Positions 1 to 64,000 of a stretch of DNA of 64,000 bases are shown piece after piece (position 1 is the stretch's first letter; every line of letters begins with the position of its first letter). Position numbers and translations under genes: made by a program. This stretch comes from a bacterium (GTDB lineage: Bacteria > Zixibacteria > MSB-5A5 > GN15 > FEB-12). Location: assembly GCA_043811375.1 (NCBI GenBank), contig JBDRNJ010000024.1:54869-118868 (forward strand). Reading direction: 5' to 3'. The notes below the pieces were generated by a model. The model was given only the letters and a program-made list of their open reading frames with translations, was not told the origin of the DNA and did not search any database.

Positions 1-169
1 CGACCGCTTTCAGGAAATTCGGCAACGACTCAAAAAAATCGGCGCCCGTCATTCTTTTCATGGGCCGACCCAGGCCCGGCACCTGCGTCCGATTGGATCG
101 TTGGGCATAACGGTAACGCTTGACCGACGTCAGGTCAATCGGCAGCAGCTTAGAGGGTTTTCGGGGCAC
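1..169 (-). CDS. Partial (N-terminal) conserved protein, probably the deoxyhypusine-synthase-like (GSU2086-like) family
   Basis: GTG at 169, 2 nt after the DUF3108 stop. Reads VPRKPSKLLPIDLTSVKRY...DFFESLPNFLKAV and runs off the window. Family recognised from memory of the PIDL...F..SLP..L pattern. Confidence 0.45.
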   Translation of the reverse strand, partial: MPRKPSKLLPIDLTSVKRYRYAQRSNRTQVPGLGRPMKRMTGADFFESLPNFLKAV

Positions 170-171
170 GA

Positions 172-1011
172 TCAGAAATCCTCGATCTTGCCTAAACGAT
201 AATCGGTCAACTCGGCCGTGATCGAACCCACCAGCACTTTGGACTTCATCAGGACGGGCATTTTCAGACGATCGTCGGTCAACCAGACTCTCAGCCGGCC
301 CTGATGCTTGAAAACACCCACCGATTTCAGCAACGGTTCCACCACCACACAATCAAATGTCCCGGCCTCCACCGTTACCGTCTCCCGTTTGAGAACCTTC
401 ACCTCAAGCGGATAATGCTTGCCGTCCGTGAAGTTGTCAACTGCCAGCGCCTGGCCCGGCTTTAGTTCCTGGGTTCGTACATAGTACAACACTGACAGCG
501 GATCCTGCACAAAGGGAGGTACCGACAGTGTGTCGTCGATGTAAAACGCCAGGTGATTGCGCTGATCGAAACAGTACCGTCTATCGGCCCGATAGCTGCC
601 CTCCCGAAGGTTCTTCTCAAAACGCCAACTGAACAACCCCACCGCGTCAATAATTGATTCCACTCGGTCATCAACGTTGTAGAAGGTGGAGAAGAATTTG
701 TTGGAGTTGGCCCGTGAGACAATCTGGTGGCAGGGACGCTGCTCATACTCAACCAGTCGTACCACCTCCATGGTGGCCACCCCGGCATTGATAAAGCCGT
801 AGTTGATATCGAACGTAAACTTCTCATTGGCCCCAAACGCCACATTCTCAACGTAGCGGTCGAAGGTATTGACTTCTTCGGTAATCTCGGAAGAGTCCTG
901 AGACGCCTCGGCGATACCCACCTCCACCGTTACGAAGTAGCCCAGGGGAAAAACACCGGCCACTACCAGCAGGATCAGCACGACTGTCTGCAACAGGGAT
1001 CTACGCGGCAT
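172..1011 (-). CDS. DUF3108 domain-containing exported protein
   Basis: N-terminal TM/signal, then 'FTFDINYGFINAG', 'QDPLS..YY.R', 'VEAGTFDC', 'VWLTDD...PV' pattern typical of DUF3108. Confidence 0.8.
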   Translation of the reverse strand: MPRRSLLQTVVLILLVVAGVFPLGYFVTVEVGIAEASQDSSEITEEVNTFDRYVENVAFGANEKFTFDINYGFINAGVATMEVVRLVEYEQRPCHQIVSRANSNKFFSTFYNVDDRVESIIDAVGLFSWRFEKNLREGSYRADRRYCFDQRNHLAFYIDDTLSVPPFVQDPLSVLYYVRTQELKPGQALAVDNFTDGKHYPLEVKVLKRETVTVEAGTFDCVVVEPLLKSVGVFKHQGRLRVWLTDDRLKMPVLMKSKVLVGSITAELTDYRLGKIEDF

Positions 1012-1495
1012 TGGTCTTCTCGTCTATCTTGTCGATAATCAACGGCAAGTGTTTACCCAGATACTCGCCTATTTCCAGAAACGCCGTGTTATACATCTCC
1101 AGTGGCTGCCCGATCGGGTCGTCGACACCTTCGCCGTTGCTGCCCGGCCGGGGAAAATTCTTGAATAAAAAGGTCCGATCAACTGCATCGCGCTTCAGCT
1201 TTAGAACTTCGTCCACGTGCCGCGGCGCCAGACCAAGGATGAGATCGCAGCGATCGATCAACGCCACCGTCAGCGGCTGCGACTGGTGATAAGAGATGTC
1301 CACATCCCAGATACGGGCTGCCTCAATAGCATACATGGTGGCCGGATAACCGGTCGCAGCTCCCGTTCCCGATGACAGCACCTCAAACCTGCCCGGACGT
1401 TCCTTCGCCAGCAGCATCCGTAGCGCTCCCTCGGCCATAGGTGAACGACAGGTATTGCCGGTGCAGACAAACATGATGACATAGGGTTCACTCAT
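1001..1495 (-). CDS. ywlE: Low-molecular-weight protein arginine phosphatase (YwlE-type LMW-PTP)
   Basis: P-loop VCTGNTCRSPMAE, with Thr at the position that is Ile in tyrosine-specific LMW-PTPs, and a DP(I)G loop. ATG at 1495 overlaps the tsaC stop. Confidence 0.8.
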   Translation of the reverse strand: MSEPYVIMFVCTGNTCRSPMAEGALRMLLAKERPGRFEVLSSGTGAATGYPATMYAIEAARIWDVDISYHQSQPLTVALIDRCDLILGLAPRHVDEVLKLKRDAVDRTFLFKNFPRPGSNGEGVDDPIGQPLEMYNTAFLEIGEYLGKHLPLIIDKIDEKTNAA

Positions 1496-2133
1496 GCCGG
1501 CCGCTCCTGCCAAGCCGCCATAATCTCATCGGAACCAATCGCACCCGGGCGCAGAATCCGAGGGCTGCCGCTACTGCAGTCGACAACCGTCGACGCCAAA
1601 CCATCGAGCACCCCACCATCGAGAAACATATCAACGCCGCCGGTCAGGCCGCTTCTGATCCGGTCGATGGTTGTCAGGGCAGGTGAACCGGAACAGTTGG
1701 CCGATGTTGCCGTCAGGGGAAAATTCGTTCGAGCCATAATCTGTCTGACCACCGGCGCCGAGGATATCCGAATCCCCACCCGACCACTCGCGGCCAGCGG
1801 GCTGATCCAGTCCGGCTGCCGATTCAATACCAGTGTCAGCGGACCGGGCAGGAACCGGGCGGCCAATACTTGAGCCGGAGGATTCACTTCGGCATATTCG
1901 GCAGCCATCCCGAGACTGTCGACAAAGATTGCCATCGGTTGTTCCACCGGACGTCCCTTGACTCGATATACCCTGGTCACCACCTCCGGCCGGTCGGCCC
2001 GCCCCAGCAGGCCGTATTGTGTTTCGGTCGGCGCCACCACCAGGGCGCCGACACCCAGCAAATCAACCGCACGACCGATCACCGCCGACGACGGCTGACG
2101 ATAATCAACCACAACGACCTTGACGTCAATCAT
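1492..2133 (-). CDS. tsaC: L-threonylcarbamoyladenylate synthase (TsaC/Sua5/YrdC)
   Basis: PTETQYGL, KGR, PGPLTLVL, TSAN.SG and STVVD..LRPGAI motifs. Start taken at MIDVKV, overlapping the SPOR gene stop. Confidence 0.92.
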   Translation of the reverse strand: MIDVKVVVVDYRQPSSAVIGRAVDLLGVGALVVAPTETQYGLLGRADRPEVVTRVYRVKGRPVEQPMAIFVDSLGMAAEYAEVNPPAQVLAARFLPGPLTLVLNRQPDWISPLAASGRVGIRISSAPVVRQIMARTNFPLTATSANCSGSPALTTIDRIRSGLTGGVDMFLDGGVLDGLASTVVDCSSGSPRILRPGAIGSDEIMAAWQERPA

Positions 2134-2749
2134 GGTAGTCAAAGCCATCCTCATATTCCAGGCTGTCCTCAATCACCGGCCAGGTACTGTCGGAGTAAAG
2201 CAGTGGTGCCTGCGGCACTCCCACATTAACCATAACCACCCAGGCCTCGGGATAACCGGCCGCCCGGACCCGCTGCTGGTAGTCCTCGGCCTCATCCCGG
2301 CTGGAGAAGCTGCCCACCCGCACTTTATAGTACGGTACCTCATAATCAAGGAACACGGGACGATCAAAAATCTCGCCGGCTACCCGCATCGTGTGACGCG
2401 CCTCACCATAGAGCTTGCTGGTGAACAACTGTATCCGGTAGGCCTGATGATTCAACGTGTCGATTGTTTCCGGCAGGTTAACGAACTGAACGGATGCCGA
2501 CCTCTCGCTGTACGAATCCGGCGATAACGCCGCCTCACTGCCATGAATGGCGTCGGGCCGGGGATACTTTTGGGGTACCACCTCCACATCGCGGTGCAGG
2601 TCCAGGGGATCAAAACCGGTCTTGTCGGAATCGGCGGTTTCGTTACCTGATTGCTTGCCACCGGAATGAGGCGGTCGGATACATCCGTTGGACCAGGCCA
2701 GGCCGACTCCGATCAAAACGATACTAAAGATACTGACGTGTCTTTTCAT
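2126..2749 (-). CDS. SPOR domain-containing (lipo)protein
   Basis: Signal peptide ending near a Cys. C-terminal 'YRIQLF...PYYKVRVGSF..R.EA......GYP.AWVV' SPOR signature. Confidence 0.85.
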   Translation of the reverse strand: MKRHVSIFSIVLIGVGLAWSNGCIRPPHSGGKQSGNETADSDKTGFDPLDLHRDVEVVPQKYPRPDAIHGSEAALSPDSYSERSASVQFVNLPETIDTLNHQAYRIQLFTSKLYGEARHTMRVAGEIFDRPVFLDYEVPYYKVRVGSFSSRDEAEDYQQRVRAAGYPEAWVVMVNVGVPQAPLLYSDSTWPVIEDSLEYEDGFDYHD

Positions 2750-3803
2750 CTTCTCCAAGCCGGGCCAGGATCTTCTTTATCTCCGAGGCCTTGGTGCGAT
2801 GAGTCACCAGTGTGATATTGTCGGTTTTGACGATAACCAGATCCGAAACGCCCAGAGTCGTAACGATCCCGTCGCTGTTATTATAAATGGTGCTCTCATA
2901 TGTCTCCACCGCCACCGCCTCCCCGATGATGACGTTGTTGTCTCTATCCATTTCCTTATACCGCTCCAGCGCCCGCCAGCCCCCGATATCATCCCAAATA
3001 ATGTCGCCCTTGATGGTCAGCACGTTATCGGCATTCTCTAAAACAGCAAAGTCAACTGAGATCGAAACCAATCTCTGATACAATTCCTGTCGTGCCTGCT
3101 GTTCACGATCGGTGCCGATTTCGTCAGAGTAGGCCGTGAGCAACCGGCTCATTTCCGGCTGACAATCAGCAATGGCTTTCAGGATCGATTGGGCGGACCA
3201 GACAAACATGCCGCTGTTCCAGAGATATTTGTTGCTGTAATAGTATTCATGGGCCACTTCCACCCGCGGCTTTTCGGTGAAGCCGGAGACAGCGTACACC
3301 ACACACCCGCCCTCGTGCCTATACATGTCCCCCAGCTTGATGTACCCGTAATTGGTTTCCGGACGGGTGGGAGTTATGCCGATAGTAATCAGGCAGTCCT
3401 CGCTGGCGGCAATGGCGGTTCCGGCTTTCAGAATCTCCAGCAGCTTCTGAGCCGGACGTATCAGGTGATCGGCCGACAAAACTACCATCATCGCCTGAGG
3501 ATCTTCCCTGAGCAAATGGACAGCCGTCACTCCGATAGCGGCACAGGTGTTGCGACCCTGTGGCTCACACAGGATGTTGCTTTCATTAACCGAATCCATG
3601 GAATCGAGGATAAACCGATGCAACCCTTCACCGGTAACGATGCGAATATTCTCGGTCGGTATCAGCGGCAGCACCCGGTCAATAGTTTCTTCCAGCATGG
3701 TCTTATCGGATGTGAGTTTCAGAAACTGCTTGGGACGATCAACTCGCGACAACGGCCAGAACCGTTCACCTCTGCCACCTGCCAAAATGACTCCGTAGAC
3801 CAC
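2724..3803 (-). CDS. manC: Mannose-1-phosphate guanylyltransferase
   Basis: ILAGG.GERFWPLSR...PKQF, EP.GRNT, ADH, YGYI, FTEKP, WNSGMF and WDDIG motifs. Confidence 0.93.
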   Translation of the reverse strand: MVYGVILAGGRGERFWPLSRVDRPKQFLKLTSDKTMLEETIDRVLPLIPTENIRIVTGEGLHRFILDSMDSVNESNILCEPQGRNTCAAIGVTAVHLLREDPQAMMVVLSADHLIRPAQKLLEILKAGTAIAASEDCLITIGITPTRPETNYGYIKLGDMYRHEGGCVVYAVSGFTEKPRVEVAHEYYYSNKYLWNSGMFVWSAQSILKAIADCQPEMSRLLTAYSDEIGTDREQQARQELYQRLVSISVDFAVLENADNVLTIKGDIIWDDIGGWRALERYKEMDRDNNVIIGEAVAVETYESTIYNNSDGIVTTLGVSDLVIVKTDNITLVTHRTKASEIKKILARLGEDEKTRQYL

Positions 3804-3838
3804 CTGTTATCCTTTCACCTTATCTCTCTAATTACTTG

Positions 3839-3866
3839 ATTATAACGGAGTAATACTGTCAGTCAA
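3839..3866 (-). promoter_or_regulatory. Sigma70-type promoter upstream of manC
   Basis: TTGACT-N16-TATAAT on the minus strand, about 35 nt before the manC start. Confidence 0.6.
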
Positions 3867-3946
3867 CATAAAGTTGAACGGGCGGGGCGGTTACAGCCGG
3901 TCCGGCGGGAATCACCAACCGCGCTCAAAGCACCACCACCGGGAAT

Positions 3947-4672
3947 TCAACGACGAATGCGAAAAAACAGGAATACCCACGGTCGCAGTATCGACCACCA
4001 GCCAACCAGCGGCACGATCTTGGTGTAGTTTTTCTTCTCTTCGGGATAAGCCATTGTGACCGGAACTTCCACCATTCGGAAGTCGTTGCGGGCTACCTTG
4101 TAATGAATATAATACTCCAACTCGTAGCGATCAAGCCACTCCTGGTCGAGATTTATGTCAGGGTGATCAAGAATATCAAGTCGGTAGGCTCTAAAACCGC
4201 AGGTGACATCGGTACCTTTATATCTCAGCAGTATATTGGTAACCAATGTAAACAGTCTGATAGCCAGATTGCGAAATAGCGGCAGGTTCGGACTCTGACC
4301 GCCCTCCAGGTATCTCGAACCCTGAACATAGTCGGCCTTATCCTCAAGGATCGGCGCCACTAAACGGGGAATCTCGCCGGGTATCATTTTGCCGTTACCG
4401 GCCATCACAACAATAGCCTTCAAGCCCTGTCGGCGACCGTAGTCGATAGCCTTTCTGATGGAAGTTCCCACGCCACAGTTCTGTTCATTCCGAATGACAT
4501 GATGCCCTGCCGCCACAAGCCAGTCAGCGGACTGATCGGTGGAACCGTCATCGACGAAAATCAGCCGGTACTCGGTGGGGGCCGGAAATAATCGCACCAG
4601 CCGCCGCAGTTTCTCACCCTCGTTGTAAGTGATGACCGCCACCAGTATATCGCGCAGCGACCGTCCGTCCAT
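3947..4672 (-). CDS. GT2 glycosyltransferase, polyprenol-phosphate sugar synthase (DPM1-like)
   Basis: TYNE, VDDGSTD, N.GVG, GSRY, D.TCGFRAY and EVPV motifs. The DxD position reads AGN. Confidence 0.85.
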   Translation of the reverse strand: MDGRSLRDILVAVITYNEGEKLRRLVRLFPAPTEYRLIFVDDGSTDQSADWLVAAGHHVIRNEQNCGVGTSIRKAIDYGRRQGLKAIVVMAGNGKMIPGEIPRLVAPILEDKADYVQGSRYLEGGQSPNLPLFRNLAIRLFTLVTNILLRYKGTDVTCGFRAYRLDILDHPDINLDQEWLDRYELEYYIHYKVARNDFRMVEVPVTMAYPEEKKNYTKIVPLVGWWSILRPWVFLFFRIRR

Positions 4673-4673
4673 G

Positions 4674-5255
4674 TTACCTGGCCGTCACCTGTCCATCACG
4701 CAGAGCATACTCGCGTCCGCAGACCCGGCAGCGGGCTACTTCCTTATCACCGGAGCGCGAGAACTCCAGCCGTTGAGCACAGGTACAGACATATCCCGCC
4801 GGTCGAGCCGGATTGCCCAGCCAGAGACCAAAATCAGGAACATCCCTGGTAACCACAGCCCCGGCGCCGATAAAGGCGAAGCGCCCCACAGTGTGTCCGG
4901 CTACAATCACGGCTCCGGCGCCGATCGTGGCGCCATGGCGGATCAGGGTGGCGTCATACCTGTCACGAGCCACCTTGCTGCGCGGGTAAACGTCGTTGGT
5001 GAACAGGACGCCGGGACCGACAAAGACTTCATCCTCCAGAACCACCCCATTCCACAATGAGACCCCGTTCTTGACAGTCACCCGGTCGCCGACTACGACT
5101 CCTTTCTCAACAAAACAGCCATCGCAGATGTTGCAGTCGGCGCCTATACGAGCGCCCTGCTGAACATTGCAGAAGGCCCAGATGCGACTGCCGGCACCTA
5201 TCTGATCGGTCTCGACAATGGCCGCGGGATGAGCGAAAAACCTGGTGTCCGTCAT
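4674..5255 (-). CDS. Hexapeptide-repeat sugar N-acetyltransferase (WbpD/WlbB-like)
   Basis: Left-handed beta-helix repeats, 'IWAF', 'FTND.YPRS', 'GNPAR..GYVC.C' and a C-terminal CxxC. Confidence 0.87.
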   Translation of the reverse strand: MTDTRFFAHPAAIVETDQIGAGSRIWAFCNVQQGARIGADCNICDGCFVEKGVVVGDRVTVKNGVSLWNGVVLEDEVFVGPGVLFTNDVYPRSKVARDRYDATLIRHGATIGAGAVIVAGHTVGRFAFIGAGAVVTRDVPDFGLWLGNPARPAGYVCTCAQRLEFSRSGDKEVARCRVCGREYALRDGQVTAR

Positions 5256-5256
5256 A

Positions 5257-6267
5257 TCAGTCGAGTCTGACTACCTTTCCCTGGTTCCGTATCGACAGGT
5301 TGGCGGCTTCCAGGATACGCACCACCCGCAGTCCTGCCTGCCCATCGGTCAGGGCCGGTCGATCTTCATGGATACAGTTGTAAAATTCGCGACTCACGTG
5401 GTGAAGCGCCTCCGTCAGGTCGACATGCGGAGCCCACATGTCTCCCGTTCGATATTGTATCAACATGCGGTAGATTTCATCCCCATCGGGGATAACGTCC
5501 ACTCCCCGATCATATACTTTGACCTTTTCCGACGGTTCCGTGTCATCGTAGATAATCATCTGGCGCGATCCTGAGATAAGGGTCTTGCGTACCTTGACCG
5601 GCGCCAGCCAGTTGACATGAATATGCCCCAGCAGGTTGTCATCGTAATAGGTCGAGATGTAGGCGATGTTCTCGATGTCGCCCTCGAAATGTGCCATACC
5701 GGTGGCGGCTATCGCCCGCGGCGACCGATCCAGCAGGTAGTCCATGATGGAAACATCGTGGGGAGCCAGGTCCCAGATAACGTTGACATCGTGCTGGAAC
5801 AGGCCCAGATTCACTCGCACCGAATCGAAATAGTACAACTGTCCCAGTTTGCCGGAAACCACCAACTCCTTGATGGTCTGTACGGCGCCGGTGTAAACAA
5901 AAGTGTGGTCGACCATCAGCCGCAACCGCTTCTGCTCGGCGGCATCGATTAACCGTTGACCCTGTTCCACCGTAGCCGTCAGTGGTTTTTCCACCAGCAG
6001 ATGTTTGCCGTTGGCCAGGGCTTCCATACCCAGTTCGAAGTGGCTCGACACCGGTGTGGCGATCACCACCGCATCAATGTCGGGCGACCGCAATACCTCG
6101 TTGGTGTCTGCGGTCAGACAGGAAATGGCCGGATACCGGCGACGAACGAAGTCCAGTCGGTCAAGACGCCGGTCGCACACGGCGACAACCTCAATGTCGT
6201 CCAGAGCGTTAAAATTGCGGATCAGGTTGGGACCCCAGTAGCCACAACCGATAATGCCGATTTTCAT
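5257..6267 (-). CDS. Gfo/Idh/MocA family oxidoreductase (NDP-sugar 3-dehydrogenase-like)
   Basis: GCGYWGPNL.RNF, IATP..SH, EKP and WDLAPHD motifs. Confidence 0.9.
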   Translation of the reverse strand: MKIGIIGCGYWGPNLIRNFNALDDIEVVAVCDRRLDRLDFVRRRYPAISCLTADTNEVLRSPDIDAVVIATPVSSHFELGMEALANGKHLLVEKPLTATVEQGQRLIDAAEQKRLRLMVDHTFVYTGAVQTIKELVVSGKLGQLYYFDSVRVNLGLFQHDVNVIWDLAPHDVSIMDYLLDRSPRAIAATGMAHFEGDIENIAYISTYYDDNLLGHIHVNWLAPVKVRKTLISGSRQMIIYDDTEPSEKVKVYDRGVDVIPDGDEIYRMLIQYRTGDMWAPHVDLTEALHHVSREFYNCIHEDRPALTDGQAGLRVVRILEAANLSIRNQGKVVRLD

Positions 6268-6291
6268 CGCTATGTTTCCCTTACGGGTTGA

Positions 6292-8514
6292 TCAGTACAC
6301 CAGGCAACTGCCATCGGGCTTGAAATGCATCAGGAAGATATTGTACCGTCCCGTCTGCTTTCCCGCTGCCGGCGACAGGTCTCTCCCGGCAACCATCTTG
6401 CCATCCGAGCGCTCAGTATAACAGGAAAGTGTCGAGTCAGACAAGTAATTTACTTGGTAGCGAATACGGGGATCATTACAGTGCACGTAGCGCTCAATGG
6501 AAGTAAACCGGACACCGGGGATATACCCTAGCCGGCTGCCGGTCTTGTAATTGCCCCAGACGGAGATATGGTTATTCTCTTCTTCAAAGCGATCGTTGAT
6601 GGCTAACCAGATGTCCACGAAGCCGTCCCGATCAAGTACCCGGCGGATAAGGGAATCATCCAACGGCACGATCGCATACTGGCGGAACTGTTCAATCCCG
6701 AGCGGTTCAAAGCGGGCGTAGAAGTCGTAGGTTGCCTTGGGATAGAACAGGTCCGACAATGGTTTCTGCCCTCCGACAAATTCAAAGGTAGTGTCACCGA
6801 CGGCCATAGTGAAAGTATTGCGCCGACCGTGACCGGAGTTGACATCAACCACCACCGCCAGCAGTTCGTCCTGACGGACTTCTTTCAGGTCGGAAATGTA
6901 CAGCCGTGTTCCGGCCTTCACACTGTCGCTGGTGAGACGACATTCAAACTCAGCCCAGCCTGCCCGTGAGAGGGTAGTGGTCCAGCCGATCACACTGACC
7001 AATAACAACGGCACTGCGACGACAAGCAAACGGCCCCGGGGGTAGTGTTCCCAGGTCAACCTGCGGCTGAGCAGAAAAAGTCCCCCGCCCAGCAAAGACG
7101 TCTTCATCAGCAGGATTCCGATCACCAGAGTCAGACTCATTCCGTTACCGAAGATACTGTTGAGCCAGTTCTGATCGAAACCATAAGCTGCCACCATCAG
7201 GACCAGCGCCGCCACCGGCATCAATCTGGTTCGGACGGTGCCGGTTTGACAGGCTTCCCACAACAGGGTCATCAAATAGGCGCTGCCCAGCAGCACCATC
7301 GGCATGGCGTTGAAGTTGTATCTTGAAAGCGAATGAAAGATAAGATGAACGGCAGTGTAATAGCCGATTATAGCCACCGGCCACACCGCTCGTGTCAGAT
7401 TACTGCTCGCCAGAATCAGCAACCCCAGCAGCCCTGAAACAACGATCACCAGGTGCAGCTTCTCCCCCGTACGGTATGGCACAATGAAACTCCGCTTGAA
7501 GTCATTAAACGGTCGATGCCAGAGACGATCAAACTTCTTGACTGTCAGACCGACTGTTCCGATAGGGTCACTCACCAAATCACCGACCACAGAACGCTTC
7601 CAGAAGTCTTTCTCCACCTTATCGAGATCATACCCTTCGAACACGATGGAACTAGATTGTCGCAGGTTGGAAGCAGCGTAGGAGGGATCACGCAAAGTCA
7701 GTTGGCCATAGTGTGTCGACGTCAATACCAGCCAAGCCACGAAGATCAAGACTGCCGGTGTGACGTAAAATAGCCAGCGACTGACAGCCATTCGTGCCGG
7801 CCAGACACCGTGAGTACGCGCCAGCAGACCGATAGACAGCGGTATCATCAGCAACATCGCCGTTGGCTTGTTGAGAACCAGCAGCCCGGTCACTACCCCG
7901 GCCAACATCAGCGGCCACCGATCATGGCTCTCACACCCTCGCAGCAGCAAGTACAGCGCCAGCAGTATCCAGAAGCTGGTAGATGTCTCCAACAACAGCA
8001 TGGAACTGCCCAGCATGAATGGAAAGTAAATGGCATACAGCAGGCTGGCTATCAGGGCTGCCTTGCGCCCGACCAAACGCAACCCGATCCCAATAATCAG
8101 CAGTGTACTCAGCGCATCGAGCAGAACTCCCAACAGGCGGGCAAAAGTGAAATCCTCCGTCGGCGCCAGCAAGAGTATGACTGCCAAAAGACCGGGATAA
8201 AGAGGACCGCTGAAAAACATATCCTCGCGCGCCTGCGTCAGAGTATGGGGCTGGTAGAAAAGCCATTCAATTTGTTCCCCCTGGATGTACTTCCGGCAGT
8301 AGTGGTCAAACTGCAGTCGGTCTTCACGTTCAGAAACGACCGGTCCGGCTCCGCTGTCGTCCACCAGGGATATCAGGCCGATAGACGCCGCTACATAACG
8401 GCGGGCGTCCCACATGACCGGCAACAGATCGCCGAACATCAGGAAACCCAGCCGCAGACCCAGCGACAGAACCAGTATCAGAATCACCCGACGACGAAAC
8501 GTACCGGTGGTCAT
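6292..8514 (-). CDS. GT-C glycosyltransferase (ArnT/PMT_2, GT39/83-like) with C-terminal periplasmic domain
   Basis: Acidic 'WDARRY' in the first loop, 'PLYP', many TM helices, 'LLET' and 'SRY..AMP'. Confidence 0.75.
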   Translation of the reverse strand: MTTGTFRRRVILILVLSLGLRLGFLMFGDLLPVMWDARRYVAASIGLISLVDDSGAGPVVSEREDRLQFDHYCRKYIQGEQIEWLFYQPHTLTQAREDMFFSGPLYPGLLAVILLLAPTEDFTFARLLGVLLDALSTLLIIGIGLRLVGRKAALIASLLYAIYFPFMLGSSMLLLETSTSFWILLALYLLLRGCESHDRWPLMLAGVVTGLLVLNKPTAMLLMIPLSIGLLARTHGVWPARMAVSRWLFYVTPAVLIFVAWLVLTSTHYGQLTLRDPSYAASNLRQSSSIVFEGYDLDKVEKDFWKRSVVGDLVSDPIGTVGLTVKKFDRLWHRPFNDFKRSFIVPYRTGEKLHLVIVVSGLLGLLILASSNLTRAVWPVAIIGYYTAVHLIFHSLSRYNFNAMPMVLLGSAYLMTLLWEACQTGTVRTRLMPVAALVLMVAAYGFDQNWLNSIFGNGMSLTLVIGILLMKTSLLGGGLFLLSRRLTWEHYPRGRLLVVAVPLLLVSVIGWTTTLSRAGWAEFECRLTSDSVKAGTRLYISDLKEVRQDELLAVVVDVNSGHGRRNTFTMAVGDTTFEFVGGQKPLSDLFYPKATYDFYARFEPLGIEQFRQYAIVPLDDSLIRRVLDRDGFVDIWLAINDRFEEENNHISVWGNYKTGSRLGYIPGVRFTSIERYVHCNDPRIRYQVNYLSDSTLSCYTERSDGKMVAGRDLSPAAGKQTGRYNIFLMHFKPDGSCLVY

Positions 8515-8560
8515 GAATCACTCGCTCTCGTCGAAAGTACCGGTGCCCGGTCGACCGGCG

Positions 8561-9577
8561 TTACTGTGGCATCTCTTCAGTGGCTTCTTCTCCCAGTGTC
8601 TTCAGCGACAGGTGTTCTTTTTTCAGGAAATAAAAGCCCATCATCGTAACTATCAGGTACTGTGCCGCGTGCAGCACCAGGGCGCAGGAAAGCGCATCCT
8701 CTTTGGCAATACCGTAGGACATCAGGGACCACACCGCTCCGGCATGGTAGACACCCACAAATCCGGGCGAAGACGGTACCAGAATCGATATTGAAACCAC
8801 CACCAACAGCACGTACGAGGCATCCAGCGACAGTTCGAAACCAAAGGCCCAGAATACGAATATGTTGGACAGCCCCATCAGCAGCCAGATAAGAATCGTG
8901 TGCAGCGCCACCAAAGCAACACTGCGGGGACTGTTGAGAAATTCCAACCCACGGGAGAACTTCAGGATTATATTGTGAAAGACCTGCCGCACACTCTGCG
9001 GCACAAAAAACAGATACCTGGTCAGAAGACGCCCGGCCTGGTCCGCCTTAAGAGCCAGTACCAATACGATTACAATTCCCGACAGCGCGATACCGATGGC
9101 CACATTCAGCCCATACTTCATGGACTCATTCAGCGACAAATGGGACAGAGACACTACCGCGCCGAATATCAGCAGCAGTGCCACCAGGTCGAAAACCATT
9201 CGCTCCACGAATATGGTAGCCAATGATGCCGACTTGGTAATTCCTCTGTCCTGCGAAGACAGCGAGTAAGCCCGCACAAACTCCCCCAACCTCAACGGCA
9301 GGACATTGTTGGCCATAAAGCCGATACATGTCGCCGCCAGCAGCTTGGAGAACGGAACCTGTTTTATCGGAGCCAGCATGAATCGCCATCGATAGGCACG
9401 CTGGTACATGGTCAGGACAATGAAAGCAATGTTGGGAATCAGCCACAGGTAGTTGGCGTCACGCAGGGATGTCACCACTTCCGAGAAATTAATGTTGCGG
9501 AAAAGAAACCACAACAGGATCACGGAGATTCCCAACCCAATCGCCAAATAGAGCACCTTTTTCTGATTGATGGTCAT
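8561..9577 (-). CDS. Lysylphosphatidylglycerol-synthase-TM / flippase-like membrane protein (UPF0104)
   Basis: RAYRW, N.VLP.RLGE.VR, ERMVFD and P.SPG.VG.Y motifs. Confidence 0.85.
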   Translation of the reverse strand: MTINQKKVLYLAIGLGISVILLWFLFRNINFSEVVTSLRDANYLWLIPNIAFIVLTMYQRAYRWRFMLAPIKQVPFSKLLAATCIGFMANNVLPLRLGEFVRAYSLSSQDRGITKSASLATIFVERMVFDLVALLLIFGAVVSLSHLSLNESMKYGLNVAIGIALSGIVIVLVLALKADQAGRLLTRYLFFVPQSVRQVFHNIILKFSRGLEFLNSPRSVALVALHTILIWLLMGLSNIFVFWAFGFELSLDASYVLLVVVSISILVPSSPGFVGVYHAGAVWSLMSYGIAKEDALSCALVLHAAQYLIVTMMGFYFLKKEHLSLKTLGEEATEEMPQ

Positions 9578-10689
9578 TTGTGCTCACCTGTCAGACTGAA
9601 TAGTAGTTCTTCAAATTTCCTGGCCGCGTCGTCCCAGTTGAATTTGTCGGCCCAGCGCAATCCGTTCTGTTGAAGATCGGCTCGGAGTTTGTCGTCGGTA
9701 AGAACCTTGATAATCCGGTCGGTCAACTGACCGATGTCACCGTACTTATACAAAAAACCGGTCTGGCCGTCACGGACAGAATCCCTCAAACCGGGCACGT
9801 CGGCCGCGATGACCGGAGTACCCACCGCATTGGATTCAATATTGGTCAGCCCCCAGCCTTCTTTCAACGAAGGCAGCACCGCTACCTGGGCGCAACGCAT
9901 CCGCTCCACCTTCTCCTCCAGCGATACAAACCCGGGAAACTCCACGTCTGCCGTCAGATCGAGTGATGCTGCCAGTTCTATCAGCGGCTGAAGATAATCA
10001 CCGCTGCCGACAACCATCAGCCGGGCGCCGGCAACCTCTCGTCTCACCTGAGCGAAGGCTCGAATAAGATGCTGAATCGATTTGTACTTTTTTATGCGTC
10101 CCAGATACAGTACCGTCGGCCGCTCATACTTTCTTACCGACGTGTCCCGGCTGTAGATATCCCGGTTGATGCCGCAGTGAATCACCGAGATGTCTTCTCT
10201 CGGCACTCCGCGCCTGGCGATATCATCGGCCGTTGATTCCGATATGACATTGAACTTCCGCCCCCGGTAAACCATCACCAGGGGGCGCTCGGCCAGAAAG
10301 ATATAACTTCCCAGGACAAAGTTGATCTCTTTGAAAACGGTGGTGGCAAACAGGTGCGGCACCACCACCAGGGTTTTCAACTTCAAGTACAACGGCGTAT
10401 AGAACGGAATCTTGTTTATGTCTTCGACCAGAACGTCAAACCGGTTCCGGCGGACCAGGCGACGCAAATGAAAGGGTGCTATGAGATTGAAATTATATCG
10501 GTTCCCCCGCCTGATAATGCGGATACCTTCGATGGTATCTTCCGGCGCACAACCCTGATAACCGGAACAGAACAGGGTCACCTGGTGCCCGTAACCAACC
10601 AGTCGCCTCAACAACTCCTCCAGGTGCACTTCCGCACCCCCGGCATAGGGATTGCTCAGGTCGTTCCAGTTGAGGGCCAGGATATTCAT
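9574..10689 (-). CDS. GT4 (GT-B) glycosyltransferase
   Basis: AGGAE, LGRIKKYK and PS.KEGWG...IE..A.GTPV motifs. Confidence 0.92.
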   Translation of the reverse strand: MNILALNWNDLSNPYAGGAEVHLEELLRRLVGYGHQVTLFCSGYQGCAPEDTIEGIRIIRRGNRYNFNLIAPFHLRRLVRRNRFDVLVEDINKIPFYTPLYLKLKTLVVVPHLFATTVFKEINFVLGSYIFLAERPLVMVYRGRKFNVISESTADDIARRGVPREDISVIHCGINRDIYSRDTSVRKYERPTVLYLGRIKKYKSIQHLIRAFAQVRREVAGARLMVVGSGDYLQPLIELAASLDLTADVEFPGFVSLEEKVERMRCAQVAVLPSLKEGWGLTNIESNAVGTPVIAADVPGLRDSVRDGQTGFLYKYGDIGQLTDRIIKVLTDDKLRADLQQNGLRWADKFNWDDAARKFEELLFSLTGEHK

Positions 10690-13600
10690 GAGTCCCGACC
10701 CCTAGCGCTATCGTGAGCAATAATAGCCTTGTCGAGTTCTTGAAGCATCTTTCGTATCTGATCATCCTGCGGATGATCCTCAAGCCATCGTTGCAGAAGC
10801 GACCGCAACGGCAGTGCCTGACTGGTAGCAATGTACAGTCGCGCCAATTCCTGGAAAACCGGCCGGTAAGATGGGTCCTCGGCCAGCAGTTCTCTCAAGA
10901 GTTGTTCGGCCGGGACGTACTGCTTACGGTTCAACTCAGCCTGTCCCAACAGCAACTTCAACCGACGCCTGTCTCCACTGGTGGTACGATCGACCAGAGT
11001 CCGCAACTCGTCCACCTTACCCTGTTCGCCATACAGGTTGGCCAGATACTCCACGGCGCGCGACGAGTAGGGTATTTTCTCAACCGCCCGATGCATCAGT
11101 TCTTCCGCCCGCTGAGTGTCATCGACTCTTCTCAGGGCATTCGCGGTCATCACAAAACCGTTAGCCCAGTTTCTGGTAAGGCGAAAGGTGGTGGCATCCT
11201 GATGAATCGTGGGATCGTTTGCGCCCCGGCAACGGAAACGCAGGGGATTGGTATAGAAATCCCAGCTTTCTTCGATATCCACCCGCTGCGGTTGACCCGG
11301 CTCCTCCACCCGCCACACCATAGCGCTCATAACCAGCAGGGAATCCATTGACCGGCCTTGAAACTTGCGGGCTCCCGAACCTACCGAAATCGCGAAGTGG
11401 ATCGGTACTCGACCGAAGTTGTTGACCATTATGGCGTCGATCACCTGATCCTGCAAACGCATTACCAGCCCGTCGGCACTTCGATAGGGTCGCAGACGAT
11501 CGATATCCTCCTCGCTGAAACCCAATTCAACCCCCATGTTGTTCTGCACCTGCTTGATGTACCACTTGCCGTTGGCCAGCGAAAGGTTGACAACTCTGAC
11601 ATCTCGACGAATGCCGTACACTTCCTGCGCGCACCACAGCGGAAAGGTGTCATTGTCACCGTAAGTGAACATAATGGCATTGGGTTCGGCGGAATCCAGC
11701 AGGTTGAAAGCATAGTCCAACGGGAAGAAATTCCGAGATCGATCGCAGCGATTATAGTTTCCCGCCAGGGCAAAGACAGGCAACAGGAACAGAACCAGAG
11801 ATGACGTCACTATCACGCGACGGGGCGCCGCACTGAAACGAGCTGATGCCTCCCGAATGTACTGAACGGCAATGGCGGCGCCGATACCAATTACCAAACC
11901 GAAAAAGATGAAGGCCGGCGTAAAGAAGTAGTCCCGATCACGAACCTCAATGTAATCGGCGCCGGTTACCGGATGTTGACGGGTACCGTCGGAGAAATTC
12001 ATATACAACACCAGCCCGACCGTACAGATCAGCAGCAGCAACAGCAACGACAGACCTCTCTCCGCCCGGCGGCGAATCACCTCCCAGATACCAAACAGTC
12101 CCAGCAGGAGCAGCACTACGAAACGGGGACCCGTCAGGCCAAATTGATCCTGGAAGAAGTGCCAGAAACCCATCCGGTGGAAATCACCGAACTGGTTGGT
12201 CCATTCGGCGCGTCGCTTGAACATCCGCTCCACCATCGACTGCGATCCATACTGTTTTCGCTCCAGGAAATTGACGGTAGCCTCAAAACCCGCCGAAGGG
12301 TTGTTTTCATTAATCGCCGGTTGCTGCTCCGAACGAATCGGAATGAAGATGTGCACGGAATACCCGGTCGCAGCACAAAGGATAACCAGCAGCGCGGTTT
12401 TCCACTCGGATGATCGTCGGGCCAGACCCAGCAACAGCACCGCCCCGGCGGCTACCCCCAGCCCATAGAAGAACGGGATCACTCCAATCACCACCAGCGA
12501 TACCCCCCCAACGGCAATGACCGCCGCCCACCGGATCCGATGTCGCAGCCAGACAACCAGGATCACAGCCGCTGCGCCGGTGATTATCAAAAACGATGTA
12601 TAACCCTTGGGCGTAAACAGCAGCGCGGTCATCACGGCCGCTGCAATGATAAAACCCGACGAAATCAACTCTGCCCGATGTTGCTGTAGCTGACGTCCCT
12701 GAACGAAGTAGCGGTAAAGCGTATAGAGAGCCCAGACAATTAAGACGGCAAAAGCCACTTTCCCGGCTGCGTTGATTGCACCCATCGCCGACTCGCTCAG
12801 CACCTGTTCGGAACCGGTCCCCGCCAGCCGATTGAGAATAAAACCGATCAGCGGCAGCAATGACAGGACAAATCCCACCCCCACCACCAGCATCCGGGAC
12901 GATACGCGCTCAAACGAAAAAATGTAAAACAGGTAGATCAACAGGACGATAAATACCGGAAGGTAATAAGGAATCTCTCCCGGTCGGGATGACAGGGCGA
13001 AAATCAGGTATAACACAAAGGCAACAAATATAGCGGTGCCGAACCAGACCCCGGCACCGGCCTTTTTCTTGAGCAGAAAAAAGATGGCCGCCACCGGCAC
13101 CACCAGAAAAGCGCTCATGTGCACGCCGATACCGAGAAAACCGAGGTAGAAGATCAAACAGATAGTTCGATCGCCCGCCCTGGTTCCCCTCTGGTCGGCA
13201 TACTTAAGAGTCAGCCATACCATAACTGTCATCAGTAACATGGTCAGGCCGTAGACCTCGGCCTCTACCGAGTTGATCCAGTTGGTGAAGCTGAAAGCCA
13301 CAAACAGCGCCCCCGAAGCGCTTCCGGCGTAGATCAGCAGGCGACTCAGCGCCGACCGATCGGTTCCGAACCAACCGCGCAGGATTCGAGCCGCCGTCAG
13401 GTACCCGAAAAGAGCTGTCCCGGAAGAGCAGACTACCGACAGGTAGTTGATTCTGACGGCGATATCCGACGCCAGCGGCAGCAGGCTGAACACCCGGCCC
13501 AGTAGTATGTACGTCGGTGAACCGGGAGGATGCGGCAGGCCCAGGATGTAGCCGGTGGCAATAAACTCACCGCAATCCCAGAACGAAAACGTGGGCGCTA

Positions 13601-13694
13601 CCGTCAGGGCATAAACAATCAGACTGGTCAGCCAGACGCCAAGAGCGACCAGAGCGTGGGGAATGTCTATCTTTTTTCTAAGAGCGTCTTCCAT
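10686..13694 (-). CDS. DUF2723 / TMEM260-like GT-C membrane glycosyltransferase with C-terminal TPRs
   Basis: FWDCGEF, PHPPG.P, EAEVY, R.RDYFF, GDNDTFPLW..QEV.G.R.DV and terminal TPR-like helices. Confidence 0.88.
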   Translation of the reverse strand: MEDALRKKIDIPHALVALGVWLTSLIVYALTVAPTFSFWDCGEFIATGYILGLPHPPGSPTYILLGRVFSLLPLASDIAVRINYLSVVCSSGTALFGYLTAARILRGWFGTDRSALSRLLIYAGSASGALFVAFSFTNWINSVEAEVYGLTMLLMTVMVWLTLKYADQRGTRAGDRTICLIFYLGFLGIGVHMSAFLVVPVAAIFFLLKKKAGAGVWFGTAIFVAFVLYLIFALSSRPGEIPYYLPVFIVLLIYLFYIFSFERVSSRMLVVGVGFVLSLLPLIGFILNRLAGTGSEQVLSESAMGAINAAGKVAFAVLIVWALYTLYRYFVQGRQLQQHRAELISSGFIIAAAVMTALLFTPKGYTSFLIITGAAAVILVVWLRHRIRWAAVIAVGGVSLVVIGVIPFFYGLGVAAGAVLLLGLARRSSEWKTALLVILCAATGYSVHIFIPIRSEQQPAINENNPSAGFEATVNFLERKQYGSQSMVERMFKRRAEWTNQFGDFHRMGFWHFFQDQFGLTGPRFVVLLLLGLFGIWEVIRRRAERGLSLLLLLLICTVGLVLYMNFSDGTRQHPVTGADYIEVRDRDYFFTPAFIFFGLVIGIGAAIAVQYIREASARFSAAPRRVIVTSSLVLFLLPVFALAGNYNRCDRSRNFFPLDYAFNLLDSAEPNAIMFTYGDNDTFPLWCAQEVYGIRRDVRVVNLSLANGKWYIKQVQNNMGVELGFSEEDIDRLRPYRSADGLVMRLQDQVIDAIMVNNFGRVPIHFAISVGSGARKFQGRSMDSLLVMSAMVWRVEEPGQPQRVDIEESWDFYTNPLRFRCRGANDPTIHQDATTFRLTRNWANGFVMTANALRRVDDTQRAEELMHRAVEKIPYSSRAVEYLANLYGEQGKVDELRTLVDRTTSGDRRRLKLLLGQAELNRKQYVPAEQLLRELLAEDPSYRPVFQELARLYIATSQALPLRSLLQRWLEDHPQDDQIRKMLQELDKAIIAHDSARGRDS

Positions 13695-13708
13695 CCATCA
13701 GCCATCGT

Positions 13709-13892
13709 GTAGCGGCGGGCCTTGTGTCCGCCACCGACCAAGTGAAGTGCAGGTCGAAACCCTTGTGGTTTCGACATCTTAATCCTGTGCGCGGCGTACG
13801 TCCTCGTGCGCCGCGTAAATCGATAATGGGGCAGATGGGAACATCTGCCGCCCACGAATCGTTCCGTAGGTCGGAACCCATGCGGTTTCGAC
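13709..13892. repeat. Cluster of five REP-like palindromes
   Basis: Hairpins with GTAG/GCAG/GTGC/GTGG feet at 13709-13732, 13749-13775, 13787-13814, 13826-13857 (reverse) and 13866-13892. Relatives occur at 43689 and about 55756. Confidence 0.7.
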
Positions 13893-14130
13893 TTTTTTTT
13901 AGCATAGCAAATCTCAACGAAACCCGTCCTGCCATGCTAAGGTTTGCGAATATAATGGATTGAAACGCTGAGGCCAACCTGTTTTAACGGTCAGGCAACA
14001 AAGCGTCCTTATGAGAAATCCGACATGGTGGATTCAATCGGAAGCACACTTGTACTTGTACTCCACCTGTCGGAGCGAATAAGACACATTTCCAGTGACA
14101 AGAAAATCTCAGAGTTGCAGAATTATCGTT

Positions 14131-14556
14131 CTACTCGCCTCCCCCCCGCCTTTTCACCCACGCATCTAATATGCCGTTAACAAAACCGGGTGACTTGGAC
14201 GTGGAAAATTTGCGGGCCAGCTCGATCGCTTCGTTGAGAACAACCTTCATCGGCGTGTCCGGGACGTGCTCCAGCTCCACCAGCGCCAGGCGCAGAATAG
14301 CCCTGTCGATAGCTGCCATACGCTCAACATCCCAGTGCTCGGCCAACCCGGCCAGTTGCTGATCGGCCCAGTCACCATGCTGATTGACCAGCGTCAACAT
14401 TTCCCGCGCAAACCGGACGTTCTTCTCAGATAGCGGCTGTTCCTTAACCAGGTTGATCAGATTCGATTCCGCCGATACCTCTCCGCATTCGGCCGCATAC
14501 AACGCCTGAAGGATCAGTTCGCGGGACAGACGCCTTGGCGAGATCCTGTCAGTCAC
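14131..14556 (-). CDS. nusB: Transcription antitermination factor NusB
   Basis: RR.SRE..LQALY, W...R...[16 protein letters not shown] and FVNGILD motifs. Confidence 0.96.
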
Positions 14557-15023
14557 TCCATCGCTCGATACAGGTTGACCATTTCCAGCGCCGCTTCGGC
14601 CGCCTGCCAGCCCTTGTTGCCGGCTTTGGTGCCGGACCGTTCAATCGCCTGCTCCAGGGTGTCCGCCGTCACCAGACCATATATTACCGGCACGCCGGTA
14701 TCCAGCGCGACCCGGGCGATACCTTTGGAAGCCTCGCCGGCGATAAAGTCAAAGTGCGGCGTATCGCCGCGCACCAGCGCGCCTAAACAAACGACGGCAT
14801 CATAGGAGCCGGACTTGGCCATCTTTGCCGCCACGTATGGTATCTCGAACGCCCCCGGCACGTAGGCCACCGACAGTCGGCCTTCCTCGGTACCATGTCG
14901 TTTCAGGCAGTCGACGGCTCCCTCCAGCAGCTTGTCGGTCAGGAAGTTGTTGAACCGGCTGACAATCAAGCCAAATGCCAGCCCCTCCCCATCCAGCTTG
15001 CCCTCGAATACTTTGTAGTTCAC
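14553..15023 (-). CDS. ribH: 6,7-dimethyl-8-ribityllumazine synthase
   Basis: [20 protein letters not shown] and [13 protein letters not shown] motifs. Confidence 0.98.
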
Positions 15024-15038
15024 GAGATTTCTTCCCTT

Positions 15039-16253
15039 CTATTTGAGTTTCAATATATGTCCCATCTTGTCCCGCTTGGTCTGCAGGTAATCGTGATTGT
15101 ACCGACCGGGTTCCACCTCCAGTGCAACGCGTTCGGTAATCTCTAATCCGTAACCCTGAAGGCCGACCACTTTTTTGGGATTATTGGTCAATATCCGGAT
15201 CGAACTGAGACCAAGATCAACCAGGATCTGCGCCCCGATACCGTAGTCACGAAGATCCGCCTTGAAACCAAGATCATGATTGGCCTGCACCGTATCGCGT
15301 CCGTGTTCCTGCAACTGGTAGGCGAGAATCTTGTTGGCCAGACCGATTCCCCGTCCTTCCTGACGCATGTAGAGAATCACACCCAGACCTTCCCTGTCGA
15401 CGCATTCCATCGCCCGATGCAGTTGCGTACCGCAATCACAGCGTTGCGAACCGAAGACATCACCGGTCAGACAACTGGAATGCACCCTGACCAGCACGTC
15501 TTTTTTACCGGCCACGTCACCCCTGGTCAACGCCAGATGGTGATGTTTGTCGATGTCCGATTCATACAGGTGCAGTTTGAATTCACCGTGCGCGGTAGGA
15601 AAATCAACGACCGTTACTTTGCGCACCAGCTTCTCGTGTTGCCGGCGGTACTCAATCAGATCACGGACAGTGATAAACTTCAGGCCGTACTCGCGGGCCA
15701 TCTCGTGCAAACGCGGCACCCGCGCCATCGAGCCGTCATCGTCCAAAATCTCACACAAGACCGCCACCGACTTCAGTCCGGCCATTCGCGCCAGATCAAC
15801 CGACGCTTCGGTATGTCCGGCCCGAACCAGCACCCCGCCCGGCAGCGCCTTGATGGGAAACACGTGGCCCGGTCGGGCCAGATCATCCGGCCGGGTGTTT
15901 TCATCGACCAGGGCCTTGATAGTCACCGCCCGATCCGATGCCGATATGCCGGTGGTGGTGCCGTCGACAGCGTCCACGGATACCGTGAAGCGCGTACCGT
16001 GTTTGGCAGTGTTATGTTCCACCATAGAATGTAATTGCAATTCCTCAATCCGCTCCTGCGGCATGCAAACGCAGATAAGACCGCGGCCATGAGTGGCAAA
16101 GAAATTCACCGCCTGGGGAGTGATCTTCTCGGCAGCCATGATAAGATCGCCTTCGTTTTCACGGTCCTCATCATCGGCCACAATTACGAACTTGCCGGCC
16201 CGAATGTCCTCGATGGCATCGGGAATGGAGTCAAACCTGATATTGTTGTTCAT
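15039..16253 (-). CDS. ribBA: Bifunctional DHBP synthase / GTP cyclohydrolase II
   Basis: DDEDRENEGD, RAGHTEA, RVHS.CLTGDVFGS.RCDCG and QEGRGIGL motifs. Start could be 16259 or 16262. Confidence 0.97.
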   Translation of the reverse strand: MNNNIRFDSIPDAIEDIRAGKFVIVADDEDRENEGDLIMAAEKITPQAVNFFATHGRGLICVCMPQERIEELQLHSMVEHNTAKHGTRFTVSVDAVDGTTTGISASDRAVTIKALVDENTRPDDLARPGHVFPIKALPGGVLVRAGHTEASVDLARMAGLKSVAVLCEILDDDGSMARVPRLHEMAREYGLKFITVRDLIEYRRQHEKLVRKVTVVDFPTAHGEFKLHLYESDIDKHHHLALTRGDVAGKKDVLVRVHSSCLTGDVFGSQRCDCGTQLHRAMECVDREGLGVILYMRQEGRGIGLANKILAYQLQEHGRDTVQANHDLGFKADLRDYGIGAQILVDLGLSSIRILTNNPKKVVGLQGYGLEITERVALEVEPGRYNHDYLQTKRDKMGHILKLK

Positions 16254-16255
16254 AT

Positions 16256-16891
16256 TCACCATCCGCTATCAATCAGTTTCTCTTTCGTAATCATACCCTT
16301 GCCCTGCGCTTCCTGCTGTTTCAGTACGTACTTGCCGATTATGTCGAACTCCAGGTTGACCTGCGATCCGGGTCGGAGAATTCCCAGAGTCGTTTCTTTC
16401 ATAGTGAAGGGAATTACATTGACGTTAAACCAGCCTCTACGGCATTCATTGACCGTCAGTGAAACACCGTTGATGGCAATAGAACCTTTGGGAACCACCA
16501 GTTGATCGTGGCGTTTGTCAAACTTCACCGCCAGCACAACCGACTCTCCAACCGATCGGACCTGATCGATTATACCGGTGCCATCTACGTGACCGCTTAC
16601 AAAATGTCCCCCCAGTCGGACACCCGCCTTGAGCGCCCGCTCCAGATTGACCCGCCTTCCGGCAGTGTAGCCGTTGAGTATGGTGACGGCGGCAGATTCC
16701 TGCGACGCCTCCACGTCGAACCGCTCTCCCCCCGCAGCCACCACCGTCAAGCAGGCACCATCAACGGCGATTGACTCGCCGGGTGTCGGCTCACCGTCGG
16801 AGAAAACAGCCTGCACCGACAGCACCCGATAATTGCCGCGACGGTTCATCCGGGCGATAGTGCCTACAGTCTCAATCAAACCGGTAAACAT
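16256..16891 (-). CDS. ribE: Riboflavin synthase
   Basis: MFTGLIE start (TGATG overlap with ribD), VNLERAL, GGHFVSGHVD and KGSIAINGVSLT motifs. Confidence 0.96.
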   Translation of the reverse strand: MFTGLIETVGTIARMNRRGNYRVLSVQAVFSDGEPTPGESIAVDGACLTVVAAGGERFDVEASQESAAVTILNGYTAGRRVNLERALKAGVRLGGHFVSGHVDGTGIIDQVRSVGESVVLAVKFDKRHDQLVVPKGSIAINGVSLTVNECRRGWFNVNVIPFTMKETTLGILRPGSQVNLEFDIIGKYVLKQQEAQGKGMITKEKLIDSGW

Positions 16892-18003
16892 CAATCCACC
16901 TTCCGCTTCGGATAACCGACAAAAACATAGTCCCGGCCACACTTTTCAAACGAACAGCGTTCAAAAGCCACAGCCTCTGCCAGCTTCTTCACCCCCATAT
17001 CGCCAACGGCACTAATGCCGTCACCTACCACGATGGGAGCCGTGATCAGTACGCACTTGTCAACCAGTCCCGCTTTCAGAAACGACGTCGCCAGGCGGTT
17101 GCCGCCTTCCACCAGCAGGGACCGCATACCAAACTCACCGCAGTGAGCCAGCAGTTCATGCAAATCAACCAGGCCGTTTCGGTCGGCAGACAGACCCCAC
17201 CAGATCAAGTTCGCTCGGCGGCACCGGTTCGTAATAGCCGACTTCTGAAGCAACCGCCGATTGGCGGCAACAATCGTCTTACCGTCATCAATATCGTCGA
17301 GAAGACCGCACCGCCGAGGAAACCGAAGGCTGGCGGACAGGATAATACGATACGGGTTTTCTCCCCTGACTCGCCTGACCGTCAGAGCCGGGTTGTCGTT
17401 TCTGACGGTTCCCATACCAACCATCACTGCATCGGCTTCGGCTCGCAACCGGTGCGCCAGTCGCAGTGATTCTTTTCCCGATATCCACTTGGAATCGCCG
17501 CCGACAGTGGCAATGCGACCATCAAGAGTTTGGGCCATCTTCAGAATTACCAGCGGCCGTCCGTACCGGTGATAATGGAAGTAACCTTCGTTGAGCGCCA
17601 CAGCCGCTTGTTTGAGTAATCCTCTTTCAACCCGCACACCGGCTCGTTGCAGTTGCCGTGCCCCCTTTCCCATAACTCGGCGATCACTATCCCTGACCGA
17701 GTAAACAACCCGGAAAATTCCAGCCTGCACAATTGTTTCCGTACAGGGACCGGTGCGACCGGTATGACAGCAGGGTTCCAGGTTGACGTAGAGCGTTCCG
17801 CCTTGTGCTTTTGCCCCGGCTTTTCTCAGTGCCACTCTCTCGGCGTGGTCCCGACCCGGACCGCGATGATACCCTTCGCCGACAATAACGCCCCGGCGCA
17901 CGACAACCGCCCCCACCGTAGGGTTGGGCGAAGTTCGCCCCTTTCCCCGTTGGGCCAGACTAAGCGCCCGGCGCATATAAAACTCATCAGTATGTTCGGC
18001 CAT
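16891..18003 (-). CDS. ribD: Riboflavin biosynthesis deaminase/reductase RibD
   Basis: PNP.VG, HAE, LEPCCH.GRT.PC, TLDGRIA and VEGG motifs. Alternative GTG start at 18033. Confidence 0.96.
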   Translation of the reverse strand: MAEHTDEFYMRRALSLAQRGKGRTSPNPTVGAVVVRRGVIVGEGYHRGPGRDHAERVALRKAGAKAQGGTLYVNLEPCCHTGRTGPCTETIVQAGIFRVVYSVRDSDRRVMGKGARQLQRAGVRVERGLLKQAAVALNEGYFHYHRYGRPLVILKMAQTLDGRIATVGGDSKWISGKESLRLAHRLRAEADAVMVGMGTVRNDNPALTVRRVRGENPYRIILSASLRFPRRCGLLDDIDDGKTIVAANRRLLQKSAITNRCRRANLIWWGLSADRNGLVDLHELLAHCGEFGMRSLLVEGGNRLATSFLKAGLVDKCVLITAPIVVGDGISAVGDMGVKKLAEAVAFERCSFEKCGRDYVFVGYPKRKVD

Positions 18004-18030
18004 AAAAAAAACCCGAAACATACTTCGGGG
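18004..18030 (-). terminator. Intrinsic terminator (expression platform of the FMN riboswitch)
   Basis: CCCGAAG-TATG-TTTCGGG followed by T8. Its 5' arm CCCCGAAG is complementary to CTTCGGGG at the aptamer 5' end. Confidence 0.8.
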
Positions 18031-18065
18031 CACACGTACCCTGATAACAGGTACACCTATGCTTT

Positions 18066-18183
18066 TTCTTCTCTCATCCGGACTATACCGTCGGCGCCTG
18101 AATTACACAGGCTCAACCGGGAATTTCCCAGCTCGCGGGCTGTCACCGCCGGTCGAGGAATTTCACCTCACCCCGAAGATATT
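18066..18183 (-). promoter_or_regulatory. FMN riboswitch (RFN element)
   Basis: ATCTTCGGGGTGAGGTGAAATTCCTCGACCGGCGGT...AGCCCGCGAGC...GCCGACGGTATAGTCCGGATGAGAGAAG directly upstream of the rib operon. Confidence 0.96.
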
Positions 18184-18189
18184 TCGGAC

Positions 18190-18217
18190 AATATAGTGCC
18201 TGGCCGGAAAAAGGCAA
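18190..18217 (-). promoter_or_regulatory. Sigma70-type promoter of the rib operon
   Basis: TTGCCT-N16-TATATT. The predicted start site coincides with the riboswitch 5' end. Confidence 0.55.
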
Positions 18218-18342
18218 TGCCTTTTTGTAACGGACTTGCAACGCGGTCAGGCCGAGAAAGGCAGTCCCAAAAGATCCATAAGTGCTGTTCCGGACGCCAG
18301 AGTGGTCATGCTGAGCGGAGTCGCTGGGTGGCCCACCTTTAA

Positions 18343-18464
18343 GGGCTTGTTGATAAACATAACAAACGTCATAGCGAGGAGCGAAGCGACGTGGCTATCA
18401 TCGTTGACATTCAATATCCGAGATTGCCACGCTGTCGCTCGCAATGACGTGAATGGGGCTTTTT
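18343..18464. mobile_element. MITE family A copy (one end truncated) carrying a GTCAT(T/A)GCGAG...CTCGC(A/T)ATGAC palindrome
   Basis: Near-identical reverse complement of 55349-55698 once the nested insert there is removed. Keeps the GGGCTTGTTGATAAA end and lacks the last 10 bp of the other end. Confidence 0.75.
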
Positions 18465-18530
18465 TACGCGCGGTCAGGAATCCTTTCCTGACCACACCGA
18501 ATGTAGCCGTCACGAAAGGATTCGAGATGG
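18462..18530. repeat. Double-hairpin REP-like unit (uninterrupted copy)
   Basis: GGTCAGGAA-TCCT-TTCCTGACC plus GCCGTCACGAAAGGATTCGAGATGGC. A near-identical copy starts at about 55816. Confidence 0.7.
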
Positions 18531-18576
18531 CGCAAGAAAAGAGAGGCCGTTGAGTCAGGGTAAAAGAGATGACCGC

Positions 18577-20625
18577 TTACGATGAGACTTCTTCAGTGAA
18601 ATAGCCGTTGATTCTCTGAGCCGAACGGTCAATGATCGAAAGGTAACGATCAAGGCCGCCATCAGTTTCACCTGTATGAGCCTTAATCATCTCAATTGAT
18701 CCCAGGATACTCGACAAGGATGATTTGACCTGTCCCTTGAGAGTGGCGTTACCTGGTGCGAGCGACCGATCTTTCTCCTGTTTCCGAGTCGGCCGGTTCT
18801 GCCGTCGGCGACCCAAAGCCAACTGAATCGCCAGTGCCAACCCGGCAGCCACCGAATTGACAAACAGGATATCGGCCGGTTCGTACTGGTAGCGGGACCA
18901 CCGACGCATCTCCCCCAGCGAGATGACTGCCAGTGTCTCCTGACCTACCGTCACCGGCACCAGCAGGGCCGATTGCAAACCGGGGCAACATACCTGACGT
19001 GCTTCCGCCTCGGTAATCTTCTTGCCCGTCTGTTCCTGGTTGATCATCATGAGTCGGCCGGTCTCGCGCACCAGGGAGTGGTACGGCATCAGCGACAGTA
19101 TCATGTGACCGTCTTCCGGCGTCAGTCCTTCGATAGGCCGCACCTGTGCCATAGCCCGCGATTTCAGGAAAGCGCCGTCGTATTCATAAGTAGAAACCCG
19201 CACAAAGGACGTTCTTAATTCTCGAGAAAGCATGGTTGTCGCTGACCGGAAGATGTCCTGCAGTTCACCGGCACGACTACATTCCGCCAGGAAGCGGTTG
19301 GTTAAATCAACCCGGCGTTCAGCGATGGCCGCCTGGTGACGACTGACTTCGCGAGTCACCAAACTTCCGAGCAGCGGCGCCGCGGTATCCAGCAGAGCAA
19401 CTTCCCGGGAACCGAAGCTATTGGCCTGCCGGGAAGCAATGAGCATCACCCCCTGTGGCTTGAAACCGTTGCCAAGTCGGAGAGCAACCAGGGAGCGCAT
19501 TCCGGAAGACATGATCATGTTGTCAATCGGTACACTCGTTTTTGCCGACAGGTCGTTTAGAACCAGTGGCTCGTGACGGTCGGTAACCTGCTTCAGGAAA
19601 GCCTCGTGTGACAGCATGTCCACTCGCTTCAGGTTCAGGACACTGCCGTCCTCGCCGACGGAAAAGCGGTCCATCGTCTTGCCGTCATACAAAACGGTAA
19701 GAGACATCATATCCATCGGCAGCATCTCGGTCAACCAACGACCGATCCGGGACACGTTTTCTTTCATCGGTTTCCTGGTGTCGACGACCGAACCCAGCGT
19801 ACTCCGCCAGTCTCGACGGCTGTCCCTGAAGGATTCCCTGAGATGCGTCCGACACAATTGTATCTGGCGGGAAATGATATCAGCGGCGATCTTCAGATTC
19901 AAGCGATCGGCGTCGTCAAGCAGGGTGACACGGTCATGCCACAACAGGAATAGTACCGCCGGACGCCCGTCTATCACCACCGGCAGCGTCAGGTCAGGAT
20001 CGGACATGCCTTCCGGAACCTCAACACCACCCTCCGGTCGACCAGTGACAGCCTGGTCATGAAACTGAGCGGTCATATCTCCGTGGAAAGAGATTCTCCG
20101 CAAATCAGCCTCCGCTATCGAGCCGGGACCGGCCGCGCTCAGGAAGACCGATTTCCCACTCCGGCGAGAGCAAACAAACACGGCCCCTTTCTGCATATCA
20201 AAATGATCGACCATATATTGCAAAGTCCGGCTCAGCATCACCGGTACTCGTCTCTCCACCGCTGTCAGTTGCTCCAGCCTCTTGATGAAATCAAGACCGC
20301 GAACCTTCCGTTGTTTCATTTGCTGACGCCGATGGGACAACGGCAGCCAACTCGAAATACCACTGACCAGCGTCACTAAACCCGTAATAATACCAATCCA
20401 GAAAACCAGTCGGCTAAAGATCGGGTCGGAGACAAACGGCACCATGACCAGGAGCCCGCCGGCGCTGTACAGGTGAAACACTGCCGTTAAAGTCAGTACT
20501 ACCAGCCCGCCCGAAATATGACGATAGCTGTCACGGTCGGTGGCTATAAGCCGTTCACGCGACCGTGCCAACAATACCAGGGCACAAAGGAAGAACAGGG
20601 CTACGATCAGATTTGCCGGCTGCAT
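18577..20625 (-). CDS. Membrane-anchored multi-GAF protein with degenerate HisKA-like C-terminal helices
   Basis: Three N-terminal TMs, GAF-like segments (SGMRSLVAL.L...GVM.IAS....FG..E..LL; SALLVPV..G...LAVISLG) and a C-terminal KSSLSSILG...LSIIDRSA.RI. No HATPase domain. Confidence 0.7.
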   Translation of the reverse strand: MQPANLIVALFFLCALVLLARSRERLIATDRDSYRHISGGLVVLTLTAVFHLYSAGGLLVMVPFVSDPIFSRLVFWIGIITGLVTLVSGISSWLPLSHRRQQMKQRKVRGLDFIKRLEQLTAVERRVPVMLSRTLQYMVDHFDMQKGAVFVCSRRSGKSVFLSAAGPGSIAEADLRRISFHGDMTAQFHDQAVTGRPEGGVEVPEGMSDPDLTLPVVIDGRPAVLFLLWHDRVTLLDDADRLNLKIAADIISRQIQLCRTHLRESFRDSRRDWRSTLGSVVDTRKPMKENVSRIGRWLTEMLPMDMMSLTVLYDGKTMDRFSVGEDGSVLNLKRVDMLSHEAFLKQVTDRHEPLVLNDLSAKTSVPIDNMIMSSGMRSLVALRLGNGFKPQGVMLIASRQANSFGSREVALLDTAAPLLGSLVTREVSRHQAAIAERRVDLTNRFLAECSRAGELQDIFRSATTMLSRELRTSFVRVSTYEYDGAFLKSRAMAQVRPIEGLTPEDGHMILSLMPYHSLVRETGRLMMINQEQTGKKITEAEARQVCCPGLQSALLVPVTVGQETLAVISLGEMRRWSRYQYEPADILFVNSVAAGLALAIQLALGRRRQNRPTRKQEKDRSLAPGNATLKGQVKSSLSSILGSIEMIKAHTGETDGGLDRYLSIIDRSAQRINGYFTEEVSS

Positions 20626-20889
20626 TTATTCTCCTCCTTCAATTCGCTAACCAACAGCGCTACTTCAAATTATCGACATATCTCACTACTTAGTTAACCG
20701 GTGACTCAGCCTTTAAATAGACAGGTCGGCCTGGCCGACGTCGACGCCTCACCTAATGTATTACTTTAACAGATACGTGTTTCGCTGTAAACAATAAGGG
20801 TATATGATATCGATAACGTACTCGGGAGAAGCTGTCCGGAAGTCCCCCGGCGGCTATTATGAAAATGCCGATCCCTGCGGTTGTGGTTC

Positions 20890-21588
20890 TCAGGTCAAAG
20901 TACCTGTGTCTCTGCCACTACCGGGTCGACTGCCGTCGAGATCCAGGGAGGGATTGACAATACGACGGTAATTCTTGAAGTGAGTCTTGGCAATTCGGTC
21001 AAAGATTTGAGGTGGCTGCGTTGCGGCAATCTTTCTGCCGGCCTCGTCCACGATAGTGCCGGCCCCGCGTGGAATATCCATGCGGTAATGCGTTGACAAT
21101 TTTCGCATTTCTCGAACAAAGACTGCCCTGGCCAGGATGGAAGCCGCCGCCACCGGCAGGATTTCTTCACCGCGCACAAACTGCCGCAGTTCAATATCCA
21201 CACTCAACTTCCGCAGCGCCTGTTCTACCAGTTCCGGCTTACCGAACTTGTCGGAGATAGCCAGATCCGCCGGGTGGTCGGCAACAATCTCGGCAATGGC
21301 CCGGGCGTGCCCCTCGGCCAGCAACTTATTCAGATTCTTAATAATAGCGTAACGACGGTTGTACTCCTCGGGCTGATACACAATTATGGAGTGCGGGTAG
21401 ACCGGCAGCAACCTGTCGGCAATTGTCAACAGCTTCGCCTCGGCAATCCGCTTGCTGTCGCGAACCCCCATTTCCCGCAACGCCGGCTGATCACCGGCCG
21501 AACACCAGAAGGCTGCTACCACCAAAGGACCGAAAAAGTCCCCTTTGCCGGATTCATCCACGCCGATGATTCGACGATTGGCGGCCAC
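20890..21588 (-). CDS. rnhC: Ribonuclease HIII (catalytic domain only)
   Basis: IGVDESGKGDFFGPL, DSK, DKF, GE, VAAASILAR and K.HFK motifs (HIII-type rather than HII-type). Confidence 0.8.
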   Translation of the reverse strand: MAANRRIIGVDESGKGDFFGPLVVAAFWCSAGDQPALREMGVRDSKRIAEAKLLTIADRLLPVYPHSIIVYQPEEYNRRYAIIKNLNKLLAEGHARAIAEIVADHPADLAISDKFGKPELVEQALRKLSVDIELRQFVRGEEILPVAAASILARAVFVREMRKLSTHYRMDIPRGAGTIVDEAGRKIAATQPPQIFDRIAKTHFKNYRRIVNPSLDLDGSRPGSGRDTGTLT

Positions 21589-21591
21589 GTC

Positions 21592-22152
21592 TTAGTTGGC
21601 CCGTTCCAGGTAGTTACCGGTGCGTGTGTCAACCTTGACCTTGTCGCCTTCTTTCACGAAAGGCGGTACCTTAACCATCAGACCGGTCTGCAGCTTCGCC
21701 GGTTTGGTGATGTTTGACACCGTGTCTCCACGCACCGATGGTTCAGTCTCTATCACCTCCAGTACCACCGCGGCAGGCAGATCGACCGAAATGGCTTCAT
21801 TATCCAGAAAAACGACCTTGTATTCCTCATTTTCCAGCAGATACCAGCGGGCATCACCCAGGTTCTCCGCTGGAATAGTCACCTGCTCAAACGTCTGCGT
21901 ATCCATGAAAGCCATTTCGCCGGCACTCTCATAAAGATACTGCATCGTCTTGAAATCCATGTCCGGCGGCTTGAAAGAGTCATTGGTCGAAAAGACCTTT
22001 TCAATCACGGCGCCGGTCTTGATATGTTTGAGTTTTGTGCGAATATTGGCCTTGCCGCGACCCATCTTGAAATGCTGGTAATCGATTACATAATACGGCT
22101 GGTCGTCGACAATTATGCGCAGACCCTTACGAAAATCCGATGGTGTATACAC
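21592..22152 (-). CDS. efp: Translation elongation factor P
   Basis: GTG start with AGGAGG RBS. KMGRG loop, MQYLY, GDT, VP.F and VDTR.G.Y motifs. Confidence 0.96.
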   Translation of the reverse strand: MYTPSDFRKGLRIIVDDQPYYVIDYQHFKMGRGKANIRTKLKHIKTGAVIEKVFSTNDSFKPPDMDFKTMQYLYESAGEMAFMDTQTFEQVTIPAENLGDARWYLLENEEYKVVFLDNEAISVDLPAAVVLEVIETEPSVRGDTVSNITKPAKLQTGLMVKVPPFVKEGDKVKVDTRTGNYLERAN

Positions 22153-22262
22153 TTCAACCTCCTGATCATTAGCCTGCAAATATAGCAAAAATCATGGCCA
22201 GCCCAAGAGAAATCTGACTGACTGTACGGTGGTAGCTTGAAAACGCTCCCATGCAATCGGTC

Positions 22263-22368
22263 GGGTGGCCCAGGGCTTGGAGCCTGTTGCAAAACATAAC
22301 AAACGTCATAGCGAGGAGCGAAGCGACGAGGCTATCTCGTTGTCTGGGTGGCCCAGGGCTTGCCCTGG
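22263..22368. mobile_element. Partial MITE family A copy inside a duplicated REP hairpin
   Basis: GAGCCTGTTGCAAAACATAACAAACGTCATAGCGAGGAGCGAAGCGAC... flanked by the 17-bp direct repeat GGGTGGCCCAGGGCTTG (22263-79 and 22346-62). Confidence 0.65.
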
Positions 22369-22541
22369 ATTTCTTGTCAAAACTGTAGCTGGTAAATATC
22401 CACATCTGCCGTAGATCGCAGAGCATGTGGACATACGCCGTGCACCCAAATCTGGCTGACAGTGTGATGGTTGCGTGAAAACGATCCGATGCGGTTGTTT
22501 CGCACAAGCTGGTAAGTGGTCATAATACACCGATTTTTCGC

Positions 22542-22570
22542 TTGACAACCGAGCAGCAATTCGTTAAACT
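22542..22570 (+). promoter_or_regulatory. Sigma70-type promoter for the Lnt-like / IPTL-CTERM unit
   Basis: TTGACA-N17-TAAACT, followed by the perfect palindrome AGAGAACA-T-TGTTCTCT (22582-22598). Confidence 0.55.
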
Positions 22571-22816
22571 CATTGTGACTCAGAGAACATTGTTCTCTTC
22601 GGAACGAGTCAGTACTCGCATAGGCGAGCAAGAGAAAACGCAACGGGACATACATCGACTCGCTAAGTACATGCTGAAGTCACGCTAACCGCCACAGTGT
22701 GACCGGTCTGATATTGAGGGTTCCGCCTTCGGGAAAGACCGGAATGTGGGATGTTGGGTTGGGCAGTTTATTTATCAGGACTGCCGCCCGGCGACTATAA
22801 CGACACGTAGGAGGTT

Positions 22817-23530
22817 GTGAGCCGTCGGAAGACGGCGAACAGGGTAGCAGTGGTAACGGGCCAGGAACATCGCCGACTTTATAGTGCTGTCGAGAGTTTC
22901 ATCTGTGCGGGCAGTTCCGCGCTGTTGATCTCGGCTGCCCAACTGCATCCGGAGGTCTGGTTTCTCTCCATTGTCGCCCTGGTGCCGTTTTTGGGGCGAG
23001 TCATCCGTGCCTCGCGGGCCGAATCACTCCTGTTGGGTGTAATACTGGCCACCTGCTATGCCCTGGTAGCTCGAGCCAATGATCTCTGGATAGCCCCCGG
23101 TCCCTTCCTGCTGAAATTCCTGGTGCTAAATCTCGTCTTCTGCATCTACGCCCTGGCTGTCAACCGGCTCAAGAAAACGATCGGTTTCCATGTCATTTTC
23201 GTGGCGGCACTATGGCTGCCACTGGAGTATCTGCTCGACCGTGTCGCCGGCATCGGCAGCATCTTCACGCTGGCCGCAGGTGACTCGAGCTTTGTCATCA
23301 GGATCGGCTCCCTGTTCGGGATGCTGATGATCTCGTTTGTGGTGGTGATCGCTAACTCGCTGATCGTGATCCTACTCAAAGAACTGGCCCGGGTGTTCAA
23401 ATCCGGCCGGGCACTGGTGTTTGCTGCCCCTCGTAGGAGCTTTCCAACCTTCCCACATATTCACGTCCAGCGACGCTGGTACTGTTTTCCGGATCGTCGC
23501 GCCCCGCCGCTGACCCACTCACCGGTTTAA
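22817..23530 (+). CDS. Membrane protein resembling only the N-terminal TM domain of apolipoprotein N-acyltransferase, with a C-terminal RAPP motif
   Basis: AGGAGG RBS plus GTG. 'WFLSIVALVPFL', 'AALWLPLEYL' and 'GSLFG...ISFVVV.AN' match Lnt-N. No nitrilase domain. Ends DRRAPPLTHSPV. Confidence 0.7.
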   Translation: MSRRKTANRVAVVTGQEHRRLYSAVESFICAGSSALLISAAQLHPEVWFLSIVALVPFLGRVIRASRAESLLLGVILATCYALVARANDLWIAPGPFLLKFLVLNLVFCIYALAVNRLKKTIGFHVIFVAALWLPLEYLLDRVAGIGSIFTLAAGDSSFVIRIGSLFGMLMISFVVVIANSLIVILLKELARVFKSGRALVFAAPRRSFPTFPHIHVQRRWYCFPDRRAPPLTHSPV

Positions 23531-23683
23531 CAATCGGTGTTTCTCCTGGAGAGTGATGCCCAATCGGCACACAATCTAATAAGTTGGGAACTTAAGTGTG
23601 CTCTGCTGTTCACCGCTCGTTACTATTGCGGCATACAGTAGGAAGCACAGAACGTAAGATTAAAATATTGAGGAACAAAACAA

Positions 23684-24766
23684 ATGCGTAAATTTAGTTT
23701 AGTACTATTAGCCGCCGCCCTGTTGCTGATGAGCAATGTGGCTTGGTCCCAATCACAGCAGGGCGAAAGTGATAAAGTACTCTATCACACCGTAGAGTTT
23801 ACCAATGCTACGGACAGACAAGCCATTTCTGCTCCCACCGTCGGTGGCGCCCTCGGCCCCGCAGATCCGGGACAGGTCTTGAATAGTACTGTAAACGATA
23901 ATGTCGGCCCTCCCAATCCTAAAGACAGCCGGATGGGTGGTGTCGTACATGACTACGAGAATGAGGTGGACGCGTTGGCCAATAGTGGGGATGCTTACTT
24001 CTGGCACGTGGTTAGAAACACCGCGGACCTGCTTGTCTCATTCGAATACGACCCTGTTGACCCTGCTACCGCTCGCCAACGAGCTGTCTTTCGGGAGACC
24101 CCCGCAGGATTGCGGCAGAGGATGTGGTTTCAAATCCAGCTTAGCAACGTCCCGCCCTCCCCGCCAGGTGACCCCAACTTCTTTGATTTGGATGCTCTGG
24201 AAACGTACGGTCCGACTTCCGGAGATGATGCCAACATGGCTTCGTTCAACGGCGACGCCACGACTTCCGTTTGGGACTACGGGGCGGGAGGCGCTAACAC
24301 CCCCTACATTTCAAAAGCCGATATTCTCACTGCCTTGAAGTCGGATTCGATTAGCTGGAGCGGGACCGATGACTGGGTCGACGTTGACGCCCTAATGGTA
24401 TCCAAGTATGGTGATTCGATCATTTTCAGTATCAGGGCCACAGGAAGCTTTGACGGCGGAGAGCTTATTGTGATGCCAGTAAGCAATCCTGGAGGTGCAA
24501 CCTTCCTGAAGCACGGCATCATTGCAAACCACGGCGACGGTACTACTAAGTGGAACACGGCCTTCGATCTCCAAACCGCTTTTGGTGTGGACACGGAAGA
24601 AATTGATGGCATCGAAGCCTGGAGGGGTGGCCCTCCCAACGATGCGGGGACGCCGCCACCGCCAATACCCTCCCTCACCACCTACGGTCTGATAGTCCTG
24701 CTGGCTCTGCTGCTGCTGTCAGGGATCATCGTGATCCGCAGGAGACGCGCAACCGCAACGGCATAG
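23684..24766 (+). CDS. Secreted protein with IPTL-CTERM sorting domain
   Basis: Sec signal, repeated [DE][VLI]D[AG][LI] motifs, Pro linker, then IPSLTTYGLIVL-TM-RRRR. Confidence 0.85.
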   Translation: MRKFSLVLLAAALLLMSNVAWSQSQQGESDKVLYHTVEFTNATDRQAISAPTVGGALGPADPGQVLNSTVNDNVGPPNPKDSRMGGVVHDYENEVDALANSGDAYFWHVVRNTADLLVSFEYDPVDPATARQRAVFRETPAGLRQRMWFQIQLSNVPPSPPGDPNFFDLDALETYGPTSGDDANMASFNGDATTSVWDYGAGGANTPYISKADILTALKSDSISWSGTDDWVDVDALMVSKYGDSIIFSIRATGSFDGGELIVMPVSNPGGATFLKHGIIANHGDGTTKWNTAFDLQTAFGVDTEEIDGIEAWRGGPPNDAGTPPPPIPSLTTYGLIVLLALLLLSGIIVIRRRRATATA

Positions 24767-24797
24767 TACTTTCGACCACTACTGACGCGATATTAAA

Positions 24798-24835
24798 AAA
24801 CGGGATCGAGTGAAAACTCGGTCCCGTTTCATTTG
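24798..24835. terminator. Likely bidirectional intrinsic terminator
   Basis: AAACGGGATCGAG-loop-CTCGGTCCCGTTT with A and T tracts, between convergent genes. Confidence 0.7.
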
Positions 24836-24953
24836 TGTGCATGTCTGAAGCCAGTAGTATCATCTCGCGTAGAGTGGGGGCTTGTCCCCCACAAAAAAAG
24901 TGGCTATGCCACCGGTCCCGTTTCATTTGCGATTATATCATAGGCTGGTAACG

Positions 24954-26774
24954 TCAGGCCGGTGTTGGTATCGGCTGCCGTCGATGCGGTAGCGTGATTA
25001 CAAAAGTCGTACCCTCACCCGGCTGTGACCGGACTTTCAGAGTCCCCCTGTGCATGTCGATAATCTTACGGGCCAGCGGTAATCCCAGACCGGTGCCTGA
25101 CGGTCGCGACGAATAAAACGGCGTGAATATCTTGTCCAGGTTCTCATCAGCTATGCCGCAACCCCGGTCACTAACTACAATATCCAACTCTTCGTCGCGC
25201 TGCACCAGTCGGACTTCCACCCGGCCGGGTTGGTTCTCGTACGAGTTGAGAGCATTCTCCAGTATGTTGGTCAGGGCTTGTTTGAGCAGCAGAGGATCAA
25301 CTTCAAGTGTTGTTTCAACAGTTTCTTCGATTACCAGTTCAATCCGGCTGCTTTCCGGGCGAGCCTGCAGGCCGGTAACCGTCTCGGCGATAAGTTCGTT
25401 AATAGACTGCGGCTCAGGTCTGAACGCCAGCGGCCCCGCAAACTGGAGAAACCGGTTAACCAGTTGTTCGGTCTCCGTAATCTCCCGGGTCAAAGCCGAG
25501 ATGTTGTCAGTATCCTGACCGGTCTTTTTCAATCTCTTTTTCATCAGACCGCAGTAACCGGATATGGCCCCCATCGAGTTGCGTAGTTGGTGAGCCAGAC
25601 CGGCAGCCATCTCGCCCAGCGCAGCCAGACGATTGGAGGTTTCCAATTCCGTTCGCAGCCGGCGCAGTTCTGTCAGGTCATTGATTAGCAGCGAAGCCCC
25701 AATCGGCCGACGACCTTCATCACTGATAACCGACACCGAAATGCCCAAAACCAGATTTTGCTTGTCTGCAGCCGGGTATTCGATTTCCTGATAGCCGGTT
25801 TTTTCACCGCGTGACAGAGTCTGCCGGATGGCGGCCGCCAGTTGTCCGTCAATTCCTAATGCTTTCGAATACAGTTTCCCCTGAAACTCACTGCTTTCGA
25901 CGTCAAGGATTTCACCGGCGGCGCGGTTAACCGACAGGATACGACCCTCCCGATCGATAGTAATGAGACCGGAATTCATCGATGTCAGCAGGAATTGATT
26001 GAACTGCTCCAGTGAATCAGCTTTCTTCTGAATGATCTTGTTCAGTTTCAGCAGTTCGGTTTCTTTCTCTTTCAGTTCGTCGATGATCTTCTGATAGTCA
26101 ACAACCATCGCTTCGACATCATCTTCTTCCTCGCCCACGGACCGACCGGCCGCCCGGGCCTGCTGGCGTATCTTCCGAAAAGGAGAAAAGATAAAGCGCG
26201 ACAGCAACAGGTAAATGCCGGCTATAGCCAGCGCCGAAACGGCGGCGATTATCAACGCCATCCGGGCCGAATCATCCAGATAGGCCAGGGTAGTCGAATT
26301 CTTCGACACCACCAGCAGGCTCCGCCCGGAGCCGGCAGTAATTGGTGAGACGAAAAAATATTCGTCATTGTTGCCGCGTGTCAGTGACTTATAATCTGAA
26401 GCCAGCAGTTTGCGCGCCAGATCGGGAACCTGATGGGAGGGAAGTTCACGCACGATGGCGCTAAACCATCGTCCCCGACCAACCATCGAACTGTCATGCG
26501 GCTGGGATGGAATAACCATCACACCGCTCAGAGCGTACTGGAGCCTGATCTGGCGTTGCTGGGTTTCCGTCAGGGAGAGTGGCACCGTACCCTGAACCAT
26601 CCGGGTCGCCGCGCGCGCCGCCGAACTGAGATCAGTCAGGACATCACGGCGCATTGATTCCCGCGCCCGGTAAATGATGAAATTGGAGGTCAGGTTGAGA
26701 AACAGAAGTATGCAGACGATTACCAGCAGTCCCAGGTGGACTTCCGACTCAAATCTGCGATTCCCCTTCTTCAT
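24954..26774 (-). CDS. PAS-domain sensor histidine kinase (PilS/NtrB-like)
   Basis: Two TMs, PAS, H box AHQLRN, N box ILENA, DRGCG, F.PF and GTGLGL. No cognate response regulator in the window. Confidence 0.92.
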   Translation of the reverse strand: MKKGNRRFESEVHLGLLVIVCILLFLNLTSNFIIYRARESMRRDVLTDLSSAARAATRMVQGTVPLSLTETQQRQIRLQYALSGVMVIPSQPHDSSMVGRGRWFSAIVRELPSHQVPDLARKLLASDYKSLTRGNNDEYFFVSPITAGSGRSLLVVSKNSTTLAYLDDSARMALIIAAVSALAIAGIYLLLSRFIFSPFRKIRQQARAAGRSVGEEEDDVEAMVVDYQKIIDELKEKETELLKLNKIIQKKADSLEQFNQFLLTSMNSGLITIDREGRILSVNRAAGEILDVESSEFQGKLYSKALGIDGQLAAAIRQTLSRGEKTGYQEIEYPAADKQNLVLGISVSVISDEGRRPIGASLLINDLTELRRLRTELETSNRLAALGEMAAGLAHQLRNSMGAISGYCGLMKKRLKKTGQDTDNISALTREITETEQLVNRFLQFAGPLAFRPEPQSINELIAETVTGLQARPESSRIELVIEETVETTLEVDPLLLKQALTNILENALNSYENQPGRVEVRLVQRDEELDIVVSDRGCGIADENLDKIFTPFYSSRPSGTGLGLPLARKIIDMHRGTLKVRSQPGEGTTFVITLPHRRQPIPTPA

Positions 26775-26839
26775 GGCTTCATAGATGTTATCGGCAACCG
26801 GCCGGTAATCTACAAGTTGACCGACCGCGCCGTCGCCGG

Positions 26840-27622
26840 TCAGTGCCGACCGACAACGTATTGCAGGTAAAGATCAATCAGATGATCGCCATAGAGGATA
26901 GACAGCATCGCCGCTGTCGCTAGGAAAGGCCCAAAAGGCACTATTCTGGTCTGTCTTACTCGAGCTGAAAATGCCATAATAACCAGCGACACCACCAAAC
27001 CGATCAGCGCCGACGAAATGAATATCAAAATAACCTTCTGCCAGCCCAGAAATGCTCCCAGCATAGCGGCCATCTTGATATCGCCGCCACCCATCGATTC
27101 CTTCTTGAACAGCCAGTCTCCCAGCATCGCGATAAGATACAACGAGCCGCCACCGGCCAGCACACCCACAACTGCCCACCCGATACCGATACCACCCGGC
27201 AACCAGGAGACCGCCAGACCCAGCAACAGCCCCGGCAACGTGATTACGTCGGGAATAATCTGAAAATCGAGATCTATAAAAAAGATGGCCAGCAGCGCCG
27301 AAGTCAGAAAAGCCAGCACCACCAGGTCCGGACCAAACCCGGTCTGCAGGTAGAAATAGGCGTACGCCAGGCCGTTAATCAACTCCACCAAGGGATAACG
27401 AAGCGATATCTTTTTGGTGCAGGATGCGCACTTGCCCCGCAGCAGAACAAAGCTGAGCACCGGAACATTGTGATACCACTTGAGTTGTACGCCACAGTGG
27501 GGGCAGACCGACCGACCCTTGTGCAAGGGGATTTTTCGCGGCAGCCGGTGAATCACCACGTTCAAAAAGGAGCCGATAACCAGACCCAGCAGCCCCGTCC
27601 AGATTGTAAACAGAATCTCCAC
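26840..27622 (-). CDS. pilD: Prepilin peptidase (A24)
   Basis: GSFLNVVIHRLP, two CxxC motifs, RYPLVE, ID...IIPD and MGGGDIK...PFGPFL. Confidence 0.95.
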   Translation of the reverse strand: MEILFTIWTGLLGLVIGSFLNVVIHRLPRKIPLHKGRSVCPHCGVQLKWYHNVPVLSFVLLRGKCASCTKKISLRYPLVELINGLAYAYFYLQTGFGPDLVVLAFLTSALLAIFFIDLDFQIIPDVITLPGLLLGLAVSWLPGGIGIGWAVVGVLAGGGSLYLIAMLGDWLFKKESMGGGDIKMAAMLGAFLGWQKVILIFISSALIGLVVSLVIMAFSARVRQTRIVPFGPFLATAAMLSILYGDHLIDLYLQYVVGRH

Positions 27623-27650
27623 TTGGTCTTACTATCGGAAATATGGTTGT

Positions 27651-28400
27651 CTATCTCAACTCACCGAGGAGATTCATTACCAGCCCGCAGGCGATCGGTC
27701 CGGCGGTTTCGGTGCGCAGGATTCTGTCTCCCAGTGATACCGTCTGAAATCCGGCCCGGATGGCCATCTGCGCCTCCTCCGAAGTGAATCCGGCTTCCGG
27801 CCCGACCAGCACGGTTACCCGCCTGACACTCCCGGAACCGGTTATTTCCCCCAGTGATCGTCCGTTATCACCGGGCTGAAAGATAAGTTGAAAACTCCCG
27901 GTGTCGGCCTGTCCGATGAAGTCGCTGTACATTGTCGGCGCCGCTATATCGGGACGGTAGCTGCGGCGGCACTGTTTGATCGCCGCCAGCGCCACCCGTT
28001 CCAGTCGCCGTGTTCGGGCGGCAATTCGTTTGTGGTCATCCAGTCTGACCCGCGATTTTTCAGTTATCACCGGCACAAACCGTTTCACTCCCAGCTCGGT
28101 ACCCGCCTGCACCACGGCATCGAATTTCCCGCCAACCGACAATCCCGCCGCCAGCGTCAGCACCACTGTCGGTTCTCCAAAACCGCGAATTTCGTGGTGC
28201 AGGTTGACTTTCACTTTCTTACGCCCGGCGATACCGGCTATCTCCCCACGATATGCAGTACCGACACCGTTGACCACTATCACGCGGTCACCGAGAGTCA
28301 GTCGCATAACCTTGAGACCATGATGGCTTTCGCGATCAGAAAGAAGCGCCAGGTTATCCTGTATCCGCTCCGGGGGACAATAGAAAATCGGCAGTCCCAT
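27651..28400 (-). CDS. rsmE: 16S rRNA m3U1498 methyltransferase
   Basis: H..KVMR, TELGV, A.KQC.R, GPEAGF and LG.RILRTETA motifs. Confidence 0.94.
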   Translation of the reverse strand: MGLPIFYCPPERIQDNLALLSDRESHHGLKVMRLTLGDRVIVVNGVGTAYRGEIAGIAGRKKVKVNLHHEIRGFGEPTVVLTLAAGLSVGGKFDAVVQAGTELGVKRFVPVITEKSRVRLDDHKRIAARTRRLERVALAAIKQCRRSYRPDIAAPTMYSDFIGQADTGSFQLIFQPGDNGRSLGEITGSGSVRRVTVLVGPEAGFTSEEAQMAIRAGFQTVSLGDRILRTETAGPIACGLVMNLLGELR

Positions 28401-28526
28401 ATTTCAACCTTATTGACGGAGTACGTCGACTATTCATTGTCGCACAGAATCCTGAAAGTAAGTGGCCGGGGGCTGCTAACCCTGACCTCAACGTAAGCAC
28501 GAGATTGGGAAGCATTCACGTCCGGC

Positions 28527-29684
28527 TCACACCCCCAGGGACTCTCGGAGCTTGTCGAAAAACGACTTGCTCGCCGGCGGCGGCTCGAATGATTCCGATC
28601 CGGATAATCGTTTGAGTAATATGCGGTCATCTTTTGATAGCTTGGTTGGTACCCAGACGACAATGCTGATCAGTTGATCTCCGTGGCCGGAATGATGTAA
28701 ACGAGGTATCCCGGCGCCGCGCAAACGAAACACTTTGCCCGGCTGCGTACCGGGTGGAATTTTGATTGACTGACTGCCGTTCAGCGTCGGCACCGAGACG
28801 GTCCCGCCGAGCGCAGCGATGGTAAACGAGATGGGCTGCTCGCAAATGATATTATCACCCCGCCGTGTGAAACGCTCGTGTTCAGTTTCCTCAAAAACCG
28901 CAATCAGGTCGCCGGGTTCGCCCCGGTGAGGAGCCGCATTACCCATATCATTGATGGTCATGTAATTGCCGCTGGAGACACCGGGTGGAATTTTAATCTG
29001 GACCGTGCTGGTGCCGTGCACCCGGCCTTCGCCGCCGCACTGGAGACAGGGATCGGCGATGACTTCACCTGCGCCGCGACAGACATTGCAGGTGGTTACC
29101 TGCTGAACGGTACCCAGAAAGGTTCGCGTCAGCGTACGCACTTGTCCGGCACCTTTGCACTGGGAACATGTTCGCCGCGATGATCCGGCGGCAACTCCCG
29201 AACCACCGCAACCGTCACAGTTTATCAGCCGTTTGACCCGAACCGATTTCTCCACCCCGGTAGCTATCTCTTCCAGAGTGAGCTTAATCCTGAGGCGCAG
29301 GTCTTCTCCCCGACTGCGCCGATGACGACCGCCGCCGCCCATGCCGAAGAAATCATCAAAAACGGATCCGCCGCCAAAGTCACGCATGAAGGCCCGCAAC
29401 GCGTCTCCGAGATCAAAGCTCTCAAAACCGCCAAAACCGAATCCGGCCCCGCCCCGCTGAGAGACACCGGCGTGACCGAACTGGTCGTAGGCCTGACGTT
29501 TTTGCGGATCCTTGAGAACCTCGTAAGCCTCTGTGGCTTCCTTGAATTTCTCCTCAGCCTGCTGGTTGCCCGGGTTACGGTCGGGATGATACTGCATGGC
29601 CTGCTTGCGATAAGCCGACTTGACCTGCTGTTCATCGGCACCCCGGTCGACCCCGAGGACTTCATAGTAGTCACGCTTGGTCAT
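28527..29684 (-). CDS. dnaJ: Chaperone DnaJ
   Basis: J domain with HPD, G/F-rich region and four CxxCxGxG repeats. Confidence 0.98.
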
Positions 29685-29765
29685 TAAATCCCACCTGATA
29701 ATCGCACCGGACTCACCCGAAAACGGTCACACAGCATTGATCTGCACTCTCCACGGGGATACGAC

Positions 29766-29810
29766 TGCCACTTAAACGTGGCTTGCCACCTAAACGTGGC
29801 CTGCCACCTA
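29766..29810. repeat. 2.5 x 18-bp tandem palindromic repeat at the dnaK stop
   Basis: TGCCACYTAAACGTGGCY twice plus TGCCACCTA. Each unit is a GCCAC...GTGGC hairpin. Confidence 0.8.
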
Positions 29811-31751
29811 CTTCTTGTCGTCGTCGACAACCTCGAAATCGGCATCAACGGCGCCATCCTTCTTATCCTGACCAGCCTCTCCCCCGGCTTCACCGGTTGC
29901 TCCTGTTTCCGGCGTGGGATCACCAGCGGCACCCGCCTGGGCACCGGCCGCTTGCGCTTGTTTGTACATCTCTTCGGCCAGCTTGTGTGAAGCTGTCGTC
30001 AAAGCCTCACGGGCAGTGTTGATCGCCTCCAGAGATTCACTTTCAAGGACCTTCCTCATGTTGTCGATCGCTTCCTCGATATTCTTTTTCTCGCCCTCGC
30101 CGATCTTGTCACCATGCTCCTTGAGTGTCTTTTCAGTAGCGTACACCAGTTGATCGGCCTCGTTGCGGGCTTTGATCAATTCGCCTTTCTTCTTGTCTTC
30201 CTCGTGGAACTGTTCCCCATCCTTGACTATTTTATCGATTTCCTGGTCGCTCAGACCGGAGGAAACCTCGATCTTTATCGACTGCTCCTTGCCGGTGGCC
30301 AGGTCCTTGGCGCTGACGTGCACGATACCGTTGGCATCGATGTCAAAACTGACCTCAATCTGAGGAACCCCGCGCGGAGCCGGCGGGATACCGACCAGGT
30401 CGAACCGTCCCAGGGTGCGATTATCGATAGCCATCTGCCGTTCGCCCTGCAGGACGTGAATCGAAACCGCTGGCTGGTTGTCATCGGCCGTTGAGAAAAT
30501 TTGCGATTTCTTGGTCGGGATAGTAGTGTTGCGGTCAATCAGCCGGGTCAGAACTCCGCCTAAAGTCTCGATACCCAGCGAAAGCGGCGTAACGTCCAGA
30601 AGCACGATATCCTTCATTTCACCTGACAGAACACCACCCTGAATGGCCGCCCCGATAGCCACCACCTCGTCCGGGTTGACACCCTTGTGCGGTTCCCTGC
30701 CGAACAGTTCCTTGGCCAGTTCGATCACCTGGGGCATCCGTGTCATACCGCCCACCATGACCACCTCGTCGATATCGGACATCGACAGCTTGGCGTCCGC
30801 CAAGGCCGCCTTGCACGGCTTCACCGTGCGCTGGATGAGATGATCGGTGAGTTGTTCCAGTTTTGACCGTGACAGTGTCAGGTCAAGATGTTTCGGACCC
30901 GACTGATCGGCCGTTACGAAGGGCAGATTGATATTGGTTTGCAGGGTGCTGGACAGTTCGACCTTGGCTCTCTCCGCTGCTTCCTTCAGCCGCTGCAGGG
31001 CCATGCGATCTTTACGCAGATCAATCCCCTGGGACTTGAGGAATTCCTCGGCTATCCAGTCAATAATAGCCTGGTCGAAATCATCACCGCCCAGGTGGGT
31101 GTCACCGTTGGTTGAGCGAACCTCAAAAACACCATCGCCGATTTCCAGAATTGAGACGTCAAAGGTGCCGCCGCCCAGATCAAACACTGCTATCTTGGAG
31201 TTGCCCTTTTTCTCCAGACCGTAAGCCAGCGAGGCCGCGGTCGGTTCGTTAATGATACGCAGCACCTCCAGCCCGGCGATCTTCCCGGCATCCTTGGTCG
31301 CCTGCCGCTGCGAATCGTTAAAATAGGCCGGGACAGTCACTACCGCCTGCTTCACCTCCTGCCCCAGATAGCTCTCGGCCGCCTGCTTCAGCGAATGCAG
31401 CACCATCGCCGATATTTCCGGCGGTGAGTAGGTCTTGCCCTGGATATCAACCAGCACCGCCCCTTTATCATTCTGTGTGACCGTGTAAGGGACGATTTTC
31501 TCTTCCGACGATACTTCGCTGACCAGTCGACCCATAAAACGCTTGATGGAAAACACCGTGTTCTCCGGATTGGTCACCGCCTGTCTCTTGGCGGCCGCAC
31601 CCACCAGCCGCTCACCATCTTTGGCAAAAGCCACCACCGACGGCGTCGTGCGAGCGCCTTCCTGGTTCGGAATGACCGTGGCATCCTTCCCCTCCAGAAC
31701 CGCCACACACGAGTTGGTCGTGCCCAGATCAATACCGATTACTTTTCCCAT
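29808..31751 (-). CDS. dnaK: Chaperone DnaK (Hsp70)
   Basis: [17 protein letters not shown] and DLGGGTFD motifs, C-terminal DADFE. Confidence 0.99.
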
Positions 31752-31835
31752 AACAAAACGCTCCTTCTATTGACAGAGAACTCTGCTTTCGTACAAAATC
31801 GACAATACCTATACCGGTCGCGATGCCTACTCCAC

Positions 31836-32498
31836 TCAGTTGTCACCACTGTCGTCCTTCTCATCAGACTCCTCCGGCGAATTCATTACCTTACCCTTGC
31901 TGACTCCCACCTTGCTGTGGCGCAACACCCGGTCGCCCTGCCGGTAGCCCTTGTTTATCTCGATGGCGATCACGTCCTCGGCGAATTCATCGGACCCCAC
32001 CTGCATCATGGCTTCGTGCAAACCGGGGTCAAACGGCCGGCCGACCGCTTCAATCGGCTCGATATTAAACCGACCCAGCAGACCGGTCAACTGCTGGTAG
32101 ATCATCTCCACACCGTCACGAAAAGCGGCGGTGTCATCGTGCTCATTGTCGTGCTGCCGGGCTCGTTCAAAACTGTCGATTACATGCAGCAACTCCTGGA
32201 AAATACCGTCATTGGCAACGCGAATCACATCGTCATACTGACGGATCAGGCGCTTCTTGTAATTGTCAAACTCCGCCGCCGAGCGCAGCAGTTTATCTTC
32301 CAGTTCCACCACGCGCGAGCGGAGCTTTTCTTCTTCGGACAACTCCTCCTGTACGGGGATCTGGTCGTTATCGGCAGCGTCCGTCACCTCGTCGTCCGGT
32401 GTCTCGCATGTTGGACACTCTTCATCACGATCGACTTTCTCCTGCTGAGGGTCGTGATTTTCCTCTATGTCCGCGCGGTTTGTTTTTCTCCTGGACAT
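31836..32498 (-). CDS. grpE: Nucleotide exchange factor GrpE
   Basis: R..AEFDNYKKR, FDP.LHEA and KGY....RVLR.S.V.V motifs. Confidence 0.96.
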   Translation of the reverse strand: MSRRKTNRADIEENHDPQQEKVDRDEECPTCETPDDEVTDAADNDQIPVQEELSEEEKLRSRVVELEDKLLRSAAEFDNYKKRLIRQYDDVIRVANDGIFQELLHVIDSFERARQHDNEHDDTAAFRDGVEMIYQQLTGLLGRFNIEPIEAVGRPFDPGLHEAMMQVGSDEFAEDVIAIEINKGYRQGDRVLRHSKVGVSKGKVMNSPEESDEKDDSGDN

Positions 32499-32501
32499 CG
32501 T

Positions 32502-33548
32502 CTATGTTTCCCTCTTTCTACCCATGCCCGACAGCACTTCTGTAATCGTCCGGGCGGTGTGTTTAACAACCGACACCAGCTTGTTGTACGGCATCCGGGT
32601 GGGTCCGATAATCCCGATAGTACCGGAAATCCTGCCCACTCGATAAGAGGACGTCACCAGCGAACAGTTCATAATGTCACTGAAGCGGTTCTCTCGGCCG
32701 ATCGTGATCACCAGCCCCTCATCCTGCGTACTGCCGAGAAACTCCGACAGAACCTTACCGTCCTCCAGCATCTTCACCAGCCCCGATATCCGATCCATAT
32801 CCGCAAACTCCGGCTGCAGCAACAGATTGTCCACGCCGGCCAGATGAATATCCTCCGACCGTTCTTCGGTCCAGATTTTATCTTTGGAATCGACAATCAA
32901 ATGTACCAGCCGACCGTGACCGGAAACATCCCGCAGCCGACTGGAAACGGTGTCCCTGATGTGTCCCAGCGTCAATCCGACCAGGCGCTCATTGAGCACC
33001 GTCTCAACTTCGCGCAAATCCTTTTCAGAAATAGCCGACTCCACCTCCAGAATGACACTGCGCGCCAGTCCGGACTGGACCACCACCACTACCATGATAC
33101 CGCCCTCTGATACCGGTATCAACTCCAGCCGCCTCAGGATCCCCTCGTCGAACCTGGGTGCGATACTGACACCCAACTGGTGCGTAATATCACCCAGTAC
33201 CTTGCACGTCTGGCCCAGAATCTCCTTGAGACCGCGACCCTCTTTTAAGATAGCATCACTGATGGCATCCTTCTCACCCGGCGTCAAATCCTCCGGTCGC
33301 AGCAGGTAGTCGACATAAACACGATACCCCAGATCAGTCGGGACGCGTCCGGCCGAAGTGTGCGGCTGCAGCACCAACCCCATTTCCTCCAGGTCCTGAA
33401 GAGTGTTGCGAATAGTCGCCGATGATATCCCCATACGAAACTTGTTGGCAATCACCCGCGATCCGACCGGGTCAGCCGACTGAATGTAATAGTCAATCAG
33501 ATTGTACAGTATCTGCTTTTCGCGGTCGCTCAGATTCTCAAACGCCAT
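32502..33548 (-). CDS. hrcA: Heat-inducible transcription repressor HrcA
   Basis: PVGS, SSATIRN, QPHTSAGRVPT..GYR.YVD and IGPTRM.Y motifs. Confidence 0.97.
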   Translation of the reverse strand: MAFENLSDREKQILYNLIDYYIQSADPVGSRVIANKFRMGISSATIRNTLQDLEEMGLVLQPHTSAGRVPTDLGYRVYVDYLLRPEDLTPGEKDAISDAILKEGRGLKEILGQTCKVLGDITHQLGVSIAPRFDEGILRRLELIPVSEGGIMVVVVVQSGLARSVILEVESAISEKDLREVETVLNERLVGLTLGHIRDTVSSRLRDVSGHGRLVHLIVDSKDKIWTEERSEDIHLAGVDNLLLQPEFADMDRISGLVKMLEDGKVLSEFLGSTQDEGLVITIGRENRFSDIMNCSLVTSSYRVGRISGTIGIIGPTRMPYNKLVSVVKHTARTITEVLSGMGRKRET

Positions 33549-33669
33549 AACGACTTATCTTTGCTTTGTGCGTAACTGCCATTATGACAGTCATTGTGTC
33601 AGTCCGCTTACTAATTAATGGATTTTCAATGCATAGTCAAGCTAAAGTGGCAACTGTACTCATTTTTTC

Positions 33670-34434
33670 ATGTGCCGGGTGATCTCGACAATTGATCTTT
33701 TATCATCGGAAAATTATATTGTACACATGGGTTGTTTCCGTCGAGCATTTCAGCACGGCGAAGGCAGATATAGAAGACTTCTTTTGATCGTTCTTATCAT
33801 CAGCAACTGTCTCATGGCCGGCAGTGCCACCGCACGTCGTCAGCGCGACGAATCTGATCGCAAAGACAGGAGTTGCAACTGTTTCCGTGGTCGATCCAAG
33901 CCGCAGTGCACCTCGTTCTGGCTTACCGAATTTGGATATCTGTCACGTATGACAGCTTCCCGTCCCTATACGCACAACCGGGAAACGCTGGTAACGTGGG
34001 AGTTGGGATACATGCGGAACCTGGGGAACCGCCATGCTTTCGGCTGGACAATATTCATTCATTCTGGAGACGACCTCCCCTACCGCCTGGGAATAAAACC
34101 TCGCTACCGACGCTGGCTGGCGCGTGAGATCGGGCTTGATATCTCAGCCGGCATCGCCTTTTCCGGCAGCAATCCACAGGTAATACCGGCATATATCGCG
34201 CAGACCGGTCTCAGTATTGGCGATTGGTGCTCGCTGACGGCAATCGTGGAAGTGATACCGTGGGAGAAACGGTTTGTCACTTGCTCAAGCGGCGGCGACC
34301 AGAAGGGCACCGAGGTGTCCAGTTATGTCGGCATTAATCTGGGTTCCTATCCGGGGACGATACTGACCGTTGCGGTATTTGTCGCCGGTATCATCTCTGC
34401 CGGCTCGATGGAGATGGGCACCGGGGGCTGGTGA
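33670..34434 (+). CDS. Hypothetical exported, possibly outer-membrane beta-strand protein
   Basis: Signal-like segment, 'CFRGR..P.C.SFWLTEFG', alternating beta-strand pattern and a hydrophobic C-terminus. Start may be 33727. Confidence 0.6.
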   Translation: MCRVISTIDLLSSENYIVHMGCFRRAFQHGEGRYRRLLLIVLIISNCLMAGSATARRQRDESDRKDRSCNCFRGRSKPQCTSFWLTEFGYLSRMTASRPYTHNRETLVTWELGYMRNLGNRHAFGWTIFIHSGDDLPYRLGIKPRYRRWLAREIGLDISAGIAFSGSNPQVIPAYIAQTGLSIGDWCSLTAIVEVIPWEKRFVTCSSGGDQKGTEVSSYVGINLGSYPGTILTVAVFVAGIISAGSMEMGTGGW

Positions 34435-34465
34435 GAAGCACGCACAGACAAATCGCTCCCCCATA

Positions 34466-34500
34466 ACAAAAACGGCCACTCTCGTAAAAGAGCGGCCGTT
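34466..34500. terminator. Intrinsic terminator between convergent genes
   Basis: AACGGCC.CTCT-loop-AGAG.GGCCGTT preceded by an A tract, which is the U tract on the minus strand. Confidence 0.65.
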
Positions 34501-34539
34501 AAGTTGCTTCAGACACTGTCTGCTATAAAGCAGGACCTC

Positions 34540-35187
34540 CTAATGCTTTTTACCCTTACCCTTGCTTTTGGGTTCCTCTTTTTCTTCCTGTGCGACCAGT
34601 TTTTTCGAGGCTTTTTTCGCCTTACCCCGGTTCTTTTTCACCTCGGAGTTGATCGCGATAAAGCTCTTGCCTTTCTCGCGCATGGTAATGACCTCGTCAG
34701 CCGAGTATCCGTAATGCTCGGAGATGAACCTCAGGTTGACGAAATTAACCACTTCGACGTCGGTGAACCGTATTGCTCCCCAGTCGGCCTTTTTGTGCTT
34801 CTTGAAATGTCCGTAAGCCTTGCCGTATGGCGGACCGGGGGCTCGCTTAACCGGCACATAGAATATCTCGGCGGTCAGACCGAAACGAGCCGTTATCTCC
34901 ATCCAGGTCCTGCCGCCCAACCGGAGCTTGATAATGACATCGGGAGCCACTCCGGCTTGCTGAGCCAGGAAGAAAACCACCGGCAACTCTTCGTCGGGCA
35001 CTTTACGTTCCCGAACCACGATCACTTGCTTTTCGGGCACCTTGTAATGTTCCCCGATAGCCAGGTAGAATCCCTTGATGCCGTCCTCCTCGATCGACAC
35101 GCCGATATCGACACCGGCCCGGCACTGGTTGGCTGCCGGCCAACAGATGAACAGGGTGACGGCGACAAAAATTGCAATTGCGCGCAT
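34540..35187 (-). CDS. Hypothetical secreted protein (PPYGKAYGH motif, Lys-rich tail)
   Basis: GGAGG RBS, signal peptide and two related helical repeats (V..LR..G..W.EI; VI.MR.KG..F). Confidence 0.75.
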   Translation of the reverse strand: MRAIAIFVAVTLFICWPAANQCRAGVDIGVSIEEDGIKGFYLAIGEHYKVPEKQVIVVRERKVPDEELPVVFFLAQQAGVAPDVIIKLRLGGRTWMEITARFGLTAEIFYVPVKRAPGPPYGKAYGHFKKHKKADWGAIRFTDVEVVNFVNLRFISEHYGYSADEVITMREKGKSFIAINSEVKKNRGKAKKASKKLVAQEEKEEPKSKGKGKKH

Positions 35188-35326
35188 ATAGCACCTCCGC
35201 ATTAGTTGACGATTCCCGGCGGATTCCCCGATTAAGGCTGGAGAAACCCTCAGTTACATATTATCGGAAAGATAAGGGGAGATATTGAGAGGTAGTATTA
35301 ATTGATTACCCTGCAACCAGGTATAC

Positions 35327-35776
35327 CTATCTCCCTAAGGAGAATTCGACCGGGTACGTCACCCAGACTTTGATCGGTTTGCCTTCCTGTATACCGGGCG
35401 TGAACTTGTTCTTATAGGCAGCTTTCGTAGCAGCCTCATCAAGAGAAACTGTGCCGGATGACCTGGCCACGATTGCCTTGAGGACCTTGCCCGCCTCGTC
35501 AATCAGAACCCGTACCTGGACAGTTCCGGTAATACCGGCCTGCATCGCCAAACGCGGATAGTCCGGCCTGTGTTTATATACCATTTCCGGATGAACCTCA
35601 ACCGGTACCAGTGTATTCGATACCGTAGAGCTTTCGGCCGGTTTGACATCGGTAACAGTCAGGTCGCTCGGTGGTAGTTCCTCACCGACCCTGATATTTC
35701 CGCACGAGGCAAGTGCCAGAATGACCACTACCGTACCGCATACCAGCAAACTTTGCTTCACTAATAATCCCCTCAC
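35327..35776 (-). CDS. TonB C-terminal domain lipoprotein
   Basis: Lipobox LASC, then P.YP..A...GI.G.V.V..LIDE.G.V, LDEAA and F.P motifs. Confidence 0.85.
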   Translation of the reverse strand: MRGLLVKQSLLVCGTVVVILALASCGNIRVGEELPPSDLTVTDVKPAESSTVSNTLVPVEVHPEMVYKHRPDYPRLAMQAGITGTVQVRVLIDEAGKVLKAIVARSSGTVSLDEAATKAAYKNKFTPGIQEGKPIKVWVTYPVEFSLGR

Positions 35777-35789
35777 ACCCAGCTATAGA

Positions 35790-36104
35790 TTATTTTTTCT
35801 TCTCGTCCTTCTTTTTGGACTCCGTGGCCGTTTTCGCAGTCGGCTTGGCTTTCAGGCTTTCCCGACGGTCGTCGATACCGTTTTTGTTCTTGTCGATAAA
35901 GCTATCGAACTTCTTGCCCTTGAGCGTGGCTGATTTCTTTTCCCCCTTGGGGGGAACCTTGACGCTCTTGACCGTCACCGGTTCCTTCTTCGTCACTACC
36001 TGCTTTTTGACGGTCTTCTTGTCTTTCTTCTCTACCGCCATCCCCGTCGGCCCGACAGAAACAAGGAACACACCACACACCAGATAAACTAACAGCTTTT
36101 TCAT
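35790..36104 (-). CDS. Small Lys-rich secreted protein with a DxNxNGxDD Ca-binding-like loop
   Basis: Signal peptide and FIDKNKNGIDDR. Confidence 0.7.
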   Translation of the reverse strand: MKKLLVYLVCGVFLVSVGPTGMAVEKKDKKTVKKQVVTKKEPVTVKSVKVPPKGEKKSATLKGKKFDSFIDKNKNGIDDRRESLKAKPTAKTATESKKKDEKKK

Positions 36105-36179
36105 CTCTTTAACTCCCGCAACCTATCGCCACAATATAAAACCATCGTTGACGGATTGTCACTATCTAATTCCCTTGCC

Positions 36180-37760
36180 TCACGGTTTCTTACCGCCACT
36201 CTTTGATGAACTCTTTTGGGTGGTAGTCGACTTACCTCCTGATGGAGAAGCGGCCTTGCCGGATGATTTTGAGCCGCTTTGCTGCTTGACCGTAGTGCGA
36301 CCCTGGGCCGGGCTGCCCGACTTCGGCTGCGAACCAGATTTGCCGGCATCATACGACTCGCCTGACTTCGTCTGATTGCCTGATGACTTCACTTTCGACG
36401 ACTGGATAGTGGTGGTCGACTTCTTCTGAGGCGTCGATCCCGACTTCTTCTGGTAATAGCCGCTGGAACCGCCCTTGTCCTTGCTGCCACCTGGGTCACT
36501 GCTGCGGTAGCCCTGGTCAGCCTTGGTAGTCGTTGTCTTGCGGTCAACTACTGAGGATTCGCGCGACTGGGACGATTTGGTCTCTGACATGGTCGTACCG
36601 CTCTTTTCGATCGGGGTCGACTGGGTACTGCCACGTGACTTCTGTGACTGGCTGGACTTTCCATAAATCGATCCGTTCGTCTCCAGACCGCGATCCGTTT
36701 TTACCAGTTTACTCTCACCCCGTTCGTGCTTCTTGGCGCCGGTTTTGATCGTGCGTGTCTCCTTGGTTCGGCCGTCACCATCGTCCACAATCGTTTTCGT
36801 CGTAATTGATGCGTTTTTGACAATTGTCTTGCGCTTTTTCTCGAAATTCGGGTAACCGTTAACCTCCGGGTTACGGTAACCGGCGTAGCGGACCTCCTTG
36901 TACTTGGACCTCACGTTGGGCCTTGGCTGCACCACCTCGTGATCCAGCACCACCGTATGGTAACGGGTAATGTGCACGTCGGACTCCCAACAGTACCCCC
37001 AGTTGTCATAGATACTCATCGTGTGCCAGCCGACATAAATACGCGGCACATACAACGGGGCACACCCCCAGTAAATACCGTCGATATACACCGACGCCCC
37101 GATAGGATAGTCAAAGTAGACGTTGCCGCAGACAGTCCACGGGTAGTAGCTCGGGGAATACACCGAACGGAAATATTGCGGTTCCCACTCATCAATAATA
37201 ACGGCCGTCCGGTCATAGGCAAAGCGCTGACCGTCGTAACGAACGAAGTACTTGTTGTTCAGGTTATCCATGAAATCATGACGGTCATCCCAGTCACAAC
37301 TGAGACCCGAAACGGGATACCAGTCGGGTATCGGGAAACGTTCCCGGGAGGCGATGATCTGGATATTCTCGACCCCTTCCGGACCGGTAACGACCAGATC
37401 ATAATCATCCTGCCCATCGGGCAGACGATAGGTGGCGCCACCGCGAACAAAATTATCCCGGCTCCGATCTGCTGGAAACAACAGGTTGACACGACCGCGG
37501 GTATCGATGGAGTAGATGACTACAAAGGCATCCCGACTAACACGGAATGAAATCACGATGTTGTCCCCTTCGTAGTACTCGCCGTCGGAATGATTGGTCC
37601 ACACCTCCACGTCCAGATAACGGTCAATCCTGTTGCGGTCGGCGTCACGGTAATCGTTATCGCCATAGTCGGGTGTGATGTTCTGCGCCGGCACACCGGC
37701 TGTCACGACCATAATGGCCGCCACGGCAGCCATCGCCATTTTCAAAGTACGTTTAATCAT
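36180..37760 (-). CDS. DUF4384 domain secreted protein with a PEGA-like segment and S/K/G low-complexity tail
   Basis: LDVEVWTN...Y.EGD.I...F....DA.V.IY.ID..G.V.LLFP, GP.G.E and P.GA.VYIDG motifs. Start could be 37784. Confidence 0.75.
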   Translation of the reverse strand: MIKRTLKMAMAAVAAIMVVTAGVPAQNITPDYGDNDYRDADRNRIDRYLDVEVWTNHSDGEYYEGDNIVISFRVSRDAFVVIYSIDTRGRVNLLFPADRSRDNFVRGGATYRLPDGQDDYDLVVTGPEGVENIQIIASRERFPIPDWYPVSGLSCDWDDRHDFMDNLNNKYFVRYDGQRFAYDRTAVIIDEWEPQYFRSVYSPSYYPWTVCGNVYFDYPIGASVYIDGIYWGCAPLYVPRIYVGWHTMSIYDNWGYCWESDVHITRYHTVVLDHEVVQPRPNVRSKYKEVRYAGYRNPEVNGYPNFEKKRKTIVKNASITTKTIVDDGDGRTKETRTIKTGAKKHERGESKLVKTDRGLETNGSIYGKSSQSQKSRGSTQSTPIEKSGTTMSETKSSQSRESSVVDRKTTTTKADQGYRSSDPGGSKDKGGSSGYYQKKSGSTPQKKSTTTIQSSKVKSSGNQTKSGESYDAGKSGSQPKSGSPAQGRTTVKQQSGSKSSGKAASPSGGKSTTTQKSSSKSGGKKP

Positions 37761-37780
37761 GGTACTGTCCTCACTTTCCG

Positions 37781-38644
37781 TCATTTATTACCAATGGTAG
37801 TGTTATTCTCACGTAAGTATTCCGGTCCGTGAACCGGTTTATCCTGTCTATCCCGGGGGGCAACCAACTGGGTGTTATCCTGATTGGTTTGATAAGCCCA
37901 CTGGAAAGTAATCGAAGCTGAATTGACCGATTGCACCCGCATCTTGGCATAATGGTAATCATCGGTCCAGATAACATAAGTATGTCCGAGGATTATCTCT
38001 ACATAACCCAGGTTTGACCAGCCATCCAGAGGCGCACGGTTGATCTCATCAAAGTCACTGGTATACCCCATATCCTGCAAGTCGGTGGAGGTGTTGGCGG
38101 CATTCAGGTAAAAAATGCTGTCGTACCGGTCGACATAAACATCCGCCAGATCTTTGGTTACAATAGATCTATCCACGAAACGAAATCCGGTCAGGTTAGG
38201 CTCCACAGCGTCATCAAACAGTGGCACCGAACCCTCGGGTCGAGGAGTATCTGATACCGGTTCCGCTGACAACTCCGACTCCTGCCCGGCCGCATCAATA
38301 GCCGACACGGCATAGAAATACTTCACTCCGTTGGGCAGACCGGTTACTACATAAACGTAATAGATCAGATCCCGGTTGGGGTTAGTCAATGCTGAGCGCC
38401 GGCCGATTTCAGTGTAGCCGCTCATTGAATCGGACGACCACCAGATCACGTACTCGACAATGTCCGTTTCATACGGGCCATTCCAGTGGACGTATACGGC
38501 TTGATCGCCGGTGACGGAGTAAACTCCCTGCGGTGCCGCGGGAGGTGGGTCATAATCATAGACAATGCAGTTGTCAGCATCATCACAGCCACTCTGAGCG
38601 AACAACCCGCACAAAACAATCAGAAAAAAGACTCTTAATTTCAT
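37781..38644 (-). CDS. Lipoprotein with a fibronectin type III-like domain
   Basis: Lipobox QSGC, then PPAAPQG...TGD..V...W, D...Y and NG..Y.YAVSA.D..G.ES.LS. Confidence 0.78.
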   Translation of the reverse strand: MKLRVFFLIVLCGLFAQSGCDDADNCIVYDYDPPPAAPQGVYSVTGDQAVYVHWNGPYETDIVEYVIWWSSDSMSGYTEIGRRSALTNPNRDLIYYVYVVTGLPNGVKYFYAVSAIDAAGQESELSAEPVSDTPRPEGSVPLFDDAVEPNLTGFRFVDRSIVTKDLADVYVDRYDSIFYLNAANTSTDLQDMGYTSDFDEINRAPLDGWSNLGYVEIILGHTYVIWTDDYHYAKMRVQSVNSASITFQWAYQTNQDNTQLVAPRDRQDKPVHGPEYLRENNTTIGNK

Positions 38645-38928
38645 AGCCGGAACCTTTGTTTTTGTTTCCGAAGTTTCTTTCAGCATCTTTAAGCATCAAA
38701 ACACGTGCCAAAACCTGTAACCGGATGCCTACAACCAACTTATCTGTTCAGGTCGACAGCCTGATCGCCGCCGCTGCACAATTTCCGTGCACAAACGAGC
38801 CAATACGCACAAATACTGTCAGGGTGTTGTTACCGTAATTATTATCCTTAAGGGAACAACCGCTCATACCAGAAGCTGTCGGATCACCATCATCCTGCCC
38901 AATTCCCGCCAACTCACAGAAAAAGTGC

Positions 38929-38956
38929 TTGTCAGCAACCGGGGTTAGGTTATTAT
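38929..38956 (+). promoter_or_regulatory. Sigma70-type promoter candidate
   Basis: TTGTCA-N16-TATTAT upstream of the cNMP-domain gene. Confidence 0.4.
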
Positions 38957-39043
38957 GTACCTGATGGTCAAGAATCGGAGAAACATACCGGATGTGGATA
39001 ATCCGACCGTCAATCAGATAACCAGAAGCAAAGGAACAAAGCC

Positions 39044-39514
39044 ATGACCATTGACAAGATGTTGAAGGGGCACGACCTGTTTCGAGCTCTCAACGTGGAC
39101 GAGACGAACCAGGTTAGTGATTTTTCATCCACGAAGAAATTCACGGCCAACGAGACCATCTTCAAACTGGGCGGCTTAGGGTATCATGTATACATGTTGC
39201 TGGAAGGAGCAGTCTACCTGCGGCTTCCATCCAAGCCGGGGGAATTCAGTCTGGTTATCTCAAAAATCGAAAAGGGAGAGATCTTTGGATTGTCTCCCCT
39301 GCTCGGCTCGCCCCGCTACACAGCATCGGCAGAGTGCAGTGAGGCTGCGGAGGTTCTCTGTATTGAAGCCAAACCATTCCGTGAACTGCTCCAGAACAAC
39401 TGCCCGGTGGGATTTCACATTATGAGCCAGGTGGCCCAGATATACTTCACTCGCTATATCGATGTTTTGAAGAATCTCCAGGACGTAGTCAGTCAGATTC
39501 CGCTCATTCGCTGA
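39044..39514 (+). CDS. Stand-alone cyclic-nucleotide-binding (Crp-like) domain protein
   Basis: LF..L, E.IF..G, Y.LLEG.V, GE.FG and YTASA motifs. No HTH. Confidence 0.82.
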   Translation: MTIDKMLKGHDLFRALNVDETNQVSDFSSTKKFTANETIFKLGGLGYHVYMLLEGAVYLRLPSKPGEFSLVISKIEKGEIFGLSPLLGSPRYTASAECSEAAEVLCIEAKPFRELLQNNCPVGFHIMSQVAQIYFTRYIDVLKNLQDVVSQIPLIR

Positions 39515-39620
39515 GCCGCACTGCCGGCTCGTTACATGAGCACGGTCAGATCGTTCGTATCGGAGAAAGATGCCGGTAACTTCAATCCGGCATCTTAATA
39601 CCGTGCCATACCCCGGGCAT

Positions 39621-40363
39621 CTACCGGCTGAAAACCGCTTTCATTCGCTGCCGGTTCATCAGAGCTATGAACCGAACACTGATTTCCTTGGGACAGGTAG
39701 CCTCACATTCAAAGTAGTTGGTGCAGTTACCGAACCCCTCAGCGTCCATCTGCGCCAGCATGTTGCGGACACGTGGCATTGCTTCCACTCGTCCCTGAGG
39801 CAGGTATGCCATCTGACCGACTTTCGCCGACAAGAACAACATGGCCGAGGCGTTCTTGCACGAGGCAACACACGCCCCGCAACCGATACAGGCGGCCGCA
39901 TCCATAGCCAACTCAGCATCGTCCTTGGGTATCGGGATAGCATTTGCGTCCGGCGTGCCGCCGGTGTTGACCGACACAAACCCGCCAGCCTGGATGATGC
40001 GATCGAGGGCGCTGCGATCAACGATGAGGTCTTTCTGCACCGGAAAAGCCCGGGCTCGCCACGGTTCGATATATATTTTGTCGCCATCCTTGAAATGCCG
40101 CATGTGAAGCTGGCAAACGGTGGTCCCCGGTTCCGGACCGTGGGCGATACCGTTGATTATCAGCGAACACGTGCCGCAGATACCCTCACGGCAATCGTGA
40201 TCAAAAGCGATCGGATCGACACCCTGTTCGGTCAGTTGCTCGTTGACGACGTCGAGCATCTCCAGAAACGACATGTGGGTACTGATGTTGTTCGCTTCAT
40301 ATCGTTCCATATGCCCCTTGTCGCGTGCGTTTTTCTGACGCCATACGTATAATGTGAGATTCA

Positions 40364-40364
<1 letters not shown>
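39621..40364 (-). CDS. sdhB: Succinate dehydrogenase/fumarate reductase Fe-S subunit
   Basis: [17 protein letters not shown]...C and C.N..EC...CPK motifs. Confidence 0.96.
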
Positions 40365-42277
<1,913 letters not shown>

Positions 42278-42278
42278 A

Positions 42279-43007
42279 TCAGTGCCCTCCTCCCGGAAGA
42301 TTTATTATTCCCGCCAGGACTGCGATCGGCATCGACACGTAGCCGATGAAAACGACCACCGCTATCAGGTTTACTATTCGTTTCAGCCACGGCTGCACCT
42401 GGGGATTGTTCAAACCCAGCGTTTGCAACAGACTGAAAACAGCGTGGCTGAGATGGTAAGCTATCAAGCCCATAGCCACGATATACGCCGCCGATATCAG
42501 CGGATTCTGAAACCCCATCACTACCATTGAGTAGACGTCGTGCCGACCCATCGCATCGTGCAGGTTTGCGTATTGGGGATTGGTTGTAATCCAGGTGAAA
42601 TGCAGCAGGTGATAGACTACGTAGAGCAATACGCTCAGTCCCGTCCAGATCATGGTCCGCGATGCCAGGCTGGCCTGTACCGTATCGTTGCGGGTATAGC
42701 CGATCGGCCGCGATGCCCGGTTCTCCAGCCACAGCCGGATGCCGTTCCAGATGTGTATCAGCACCGCCAGCAACACCAACGACCGCGCAACCCAGGTTAA
42801 CTCCGGCATATTCTTGAGGGCTTGAGCGTAAGTATTGAGTTGATCCTGACCAAGAAAGATTTGCAGGTTCCCGATCATGTGCCCCACCACGAATCCGAAC
42901 AGGGCCATGCCTGACAGAGCCATCAGGACTTTGTGGCCGACCGAGGTCCGGACAAACGCCTTATGTGGTGGCGCTATCGGAACTCCTTTGGTTTGCGTTA
43001 CAGTCAT
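42279..43007 (-). CDS. sdhC: Succinate dehydrogenase cytochrome b558 subunit
   Basis: K.LMA.SG, HM.GNL, M..TG, HL.HF and HL.H heme ligands. Start taken at MTVTQ. Confidence 0.93.
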
Positions 43008-43233
43008 ATCGTCATCCTTCCATATTTGACCGCCAAAATATGACCGACACGCTGGCACGTCAAATGAAAAAGCAAATGATTTCACCGGGTCACTCTGGGA
43101 AATGATATAACAGGACATTCTCTAATAAATGTTTATTGTTCCCGCTGATTCAAATTGCATTGATATGGTGGTATTTTTTCAGAAAGTTGAAACGGTAGTT
43201 TTCTGATATTGGGCAAACTTCTACACTTTCACA

Positions 43234-43262
43234 TTGACACTATTCGCGTAATAGAGTATATT
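43234..43262 (+). promoter_or_regulatory. Sigma70-type promoter
   Basis: TTGACA-N17-TATATT upstream of the first SBBP gene. Confidence 0.6.
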
Positions 43263-43326
43263 CAGCATACAGGATAACATACTCACCAGTGCGCGAATAT
43301 AGGAACAAACTTTGTCGGGAGGACTC

Positions 43327-45774
43327 ATGGTTGGTTCAGCTCGTTTAGTTTTCACCGGTTTGCTTGTCACATTTATCACCGTCAGCGTTGGCTTAGCAGG
43401 CAGTGACAACTTAACAACCAGTGCAACAGTGATGAAGGGACTGGCCTCGATGCCGCTGGCCTTCACTGAGAACCAGGGTCAGTGGGATGAGAAAGTTCTG
43501 TTCCGGGCCAACGCCGGTGGTGCGACCATGTGGTTCTCACGCGATGGTGCCTACTACCAGTTCACCCGGCACATCCCCACAAGTAACTATAGTTCCGTCA
43601 TTGCGAGCGACCGAAGGGAGCGTGGCAATCTCTTGCGCTCAGCCGAAGTCACCCAACCAGGTGAGCCTGTGAGCGGAGTCGAAGGTTCTCGTGGGCGGCA
43701 GATGTCAACATCTGCCCCGTTCACTGACCATCAACCCGACAGCATTGAAACCATAATGATCAAAGCCAACTTCGTCGGTGTCAATCCTAATCCCCGAATG
43801 GTTGGTGAGGACATGCTGGAATACAAATGCAACTACTTCCTCGGCAACGATCCGGCCAAGTGGCGGACCAATGTTCCCAATTACAGCGCCATAGTCTATG
43901 AAGAAATCTACCCCGGCATTCATCTGAAGTACTACGGCAACGGCAAACAGATGGAGTATGATTTCATTGTTTCCCCCGGTGTCGACTTCTCTCAGATACG
44001 AATTCAATACGAGGGAGCTAAGTCGCTCTCAATAGACGCGGCTGGCCGCCTGGTGGTGCAGACGGAGTGGGGTGAAGTCATTGAGCAGCGACCGGTAGTG
44101 TACCAAATGTCCGGTAGTGATCGTGTTGCGTTAGTCGGTGAATTTGTTCTGAAAGGTGACAAGGCGTTTGGGTTTGAGTTGTCTGACGGCTACGATACGA
44201 ACCTGCCTCTTGTCATCGATCCCGTGCTGATCTACAGCACTTACCTTGGGGGAAGCAATGACGAATATGGCTATGACATCGCGGTTGATGCTTCCGGAGC
44301 TACGTATATAACGGGAGATACATATTCCACCGATTTCCCCACTGTAAATCCGTACCAGACAGATCAGGGTTACTGTGATGTTTTTGTCACCAAACTGAGC
44401 AACTCCGGCAACAGCTTAGTCTACAGCACCTATCTGGGGGGAAGCATCAATGATTGGGGTTTTAGCATCGCAGTGGATGCCACCGGGGCGGTGTATATAA
44501 CGGGAGATACATATTCCACCGATTTCCCCACTGTAAATCCGTACCAGACATATCAGGATAAAACGGATGTTATCGTTACCAAGCTGAGCAGCGATGGCAG
44601 CAGCATAGTCTACAGCACCTATCTGGGGGGAAATAACTACGAGAGCGGGCATGGCATCGCGGTGGATAGCTCCGGGGCGGCGTATGTGACCGGGGCGACG
44701 GCGTCTCCGGATTTCCCGACCGAAAATCCGTACCAGACATATCAGGGTGGCTATGATGCTTTTATCACCAAGCTCAGCAGTGGCGGCAATTCTTTGTTGT
44801 ACAGCACCTATCTAGGCGGGAAACTAGGCGGATGCGGCATTGATAGAGGCTATCATATAGCGGTAGATGCATCCGGGGCGGCCTATGTGACGGGATTTAC
44901 AGAGTCCACAGATTTCCCGACTGAAAATCCCTACCAGACATATCAGGGTGGAAATGATGCGTTTGTTACCAAGCTGAGCAGTTCCGGCAGCAGCCTGGTC
45001 TACAGTACCTATCTGGGGGGAAGCGTCAATGACCTTGGCTATGGCATCGCGGTGGATACCTACGGGGCGGTTTATGTGACAGGAAGTACAGAGTCCACCG
45101 ATTTCCAGACTGAAAATCCGTACCAGACAGATCAGGGTGGGCGTGATGTTTTTGTCACCAAGCTGAGCAGCTCCGGCAGCAGCCTGGTTTACAGCACCTA
45201 TCTGGGGGGAAATGACTACGAGAGGGGGCATGGCATCGCGGTGGATGGCTCCGGGGCGGCGTATGTGACGGGACATACCTATTCCAAAAATTTCCCGACG
45301 CTCAATGCCTACCAGAGTGATCAGGATACCATAGATGTTTTTGTCACCAAACTGACCACCGAAGGCAGCAGCCTCGTGTACAGTACCTACTTGGGGGGAA
45401 ACAACGTTGACTATGGCCGTGGCATCGCGGTGGATGCCACCGGGGCGGCGTATGTGATCGGATATACGGAGTCCACCGATTTCCCGACTGAAAATCCGTA
45501 CCAGACAGATCAGGGCGGACTTGACGCCTTTGTCACCAAGTTTTTCGAGTACTGCTGCAACCACGACGGTATCCGCGGCGACGCCGATTACTCGATGACT
45601 CTGGATGTTGGTGACCTGACTTTTCTGGTGGCATATCTCTTTCAGGGCGGCCCACCGCCGCCGTGCCTCGAAGAGGGCGACGTTGATGGGAGTGGAGCAA
45701 TAGACGTCGGCGACCTGACCTGGCTGGTCGCATTTTTGTTCCAGAGCGGCCCGCCACCGGCACCGTGTCCTTAA
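43327..45774 (+). CDS. Secreted SBBP-repeat (7-blade beta-propeller) protein with C-terminal dockerin-like domain
   Basis: GGGAGG RBS, signal peptide, N-domain (F.EN.GQ, YPGI.L.Y, EYDF.V.PG, IDP), seven YSTYLGG repeats and a CC..RGD.D...DVGDLT twin EF-hand-like tail. Confidence 0.88.
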   Translation: MVGSARLVFTGLLVTFITVSVGLAGSDNLTTSATVMKGLASMPLAFTENQGQWDEKVLFRANAGGATMWFSRDGAYYQFTRHIPTSNYSSVIASDRRERGNLLRSAEVTQPGEPVSGVEGSRGRQMSTSAPFTDHQPDSIETIMIKANFVGVNPNPRMVGEDMLEYKCNYFLGNDPAKWRTNVPNYSAIVYEEIYPGIHLKYYGNGKQMEYDFIVSPGVDFSQIRIQYEGAKSLSIDAAGRLVVQTEWGEVIEQRPVVYQMSGSDRVALVGEFVLKGDKAFGFELSDGYDTNLPLVIDPVLIYSTYLGGSNDEYGYDIAVDASGATYITGDTYSTDFPTVNPYQTDQGYCDVFVTKLSNSGNSLVYSTYLGGSINDWGFSIAVDATGAVYITGDTYSTDFPTVNPYQTYQDKTDVIVTKLSSDGSSIVYSTYLGGNNYESGHGIAVDSSGAAYVTGATASPDFPTENPYQTYQGGYDAFITKLSSGGNSLLYSTYLGGKLGGCGIDRGYHIAVDASGAAYVTGFTESTDFPTENPYQTYQGGNDAFVTKLSSSGSSLVYSTYLGGSVNDLGYGIAVDTYGAVYVTGSTESTDFQTENPYQTDQGGRDVFVTKLSSSGSSLVYSTYLGGNDYERGHGIAVDGSGAAYVTGHTYSKNFPTLNAYQSDQDTIDVFVTKLTTEGSSLVYSTYLGGNNVDYGRGIAVDATGAAYVIGYTESTDFPTENPYQTDQGGLDAFVTKFFEYCCNHDGIRGDADYSMTLDVGDLTFLVAYLFQGGPPPPCLEEGDVDGSGAIDVGDLTWLVAFLFQSGPPPAPCP
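44227..45543 (+). repeat. Seven intragenic tandem repeats of 189 bp (63 aa)
   Basis: YST codons start at 44233, 44422, 44611, 44800, 45001, 45190 and 45379. Confidence 0.9.
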
Positions 45775-45812
45775 CCGGCTCATAAGAGGACTTCGCCAGG
45801 CAATGAAAGAAC

Positions 45813-45842
45813 TTGACATAACCGCCTGTATGTTCGTATCTT
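45813..45842 (+). promoter_or_regulatory. Sigma70-type promoter candidate
   Basis: TTGACA-N18-TATCTT about 255 nt upstream of the second SBBP gene. Confidence 0.45.
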
Positions 45843-46097
45843 AGGTCAAGATTATTGAATGGTCCTGTAGGGTAGCGACCGGGAACAATCTGACGCTGCC
45901 GTCATTCCGCAGAGCGGTCATATTGACTGTATCAGAATGACAGGAGATCGACTCAGCGTCGATAGGGTTCGGATGATAGCATCTTCGTTATCACCTGCTA
46001 TTCCGATTGCTATTCCGACAGGTCGCTTCGTACTACAAATCGGTTATTGGTCACCAAAGTGTGCAACTGTAACAACACCAAATCTATGGGAGAAACC

Positions 46098-48440
46098 ATG
46101 AAAAAAACATCCAGGATTGCTCTGGCGAGTACAGCCACGATAGTGCTGTTTCTGGCGGGTGCGGCAATGGGAAACGGGCACCAAAGTGCAGGCCTTGACC
46201 AACTCTCCGGTCAAATGCCGCTGTACTTTATCGAGAACCAGGGACAAATGCCCGATAATGTGAACTACTACATTCAGGGCTATGACAAGACGCTCTACTT
46301 CACATCCCGGGGAGTCACCTACTCGTTGTTGGGGAACGTCAATGACCACCGGGTATCGCAGAGCTGGGTAGTCAAACTCGATTTTCTCGGTGCCGACCCG
46401 AGAGTAAAACCGATCGGTGAGGACCGGCAGGAAGCGATTTTCAGCTATTTCATAGGACAGCCCGAATCCTGGCACACCGGCCTGCCGACATTCGGTCGTA
46501 TCGTCTACCGCAATCTCTGGCCCGGCATCGATCTGGTTTACTCCGGCACCATCAACATGATGAAATACCAGTTCGTAGTCCGGCCGGGAGCCGACCCATC
46601 GCAGATCAGGCTGGCCTGGCGCGGGGCAACCGGTGTAACGGTCGAACCTGACGGCCGAATGGCGATTAATACCCCCAATGGGGGATTTGAGGATGCCGCA
46701 CCGTACGGCTATCAGACTGTTGACGGAGTCCCGGTCGAAGTATCGATGGCATTCGATCTCCGTTTTCGCGGTCCCGACGCCGCCTTTGAATTCGGCTTTG
46801 ATCTGGGTGCCTACGATCCCACCCGGGAACTTATCCTTGATCCGGCCAGCCTGATCTATTGCGGCTACATCGGTGGATCCGGCGCTGATATGGGCTGGGC
46901 TGTCGAGGTAGATGACAACGGCTGCGCCTACGTCACAGGAGAGACAAACTCAGCGCCCCCATCCTTCCCGGTAACAGCCGGTCCCAACCCCGTCTACCTG
47001 GGTGGTGGCGATGCTTTCGTGGCCAAAGTAAGAAGTGACGGCACCGGACTTGTCTACTGTGGTTATATCGGCGGGTTCCAGTGGGACGTCGGCTACGGTA
47101 TCGACGTTGACGACCAGGGTGCCGCCTATGTCACCGGCTACACCGCCTCCCCGCTCTTCCCCGTTGTCGCCTGCCCCTTCGCCTACTCGGGCAACGGTGA
47201 TGCTTTTATCGTCAAAGTTATGCCCGACGGTTCCGCCTTCCAGTACTCCGGATGCATCGGTGGCACCTTGTACGATGAAGGTCACGATGTCGCTGTCGAT
47301 GACAACTACGCAGCCTATCTGACCGGACGGGCCAACTCCTCAATCACCGATGGCTTTCCGGTCCTGGTTGGTCCTGATCTTACGTATAACAACAACGGTG
47401 ACGCCTTCGTCTGCAAAATCGATCCCAACTGCGGCGGTCTGGTGTACTGCGGTTACATCGGTGGTGACAACTCCGACGAGGGCAACGGCATTGATGTCGA
47501 CAAGTGGGGTTATGCTTACATTACCGGTTCCACCGCATCCAATGAATTGTCCTTCCCGGTGAACACCGGTCCCGACCTTACCCACAATGGCGGTTTTGAT
47601 GCCTTTGCCGCCGAAGTGCAGGCAAACGGCGGCGGTCTGGTGTACTGCGGTTACATCGGTGGCCAGGACACCGACCTGGGACACGCCATCGTTGTTGATC
47701 CTGTAACTGAACATGCTTACATCACCGGCGAAACGTACTCCGACCATGCTGCGGAAGCGTTCCCGGTTTACGTCGGTCCCGACCTGACCTATAATGGCAG
47801 CACCGACGCCTTCGTGGCCAAAGTGGTGTCACTGGGTCAGAGTCTGTTGTATTGCGGTTACATCGGGGGACAGGATAAAGATTACGGCTTTGGCATTGGC
47901 ATCGACGTCGGCGGGCGCGCCTGGGTGTCCGGCAACACCTGGACGCCGGAAGGAGCCGGCTTCCCGGTAGTGGCTGGCCCGGATCTGACGTTCAACGGCC
48001 AGGTCGATGCCTTCATATCCCGGGTGTCCAAAGATGGCACCGGACTTGAACTCTGCGGGTACATCGGCGGTGACTGGGTCGATTGGGCGGCTGGTGCGGC
48101 GGTCGATGTCAGGGGGAATGCTTACGTGACCGGCGAGGTAACCTCCCTGGAGACCACGTTCCCGGTTCTGATCGGCCCCGATCTCACATTCAACGGCAAC
48201 CAGGATGCCTTCGTGGCCAAGATAGACTGCTGCGTGATGCGTGGCGATGCCGACGGCAGCGGCGCAATTGATGTCGGCGACCTGACTTACATGGTCGCTT
48301 TCCTGTTCATCGGCGGTCCCTTCCCACCCTGTTATGCCGAAGCTGACACCGACAGCAACGGTTCCGTCGATGTCGGTGATATTACTTACATGGTGGCATT
48401 TCTGTTCATGGCCGGCCCGGCTCCGGTGCCCTGCCCATAG
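46098..48440 (+). CDS. Second secreted SBBP-repeat protein with C-terminal dockerin-like domain
   Basis: Signal peptide MKKTSR..., FIENQGQ, seven YCGYIGG-type repeats and a CC..RGDADGSG.IDVGDLT tail. Confidence 0.88.
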   Translation: MKKTSRIALASTATIVLFLAGAAMGNGHQSAGLDQLSGQMPLYFIENQGQMPDNVNYYIQGYDKTLYFTSRGVTYSLLGNVNDHRVSQSWVVKLDFLGADPRVKPIGEDRQEAIFSYFIGQPESWHTGLPTFGRIVYRNLWPGIDLVYSGTINMMKYQFVVRPGADPSQIRLAWRGATGVTVEPDGRMAINTPNGGFEDAAPYGYQTVDGVPVEVSMAFDLRFRGPDAAFEFGFDLGAYDPTRELILDPASLIYCGYIGGSGADMGWAVEVDDNGCAYVTGETNSAPPSFPVTAGPNPVYLGGGDAFVAKVRSDGTGLVYCGYIGGFQWDVGYGIDVDDQGAAYVTGYTASPLFPVVACPFAYSGNGDAFIVKVMPDGSAFQYSGCIGGTLYDEGHDVAVDDNYAAYLTGRANSSITDGFPVLVGPDLTYNNNGDAFVCKIDPNCGGLVYCGYIGGDNSDEGNGIDVDKWGYAYITGSTASNELSFPVNTGPDLTHNGGFDAFAAEVQANGGGLVYCGYIGGQDTDLGHAIVVDPVTEHAYITGETYSDHAAEAFPVYVGPDLTYNGSTDAFVAKVVSLGQSLLYCGYIGGQDKDYGFGIGIDVGGRAWVSGNTWTPEGAGFPVVAGPDLTFNGQVDAFISRVSKDGTGLELCGYIGGDWVDWAAGAAVDVRGNAYVTGEVTSLETTFPVLIGPDLTFNGNQDAFVAKIDCCVMRGDADGSGAIDVGDLTYMVAFLFIGGPFPPCYAEADTDSNGSVDVGDITYMVAFLFMAGPAPVPCP

Positions 48441-48487
48441 GTGGTTTGACACCATTTGGGCCGCTGAGAAAAGTGGTCTGAAACATC

Positions 48488-48524
48488 AAAGAAAAAGGCG
48501 CCAGGCTACTTGGCCTGACGCCTT
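48488..48524 (-). terminator. Intrinsic terminator after rpmA
   Basis: AAGGCG.CAGGC-loop-GCCTG.CGCCTT followed by a U-rich tract on the minus strand. Confidence 0.7.
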
Positions 48525-48559
48525 ATAATTTTGTGTCGGTTCAACCGAACGAGTGCGGT

Positions 48560-48811
48560 CTATTCGTACACGGATACTTGCTTTCCGGAACGACCGACCC
48601 GCTCGAACTTGACAACCCCGGTCACCTTGGCAAATAAAGTGTTGTCCCTGCCGATGCCGACGTTGTAACCCGGCTTGATCGGCGTGCCGCACTGTCGTAC
48701 AATAATAGAGCCGGCCGGAATGGCCTGCCCGCCATAAACCTTGGTGCCTCGCCGCTGGCCGTTTGAATCGCGACCGTTCTTGGAGGAACCAACACCTTTC
48801 TTATGCGCCAT
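48560..48811 (-). CDS. rpmA: 50S ribosomal protein L27
   Basis: [24 protein letters not shown] and G.D.TLFA motifs. Confidence 0.98.
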
Positions 48812-48881
48812 CGTAAACTCCTGTCAATCTCAAGACCTGGGCCGGTTTCAACCAGACCCATAAATAGTTACATAGCTTAAG

Positions 48882-48910
48882 AATATATGACAAACATCAG
48901 CGGTCGGCAA
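48882..48910 (-). promoter_or_regulatory. Sigma70-type promoter of rpmA
   Basis: TTGCCG-N17-TATATT. Confidence 0.5.
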
Positions 48911-48965
48911 GAGAAATCTGCATCATATTGTGTACCACCGAATTACCTGACCACCTCGGCGACTC

Positions 48966-51419
48966 TTACCGACTTACGGTCTCCTTCTTGTCAGTCTGCT
49001 TGCCGTTGAACGAAAAAGTCAGTTTGTTGTCACCGACGCCGATGATAAGGTCACAATCACCTGCATACTGCCCGCGAAGGATTTCTTCGGACAACGGATC
49101 CTCCAGGTACTTGCGCAGAGCCCGCTTGAGCGGTCGGGCACCGTACTCCGGTTCAAATCCCTTGTCGGCCAGGAAATCCCTGGCCTCGTCGGTGAGACTG
49201 AAACTGATCCCTTTCTCAGCCAATTGCTGAGCCGTTTCAGTCAGCAGAATACTTATGATCTCTCTGATATGATCCTTATCCAGCGAATGGAAGATTATCG
49301 TCTCATCTATCCGGTTAAGCAGCTCGGGATTAAATGCCTTTTTCAGTTCGTCCATAATCTTCTTGCGCATCCCGTCATATGAGGCATCGACTTTGTCGGC
49401 ATCAAAGCCGACCGTCTTGCCGTCACGAAGCTCTCTGGTACCCAGATTAGAGGTCATAATTATGACGGTGTTCTTGAAATCCACCTTGCGCCCGAAGGAA
49501 TCGGTCAACTGACCATCATCCATCAGTTGTAACAGGATGTTGAAAACATCGGGGTGGGCTTTCTCTATCTCGTCCAGCAGTACCACCGAGTACGGCTTGC
49601 GGCGTACCTTCTCGGTGAGCTGACCGCCCTCTTCGTAGCCGACATACCCCGGCGGAGCACCTATGAGACGAGAAACGGCAAACTTCTCCATGTATTCGGA
49701 CATATCGATGCGGATTAGGGAATCGGTGTCTTCAAACATGAACAACGCCAGCGACCTCGCCAGCTCTGTCTTACCCACACCGGTCGGTCCCAGGAATATG
49801 AAGGAGCCGATGGGCCGACGGGGATCGCTCAAACCGGCTCGTGCCCGACGGATGGATCGGGCGATAGTAGTGATCGCCTCTTCCTGTCCCACGATTGTCT
49901 TCTTGATTTCCTCTTCCATTCTCAACAGGCGCTTGGATTCGTTTTCCTCAAGTCGGAACAGCGGGATACCGGTCATCTTGGCCAGCACCGTGGCCACATC
50001 TTCGGAACTCAGGACAACTTTCTCCTTTTCCCGACTCTCCTCCCACTCCTTTTGCAGCGCGGCGGCCTCTTCTTTCTTAGCCTTGATCTCGTCACGTAAT
50101 TGGGCAGCGGTTTCGAAGGCCTGATTCTTGACAGCAGCCTCCTTTTTCTCCTGCAGCTCTGTCAATTCGTTTTCAATAGTCGTGAATTTCTCAGGGCGGG
50201 TGTAGGTCGACAGATGAGCCCGGGATCCGGCTTCATCGATGAGATCGATGGCCTTATCCGGCTGGAATCTCCCTGAGACATACCGGTTGGACAGTTTCAC
50301 GGCCGCCTCGATGGCACTGTCGGATATTTTCAGTCGATGATGTTCTTCGTACCTGGAGCGCAGACCTCTGAGGATATTGATCGTGTCCTGTTCACTGGGC
50401 GGCTCGACAACAACTGTCTGAAAGCGCCGGTCCAGGGCACCGTCCTTTTCGATAAACTTGCGGTATTCGTTCATGGTAGTGGCGCCGATACAACGCAGTT
50501 CGCCACGCGCCAGCGAGGGTTTGAAGATGTTGGAGGCATCCAGTGAACCCTCGGCCCCGCCGGCTCCGACGATGGTGTGAATTTCATCTATGAAAATGAT
50601 GACGTCGTTGCAGTTGATGATCTCGTTGAGAACCGCTTTGAGACGTTCCTCGAACTGGCCCCGATACTTGGTACCGGCCACCAGCGAAGCCATATCGAGC
50701 GTCACCACCCGTTTGTTTTCCAGAGTCTGAGGTATCCGGTTTTCGACGATGCGTTGGGCCAGGCCCTCGGCAATAGCGGTCTTACCTACCCCCGGTTCAC
50801 CAATCAGAACCGGGTTGTTTTTCTTGCGGCGAGAGAGCACCTGTGCCACGCGTTCGATCTCGTCTTCCCGACCGATAATCGGATCCAGTTTACCGCGACG
50901 GGCCAGTTCCGTCAGATCGCGTCCAAAATGATCCAGCGCCGGCGTTTTGGATTTTTTGCGTTTCTTCTTAAACGACGAAGGCTTGCCGTTGAGGATGTTC
51001 TTGAGTTCCTCGTAAGCCTCCTTGTAATCTATCTCGTACATCGACAACACCTGGGCCGCCACTCCCTCCTCGTCCTTGAGCAAGGCCAGCAGTACGTGTT
51101 CGGTGTCTATGTCCTTGGACCTGAGCGCCCGGGCCTCCTGACCGGAGACTTCCAGAGTTTTCTTGGCCCGAGCCGTCAACGGTAACTGACCCATGGTCAT
51201 GGTTCCCCCGGACGGTTGCACTACCTCCTCAATGGATGTTTTCAGATCGTTGAGTTCCAGTCCCAGGTTGGCAATAATCTCAATGGCGCGTCCGTCGCCA
51301 AGGCGAATGAGTCCCAGCAGGAGATGCTCAGTCCCGATATAGTCATGCCGCAGGCGGGAGGCTTCAACGCGGGCATACTCTATCGCTTTGCGGGCATTCT
51401 CGGTAAACATCTCATTCAT
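48966..51419 (-). CDS. clpC: ATP-dependent Clp protease ATPase subunit ClpC
   Basis: Two Clp-N repeats, GEPGVGKT, a UVR-type middle domain, GPTGVGKT and a VGF ClpP-docking loop. Confidence 0.96.
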
Positions 51420-51493
51420 CGTGAAACATCCTTCCTGTATTAATATGCATCATTCTCTATTTAGTGTGGGCGTCTGTCAGTCAGTACGGTTTC

Positions 51494-52558
51494 CTAATTG
51501 TCGCTGAGACGTAGTTTCTCCCGCACCATTTGGGCACGGATAAAATCGCGACGGGTGTTGTCCATTTCCCGGCCATAATACTTTTGCAGATGAGCCGGTT
51601 GAGACAGAAGCAGGATCTCGTTGACCAGAGCTATATCGAGAAAGTCAATGATCTTCATGGCATGGCCCAACCGCAGAGCCGACAGCAGGTTCATAACCTC
51701 TTCCGAGGTCAACACGCGGGCGTTCCTGAGAATACCGTAAGCGCGCCATATCTTGTCCTCGATCATATCGGCCGCCTCATCGATCAGACGCTGTCTGGCG
51801 GACGCCTCCCGGTCAATAACTTCACGCGTAATGCGATCAAGCTGACTGAGAATCTCGTCTTCGGTAACACCCAGCGTATTCTGGTTGGAAAGCTGAAACA
51901 GATTACCCGACACGTCGGTACCCTCTCCGTAAAAGCCTCTGACGACAAGGCCGGAGCGGGTGATGTAGGAAACCACTTTGTCTATCTCACACGTCAGTAC
52001 CAGTCCGGGCAGATGGATCAGAACCGATGCCCGCATTCCCGTACCGGCATTGGTGGGGCAGGCGGTCAGGTAACCGAAGTCGGCATCATAATCGTATTCC
52101 AGGTAGCGACCGATCTCAGTGTCGTACTCTACAGCCAATTCATGGGCACCCCGGGGATCAAGTCCCGGCGCCAATGCCTGAAGCCGGATATGGTCCTCCT
52201 CGTTGATCATAATGGATAACCGGTCATCGGAATCGACAAAGACTGCTTTGGCGGGGTCTCCATTAAGAAAAGCCGGCGAGATCAGGTGCCTTTCAATCAG
52301 AAAGTTCTTGTCGAGTGTGGAAATGTCGGCGGCTTTGACATAACTTCCCTCAGCCAGCATCTGCGACCGGGACAAGATGGAGTCAAAATAGCCTACCACC
52401 TGGTTGCGGGTATCACTATCAGCCGAGGTCGGGAACCGGCAACCGGCCACGTTGCGCGCCAGTCGAACTCGACTGGACAGCACCACCAGTGCTTCATCTC
52501 CCTTGCCCGACAACCATGTCGCCGGCGATTTGGCCATATCCTCAAACATCGTACCCAA
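51494..52558 (-). CDS. mcsB: Protein arginine kinase McsB
   Basis: SSRVRLARN, NEEDH, CPTN.GTG.RAS, RG.YGEG and QPAHLQ motifs. Confidence 0.95.
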   Translation of the reverse strand: MGTMFEDMAKSPATWLSGKGDEALVVLSSRVRLARNVAGCRFPTSADSDTRNQVVGYFDSILSRSQMLAEGSYVKAADISTLDKNFLIERHLISPAFLNGDPAKAVFVDSDDRLSIMINEEDHIRLQALAPGLDPRGAHELAVEYDTEIGRYLEYDYDADFGYLTACPTNAGTGMRASVLIHLPGLVLTCEIDKVVSYITRSGLVVRGFYGEGTDVSGNLFQLSNQNTLGVTEDEILSQLDRITREVIDREASARQRLIDEAADMIEDKIWRAYGILRNARVLTSEEVMNLLSALRLGHAMKIIDFLDIALVNEILLLSQPAHLQKYYGREMDNTRRDFIRAQMVREKLRLSDN

Positions 52559-52568
52559 CTTCTACTCC

Positions 52569-53102
52569 TTACTGAGATTTGTCAATAGGTAAGGATTCCC
52601 TTACAATTTTGAGCTTGTCGCGAATCTCCGCGGCCCGTTCGAAGTCTTCCGACTCTATCGCCTTTTTCAGTTCCAGTTCCAGACGCTCTTCTTCCTTGAT
52701 TGGAATCGGCAAACCGTCATTTGAATCCGAAGGGCTGAAGCTTGGAGTTTGTCCTCGGTGCAGGGAGGCACCATGGATTTTTCTCATTATCGGTTCCAGC
52801 GGTTGGCGAAATGCCCGATAGCATTCCCCACAACCGAAACGGCCCTGTTGCGTGAATCTCTCAAACGTCAGACCGCAGGCCTGACAGGTAATCTCATCGC
52901 GAACACTACCGGCGATGCCGGGCATATCCGCAGTCAGCCCGGAGAGTATCTCAGCCAGGGGGAAAGGGATATTATCCAGCGGTGAATGAAATCCGCGTGC
53001 GGCGGCACATTCATTACACAAATGCAGCGTTGTCTTCTCATTGTTGACGATCTGAGTAAACTTAACCCGTGCTTCGTGCTCTTTACAATCCTGACACAAC
53101 AT
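52569..53102 (-). CDS. mcsA: McsA activator (CxxC zinc fingers plus UVR domain)
   Basis: Four CxxC motifs, G..GC..CY..F, H.G and E.FE.AA.IRD. Confidence 0.95.
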   Translation of the reverse strand: MLCQDCKEHEARVKFTQIVNNEKTTLHLCNECAAARGFHSPLDNIPFPLAEILSGLTADMPGIAGSVRDEITCQACGLTFERFTQQGRFGCGECYRAFRQPLEPIMRKIHGASLHRGQTPSFSPSDSNDGLPIPIKEEERLELELKKAIESEDFERAAEIRDKLKIVRESLPIDKSQ

Positions 53103-53120
53103 TGGTCCTATACCCGCTTT

Positions 53121-53813
53121 CTAATCTCTTCGACGAATACTGCCATCTATTATCTCCAATCGACGATTACAACCCCGGGCCAACTCCCGGTTGTGGGTGG
53201 CAATAAGGAAAGTGGTGCCGTCATCTTCGTTGAGGTGAAACAGAAGTTCGTGCAGGGCACGCCCGGTAGAGGTATCAAGATTGCCTGACGGCTCGTCAGC
53301 TAAAACAATCTCCGGTTCATTGGCCAGGGCGCGGGCTACGGCCACTCGCTGTTGCTCCCCACCCGACATCTGTCTGGGGAGGTGACTCTTCCTACTGGTT
53401 AAACCAACTCGCTCGAGCAATAGTTCCCCCTTGCTCCGGCTCCGACTGCGAGGGACTCCTGAGATGATCAGGGGCATCATCACATTCTCCAGAGCCGTGA
53501 AATCATCCAGCAGATAATGGTGCTGAAAAACAAAACCCACCCGAGCATTCCGGAATCTCGCCAGCCATTGTTCCGACCGCCCTGAAAGAGAATGCCCGTC
53601 AATCAGGACCTCTCCGGCAGAGGGTCGGTCAAGACCGCCAAGAATATGCAACAGAGTCGACTTGCCAACTCCCGACGCTCCGGTTACCGCCACCATTTCG
53701 CTCCTTTGCAGTTTGAAGGTAACTCCCTTCAGAACCTGCAACCTGGTTTCGACCGTTTGGAACTCCCGATGTATATCAACCGCCGAGAGGATGTTCTCTT
53801 CTACTGCTTCCAT
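53121..53813 (-). CDS. lolD: Lipoprotein-releasing ABC transporter ATPase
   Basis: [30 protein letters not shown] and ADEP.GNLD motifs. Follows lolC/E. Confidence 0.88.
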
Positions 53814-53906
53814 ATACGATACACGCCTAAAGCCGGCCTATGGCCTTACATTACTGTTTTCGCCAGTTTTGCTCAAAGTTTTAGCAACCTGCCTGATTTC
53901 ACACAC

Positions 53907-55133
53907 TTACTGTCTCAAAACGTCAATTACGGGCAGCCGGGCCGCCTGGTATGCGGGATACAGAGCCGCCAGAAAACAGACAATAAGTGTCACAATTCCG
54001 GCCAGCACAAAGTCCAGAAGGTGAGTTTCGATCGGCAGATAGCTGATGAAATAGATATCCGGCGGCAACGAGATTATTTCATACCTGTTCTGCAGCCAGG
54101 CCGCCGCCAGAGCTACCAGCCAACCCGACACCGCACCCCAGGCGGCAATAGTTAATCCCTTATAAATAAATATCTTACGAATCGAAGCCGGTGTCGATCC
54201 GATTGTCTTGAGAATCCCGATCTCAGAGCTCTTCTCCATTGTGAGCATCACCAGCGTGGAAATTATCGAGAAACCGGCCACAATCACAATCAGAATGAAG
54301 CCCAAAAACAGAATCTTCTTTTCGATCGCAATCCACGAAAAGAGGTTTTTGTGCAATACATTCCAGGGGATTACATCGTAACGCTGCCCAAGAATCGAGT
54401 CGATCACAAGGGTCATCTCCGACGCCAGGTAGACATCATCGAGCTTAAGGTGCACGGTCGTCACGGCGTCACCGGTCCGGAACAATCGCTGGGCCTCCGG
54501 CAGGGAAATATAGGCCAGTTGAGCATCAAACTCGTACATGCCGGTCTCGAAAATGCCGGCAATATAGAACTTGGCCACCCGGGGGCGACTCATCTTTTGC
54601 AGGTCTTCTCCCCGCAAAGAGTACAGAACCACCGTCTGTCCCAAAAACACGCCTAACCGCTCGGCCAGATTGCTGCCCATCAACATGCCGGGAATAGTAT
54701 CGTCGTCGGTGATGATCGGTTCAAAAGAGTAGTCACCGACCGTCATGTCGCGGGTGATATTAGAGGTCAGTCTCTCCCTGTCCGGGTCTATTCCCCGGAC
54801 AATAATACCGTCACCGGCCGATGCCGATGACACCGCCGCCTTGTAGTAGATAAACGGCGAGGCAGCGACCACTCCGTCGATGGTGTTAAGCGTGTCGACC
54901 AGTTGCTTATAATCTTCGATAAGCATACCGTTGAGCGAAAAGATGGAGATATGCGAGGTAGTACCTAACAGTCGCGACCTGATCTCGGCCTCGAAGCCGT
55001 TGTGCATCGACATGACGAAACAAACCACCGCCACGCCCAGCGCCACCCCGAGGATAGTAATCCACGTCGACACCGAGGTAAAAAACTGCCCCGAACGCAT
55101 ATACCGCCGGGCTATGAAAATCTCGTATCCCAT
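53907..55133 (-). CDS. lolE: Lipoprotein-releasing ABC transporter permease (LolC/E family)
   Basis: E..IA.RY, GV.LGV....V.S..NGF, W...N.NLF, EIGILK..G and YP A..A motifs. Confidence 0.88.
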   Translation of the reverse strand: MGYEIFIARRYMRSGQFFTSVSTWITILGVALGVAVVCFVMSMHNGFEAEIRSRLLGTTSHISIFSLNGMLIEDYKQLVDTLNTIDGVVAASPFIYYKAAVSSASAGDGIIVRGIDPDRERLTSNITRDMTVGDYSFEPIITDDDTIPGMLMGSNLAERLGVFLGQTVVLYSLRGEDLQKMSRPRVAKFYIAGIFETGMYEFDAQLAYISLPEAQRLFRTGDAVTTVHLKLDDVYLASEMTLVIDSILGQRYDVIPWNVLHKNLFSWIAIEKKILFLGFILIVIVAGFSIISTLVMLTMEKSSEIGILKTIGSTPASIRKIFIYKGLTIAAWGAVSGWLVALAAAWLQNRYEIISLPPDIYFISYLPIETHLLDFVLAGIVTLIVCFLAALYPAYQAARLPVIDVLRQ

Positions 55134-55348
55134 TATCAGTCTTTCTATTTCTGTACGCCGCCGTCGCGATCACAACAGTCAATGTATACGGTGAGTGTGA
55201 GGAAAAGCAATGATATTTGGGGGCTTCATACTGATCGACTCACAGTCGGCCAGATACCGGGGCATGGCTAACTTCTATTTCCAACATAGTTTGTGGTTGC
55301 TACCCATCCGTGTGGCGTCAGGTGACCCGAGGTTGTCCCGAAAGTAAG

Positions 55349-55698
55349 GGGACTGTTGAAAAAGCCCCATTCACGTCATTGCGAGCGACAGCGTGGCAAT
55401 CTCGGATATTGAATGTCAACGAGATAGCCACGTCGCTTCGCTCCTCGCTATGGGCATAATACTCAGGAAATGTTGATGGTTTTGGTGTAATTGGTTGTTA
55501 TTCTTGGGATTTTATGGGACTGGACTGAGGAGCCTGAGAGTATGGGTCAAAAAAGATTCTGTCGGCACTACGGACTCAGCCCCGAACATCGCGAGAGCTA
55601 CTTCGCTTGTTACTTCCGACTATGCAGAAAGTAACGAATATCAACACAAAATGAGTATTATGCCCGCTATGACGTTTGTTATGTTTATCAACAAGCCC
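55349..55698. mobile_element. MITE family A (131 bp without insert), interrupted by MITE B
   Basis: TIRs GGGACTGTTGAAAAA / TTTATCAACAAGCCC (12/15) and a TAAG target duplication at 55345-48 and 55699-702. Confidence 0.8.
55452..55665. mobile_element. MITE B (214 bp) nested in MITE A
   Basis: Perfect 14-bp TIR GGGCATAATACTCA (21/26 when extended) and a 5-bp TSD GCTAT at 55447-51 and 55666-70. The empty site is seen in the 18343 copy. Confidence 0.88.
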
Positions 55699-55873
55699 TA
55701 AGCTATGGGTACATTTAACGTTGCATCTAATAAATCGTCATTCGGTAAACACGCGTATGGGCGGGCTTTATGTCCGCCGGTGGCGTCGCCAGTGACAAGT
55801 CAGTGACAAGCCACCTTTTACGCGCGGTCAGGAATCCTTTCCTGACCGCACCAAATGTAGCCGTCACGAAAGG

Positions 55874-56042
55874 AGAGGCTGTCCCAAAAGTTCATTGTTC
55901 TGTCAGTTCTTGCGTTTGGCTTACCAAACGTGTGAACTGACAGTTTAGCGATTCTATTGTCTATTCAGCACTTCCAGAGTTACCACCACTCCGACTTCGT
56001 CGTCGGCAAGACCTGTCGGAACCACCTTATGGGACAACCTCT
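55874..56042. mobile_element. MITE C (about 169 bp) inserted in the loop of a REP hairpin
   Basis: TIRs AGAGGCTGTCCCAAAAG / CTTATGGGACAACCTCT. It splits GCCGTCACGAAAGG|ATTCGTGACGGC, which is uninterrupted at about 18506-18531. Confidence 0.8.
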
Positions 56043-56136
56043 GGATTCGTGACGGCGTAAGGAAATCTTGTTCAGGGTATTGAGGGTGTGTGAGTCAACA
56101 GTGCCTTTGTCGGCATCGACCATCGCCGCCGCTCCC

Positions 56137-56853
56137 TCAATCCCACTTCACCCGGTAGCTGCGCCGGCCTCCGGATGAAGCGCGGGGGCGCTTTCCACGA
56201 GTGAGAAGTCTCAGTAGTGCATAGCCGAACGCAAAGCCCCCCACGTGCGCCATCCAAGCCACGCCGCCACCGACGGCGCTGCCGGTTATAGACATCAGCA
56301 ACTGGTACACAAACCAGATACCCAGGACAATCTTGGCCGGCAGTTTGACAAACTGGATGAAAAAGAACACCACCAGCACCGTTATCCGTGCCCGTGGATG
56401 CAGCACCATGTAAGCACCCATCACACCGGCAATCGCTCCCGAAGCACCCACCAGCGGCACTTGTGAGGAGGGACCGAAAAGGGTGTACAAAGCGATTGCC
56501 GCCAGTCCGGAAATAAGGTAAAACAGCAGGAATTTGACCGGCCCGAAAAAGTCCTCGATATTGTTGCCGTATATCCAGAGAAAGAGCATGTTGCCGATCA
56601 GGTGCATCCAGCCGCCATGCATAAACATCGAGGTGAATGGCGTCAGGTAAGCCGACGCGGCCAGTTCCGGCGTCAGTTCCAGACCGCTGACCAATTCCAC
56701 CGGGATGAAGCCGAACTGAATCGTAAACAAACGAAAACCGCGTGCCCCCAGTGAAATCGTGTAGAGAAAGATAAGGCAGTTGACGACAATCAACCCCACC
56801 GTCAGATATGGTTTACGGACAGTCGGGGTATCATCACGAATCGGTATAAACAA
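56137..56853 (-). CDS. Rhomboid family intramembrane serine protease
   Basis: SMFMHGG..HL.GNM.FLW..G.N.ED, catalytic GASG and AHVGGF. Probable TTG start. Confidence 0.93.
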   Translation of the reverse strand: MFIPIRDDTPTVRKPYLTVGLIVVNCLIFLYTISLGARGFRLFTIQFGFIPVELVSGLELTPELAASAYLTPFTSMFMHGGWMHLIGNMLFLWIYGNNIEDFFGPVKFLLFYLISGLAAIALYTLFGPSSQVPLVGASGAIAGVMGAYMVLHPRARITVLVVFFFIQFVKLPAKIVLGIWFVYQLLMSITGSAVGGGVAWMAHVGGFAFGYALLRLLTRGKRPRASSGGRRSYRVKWD

Positions 56854-56895
56854 CTTACACCTCACCGGCCGCTGTCAGTGACGACCCTGTGTGTC

Positions 56896-59178
56896 CTATT
56901 CCTTCACACGGAAATTGAGATATTTTTCCGCCATGTTACCGGCACGGTCGGTCACCCGTATGCCCAGATGATGTTTGCCGGGGGGCAACGGTTCCAGCGG
57001 TTTGGAGCGACATTGTCCGGTTTCGGGGTCGTATTCGGGAATCAACCACTTACCGTCGATTTTAATGACAATGTCACGGTCATCACCAATACCGGAAAGC
57101 GTGTCCTCGATTATAAAATTAACTGCCGGTTGATTGCTTTGATAGGTCCGTCCGTCGGCCAGCGTCAGGAATTTCAAGCGGGGCGGATCGTAGTCGAAAA
57201 CAGCGGCAAAAATGCCGCCACCGGTCGACGTAGCCGAGAGCAGCCCATCCTCGAACTTATTGTCCTCCAGCCAGACCCAGCGGTCTTCTTCCTGATCGAG
57301 CCAGCACAGTCCACTGACACGGTTAAACTGGTTGGTTGATGGAATTTCTAATAGTATCTCGAAATCCTCACGGCAGACGAAAGCCTCCGGTACAATCTCA
57401 TAAAATGGTGAATTAAGACGTTGCAGTGAGCGATTGTGCAGTGGCGTGCGTTTGAGTTCCAGATATCGAGGTCGGTAGAAGTTGTCCCGGCCCATTCGCA
57501 GGGAAAAAAGGTCACCGGCAGCTATTATTTCCTCCTGATCGAACCCCACCGCCACGATATGGACCGAATCTGAGTGCAGAACCGGATACACCGTATCCCT
57601 CGACAGAGCCACTGCGATCCGATCTATCCGAGCGTACTCCGGTCTGGGTGGAATGAAGCAGAGATAGCGTTTCATATTGAAGTACTGAGGATACTCGATA
57701 CCCAGCAAAGTGTCTGAACGATACAACTCCAGGCGAGTCCACGAACTATTGGTAGCGCTGGCATTAATGGCCACCAGCAGGCCGTCCTCGAGCACCTGAT
57801 GTTCCACACTAAACTTGGCGGTTCCCTTGGGCAACAAGCCGTTAAACAGGTTGTCGCGAATCAGGCAACCCTGGTGGGCATAAAGGAACAAGCGCATGAC
57901 GGCCGAACCGACCTTGTAACCATAAGCCCGACAACGCAAAACACCATCGTCGAGAAACGCCAGTTGCATACTGGGCGGAACACCCCAGCGTTCCTGGCGG
58001 TTCAGCATAACCTTAACAGAGTCCACTCGCAATTCTTTCAAATCGACCACGGGCGTGAAATAAAACAGGGTGGTGTCAGTAGTCACCTTTAAGGTTGAGT
58101 CCAGTGTGAAGATATTCCCGGGTGGTCCCCACAAAAACTCGAACGACAACTGGGCACTATTGCCAAAACAGTCCTCGGCTACAATCCGTCCCTTTTTCAG
58201 ACCGAGGCGCTGATCATTATTCAGACCGTAGATGCCGTCCGCACCGCCCTCTCCCCGGCTGCCGCCGTATACATTGCCGGCTTTCTTGAACAACGCCCGG
58301 ACATTCTTTCTGCCGGCAATCACTTCCTCGTAATCATACTCTAGCTTAACCGCCGCCTTCTGATCAAAATCCAGAGAATCAAAGACTACTTCGTATAGAA
58401 GTCGATCATCAACATAAAGGGACAGTCGGTACACCGACTGCTGCATCCCCCCGTCTCGCATCTGGTCGAAACAGTCAACCAGTATGCCCATAGGCCGGTG
58501 GAAATACAATGTCGTGTCCAGACGATAGTGACCCGGCTTCCCGGTCGGAACAACGTCCCAAAACATCTTGCGGGCACCAACGTCAAAAAGTGAACTGTCA
58601 TCTACGAGCTGGAAGCCGATGCGCGAAAAGACCGGTCGCATCTTGTCCTGTAAATCAAAACCATGACGCAGCGGATTGACCGGTACATTCTCCTCCGTAC
58701 GCACCTCAAACTGAACGTGCGGACCACCGGCCCCGCTCTGCCCGGTATAGGCGATAAAGTCACCCTTGCCGATCCGGATGGAATCTTCGGTAAAATTCAA
58801 ATCCTGGTAATAACGCTGCGAATCAACCTGAGCCGATTTCAACGGCAGATCAATATCGGGGGCAAAGTTCGCCAGATGTCCGAAAACGTAGACGAGGTCG
58901 TCATCGCCCTTGATGTACAAGACCTTACCATAACCAAAAAAGGAGGTCCGAACGCGGTATACATGACCATCTACAGGGGAGTACAGGCTTCGTCCGATTG
59001 TGCCGCCAGTTCTGATATCAACCCCGAAATGGAAATGATTGGGCCGGAAATCACCGAATCCGGATGATAGGTCGATACTCTGTCGCATGGGCCAGTCGGC
59101 CGCCGGTAAGCTGGTAGCTGTAACGGCGATAGCCATCGCGGTTAACAGGGTCGCGGATTTTGTCGATAATCTCAGCAT
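56896..59178 (-). CDS. Large secreted M23-family peptidase-domain protein with C-terminal Ig-like domain
   Basis: SS.FGDFR..HFH.GVD, GYG and G.SG...PHVQFE motifs. C-terminal D..PP...D..SG...V.D.AGN. Confidence 0.82.
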   Translation of the reverse strand: MLRLSTKSATLLTAMAIAVTATSLPAADWPMRQSIDLSSGFGDFRPNHFHFGVDIRTGGTIGRSLYSPVDGHVYRVRTSFFGYGKVLYIKGDDDLVYVFGHLANFAPDIDLPLKSAQVDSQRYYQDLNFTEDSIRIGKGDFIAYTGQSGAGGPHVQFEVRTEENVPVNPLRHGFDLQDKMRPVFSRIGFQLVDDSSLFDVGARKMFWDVVPTGKPGHYRLDTTLYFHRPMGILVDCFDQMRDGGMQQSVYRLSLYVDDRLLYEVVFDSLDFDQKAAVKLEYDYEEVIAGRKNVRALFKKAGNVYGGSRGEGGADGIYGLNNDQRLGLKKGRIVAEDCFGNSAQLSFEFLWGPPGNIFTLDSTLKVTTDTTLFYFTPVVDLKELRVDSVKVMLNRQERWGVPPSMQLAFLDDGVLRCRAYGYKVGSAVMRLFLYAHQGCLIRDNLFNGLLPKGTAKFSVEHQVLEDGLLVAINASATNSSWTRLELYRSDTLLGIEYPQYFNMKRYLCFIPPRPEYARIDRIAVALSRDTVYPVLHSDSVHIVAVGFDQEEIIAAGDLFSLRMGRDNFYRPRYLELKRTPLHNRSLQRLNSPFYEIVPEAFVCREDFEILLEIPSTNQFNRVSGLCWLDQEEDRWVWLEDNKFEDGLLSATSTGGGIFAAVFDYDPPRLKFLTLADGRTYQSNQPAVNFIIEDTLSGIGDDRDIVIKIDGKWLIPEYDPETGQCRSKPLEPLPPGKHHLGIRVTDRAGNMAEKYLNFRVKE

Positions 59179-59370
59179 TAGTAGTCCTGATTTATAAGGT
59201 TATAACCGAATAATTGCCTTTGAGACGCTTTGAGCAACGATTTTCGTATAAAAATAAATGCACTGTTGCAAAATCGACCCCATCAACCTTATATTTACGC
59301 CCGTTGCTGGATAAGACAGCAGGAGTGAATAGCTCCAGGCGAAGCCGTTGAACTAAAGGAGATAGAATAG

Positions 59371-61221
59371 ATGTTTGAATCATTGCGCAAGATGATATTA
59401 CCTATCATCATTATTGTATTGTTCTTTTTTGTCGCCATGATTGTGCTGCAGTGGGGGTTGGGTCTGGACCGCCGGAGTCAGTTCACTGACGCCAATGTCG
59501 CTGCTGTAATCAACGGCGAGGAGGTCTCCTGGCAGGAATATAATCGAGCTTACAACGCTCTTTACCAGGCAGAAGCGTTCGAGACCGAAGAAGAACTGCC
59601 CGAAACCAAGGTCCGCGAGCTTCACCAGCAAGCCTGGCGGCAGCTTCTTCATGACCGATTGATAAAACAGGAACTGGTCAAGAAAAACTACGTGGTAACT
59701 GACGACGAACTGTACGCCTTCCTGAGATACAATCCGCCGCCGGAACTGCAACAGATTCCTCAATTCCAAACTGACGGCAAGTTTGATTATCAGAAGTACT
59801 TCAGTGCCATGGCCGATCCCCAGGCATCATCTTTCTGGGCGTCGATTGAGCCGTTCGCACGGGAAAACATCCTGAAGCAGAAACTCCAGGAATCGGTAAT
59901 CATGGCAGCCCGGGTGACGGAGTGGGAGATCAGAGATCTCTACCGGTCAGAACGAGAAAAAATCAAGGTGGGAGCAATCAATATCCCATTCGCCCGCTTC
60001 TCAAAACCGCCTCCGAAAAATACCGATGAGGAATTGCTGGAATACTATACTGAACACCAGAATGAATACACTATCGAAGAACGAGCCGCGCTGAGCCTGG
60101 CCATGATCGAGAAAGAACCAAAGCCGCTTGATTGGGAACGCAGTTACAACGAAGCTATGGTTCTTCTTGATTCGATCCGGGCCGGAGCAGACTTCGCCGA
60201 ACTGGCCGGTCGTTACTCCCAGGATCCCGGTTCGGCAGCCCAGGATGGTGATCTGGGCTGGTTCCCCAGGGGACAAATGGTGGAAGAGTTTGACCGCAAG
60301 GCCTTTTCGATGAAGGAAGGCGAAGTCTCCGAACCGATCAGGACTCAATTCGGTTGGCACATTATCAAACTCTACGGCTTTAAAGAGGAATTGGAGATAC
60401 TGCGCGGCCAAACGGAGGAACAACTGGTTAAGAAAGCCCATGCCTCCCACATTCTGATAAAAGCCGAACCGGGTCAGGAAACGCTCGACCGAGCCTACCG
60501 CAGGCTTGAGGACTTCCGCAGCGCCGCGATCTCGGATGGCTTCTTCAAGGCTGCCGAGGACCTGGCGATGCCGATCAAACAGATCCAGCCGTTCTTTCGA
60601 GGGGGGAATATCCAGTTCCTGGGGCGGGATGCACAGGCCGGTCTGTTTGCCTTCGATAATGAGGTTGATGCCATTTCAGAAGTGATGGAGAACCAGTCCG
60701 CATATTATGTGGTGCGAGTGGCTCAGCGCATGGAGGCCGGTATGGCTAACTTTGAGGAATCCGGCGAGAAGGTCTCGATGGACCTGTTGAAGTACAAAGT
60801 AACCAAACTGTGTCGAGACACCGCCGATGCCATTTACGCTGAAATCCTCAAGGGCACTGACCCCAAAAAAGCCGCCGAGATGTTTGGCGCCCTGTACGAA
60901 ACGCTGGAAGAGTTCAACCGCTACGGCAGCATCAAGGGAGTGGGGAGAGACCCGGTGGCTATCGGCGCCGCCTTTTCTCTCACGGAACCGGATCAAATAT
61001 CGAAACCAATCAACTACGACCAGGGATGTATCATCTACAAGCTGCAGGAGCGAAGCAGCCTCGATCTGAGCGATTACAACCGCCAGCGCGATTCTCTCTA
61101 TACGATCATTCTCAACAACAAGCGCCAGGGCACTTATGGGCGCTGGTTTGAAAACCTGCTGGATAATTCCGAGGTACAGAACAATGTTGACAAGGCCCTG
61201 GCGGAGGGTGCCGAATTCTAA
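59371..61221 (+). CDS. ppiD: PpiD/SurA-like peptidyl-prolyl isomerase chaperone
   Basis: N-terminal TM, SurA-N region and a parvulin domain (F.ELA..YS.D.GS...GDLGWF..G.MV.EF...T.FGWHII). Confidence 0.82.
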   Translation: MFESLRKMILPIIIIVLFFFVAMIVLQWGLGLDRRSQFTDANVAAVINGEEVSWQEYNRAYNALYQAEAFETEEELPETKVRELHQQAWRQLLHDRLIKQELVKKNYVVTDDELYAFLRYNPPPELQQIPQFQTDGKFDYQKYFSAMADPQASSFWASIEPFARENILKQKLQESVIMAARVTEWEIRDLYRSEREKIKVGAINIPFARFSKPPPKNTDEELLEYYTEHQNEYTIEERAALSLAMIEKEPKPLDWERSYNEAMVLLDSIRAGADFAELAGRYSQDPGSAAQDGDLGWFPRGQMVEEFDRKAFSMKEGEVSEPIRTQFGWHIIKLYGFKEELEILRGQTEEQLVKKAHASHILIKAEPGQETLDRAYRRLEDFRSAAISDGFFKAAEDLAMPIKQIQPFFRGGNIQFLGRDAQAGLFAFDNEVDAISEVMENQSAYYVVRVAQRMEAGMANFEESGEKVSMDLLKYKVTKLCRDTADAIYAEILKGTDPKKAAEMFGALYETLEEFNRYGSIKGVGRDPVAIGAAFSLTEPDQISKPINYDQGCIIYKLQERSSLDLSDYNRQRDSLYTIILNNKRQGTYGRWFENLLDNSEVQNNVDKALAEGAEF

Positions 61222-61244
61222 AACGCCTTACCTGAAACTTACCG

Positions 61245-61279
61245 AGGGCCGTCGAGCAGTAATGCTCAACGGCCCTTTT
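61245..61279 (+). terminator. Intrinsic terminator after ppiD
   Basis: AGGGCCGT.GAGCA-loop-TGCTC.ACGGCCCT followed by TTT. Confidence 0.72.
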
Positions 61280-61462
61280 CACTTGGGGCTATGATTGGAA
61301 TTTCCGTGATGGTGAAAATGCCCCAACAACAAGACTATCACGACCGACATCGTTGGAAGAAAGGCGGTACATTTCATCGACATTGCTTTTAACTCCAAAC
61401 CACCATATCCTGCAGGATGAACGAGGCGGCCGGTGGCTGACAAATGCCGCCCTGGACATGTC

Positions 61463-62374
61463 ATGAAACGTGATCGAATCATACTCGGATCGCGGGGATC
61501 AGACCTGGCGCTGGCCCAGGCTGAAATCGTCCGCAATTCTCTGGTCGACCATCTGGACGTGCCGGTGGAAATTCGTCCCATCCGAACGACCGGTGATCGA
61601 GTGACCGATCTCCCTTTACAACGACTTGAAGGTACCGGTTTTTTTACGAAGGAACTGGAGGAGGCGTTGCTGGCCGGTCAGGCAGACCTGGCCGTACACT
61701 CTCTGAAAGATCTCCCGACCGCGATACCGGTCGGACTGAAACTGGGAGCTATCGCTTTTAGTGAAGATCGGCGAGAACTACTCATAATCCGTCCCGAGTC
61801 GCAAACCGGGACCGGGCCGTTGCCCATCCGACCGGGTGGGGTGGTTGCGTCCGGCTCGCCACGACGTCAATGCCAGATCGTACACCTTAATTCCACGCTG
61901 AAAACAACCGGCCTGCGCGGCAACATACCGACACGCATCAGAAAACTGCGACAGGGACAATATGACGCCATCGTCATCGCTGCCGCCGGAGTGCGACGGC
62001 TGAAACTCGATTTGTCCGATCTCGAAACGATCTGTCTCGACCCGGAAACGTTCCTTCCGGCCCCCGGCCAGGGAATGTTGGCAATTCAGGTTCGTTGTGA
62101 GGATACCGCTCTTCAAGCGGCCGTAGCCGAACTCGATTCGCCGCTGGATAGACTGACGGCCGATCTGGAGCGAGGTCTGCTGGCCAGATTTCAATCCGGC
62201 TGCTCACTGCCGCTGGGGGTTCACTCGCAGGTCGACAACGGCGTCTTCCACCTTAAGGCGGTGCTCGGTCGGAAAAAAGATGACGGCTGGGGGACACTGA
62301 AATGCGCCGAAGTCACGGGAACCGATGTTGAAACCGTTATTGACCGGGTATTCAAAATGCTTCAGCAACCATGA
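61463..62374 (+). CDS. hemC: Hydroxymethylbilane synthase (porphobilinogen deaminase)
   Basis: GSRGS.LAL.Q, TTGD, FTKELE, VHSLKD, LRGN..TR..KL, PAPGQG and ER......GC..P motifs. Confidence 0.95.
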   Translation: MKRDRIILGSRGSDLALAQAEIVRNSLVDHLDVPVEIRPIRTTGDRVTDLPLQRLEGTGFFTKELEEALLAGQADLAVHSLKDLPTAIPVGLKLGAIAFSEDRRELLIIRPESQTGTGPLPIRPGGVVASGSPRRQCQIVHLNSTLKTTGLRGNIPTRIRKLRQGQYDAIVIAAAGVRRLKLDLSDLETICLDPETFLPAPGQGMLAIQVRCEDTALQAAVAELDSPLDRLTADLERGLLARFQSGCSLPLGVHSQVDNGVFHLKAVLGRKKDDGWGTLKCAEVTGTDVETVIDRVFKMLQQP

Positions 62375-62416
62375 GTCGACACCGGTCATATAACAACCAG
62401 GAGGTACCAGGCTGAC

Positions 62417-63706
62417 GTGAATACGGAAAAGTCACAAAAACTGATGCAGGCATCAGAGGCAGTCATCCCCGGCGGCGTCAATTCCCCCGTCCGGGCTTTC
62501 AAATCGGTGGGCGGCACACCACGAGCAATGCTGACAGGTCAGGGTGCCTGGTTGTACGATATTGACGGCAACCGTTACCTGGACTTCTGTGGCTCCTGGG
62601 GGCCGCTTATTCTGGGACATGCCGATACGGACGTTGTCAACGCCGTTACCGAGCAGGTGCGCCGCGGCATGACCTTTGGGACCGCCACCGAGCAGGAATT
62701 TGAACTGGCCGATCTCATCGTGTCGCAGGTTGACGCCGTAGAGAAGATTCGTTTTGTCTCGTCGGGCACGGAAGCCGTGATGTCGGCTATCAGGGTAGCT
62801 CGCGGTTTTACCGGTCGCGATCTGATTCTCAAATTCGATGGCTGCTACCACGGCCATGCCGATCACCTGCTGGTTAAAGCCGGTTCCGGTTCGGCGACGT
62901 TCGGGCAGCCCTCTTCGGCCGGAGTACCTCGGGCTTTCACCGATCAGACGGCAGTGCTGACCCTGGACAGCGAAGAACTGCTGGAGGAGTTTTTTCAACA
63001 AAACGGCAGCAAGCTGGCAGCCGTTATCATCGAGGGTGTCCCCGCCAACAACGGTCTGCTGATCCAGCGACCGGAGTTCATGATCCGGCTGCAGAAACTC
63101 ACTCGCGAGTGCGGCGCTCTGCTGATTCTCGATGAAGTCATCACCGGCTTTCGGCTGGGTTTACAGGGAGCTGCCGGGTATTACCAGCTTAATCCCGATC
63201 TGATAACATTCGGCAAAGTTATCGGCGGTGGTATGCCGGTTGGAGCTTTTGGCGGCCGGGCCGATGTCATGGAAAAATTGTCGCCGCTGGGACCGGTCTA
63301 CCAGGCTGGTACACTCTCGGGCAACCCGGTGGCCATGACAGCCGGGCTGATGACTCTCCGCAAGCTGACTGATGGGCAGATATACGATCAACTGCAATCA
63401 AAAACAGCCGCCTTCGTCGACCGGCTGCACCGGAACCTTACGGGCCTGCCGGTACAGGTAGCGTCACTCGCATCCATATTCTGGATTTGTTTTCAAACGG
63501 ACTTGCCGCGCGCCGCCGACCGGGTCAAATCATCCGGCATTGAGAAGTTCAACCGTATCCATGGACATCTGCTCGATCAGGGCATCTACCTGCCCCCGTC
63601 AGGCTATGAGGTCTGCTTTGTCTCGGCGACCCACACCGAGGAGATGCTCAGCGCAACGGCCGAAAAAATCACCCGGATAATCCACCGGAGTCTCGGCGAT
63701 CAGTAG
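62417..63706 (+). CDS. hemL: Glutamate-1-semialdehyde 2,1-aminomutase
   Basis: PGGVNSPVRAF, SGTEA, GCYHGH, DEV.TGFR, GK.IGGG.P and QAGTLSGNP motifs. Confidence 0.97.
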   Translation: MNTEKSQKLMQASEAVIPGGVNSPVRAFKSVGGTPRAMLTGQGAWLYDIDGNRYLDFCGSWGPLILGHADTDVVNAVTEQVRRGMTFGTATEQEFELADLIVSQVDAVEKIRFVSSGTEAVMSAIRVARGFTGRDLILKFDGCYHGHADHLLVKAGSGSATFGQPSSAGVPRAFTDQTAVLTLDSEELLEEFFQQNGSKLAAVIIEGVPANNGLLIQRPEFMIRLQKLTRECGALLILDEVITGFRLGLQGAAGYYQLNPDLITFGKVIGGGMPVGAFGGRADVMEKLSPLGPVYQAGTLSGNPVAMTAGLMTLRKLTDGQIYDQLQSKTAAFVDRLHRNLTGLPVQVASLASIFWICFQTDLPRAADRVKSSGIEKFNRIHGHLLDQGIYLPPSGYEVCFVSATHTEEMLSATAEKITRIIHRSLGDQ

Positions 63707-63721
63707 TAATAGGGCCGCCGC

Positions 63722-64000
63722 CTACGGGCACGGTGGCGGTGGCGGACCACCCTGAAACAGGTAGGCGACCAGGTAGGTTATATCCCCCACATTCACCGGT
63801 ACGCCACCGCCCTCCTGTCCGTCCACATTGGCCGCTTCCAGACAGGGCACCTCGGTGTGGGGCGGGAAAAGGTAGCTCACCAGGTACATCAAGTCGGCAA
63901 TGTTGATACCCTCCTGCACATCGATATCACCGCGCCGGTTATGACAGCAATCCACCACTGCAAAACAATGCGGCCCGTCCCAGCCGGGGCGATAAAACTC
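63722..64000 (-). CDS. C-terminal end of a secreted protein with a dockerin-like tail (partial)
   Basis: Open from the window edge: EFYRPGWDGPHCFAVVDCCHNRRGDID...INIADL.YLV.YLF...C..AANVD...NVGDITYLVAYLFQGGPPPPPCP. Confidence 0.85.
   Translation of the reverse strand, partial: EFYRPGWDGPHCFAVVDCCHNRRGDIDVQEGINIADLMYLVSYLFPPHTEVPCLEAANVDGQEGGGVPVNVGDITYLVAYLFQGGPPPPPCP

Follow-up and report, generated by a model that had tools for sequence, protein, structure and literature searches.

Arrest peptides are known as sensors of Sec and YidC and, more recently, of metals. ApdA and ApdP are among those described (Sakiyama 2021, PMC7897499), and the available text of Fujiwara et al. (2025, EMBO J, PMC12992588) reports small membrane or secretory proteins, encoded upstream of diverse genes, that carry RAPP or RGPP close to the C-terminus. 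According to that text RAPP alone is insufficient for arrest and a suitable N-terminal neighbour is needed; in mutagenesis the arginine and the third-position proline were irreplaceable, replacement of the alanine by glycine was fully permissive, and replacement by serine, aspartate or proline was partly so. For CruR (DUF2946) of Bordetella pertussis, the available part of Roy et al. (2022, PMC9426467) describes stalling at RAPP, a structured gap of 162 bp and control that depends on Rho, with a model in which the stalled ribosome guards against premature transcription termination. In MifM, SecM and VemP the spacing between the arrest element and a membrane-targeting segment is set, and insertion of that segment can pull the chain free; where release of arrest depends on an N-out/C-in transmembrane (TM) helix a fixed short spacer is required, as far as the available text of PMC10987492 goes.

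We analysed a 64,000-nucleotide stretch of DNA from a bacterium of the Zixibacteria (assembly GCA_043811375.1, contig JBDRNJ010000024.1; hereafter the window), in which a short gene, here called the leader, precedes a gene for a secreted protein, here called the cargo (Table 1). Like members of the RAPP/RGPP class in the available text of PMC12992588, the leader is shorter than 300 aa, carries a localization signal (here six TM helices) and R-[A/G]-P-P near its C-terminus, has variable sequence N-terminal to the core and lies directly upstream of a gene on the same strand; the natural variants at x in R-x-P-P fall largely within the substitutions found there to be experimentally permissive. 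It differs from this class in its conserved, enzyme-derived six-TM domain, where the class has a signal peptide or a single TM helix, in its target, which is an exosortase-H cargo, and in being multi-copy, with one leader per cargo operon. CruR, in the published text available for it, resembles the leader in carrying RAPP at its C-terminus, in the long, structured region between the genes (162 bp in CruR, 153 nt here), in a downstream gene with its own translation start and in a sensing element at a fixed distance from the motif. However, CruR senses copper through CXXC and controls a TonB-dependent transporter through Rho, whereas the leader has no metal motif, its sensor would be the TM domain, and a scan revealed no rut-like C>G region peculiar to its locus. 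As in MifM, SecM and VemP, the predicted arrest element keeps a defined spacing to a membrane-targeting segment, and the narrow spacer resembles that of the YidC-type class in the available text of PMC10987492; here, in contrast, the downstream gene encodes cargo and not Sec or YidC machinery, and RNA modelling of the window gave no SD-sequestering helix that a stalled ribosome would open, unlike the SecM type.

The original prediction, made from the window's sequence, knew of no description of this architecture. The general class is in fact published (PMC12992588), and its file uORF_List_RAPP.csv contains six leader/IPTL-CTERM pairs; the pairing of an Lnt-like protein with IPTL-CTERM cargo appears in that source table only and is undiscussed in the available text, and IPTL-CTERM or exosortase-H cargo is absent from the main text, in its available part, and from the top-30 enriched downstream classes. 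A search of a full-text library found almost nothing in print on the system, with a single relevant preprint mention for exosortase H (XrtH) and one paper for IPTL-CTERM. The same genome also contains an RGPP leader of the published class, located before TolC/RND genes.

Table 1. Features of the leader and cargo genes, in window coordinates
Feature	Position	Strand	Description
Candidate operon promoter	22542..22570	+	TTGACA-17-TAAACT, 10/12 consensus matches, upstream of leader
Leader gene	22817..23530	+	237 aa from GTG; six TM helices, Lnt membrane domain only, C-terminal tail of arrest type
LNT_N (PF20154) match	22916..23362	+	Residues 34-182; E 4e-6; 27.5 bits (cut-off 27.1)
TM6, last transmembrane helix	23303..23374	+	Residues ~163-186; placed from AF2 helix 159-195 and loop charges
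Cytoplasmic linker	23375..23497	+	Residues 187-227; residues 198-226 disordered (pLDDT < 50)
Predicted arrest core R228-A229-P230-P231	23498..23509	+	CGC GCC CCG CCG; 6 residues before stop
Post-motif tail LTHSPV and TAA stop	23510..23530	+	6 residues, unconserved
8-bp hairpin over stop codon	23520..23539	+	CACCGGTTTAACAATCGGTG, then TTTCTCC; weak, terminator-like
Intergenic region	23531..23683	+	153 nt, structured; hairpins ~23547-23578 and ~23591-23657
Cargo gene	23684..24766	+	360 aa, secreted, beta-rich; signal-peptide-like N-terminus, C-terminal sorting tail
IPTL-CTERM-like sorting tail	24665..24763	+	Residues 328-360: IPSLTTYG-LIVLLALLLLSGIIVI-RRRR
Intrinsic-terminator-like hairpin	24798..24829	+	Strong; 14 bp, then T-rich run

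An Lnt-type membrane domain with a conserved R-x-P-P tail

The leader reading frame ends in RRWYCFPDRRAPPLTHSPV, followed by the TAA at 23528-23530. It has the originally predicted length of 237 aa; the good ribosome-binding site claimed for it is doubtful, because GGAGG (22810-22814) lies just 2 nt 5′ of the GTG at 22817 and an alternative GTG at 22850, which would give 226 aa, is the start used by an 86%-identical relative.

In Lnt, the periplasmic nitrilase domain has a Glu-Lys-Cys triad. The leader is a six-TM homologue of the Lnt membrane domain without the catalytic domain. Beyond the LNT_N match of the window protein, all 39 aligned relatives matched this family at E <= 0.01 (best 7.1e-11), and the sole NCBIfam match of the leader was to TIGR00546, at 16.5 bits against a cut-off of 132.9. 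VIA-align returned Lnt in all of its top 17 rows (Z 9.2-12.3), residues 15-189 of the model aligning with 1-193 of Lnt, and in the ESM Atlas the leader matched an Lnt cluster with a TM-score of 0.69 over residues 8-192. Foldseek with the leader model gave nothing at E <= 0.001, with Lnt rows at a probability of ~0.8 only, and a profile search of PDB sequences with the family alignment gave no match at E <= 1. A profile of the short family also recovered genuine Lnt ORFs (467-549 aa, E 5e-13 to 9e-6), the matches being confined to profile positions ~20-190. Like Lnt (TIGR00546; PDB 5N6H, 8B0K and others), the leader family has the first six TM helices and a W-x3-E motif in TM5, where hhalign aligned the family's WLPLEY with LWVGMEYF of the genome's own Lnt at a probability of 30%. 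Unlike Lnt, the leader has no nitrilase domain, catalytic triad or FPW loop and carries a cytoplasmic tail of arrest type instead; Pfam found no CN_hydrolase domain, the chain stops 51 residues past TM6 and the sequence contains no 'FPW', in agreement with the original description of the TM part of Lnt alone, lacking both the nitrilase domain and GFPW. By positive-inside count (Lys plus Arg in the loops, 6/3/3/10 inside versus 0/1/2 outside) the topology is predicted to be N-in/C-in, with TM6 oriented N-out/C-in.

R-x-P-P is the best-conserved feature of the leader family. It is present in all 76 non-redundant relatives (RAPP 62, RGPP 9, RDPP 3, RTPP 1, RSPP 1), x being always A, G, D, S or T. 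The short family comprises 580 clusters at E <= 1e-3. Whether its members would turn out to be full-length Lnt was a check proposed at the outset; they are short and stand-alone, the best 150 representatives all being 111-291 aa long. R-x-P-P is found in 137 of these 150 (RAPP 80, RGPP 43, RSPP 11, RDPP 3), while in four the arginine is lost and xPP kept (KDPP, LSPP twice, PDPP) and the tails of two others are of a different kind. When 63 sequences are aligned (mean column identity 23%), P230 and P231 are the only invariant columns. Across 42 loci the motif is encoded with each of the six Arg codons and with three Pro codons; synonymous codons vary, and selection therefore acts on the peptide.

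The surroundings of the motif differ in their conservation. The last ~14 residues of the linker (HVQRRWYCFPDRR) form a conserved segment adjoining the predicted core, with column tallies at positions -14 to -1 of E-I-[IL]-[LF]-E-R-R-W-Y-Y-F-P-D-x, and the tail after the motif varies between 0 and 40 residues among relatives (median 6) with no residue conserved. In the AF2 model of the window protein the last TM helix ends about 42-45 residues before P230/P231. Among relatives the distance from the TM end to the last proline has a median of 36 (IQR 35-37), and from SLFG, where TM6 starts, the distance to that proline is exactly 66 residues in 53 of the 55 relatives scored. The original prediction fared well on these points: RAPP sits six residues before the stop, the predicted distance of 41-44 residues from the last TM helix agrees with the model, and motif and TM spacing are fixed in the family while linker and post-motif tail diverge. 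Another ORF of this genome with a C-terminal RAPP is overlapped by opposite-strand ORFs and looks spurious.

The downstream cargo gene and exosortase H

The cargo protein had no Pfam match. Its AF2 model (pLDDT 83) is beta-rich, and Foldseek against the PDB found nothing at E <= 0.001, with weak propeller-like rows at a TM-score of 0.2 or below. The tail consists of a motif, a hydrophobic helix and a basic cluster, as in the IPTL-CTERM type, and the alignment of cargo tails reads [IV]P[TSA]L[TS]x[WY]G-TM-RRR. NF033207 (midcut_by_XrtH) matched the tails of all 15 aligned relatives and that of the window at E 9e-4, below the model cut-off; TIGR04174 (IPTL_CTERM) matched eight of the 15 (best 3.2e-9). 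Tails of cargo relatives are of the IPTL-CTERM (PF18203) or PEP-CTERM (PF07589) kind. The cargo tail has the IPTL-CTERM-like form originally predicted; TIGR04174 leaves the window's own tail unmatched at E <= 10.

What adjoins the homologues downstream had been named as a further check, and it is IPTL-CTERM-type cargo: 36 of 37 complete downstream ORFs combine a signal peptide with a tail of this type (31 called by regular expression, five degenerate forms by eye). Within the window's genome only two of 14,498 ORFs end in the IPTL pattern, both directly after its two leader copies. The leader always lies immediately upstream of the cargo and on the same strand, with one leader per operon and one or more cargo genes; cargo genes with no leader directly upstream were the tandem second to fourth cargo genes of one genome and two genes on a single contig of another. 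No compositional anomaly was seen around the operon.

Exosortase H (TIGR04177) is encoded elsewhere in the genome by a 203-aa ORF (93.3 bits against a cut-off of 86). A missing IPTL sortase, considered as a necessity, was ruled out, since XrtH is encoded in the genome. In a sample of 151 genomes of the phylum, the short form occurred in 50 of the 67 with XrtH and in none of the 84 lacking it, counts that overstate independence because the sampled genomes are related. The short form was not detected in 17 of the 67; both of the two inspected genomes that had earlier been scored negative held divergent ones. XrtH lies within 8 kb of 28 of 71 leader places, and leader copies reach 8 per genome versus 1-3 copies of XrtH. 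NF041730, the NCBIfam XrtH-associated protein, had no match in the genome at E <= 0.01. The link to exosortase H was absent from the original prediction.

RNA elements of the two-gene unit

A candidate promoter precedes the leader, a consensus scan of the gap between the genes (23531-23683) reported no promoter-like site, and the strong hairpin after the cargo gene would end the two-gene unit. The cargo gene has its own SD (GAGGA, 23670-23674). Across 41 loci the gap between leader and cargo measures 33 to 315 nt, and an SD-like motif stands before every cargo gene. The intergenic fold of the window has a z-score of -1.97, and the two hairpins originally noted are both present; no conserved counterpart and no consistent SD-masking role accompany them. 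The stop-codon hairpin had no conserved counterpart in the 16 other loci folded, and minimum-free-energy folds of the leader-to-cargo RNA at 17 loci gave no common architecture.

Two RNA switches were modelled, and neither emerged consistently. When the stall site was masked in the models, accessibility of the window's SD dropped from 0.35 to 0.18, and the family-wide value went from 0.449 to 0.493, with changes above 0.1 being upward at seven of 41 loci and downward at two; SecM-like unmasking of the SD is thus weak and inconsistent across the 41 loci, and runs in the opposite direction in the window. Pairing of the RxPP codons as an anti-SD is not supported: the window's value of -2.4 kcal/mol was poorer than that of 92% of control windows, one of 41 loci ranked in the top 5%, and five of 41 were at or below -8 kcal/mol. 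A CruR-like C-rich rut region was also sought, and the linker showed no C>G bias of its own (skew +0.058 in the linker versus +0.059 in the gene body, the gaps being G-rich at -0.11). Rfam gave nothing relevant on 22150-25000. One groundwater metatranscriptome run (7% of sampled words) yielded a single exact 162-nt contig (23987-24145, depth 3.5), which lies inside the cargo gene with none over the leader and is too little for an inference on transcription or co-transcription.

A proposed arrest mechanism and its alternatives

The invariant RAPP and its place directly before an exosortase-H cargo gene suggest that the leader is a translation-arrest leader for the cargo. We give a probability of roughly 0.6 to the reading that RAPP stalls its own ribosome and likely acts in cis on the IPTL-CTERM gene. 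Stalling, release by membrane insertion and the effect on the cargo gene would then be connected as follows. Arrest would leave P230 in the ribosomal P site and P231 in the A site, by analogy with ApdA/ApdP in the available text of PMC12992588. At that point TM6, oriented N-out/C-in, would be just out of the exit tunnel, because about 36-45 residues separate its end from the peptidyl-transferase centre, and having just emerged it would, by inserting and packing against TM1-5, pull on the nascent chain. TM6 would thus be the source of the pulling force, the pull would release the arrest, and the duration of the arrest would set the level of downstream cargo expression. The long structured gap and the cargo's own SD would fit protection of the CruR type at least as well as unmasking of the SecM type. 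Candidates for what the Lnt-like domain would sense are insertion capacity, a lipid or exosortase H.

An extension of the arrest-leader reading, which we offer tentatively and regard as unlikely in this specific form, is that the leader is the first 'monitoring substrate' of an exosortase pathway. Whether its six-helix domain, of a lipid-binding type, folds or inserts would hinge on how the exosortase-H route stands, meaning free XrtH, the lipid or acceptor of XrtH, or the capacity of the membrane, and RAPP would be released only then. Such a mechanical checkpoint, one per operon, would match cargo synthesis to sorting capacity, with the mRNA kept at the membrane.

Several positions of the membrane domain stay near-invariant even among very diverged members (G32, S34, A35, P57, G74, W133, G168 and N180 in the 63-sequence alignment), which exceeds what a mere force generator would call for and hints that the domain itself has a function. 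This favours a doubtful, if serious, alternative, in which the Lnt-like protein works as an accessory factor in exosortase-H sorting, perhaps by handling a lipid or the cargo's C-terminal helix, and the RxPP pause serves only its own biogenesis, the ribosome waiting at the translocon for insertion of the last TM hairpin, with no regulation of the cargo. The W-x3-E motif common with Lnt, the occurrence of the family only with XrtH and often adjoining it, and the absence of a switch in the RNA modelling all agree with such a role. So does the position of TM6, which ends only about 42-50 residues from the C-terminus, so that, if there were no pause, its emergence would coincide with termination. 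Copy number argues the other way: one leader per cargo operon, up to 8 per genome versus 1-3 XrtH, is the pattern of a cis-acting leader, whereas a trans-acting factor would need one copy. The invariable position of the leader immediately upstream and on the same strand likewise speaks for action in cis, and its short periplasmic loops make cargo-specific recognition hard to picture.

Proline-rich motifs frequently mediate protein binding, and R-x-P-P might on this ground serve the mature protein as a binding site or structural element in its cytoplasmic tail, used for instance in partner docking, with no translational arrest. The four representatives that lack the arginine yet keep xPP would suit this reading, which we consider improbable. 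The motif may be the very C-terminus (a tail of 0) or precede up to 40 unconserved residues, the tail is disordered in the model, and the TM spacing is fixed to the residue. Moreover, a crude proteome of the genome (3434 ORFs, 1.10 million residues) contains RAPP 5 times where composition predicts 12.2, and RGPP 2 times where it predicts 11.7, indicating that the motif is depleted elsewhere and not common. The residues allowed at x also include the set compatible with arrest in mutagenesis, natural A, G, S and D being those listed as permissive in the available text of PMC12992588, where Thr (one case here) is unnamed.

That the leader gene is a decayed lnt remnant, a truncation or pseudogene with an accidental tail, would account for the presence of the Lnt N-terminal domain only, yet it deserves virtually no weight and a truncated Lnt is ruled out by the comparative data, because a full-length Lnt (519 aa, 263 bits) is encoded elsewhere in the genome, the 580 clusters of short relatives conserve both length and tail, and no nitrilase-like frame follows the leader stop.

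In the preferred reading as an arrest leader, a stalling core is joined to a polytopic domain that is conserved and comes from an enzyme modifying lipoproteins, and the whole is tied to exosortase sorting. Published genome-wide RAPP lists still contain undescribed systems such as this one. If the stall is real, it would offer a handle on the control of exosortase cargo expression and a naturally occurring sensor of force or ligand made out of a six-TM domain, and the combination of leader and cargo would be a genomic marker for exosortase-H substrates.

A family of short Lnt-like membrane proteins

The leader gene encodes a short protein in which LNT_N was the sole Pfam domain found (residues 34-182; 27.5 bits, cut-off 27.1), and the full NCBIfam Lnt model, with a cut-off of 132.9 bits, gave 16.5. 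Its start is uncertain, with GGAGG merely 2 nt upstream of GTG 22817; an alternative GTG at 22850 would give a 226-aa form, as in P0002, an 86% identical relative. The original prediction had held that full-length homologues would mark the protein as a truncation. A word-indexed search returned 39 short relatives (169-284 aa), with LNT_N matched by 39/39 of those aligned, and an exhaustive profile search returned 580 clusters at E ≤ 1e-3, including 128 at E ≤ 1e-30, of which the best 150 are all stand-alone proteins of 111-291 aa. This large family, together with an intact 519-aa Lnt encoded on another contig of the same genome (263 bits), ruled out a broken Lnt. A broader profile also reached genuine Lnt ORFs (467-549 aa), weakly (E 5e-13 to 9e-6) and confined to profile positions ~20-190. 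The genome carries a second short leader copy, ending in RGPP, on contig C9.

In the AF2 model of the leader (pLDDT 73), six TM helices are predicted and the tail is disordered over residues 198-226. Foldseek alone found no significant match to this model; VIA-align paired model residues 15-189 with Lnt residues 1-193, and the top 17 structures were all Lnt (Z 9.2-12.3, the next unrelated row having Z 8.3). Loop charges indicate an N-in/C-in topology, so that TM6 would be oriented N-out/C-in. Conserved residues in the membrane domain suggest that it may sense or do something specific.

The divergent neighbour of the leader gene encodes, from its translation, a putative elongation factor P (EF-P). 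EF-P relieves polyproline stalls, and RAPP arrests are reported to be refractory to it. The non-coding gap between these two genes matched neither a tRNA nor an Rfam family.

Features of the leader locus in the window
Feature	Position	Strand	Details
Divergent neighbour of leader gene	21592-22188	-	
Non-coding gap	22189-22816		628 nt
Direct repeat	~22263 and 22346		GGGTGGCCCAGGGCTTG
35-nt piece	22304-22338		90-95% identity to high-depth RNA contigs, groundwater metatranscriptome
Promoter-like site	22542-22570		
Leader ORF	22817-23530	+	237 aa from GTG, C-terminus ...RRWYCFPDRRAPPLTHSPV
R-A-P-P codons	23498-23509	+	six residues ahead of TAA stop
Hairpin covering leader stop codon	23520-23539		
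Leader-cargo gap			153 nt; no promoter-like site reported inside
Second hairpin, in leader-cargo gap	~23591-23657		
Cargo ORF	23684-24766	+	360 aa, signal-peptide-like N-terminus; tail IPSLTTYG + hydrophobic helix + RRRR
Strong terminator-like hairpin	24798-24829		

The R-x-P-P tail and published arrest peptides

The R-x-P-P motif is the most constrained part of the protein: in a 63-sequence alignment (23% mean column identity) the two prolines alone were invariant and R228 was near-invariant. Conservation of the motif and of its distance from the membrane, as originally predicted, was borne out. R-x-P-P was present in 76/76 non-redundant relatives (RAPP 62, RGPP 9, RDPP 3, RTPP 1, RSPP 1) and in 137/150 representatives of the best of the 580 clusters (RAPP 80, RGPP 43, RSPP 11, RDPP 3); the remaining 13 comprised ~7 fragments ending ahead of the tail, four with variants at the same place (KDPP, LSPP, LSPP, PDPP) and two with other tails. 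From SLFG, where TM6 starts, to the last proline the distance was exactly 66 residues in 53/55 sequences, and from the TM end a median of 36 (IQR 35-37). Conservation within subfamilies extends over the ~14 residues preceding the motif (E-I-[IL]-[LF]-E-R-R-W-Y-Y-F-P-D-x, or KVYLVPEG); those following it are unconserved and number 0-40 (median 6). All six Arg and three Pro codons occur at the motif, indicating that selection acts on the peptide. Both cores are depleted in the genome (RAPP, 5 observed vs 12.2 expected; RGPP, 2 vs 11.7).

In the reported ApdA/ApdP mutagenesis, Arg and the third-position Pro were irreplaceable, Gly at position 2 was fully permissive and Ser, Asp and Pro partly so, with the ribosome stalling when the third codon occupies its P site (PMC12992588); natural variation of the leader family falls mostly within this permissive set. 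Among arrest peptides described with an N-out/C-in TM, the orientation predicted for leader TM6, a set spacer is crucial to insertion-dependent release (Fujiwara 2024, PMC10987492). The leader tail appears to behave like an arrest element, and from its sequence features and the published analogues we put the probability that ribosomes stall there at about 0.85.

The original prediction, which knew of no description of this architecture, was half right: the stalling core and the general RAPP/RGPP leader class were published in December 2025 (PMC12992588). The main text of that paper has zero mentions of Lnt, apolipoprotein, acyltransferase, Zixi, CTERM or sorting, and IPTL-CTERM is absent from its top-30 enrichment table; at least six rows of its uORF list have an IPTL-CTERM downstream product. 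PMC10987492 has zero mentions of Lnt, CTERM or exosortase, and a literature search on exosortase H/XrtH and IPTLxxWG gave one relevant mention, in a preprint. The putative sensor domain is unusual, and no discussion of the exosortase-H target system was found in the PMC12992588 main text, PMC10987492 or the literature searched.

Elsewhere in the genome (contig C31, 3037..3468, minus strand; L054), a 143-aa His-rich single-TM protein ending ...CRGPPKLT is encoded immediately ahead of genes for a TolC-like protein (410 aa) and an RND-adaptor-like protein (509 aa). It is a second candidate arrest leader, of a class (TolC family, RND adaptor) already in the enrichment list of PMC12992588.

Cargo genes and exosortase H

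The cargo in the window had no Pfam match; its AF2 model (pLDDT 83) is predicted to be beta-rich and gave no significant match in the PDB. In a groundwater metatranscriptome, one RNA contig of 162 nt matches exactly inside the gene, too little to interpret. Across 42 non-redundant loci, 37 had a complete same-strand next ORF: 31 matched the strict regex [IV]P[TSA]L..G + helix + basic cluster, five (L005, L023, L036, L042, L048) had degenerate tails judged by eye, and one (L017) lacked an IPTL-CTERM-type tail. Tails of this cargo's relatives are of either the IPTL-CTERM or the PEP-CTERM type. The NCBIfam IPTL_CTERM model matched 8/15 aligned tails, leaving the window cargo tail unmatched, and the XrtH-related model NF033207 matched 15/15. 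Within the genome the tail pattern ends 2/14,498 ORFs (≥80 aa), both directly behind the two leader copies. At the second (contig C9, L022), the leader ends ...FYLVSEIRGPPRVYSLA and the 179-184-aa cargo ends in LPSLTTYG + helix + RRKR after a gap of 39-51 nt, depending on the start.

XrtH is encoded on another contig (93.3 bits vs a cut-off of 86). In a phylum sample of 151 genomes, 67 had XrtH at E ≤ 1e-10, and the short leader form occurred in 50/67 XrtH-positive and 0/84 XrtH-negative genomes, counts that are descriptive because the sample includes related, non-independent genomes. XrtH matches lay within 8 kb of 28/71 leader places. Two genomes at first scored as having XrtH only each proved on inspection to have a divergent RGPP leader directly before an IPTL-CTERM gene. 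These leaders, missed by the first profile, end ...PLQPRGPPLAG (L058; G040:C6, 2354..3049, minus strand) and ...FFLVPHRRGPPPATSPQH (L059; G059:C3, 1698..2498, plus strand); in G040 the order on one strand is leader, IPTL-CTERM cargo, exosortase H.

Genomes carry up to eight leader copies, up to four tandem cargo genes follow one leader, and a few cargo genes lack a nearby leader (e.g. on G036:C16). On G091:C218 (~19.4-31.7 kb) one leader precedes four tandem IPTL-CTERM genes, with exosortase H behind them and a second leader/cargo pair 5 kb away, forming a compact exosortase-H island. On contig C11 of the window's genome (L052), an XrtA-like exosortase (288 aa) adjoins an EpsI-family protein, so that beside XrtH this genome has a second exosortase system.

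Possible action of the leader on its cargo gene

Both hairpins described in the original prediction are present, and every cargo gene has its own SD-like motif. No shared RNA architecture was seen in MFE folds, and no C>G bias specific to the linker. With the stalled-ribosome footprint masked, predicted SD accessibility for the family as a whole rose only a little, from 0.449 to 0.493, and in the window it fell; a general anti-SD role for the RxPP codons was not supported. In CruR, the ribosome stalled at RAPP keeps Rho from terminating transcription (PMC9426467), and the leader-cargo anatomy resembles that described there, with a long structured gap and independent initiation of the downstream gene. 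Because there is one leader per operon, we consider it moderately likely, from gene arrangement, that the stall would act in cis on the cargo gene.
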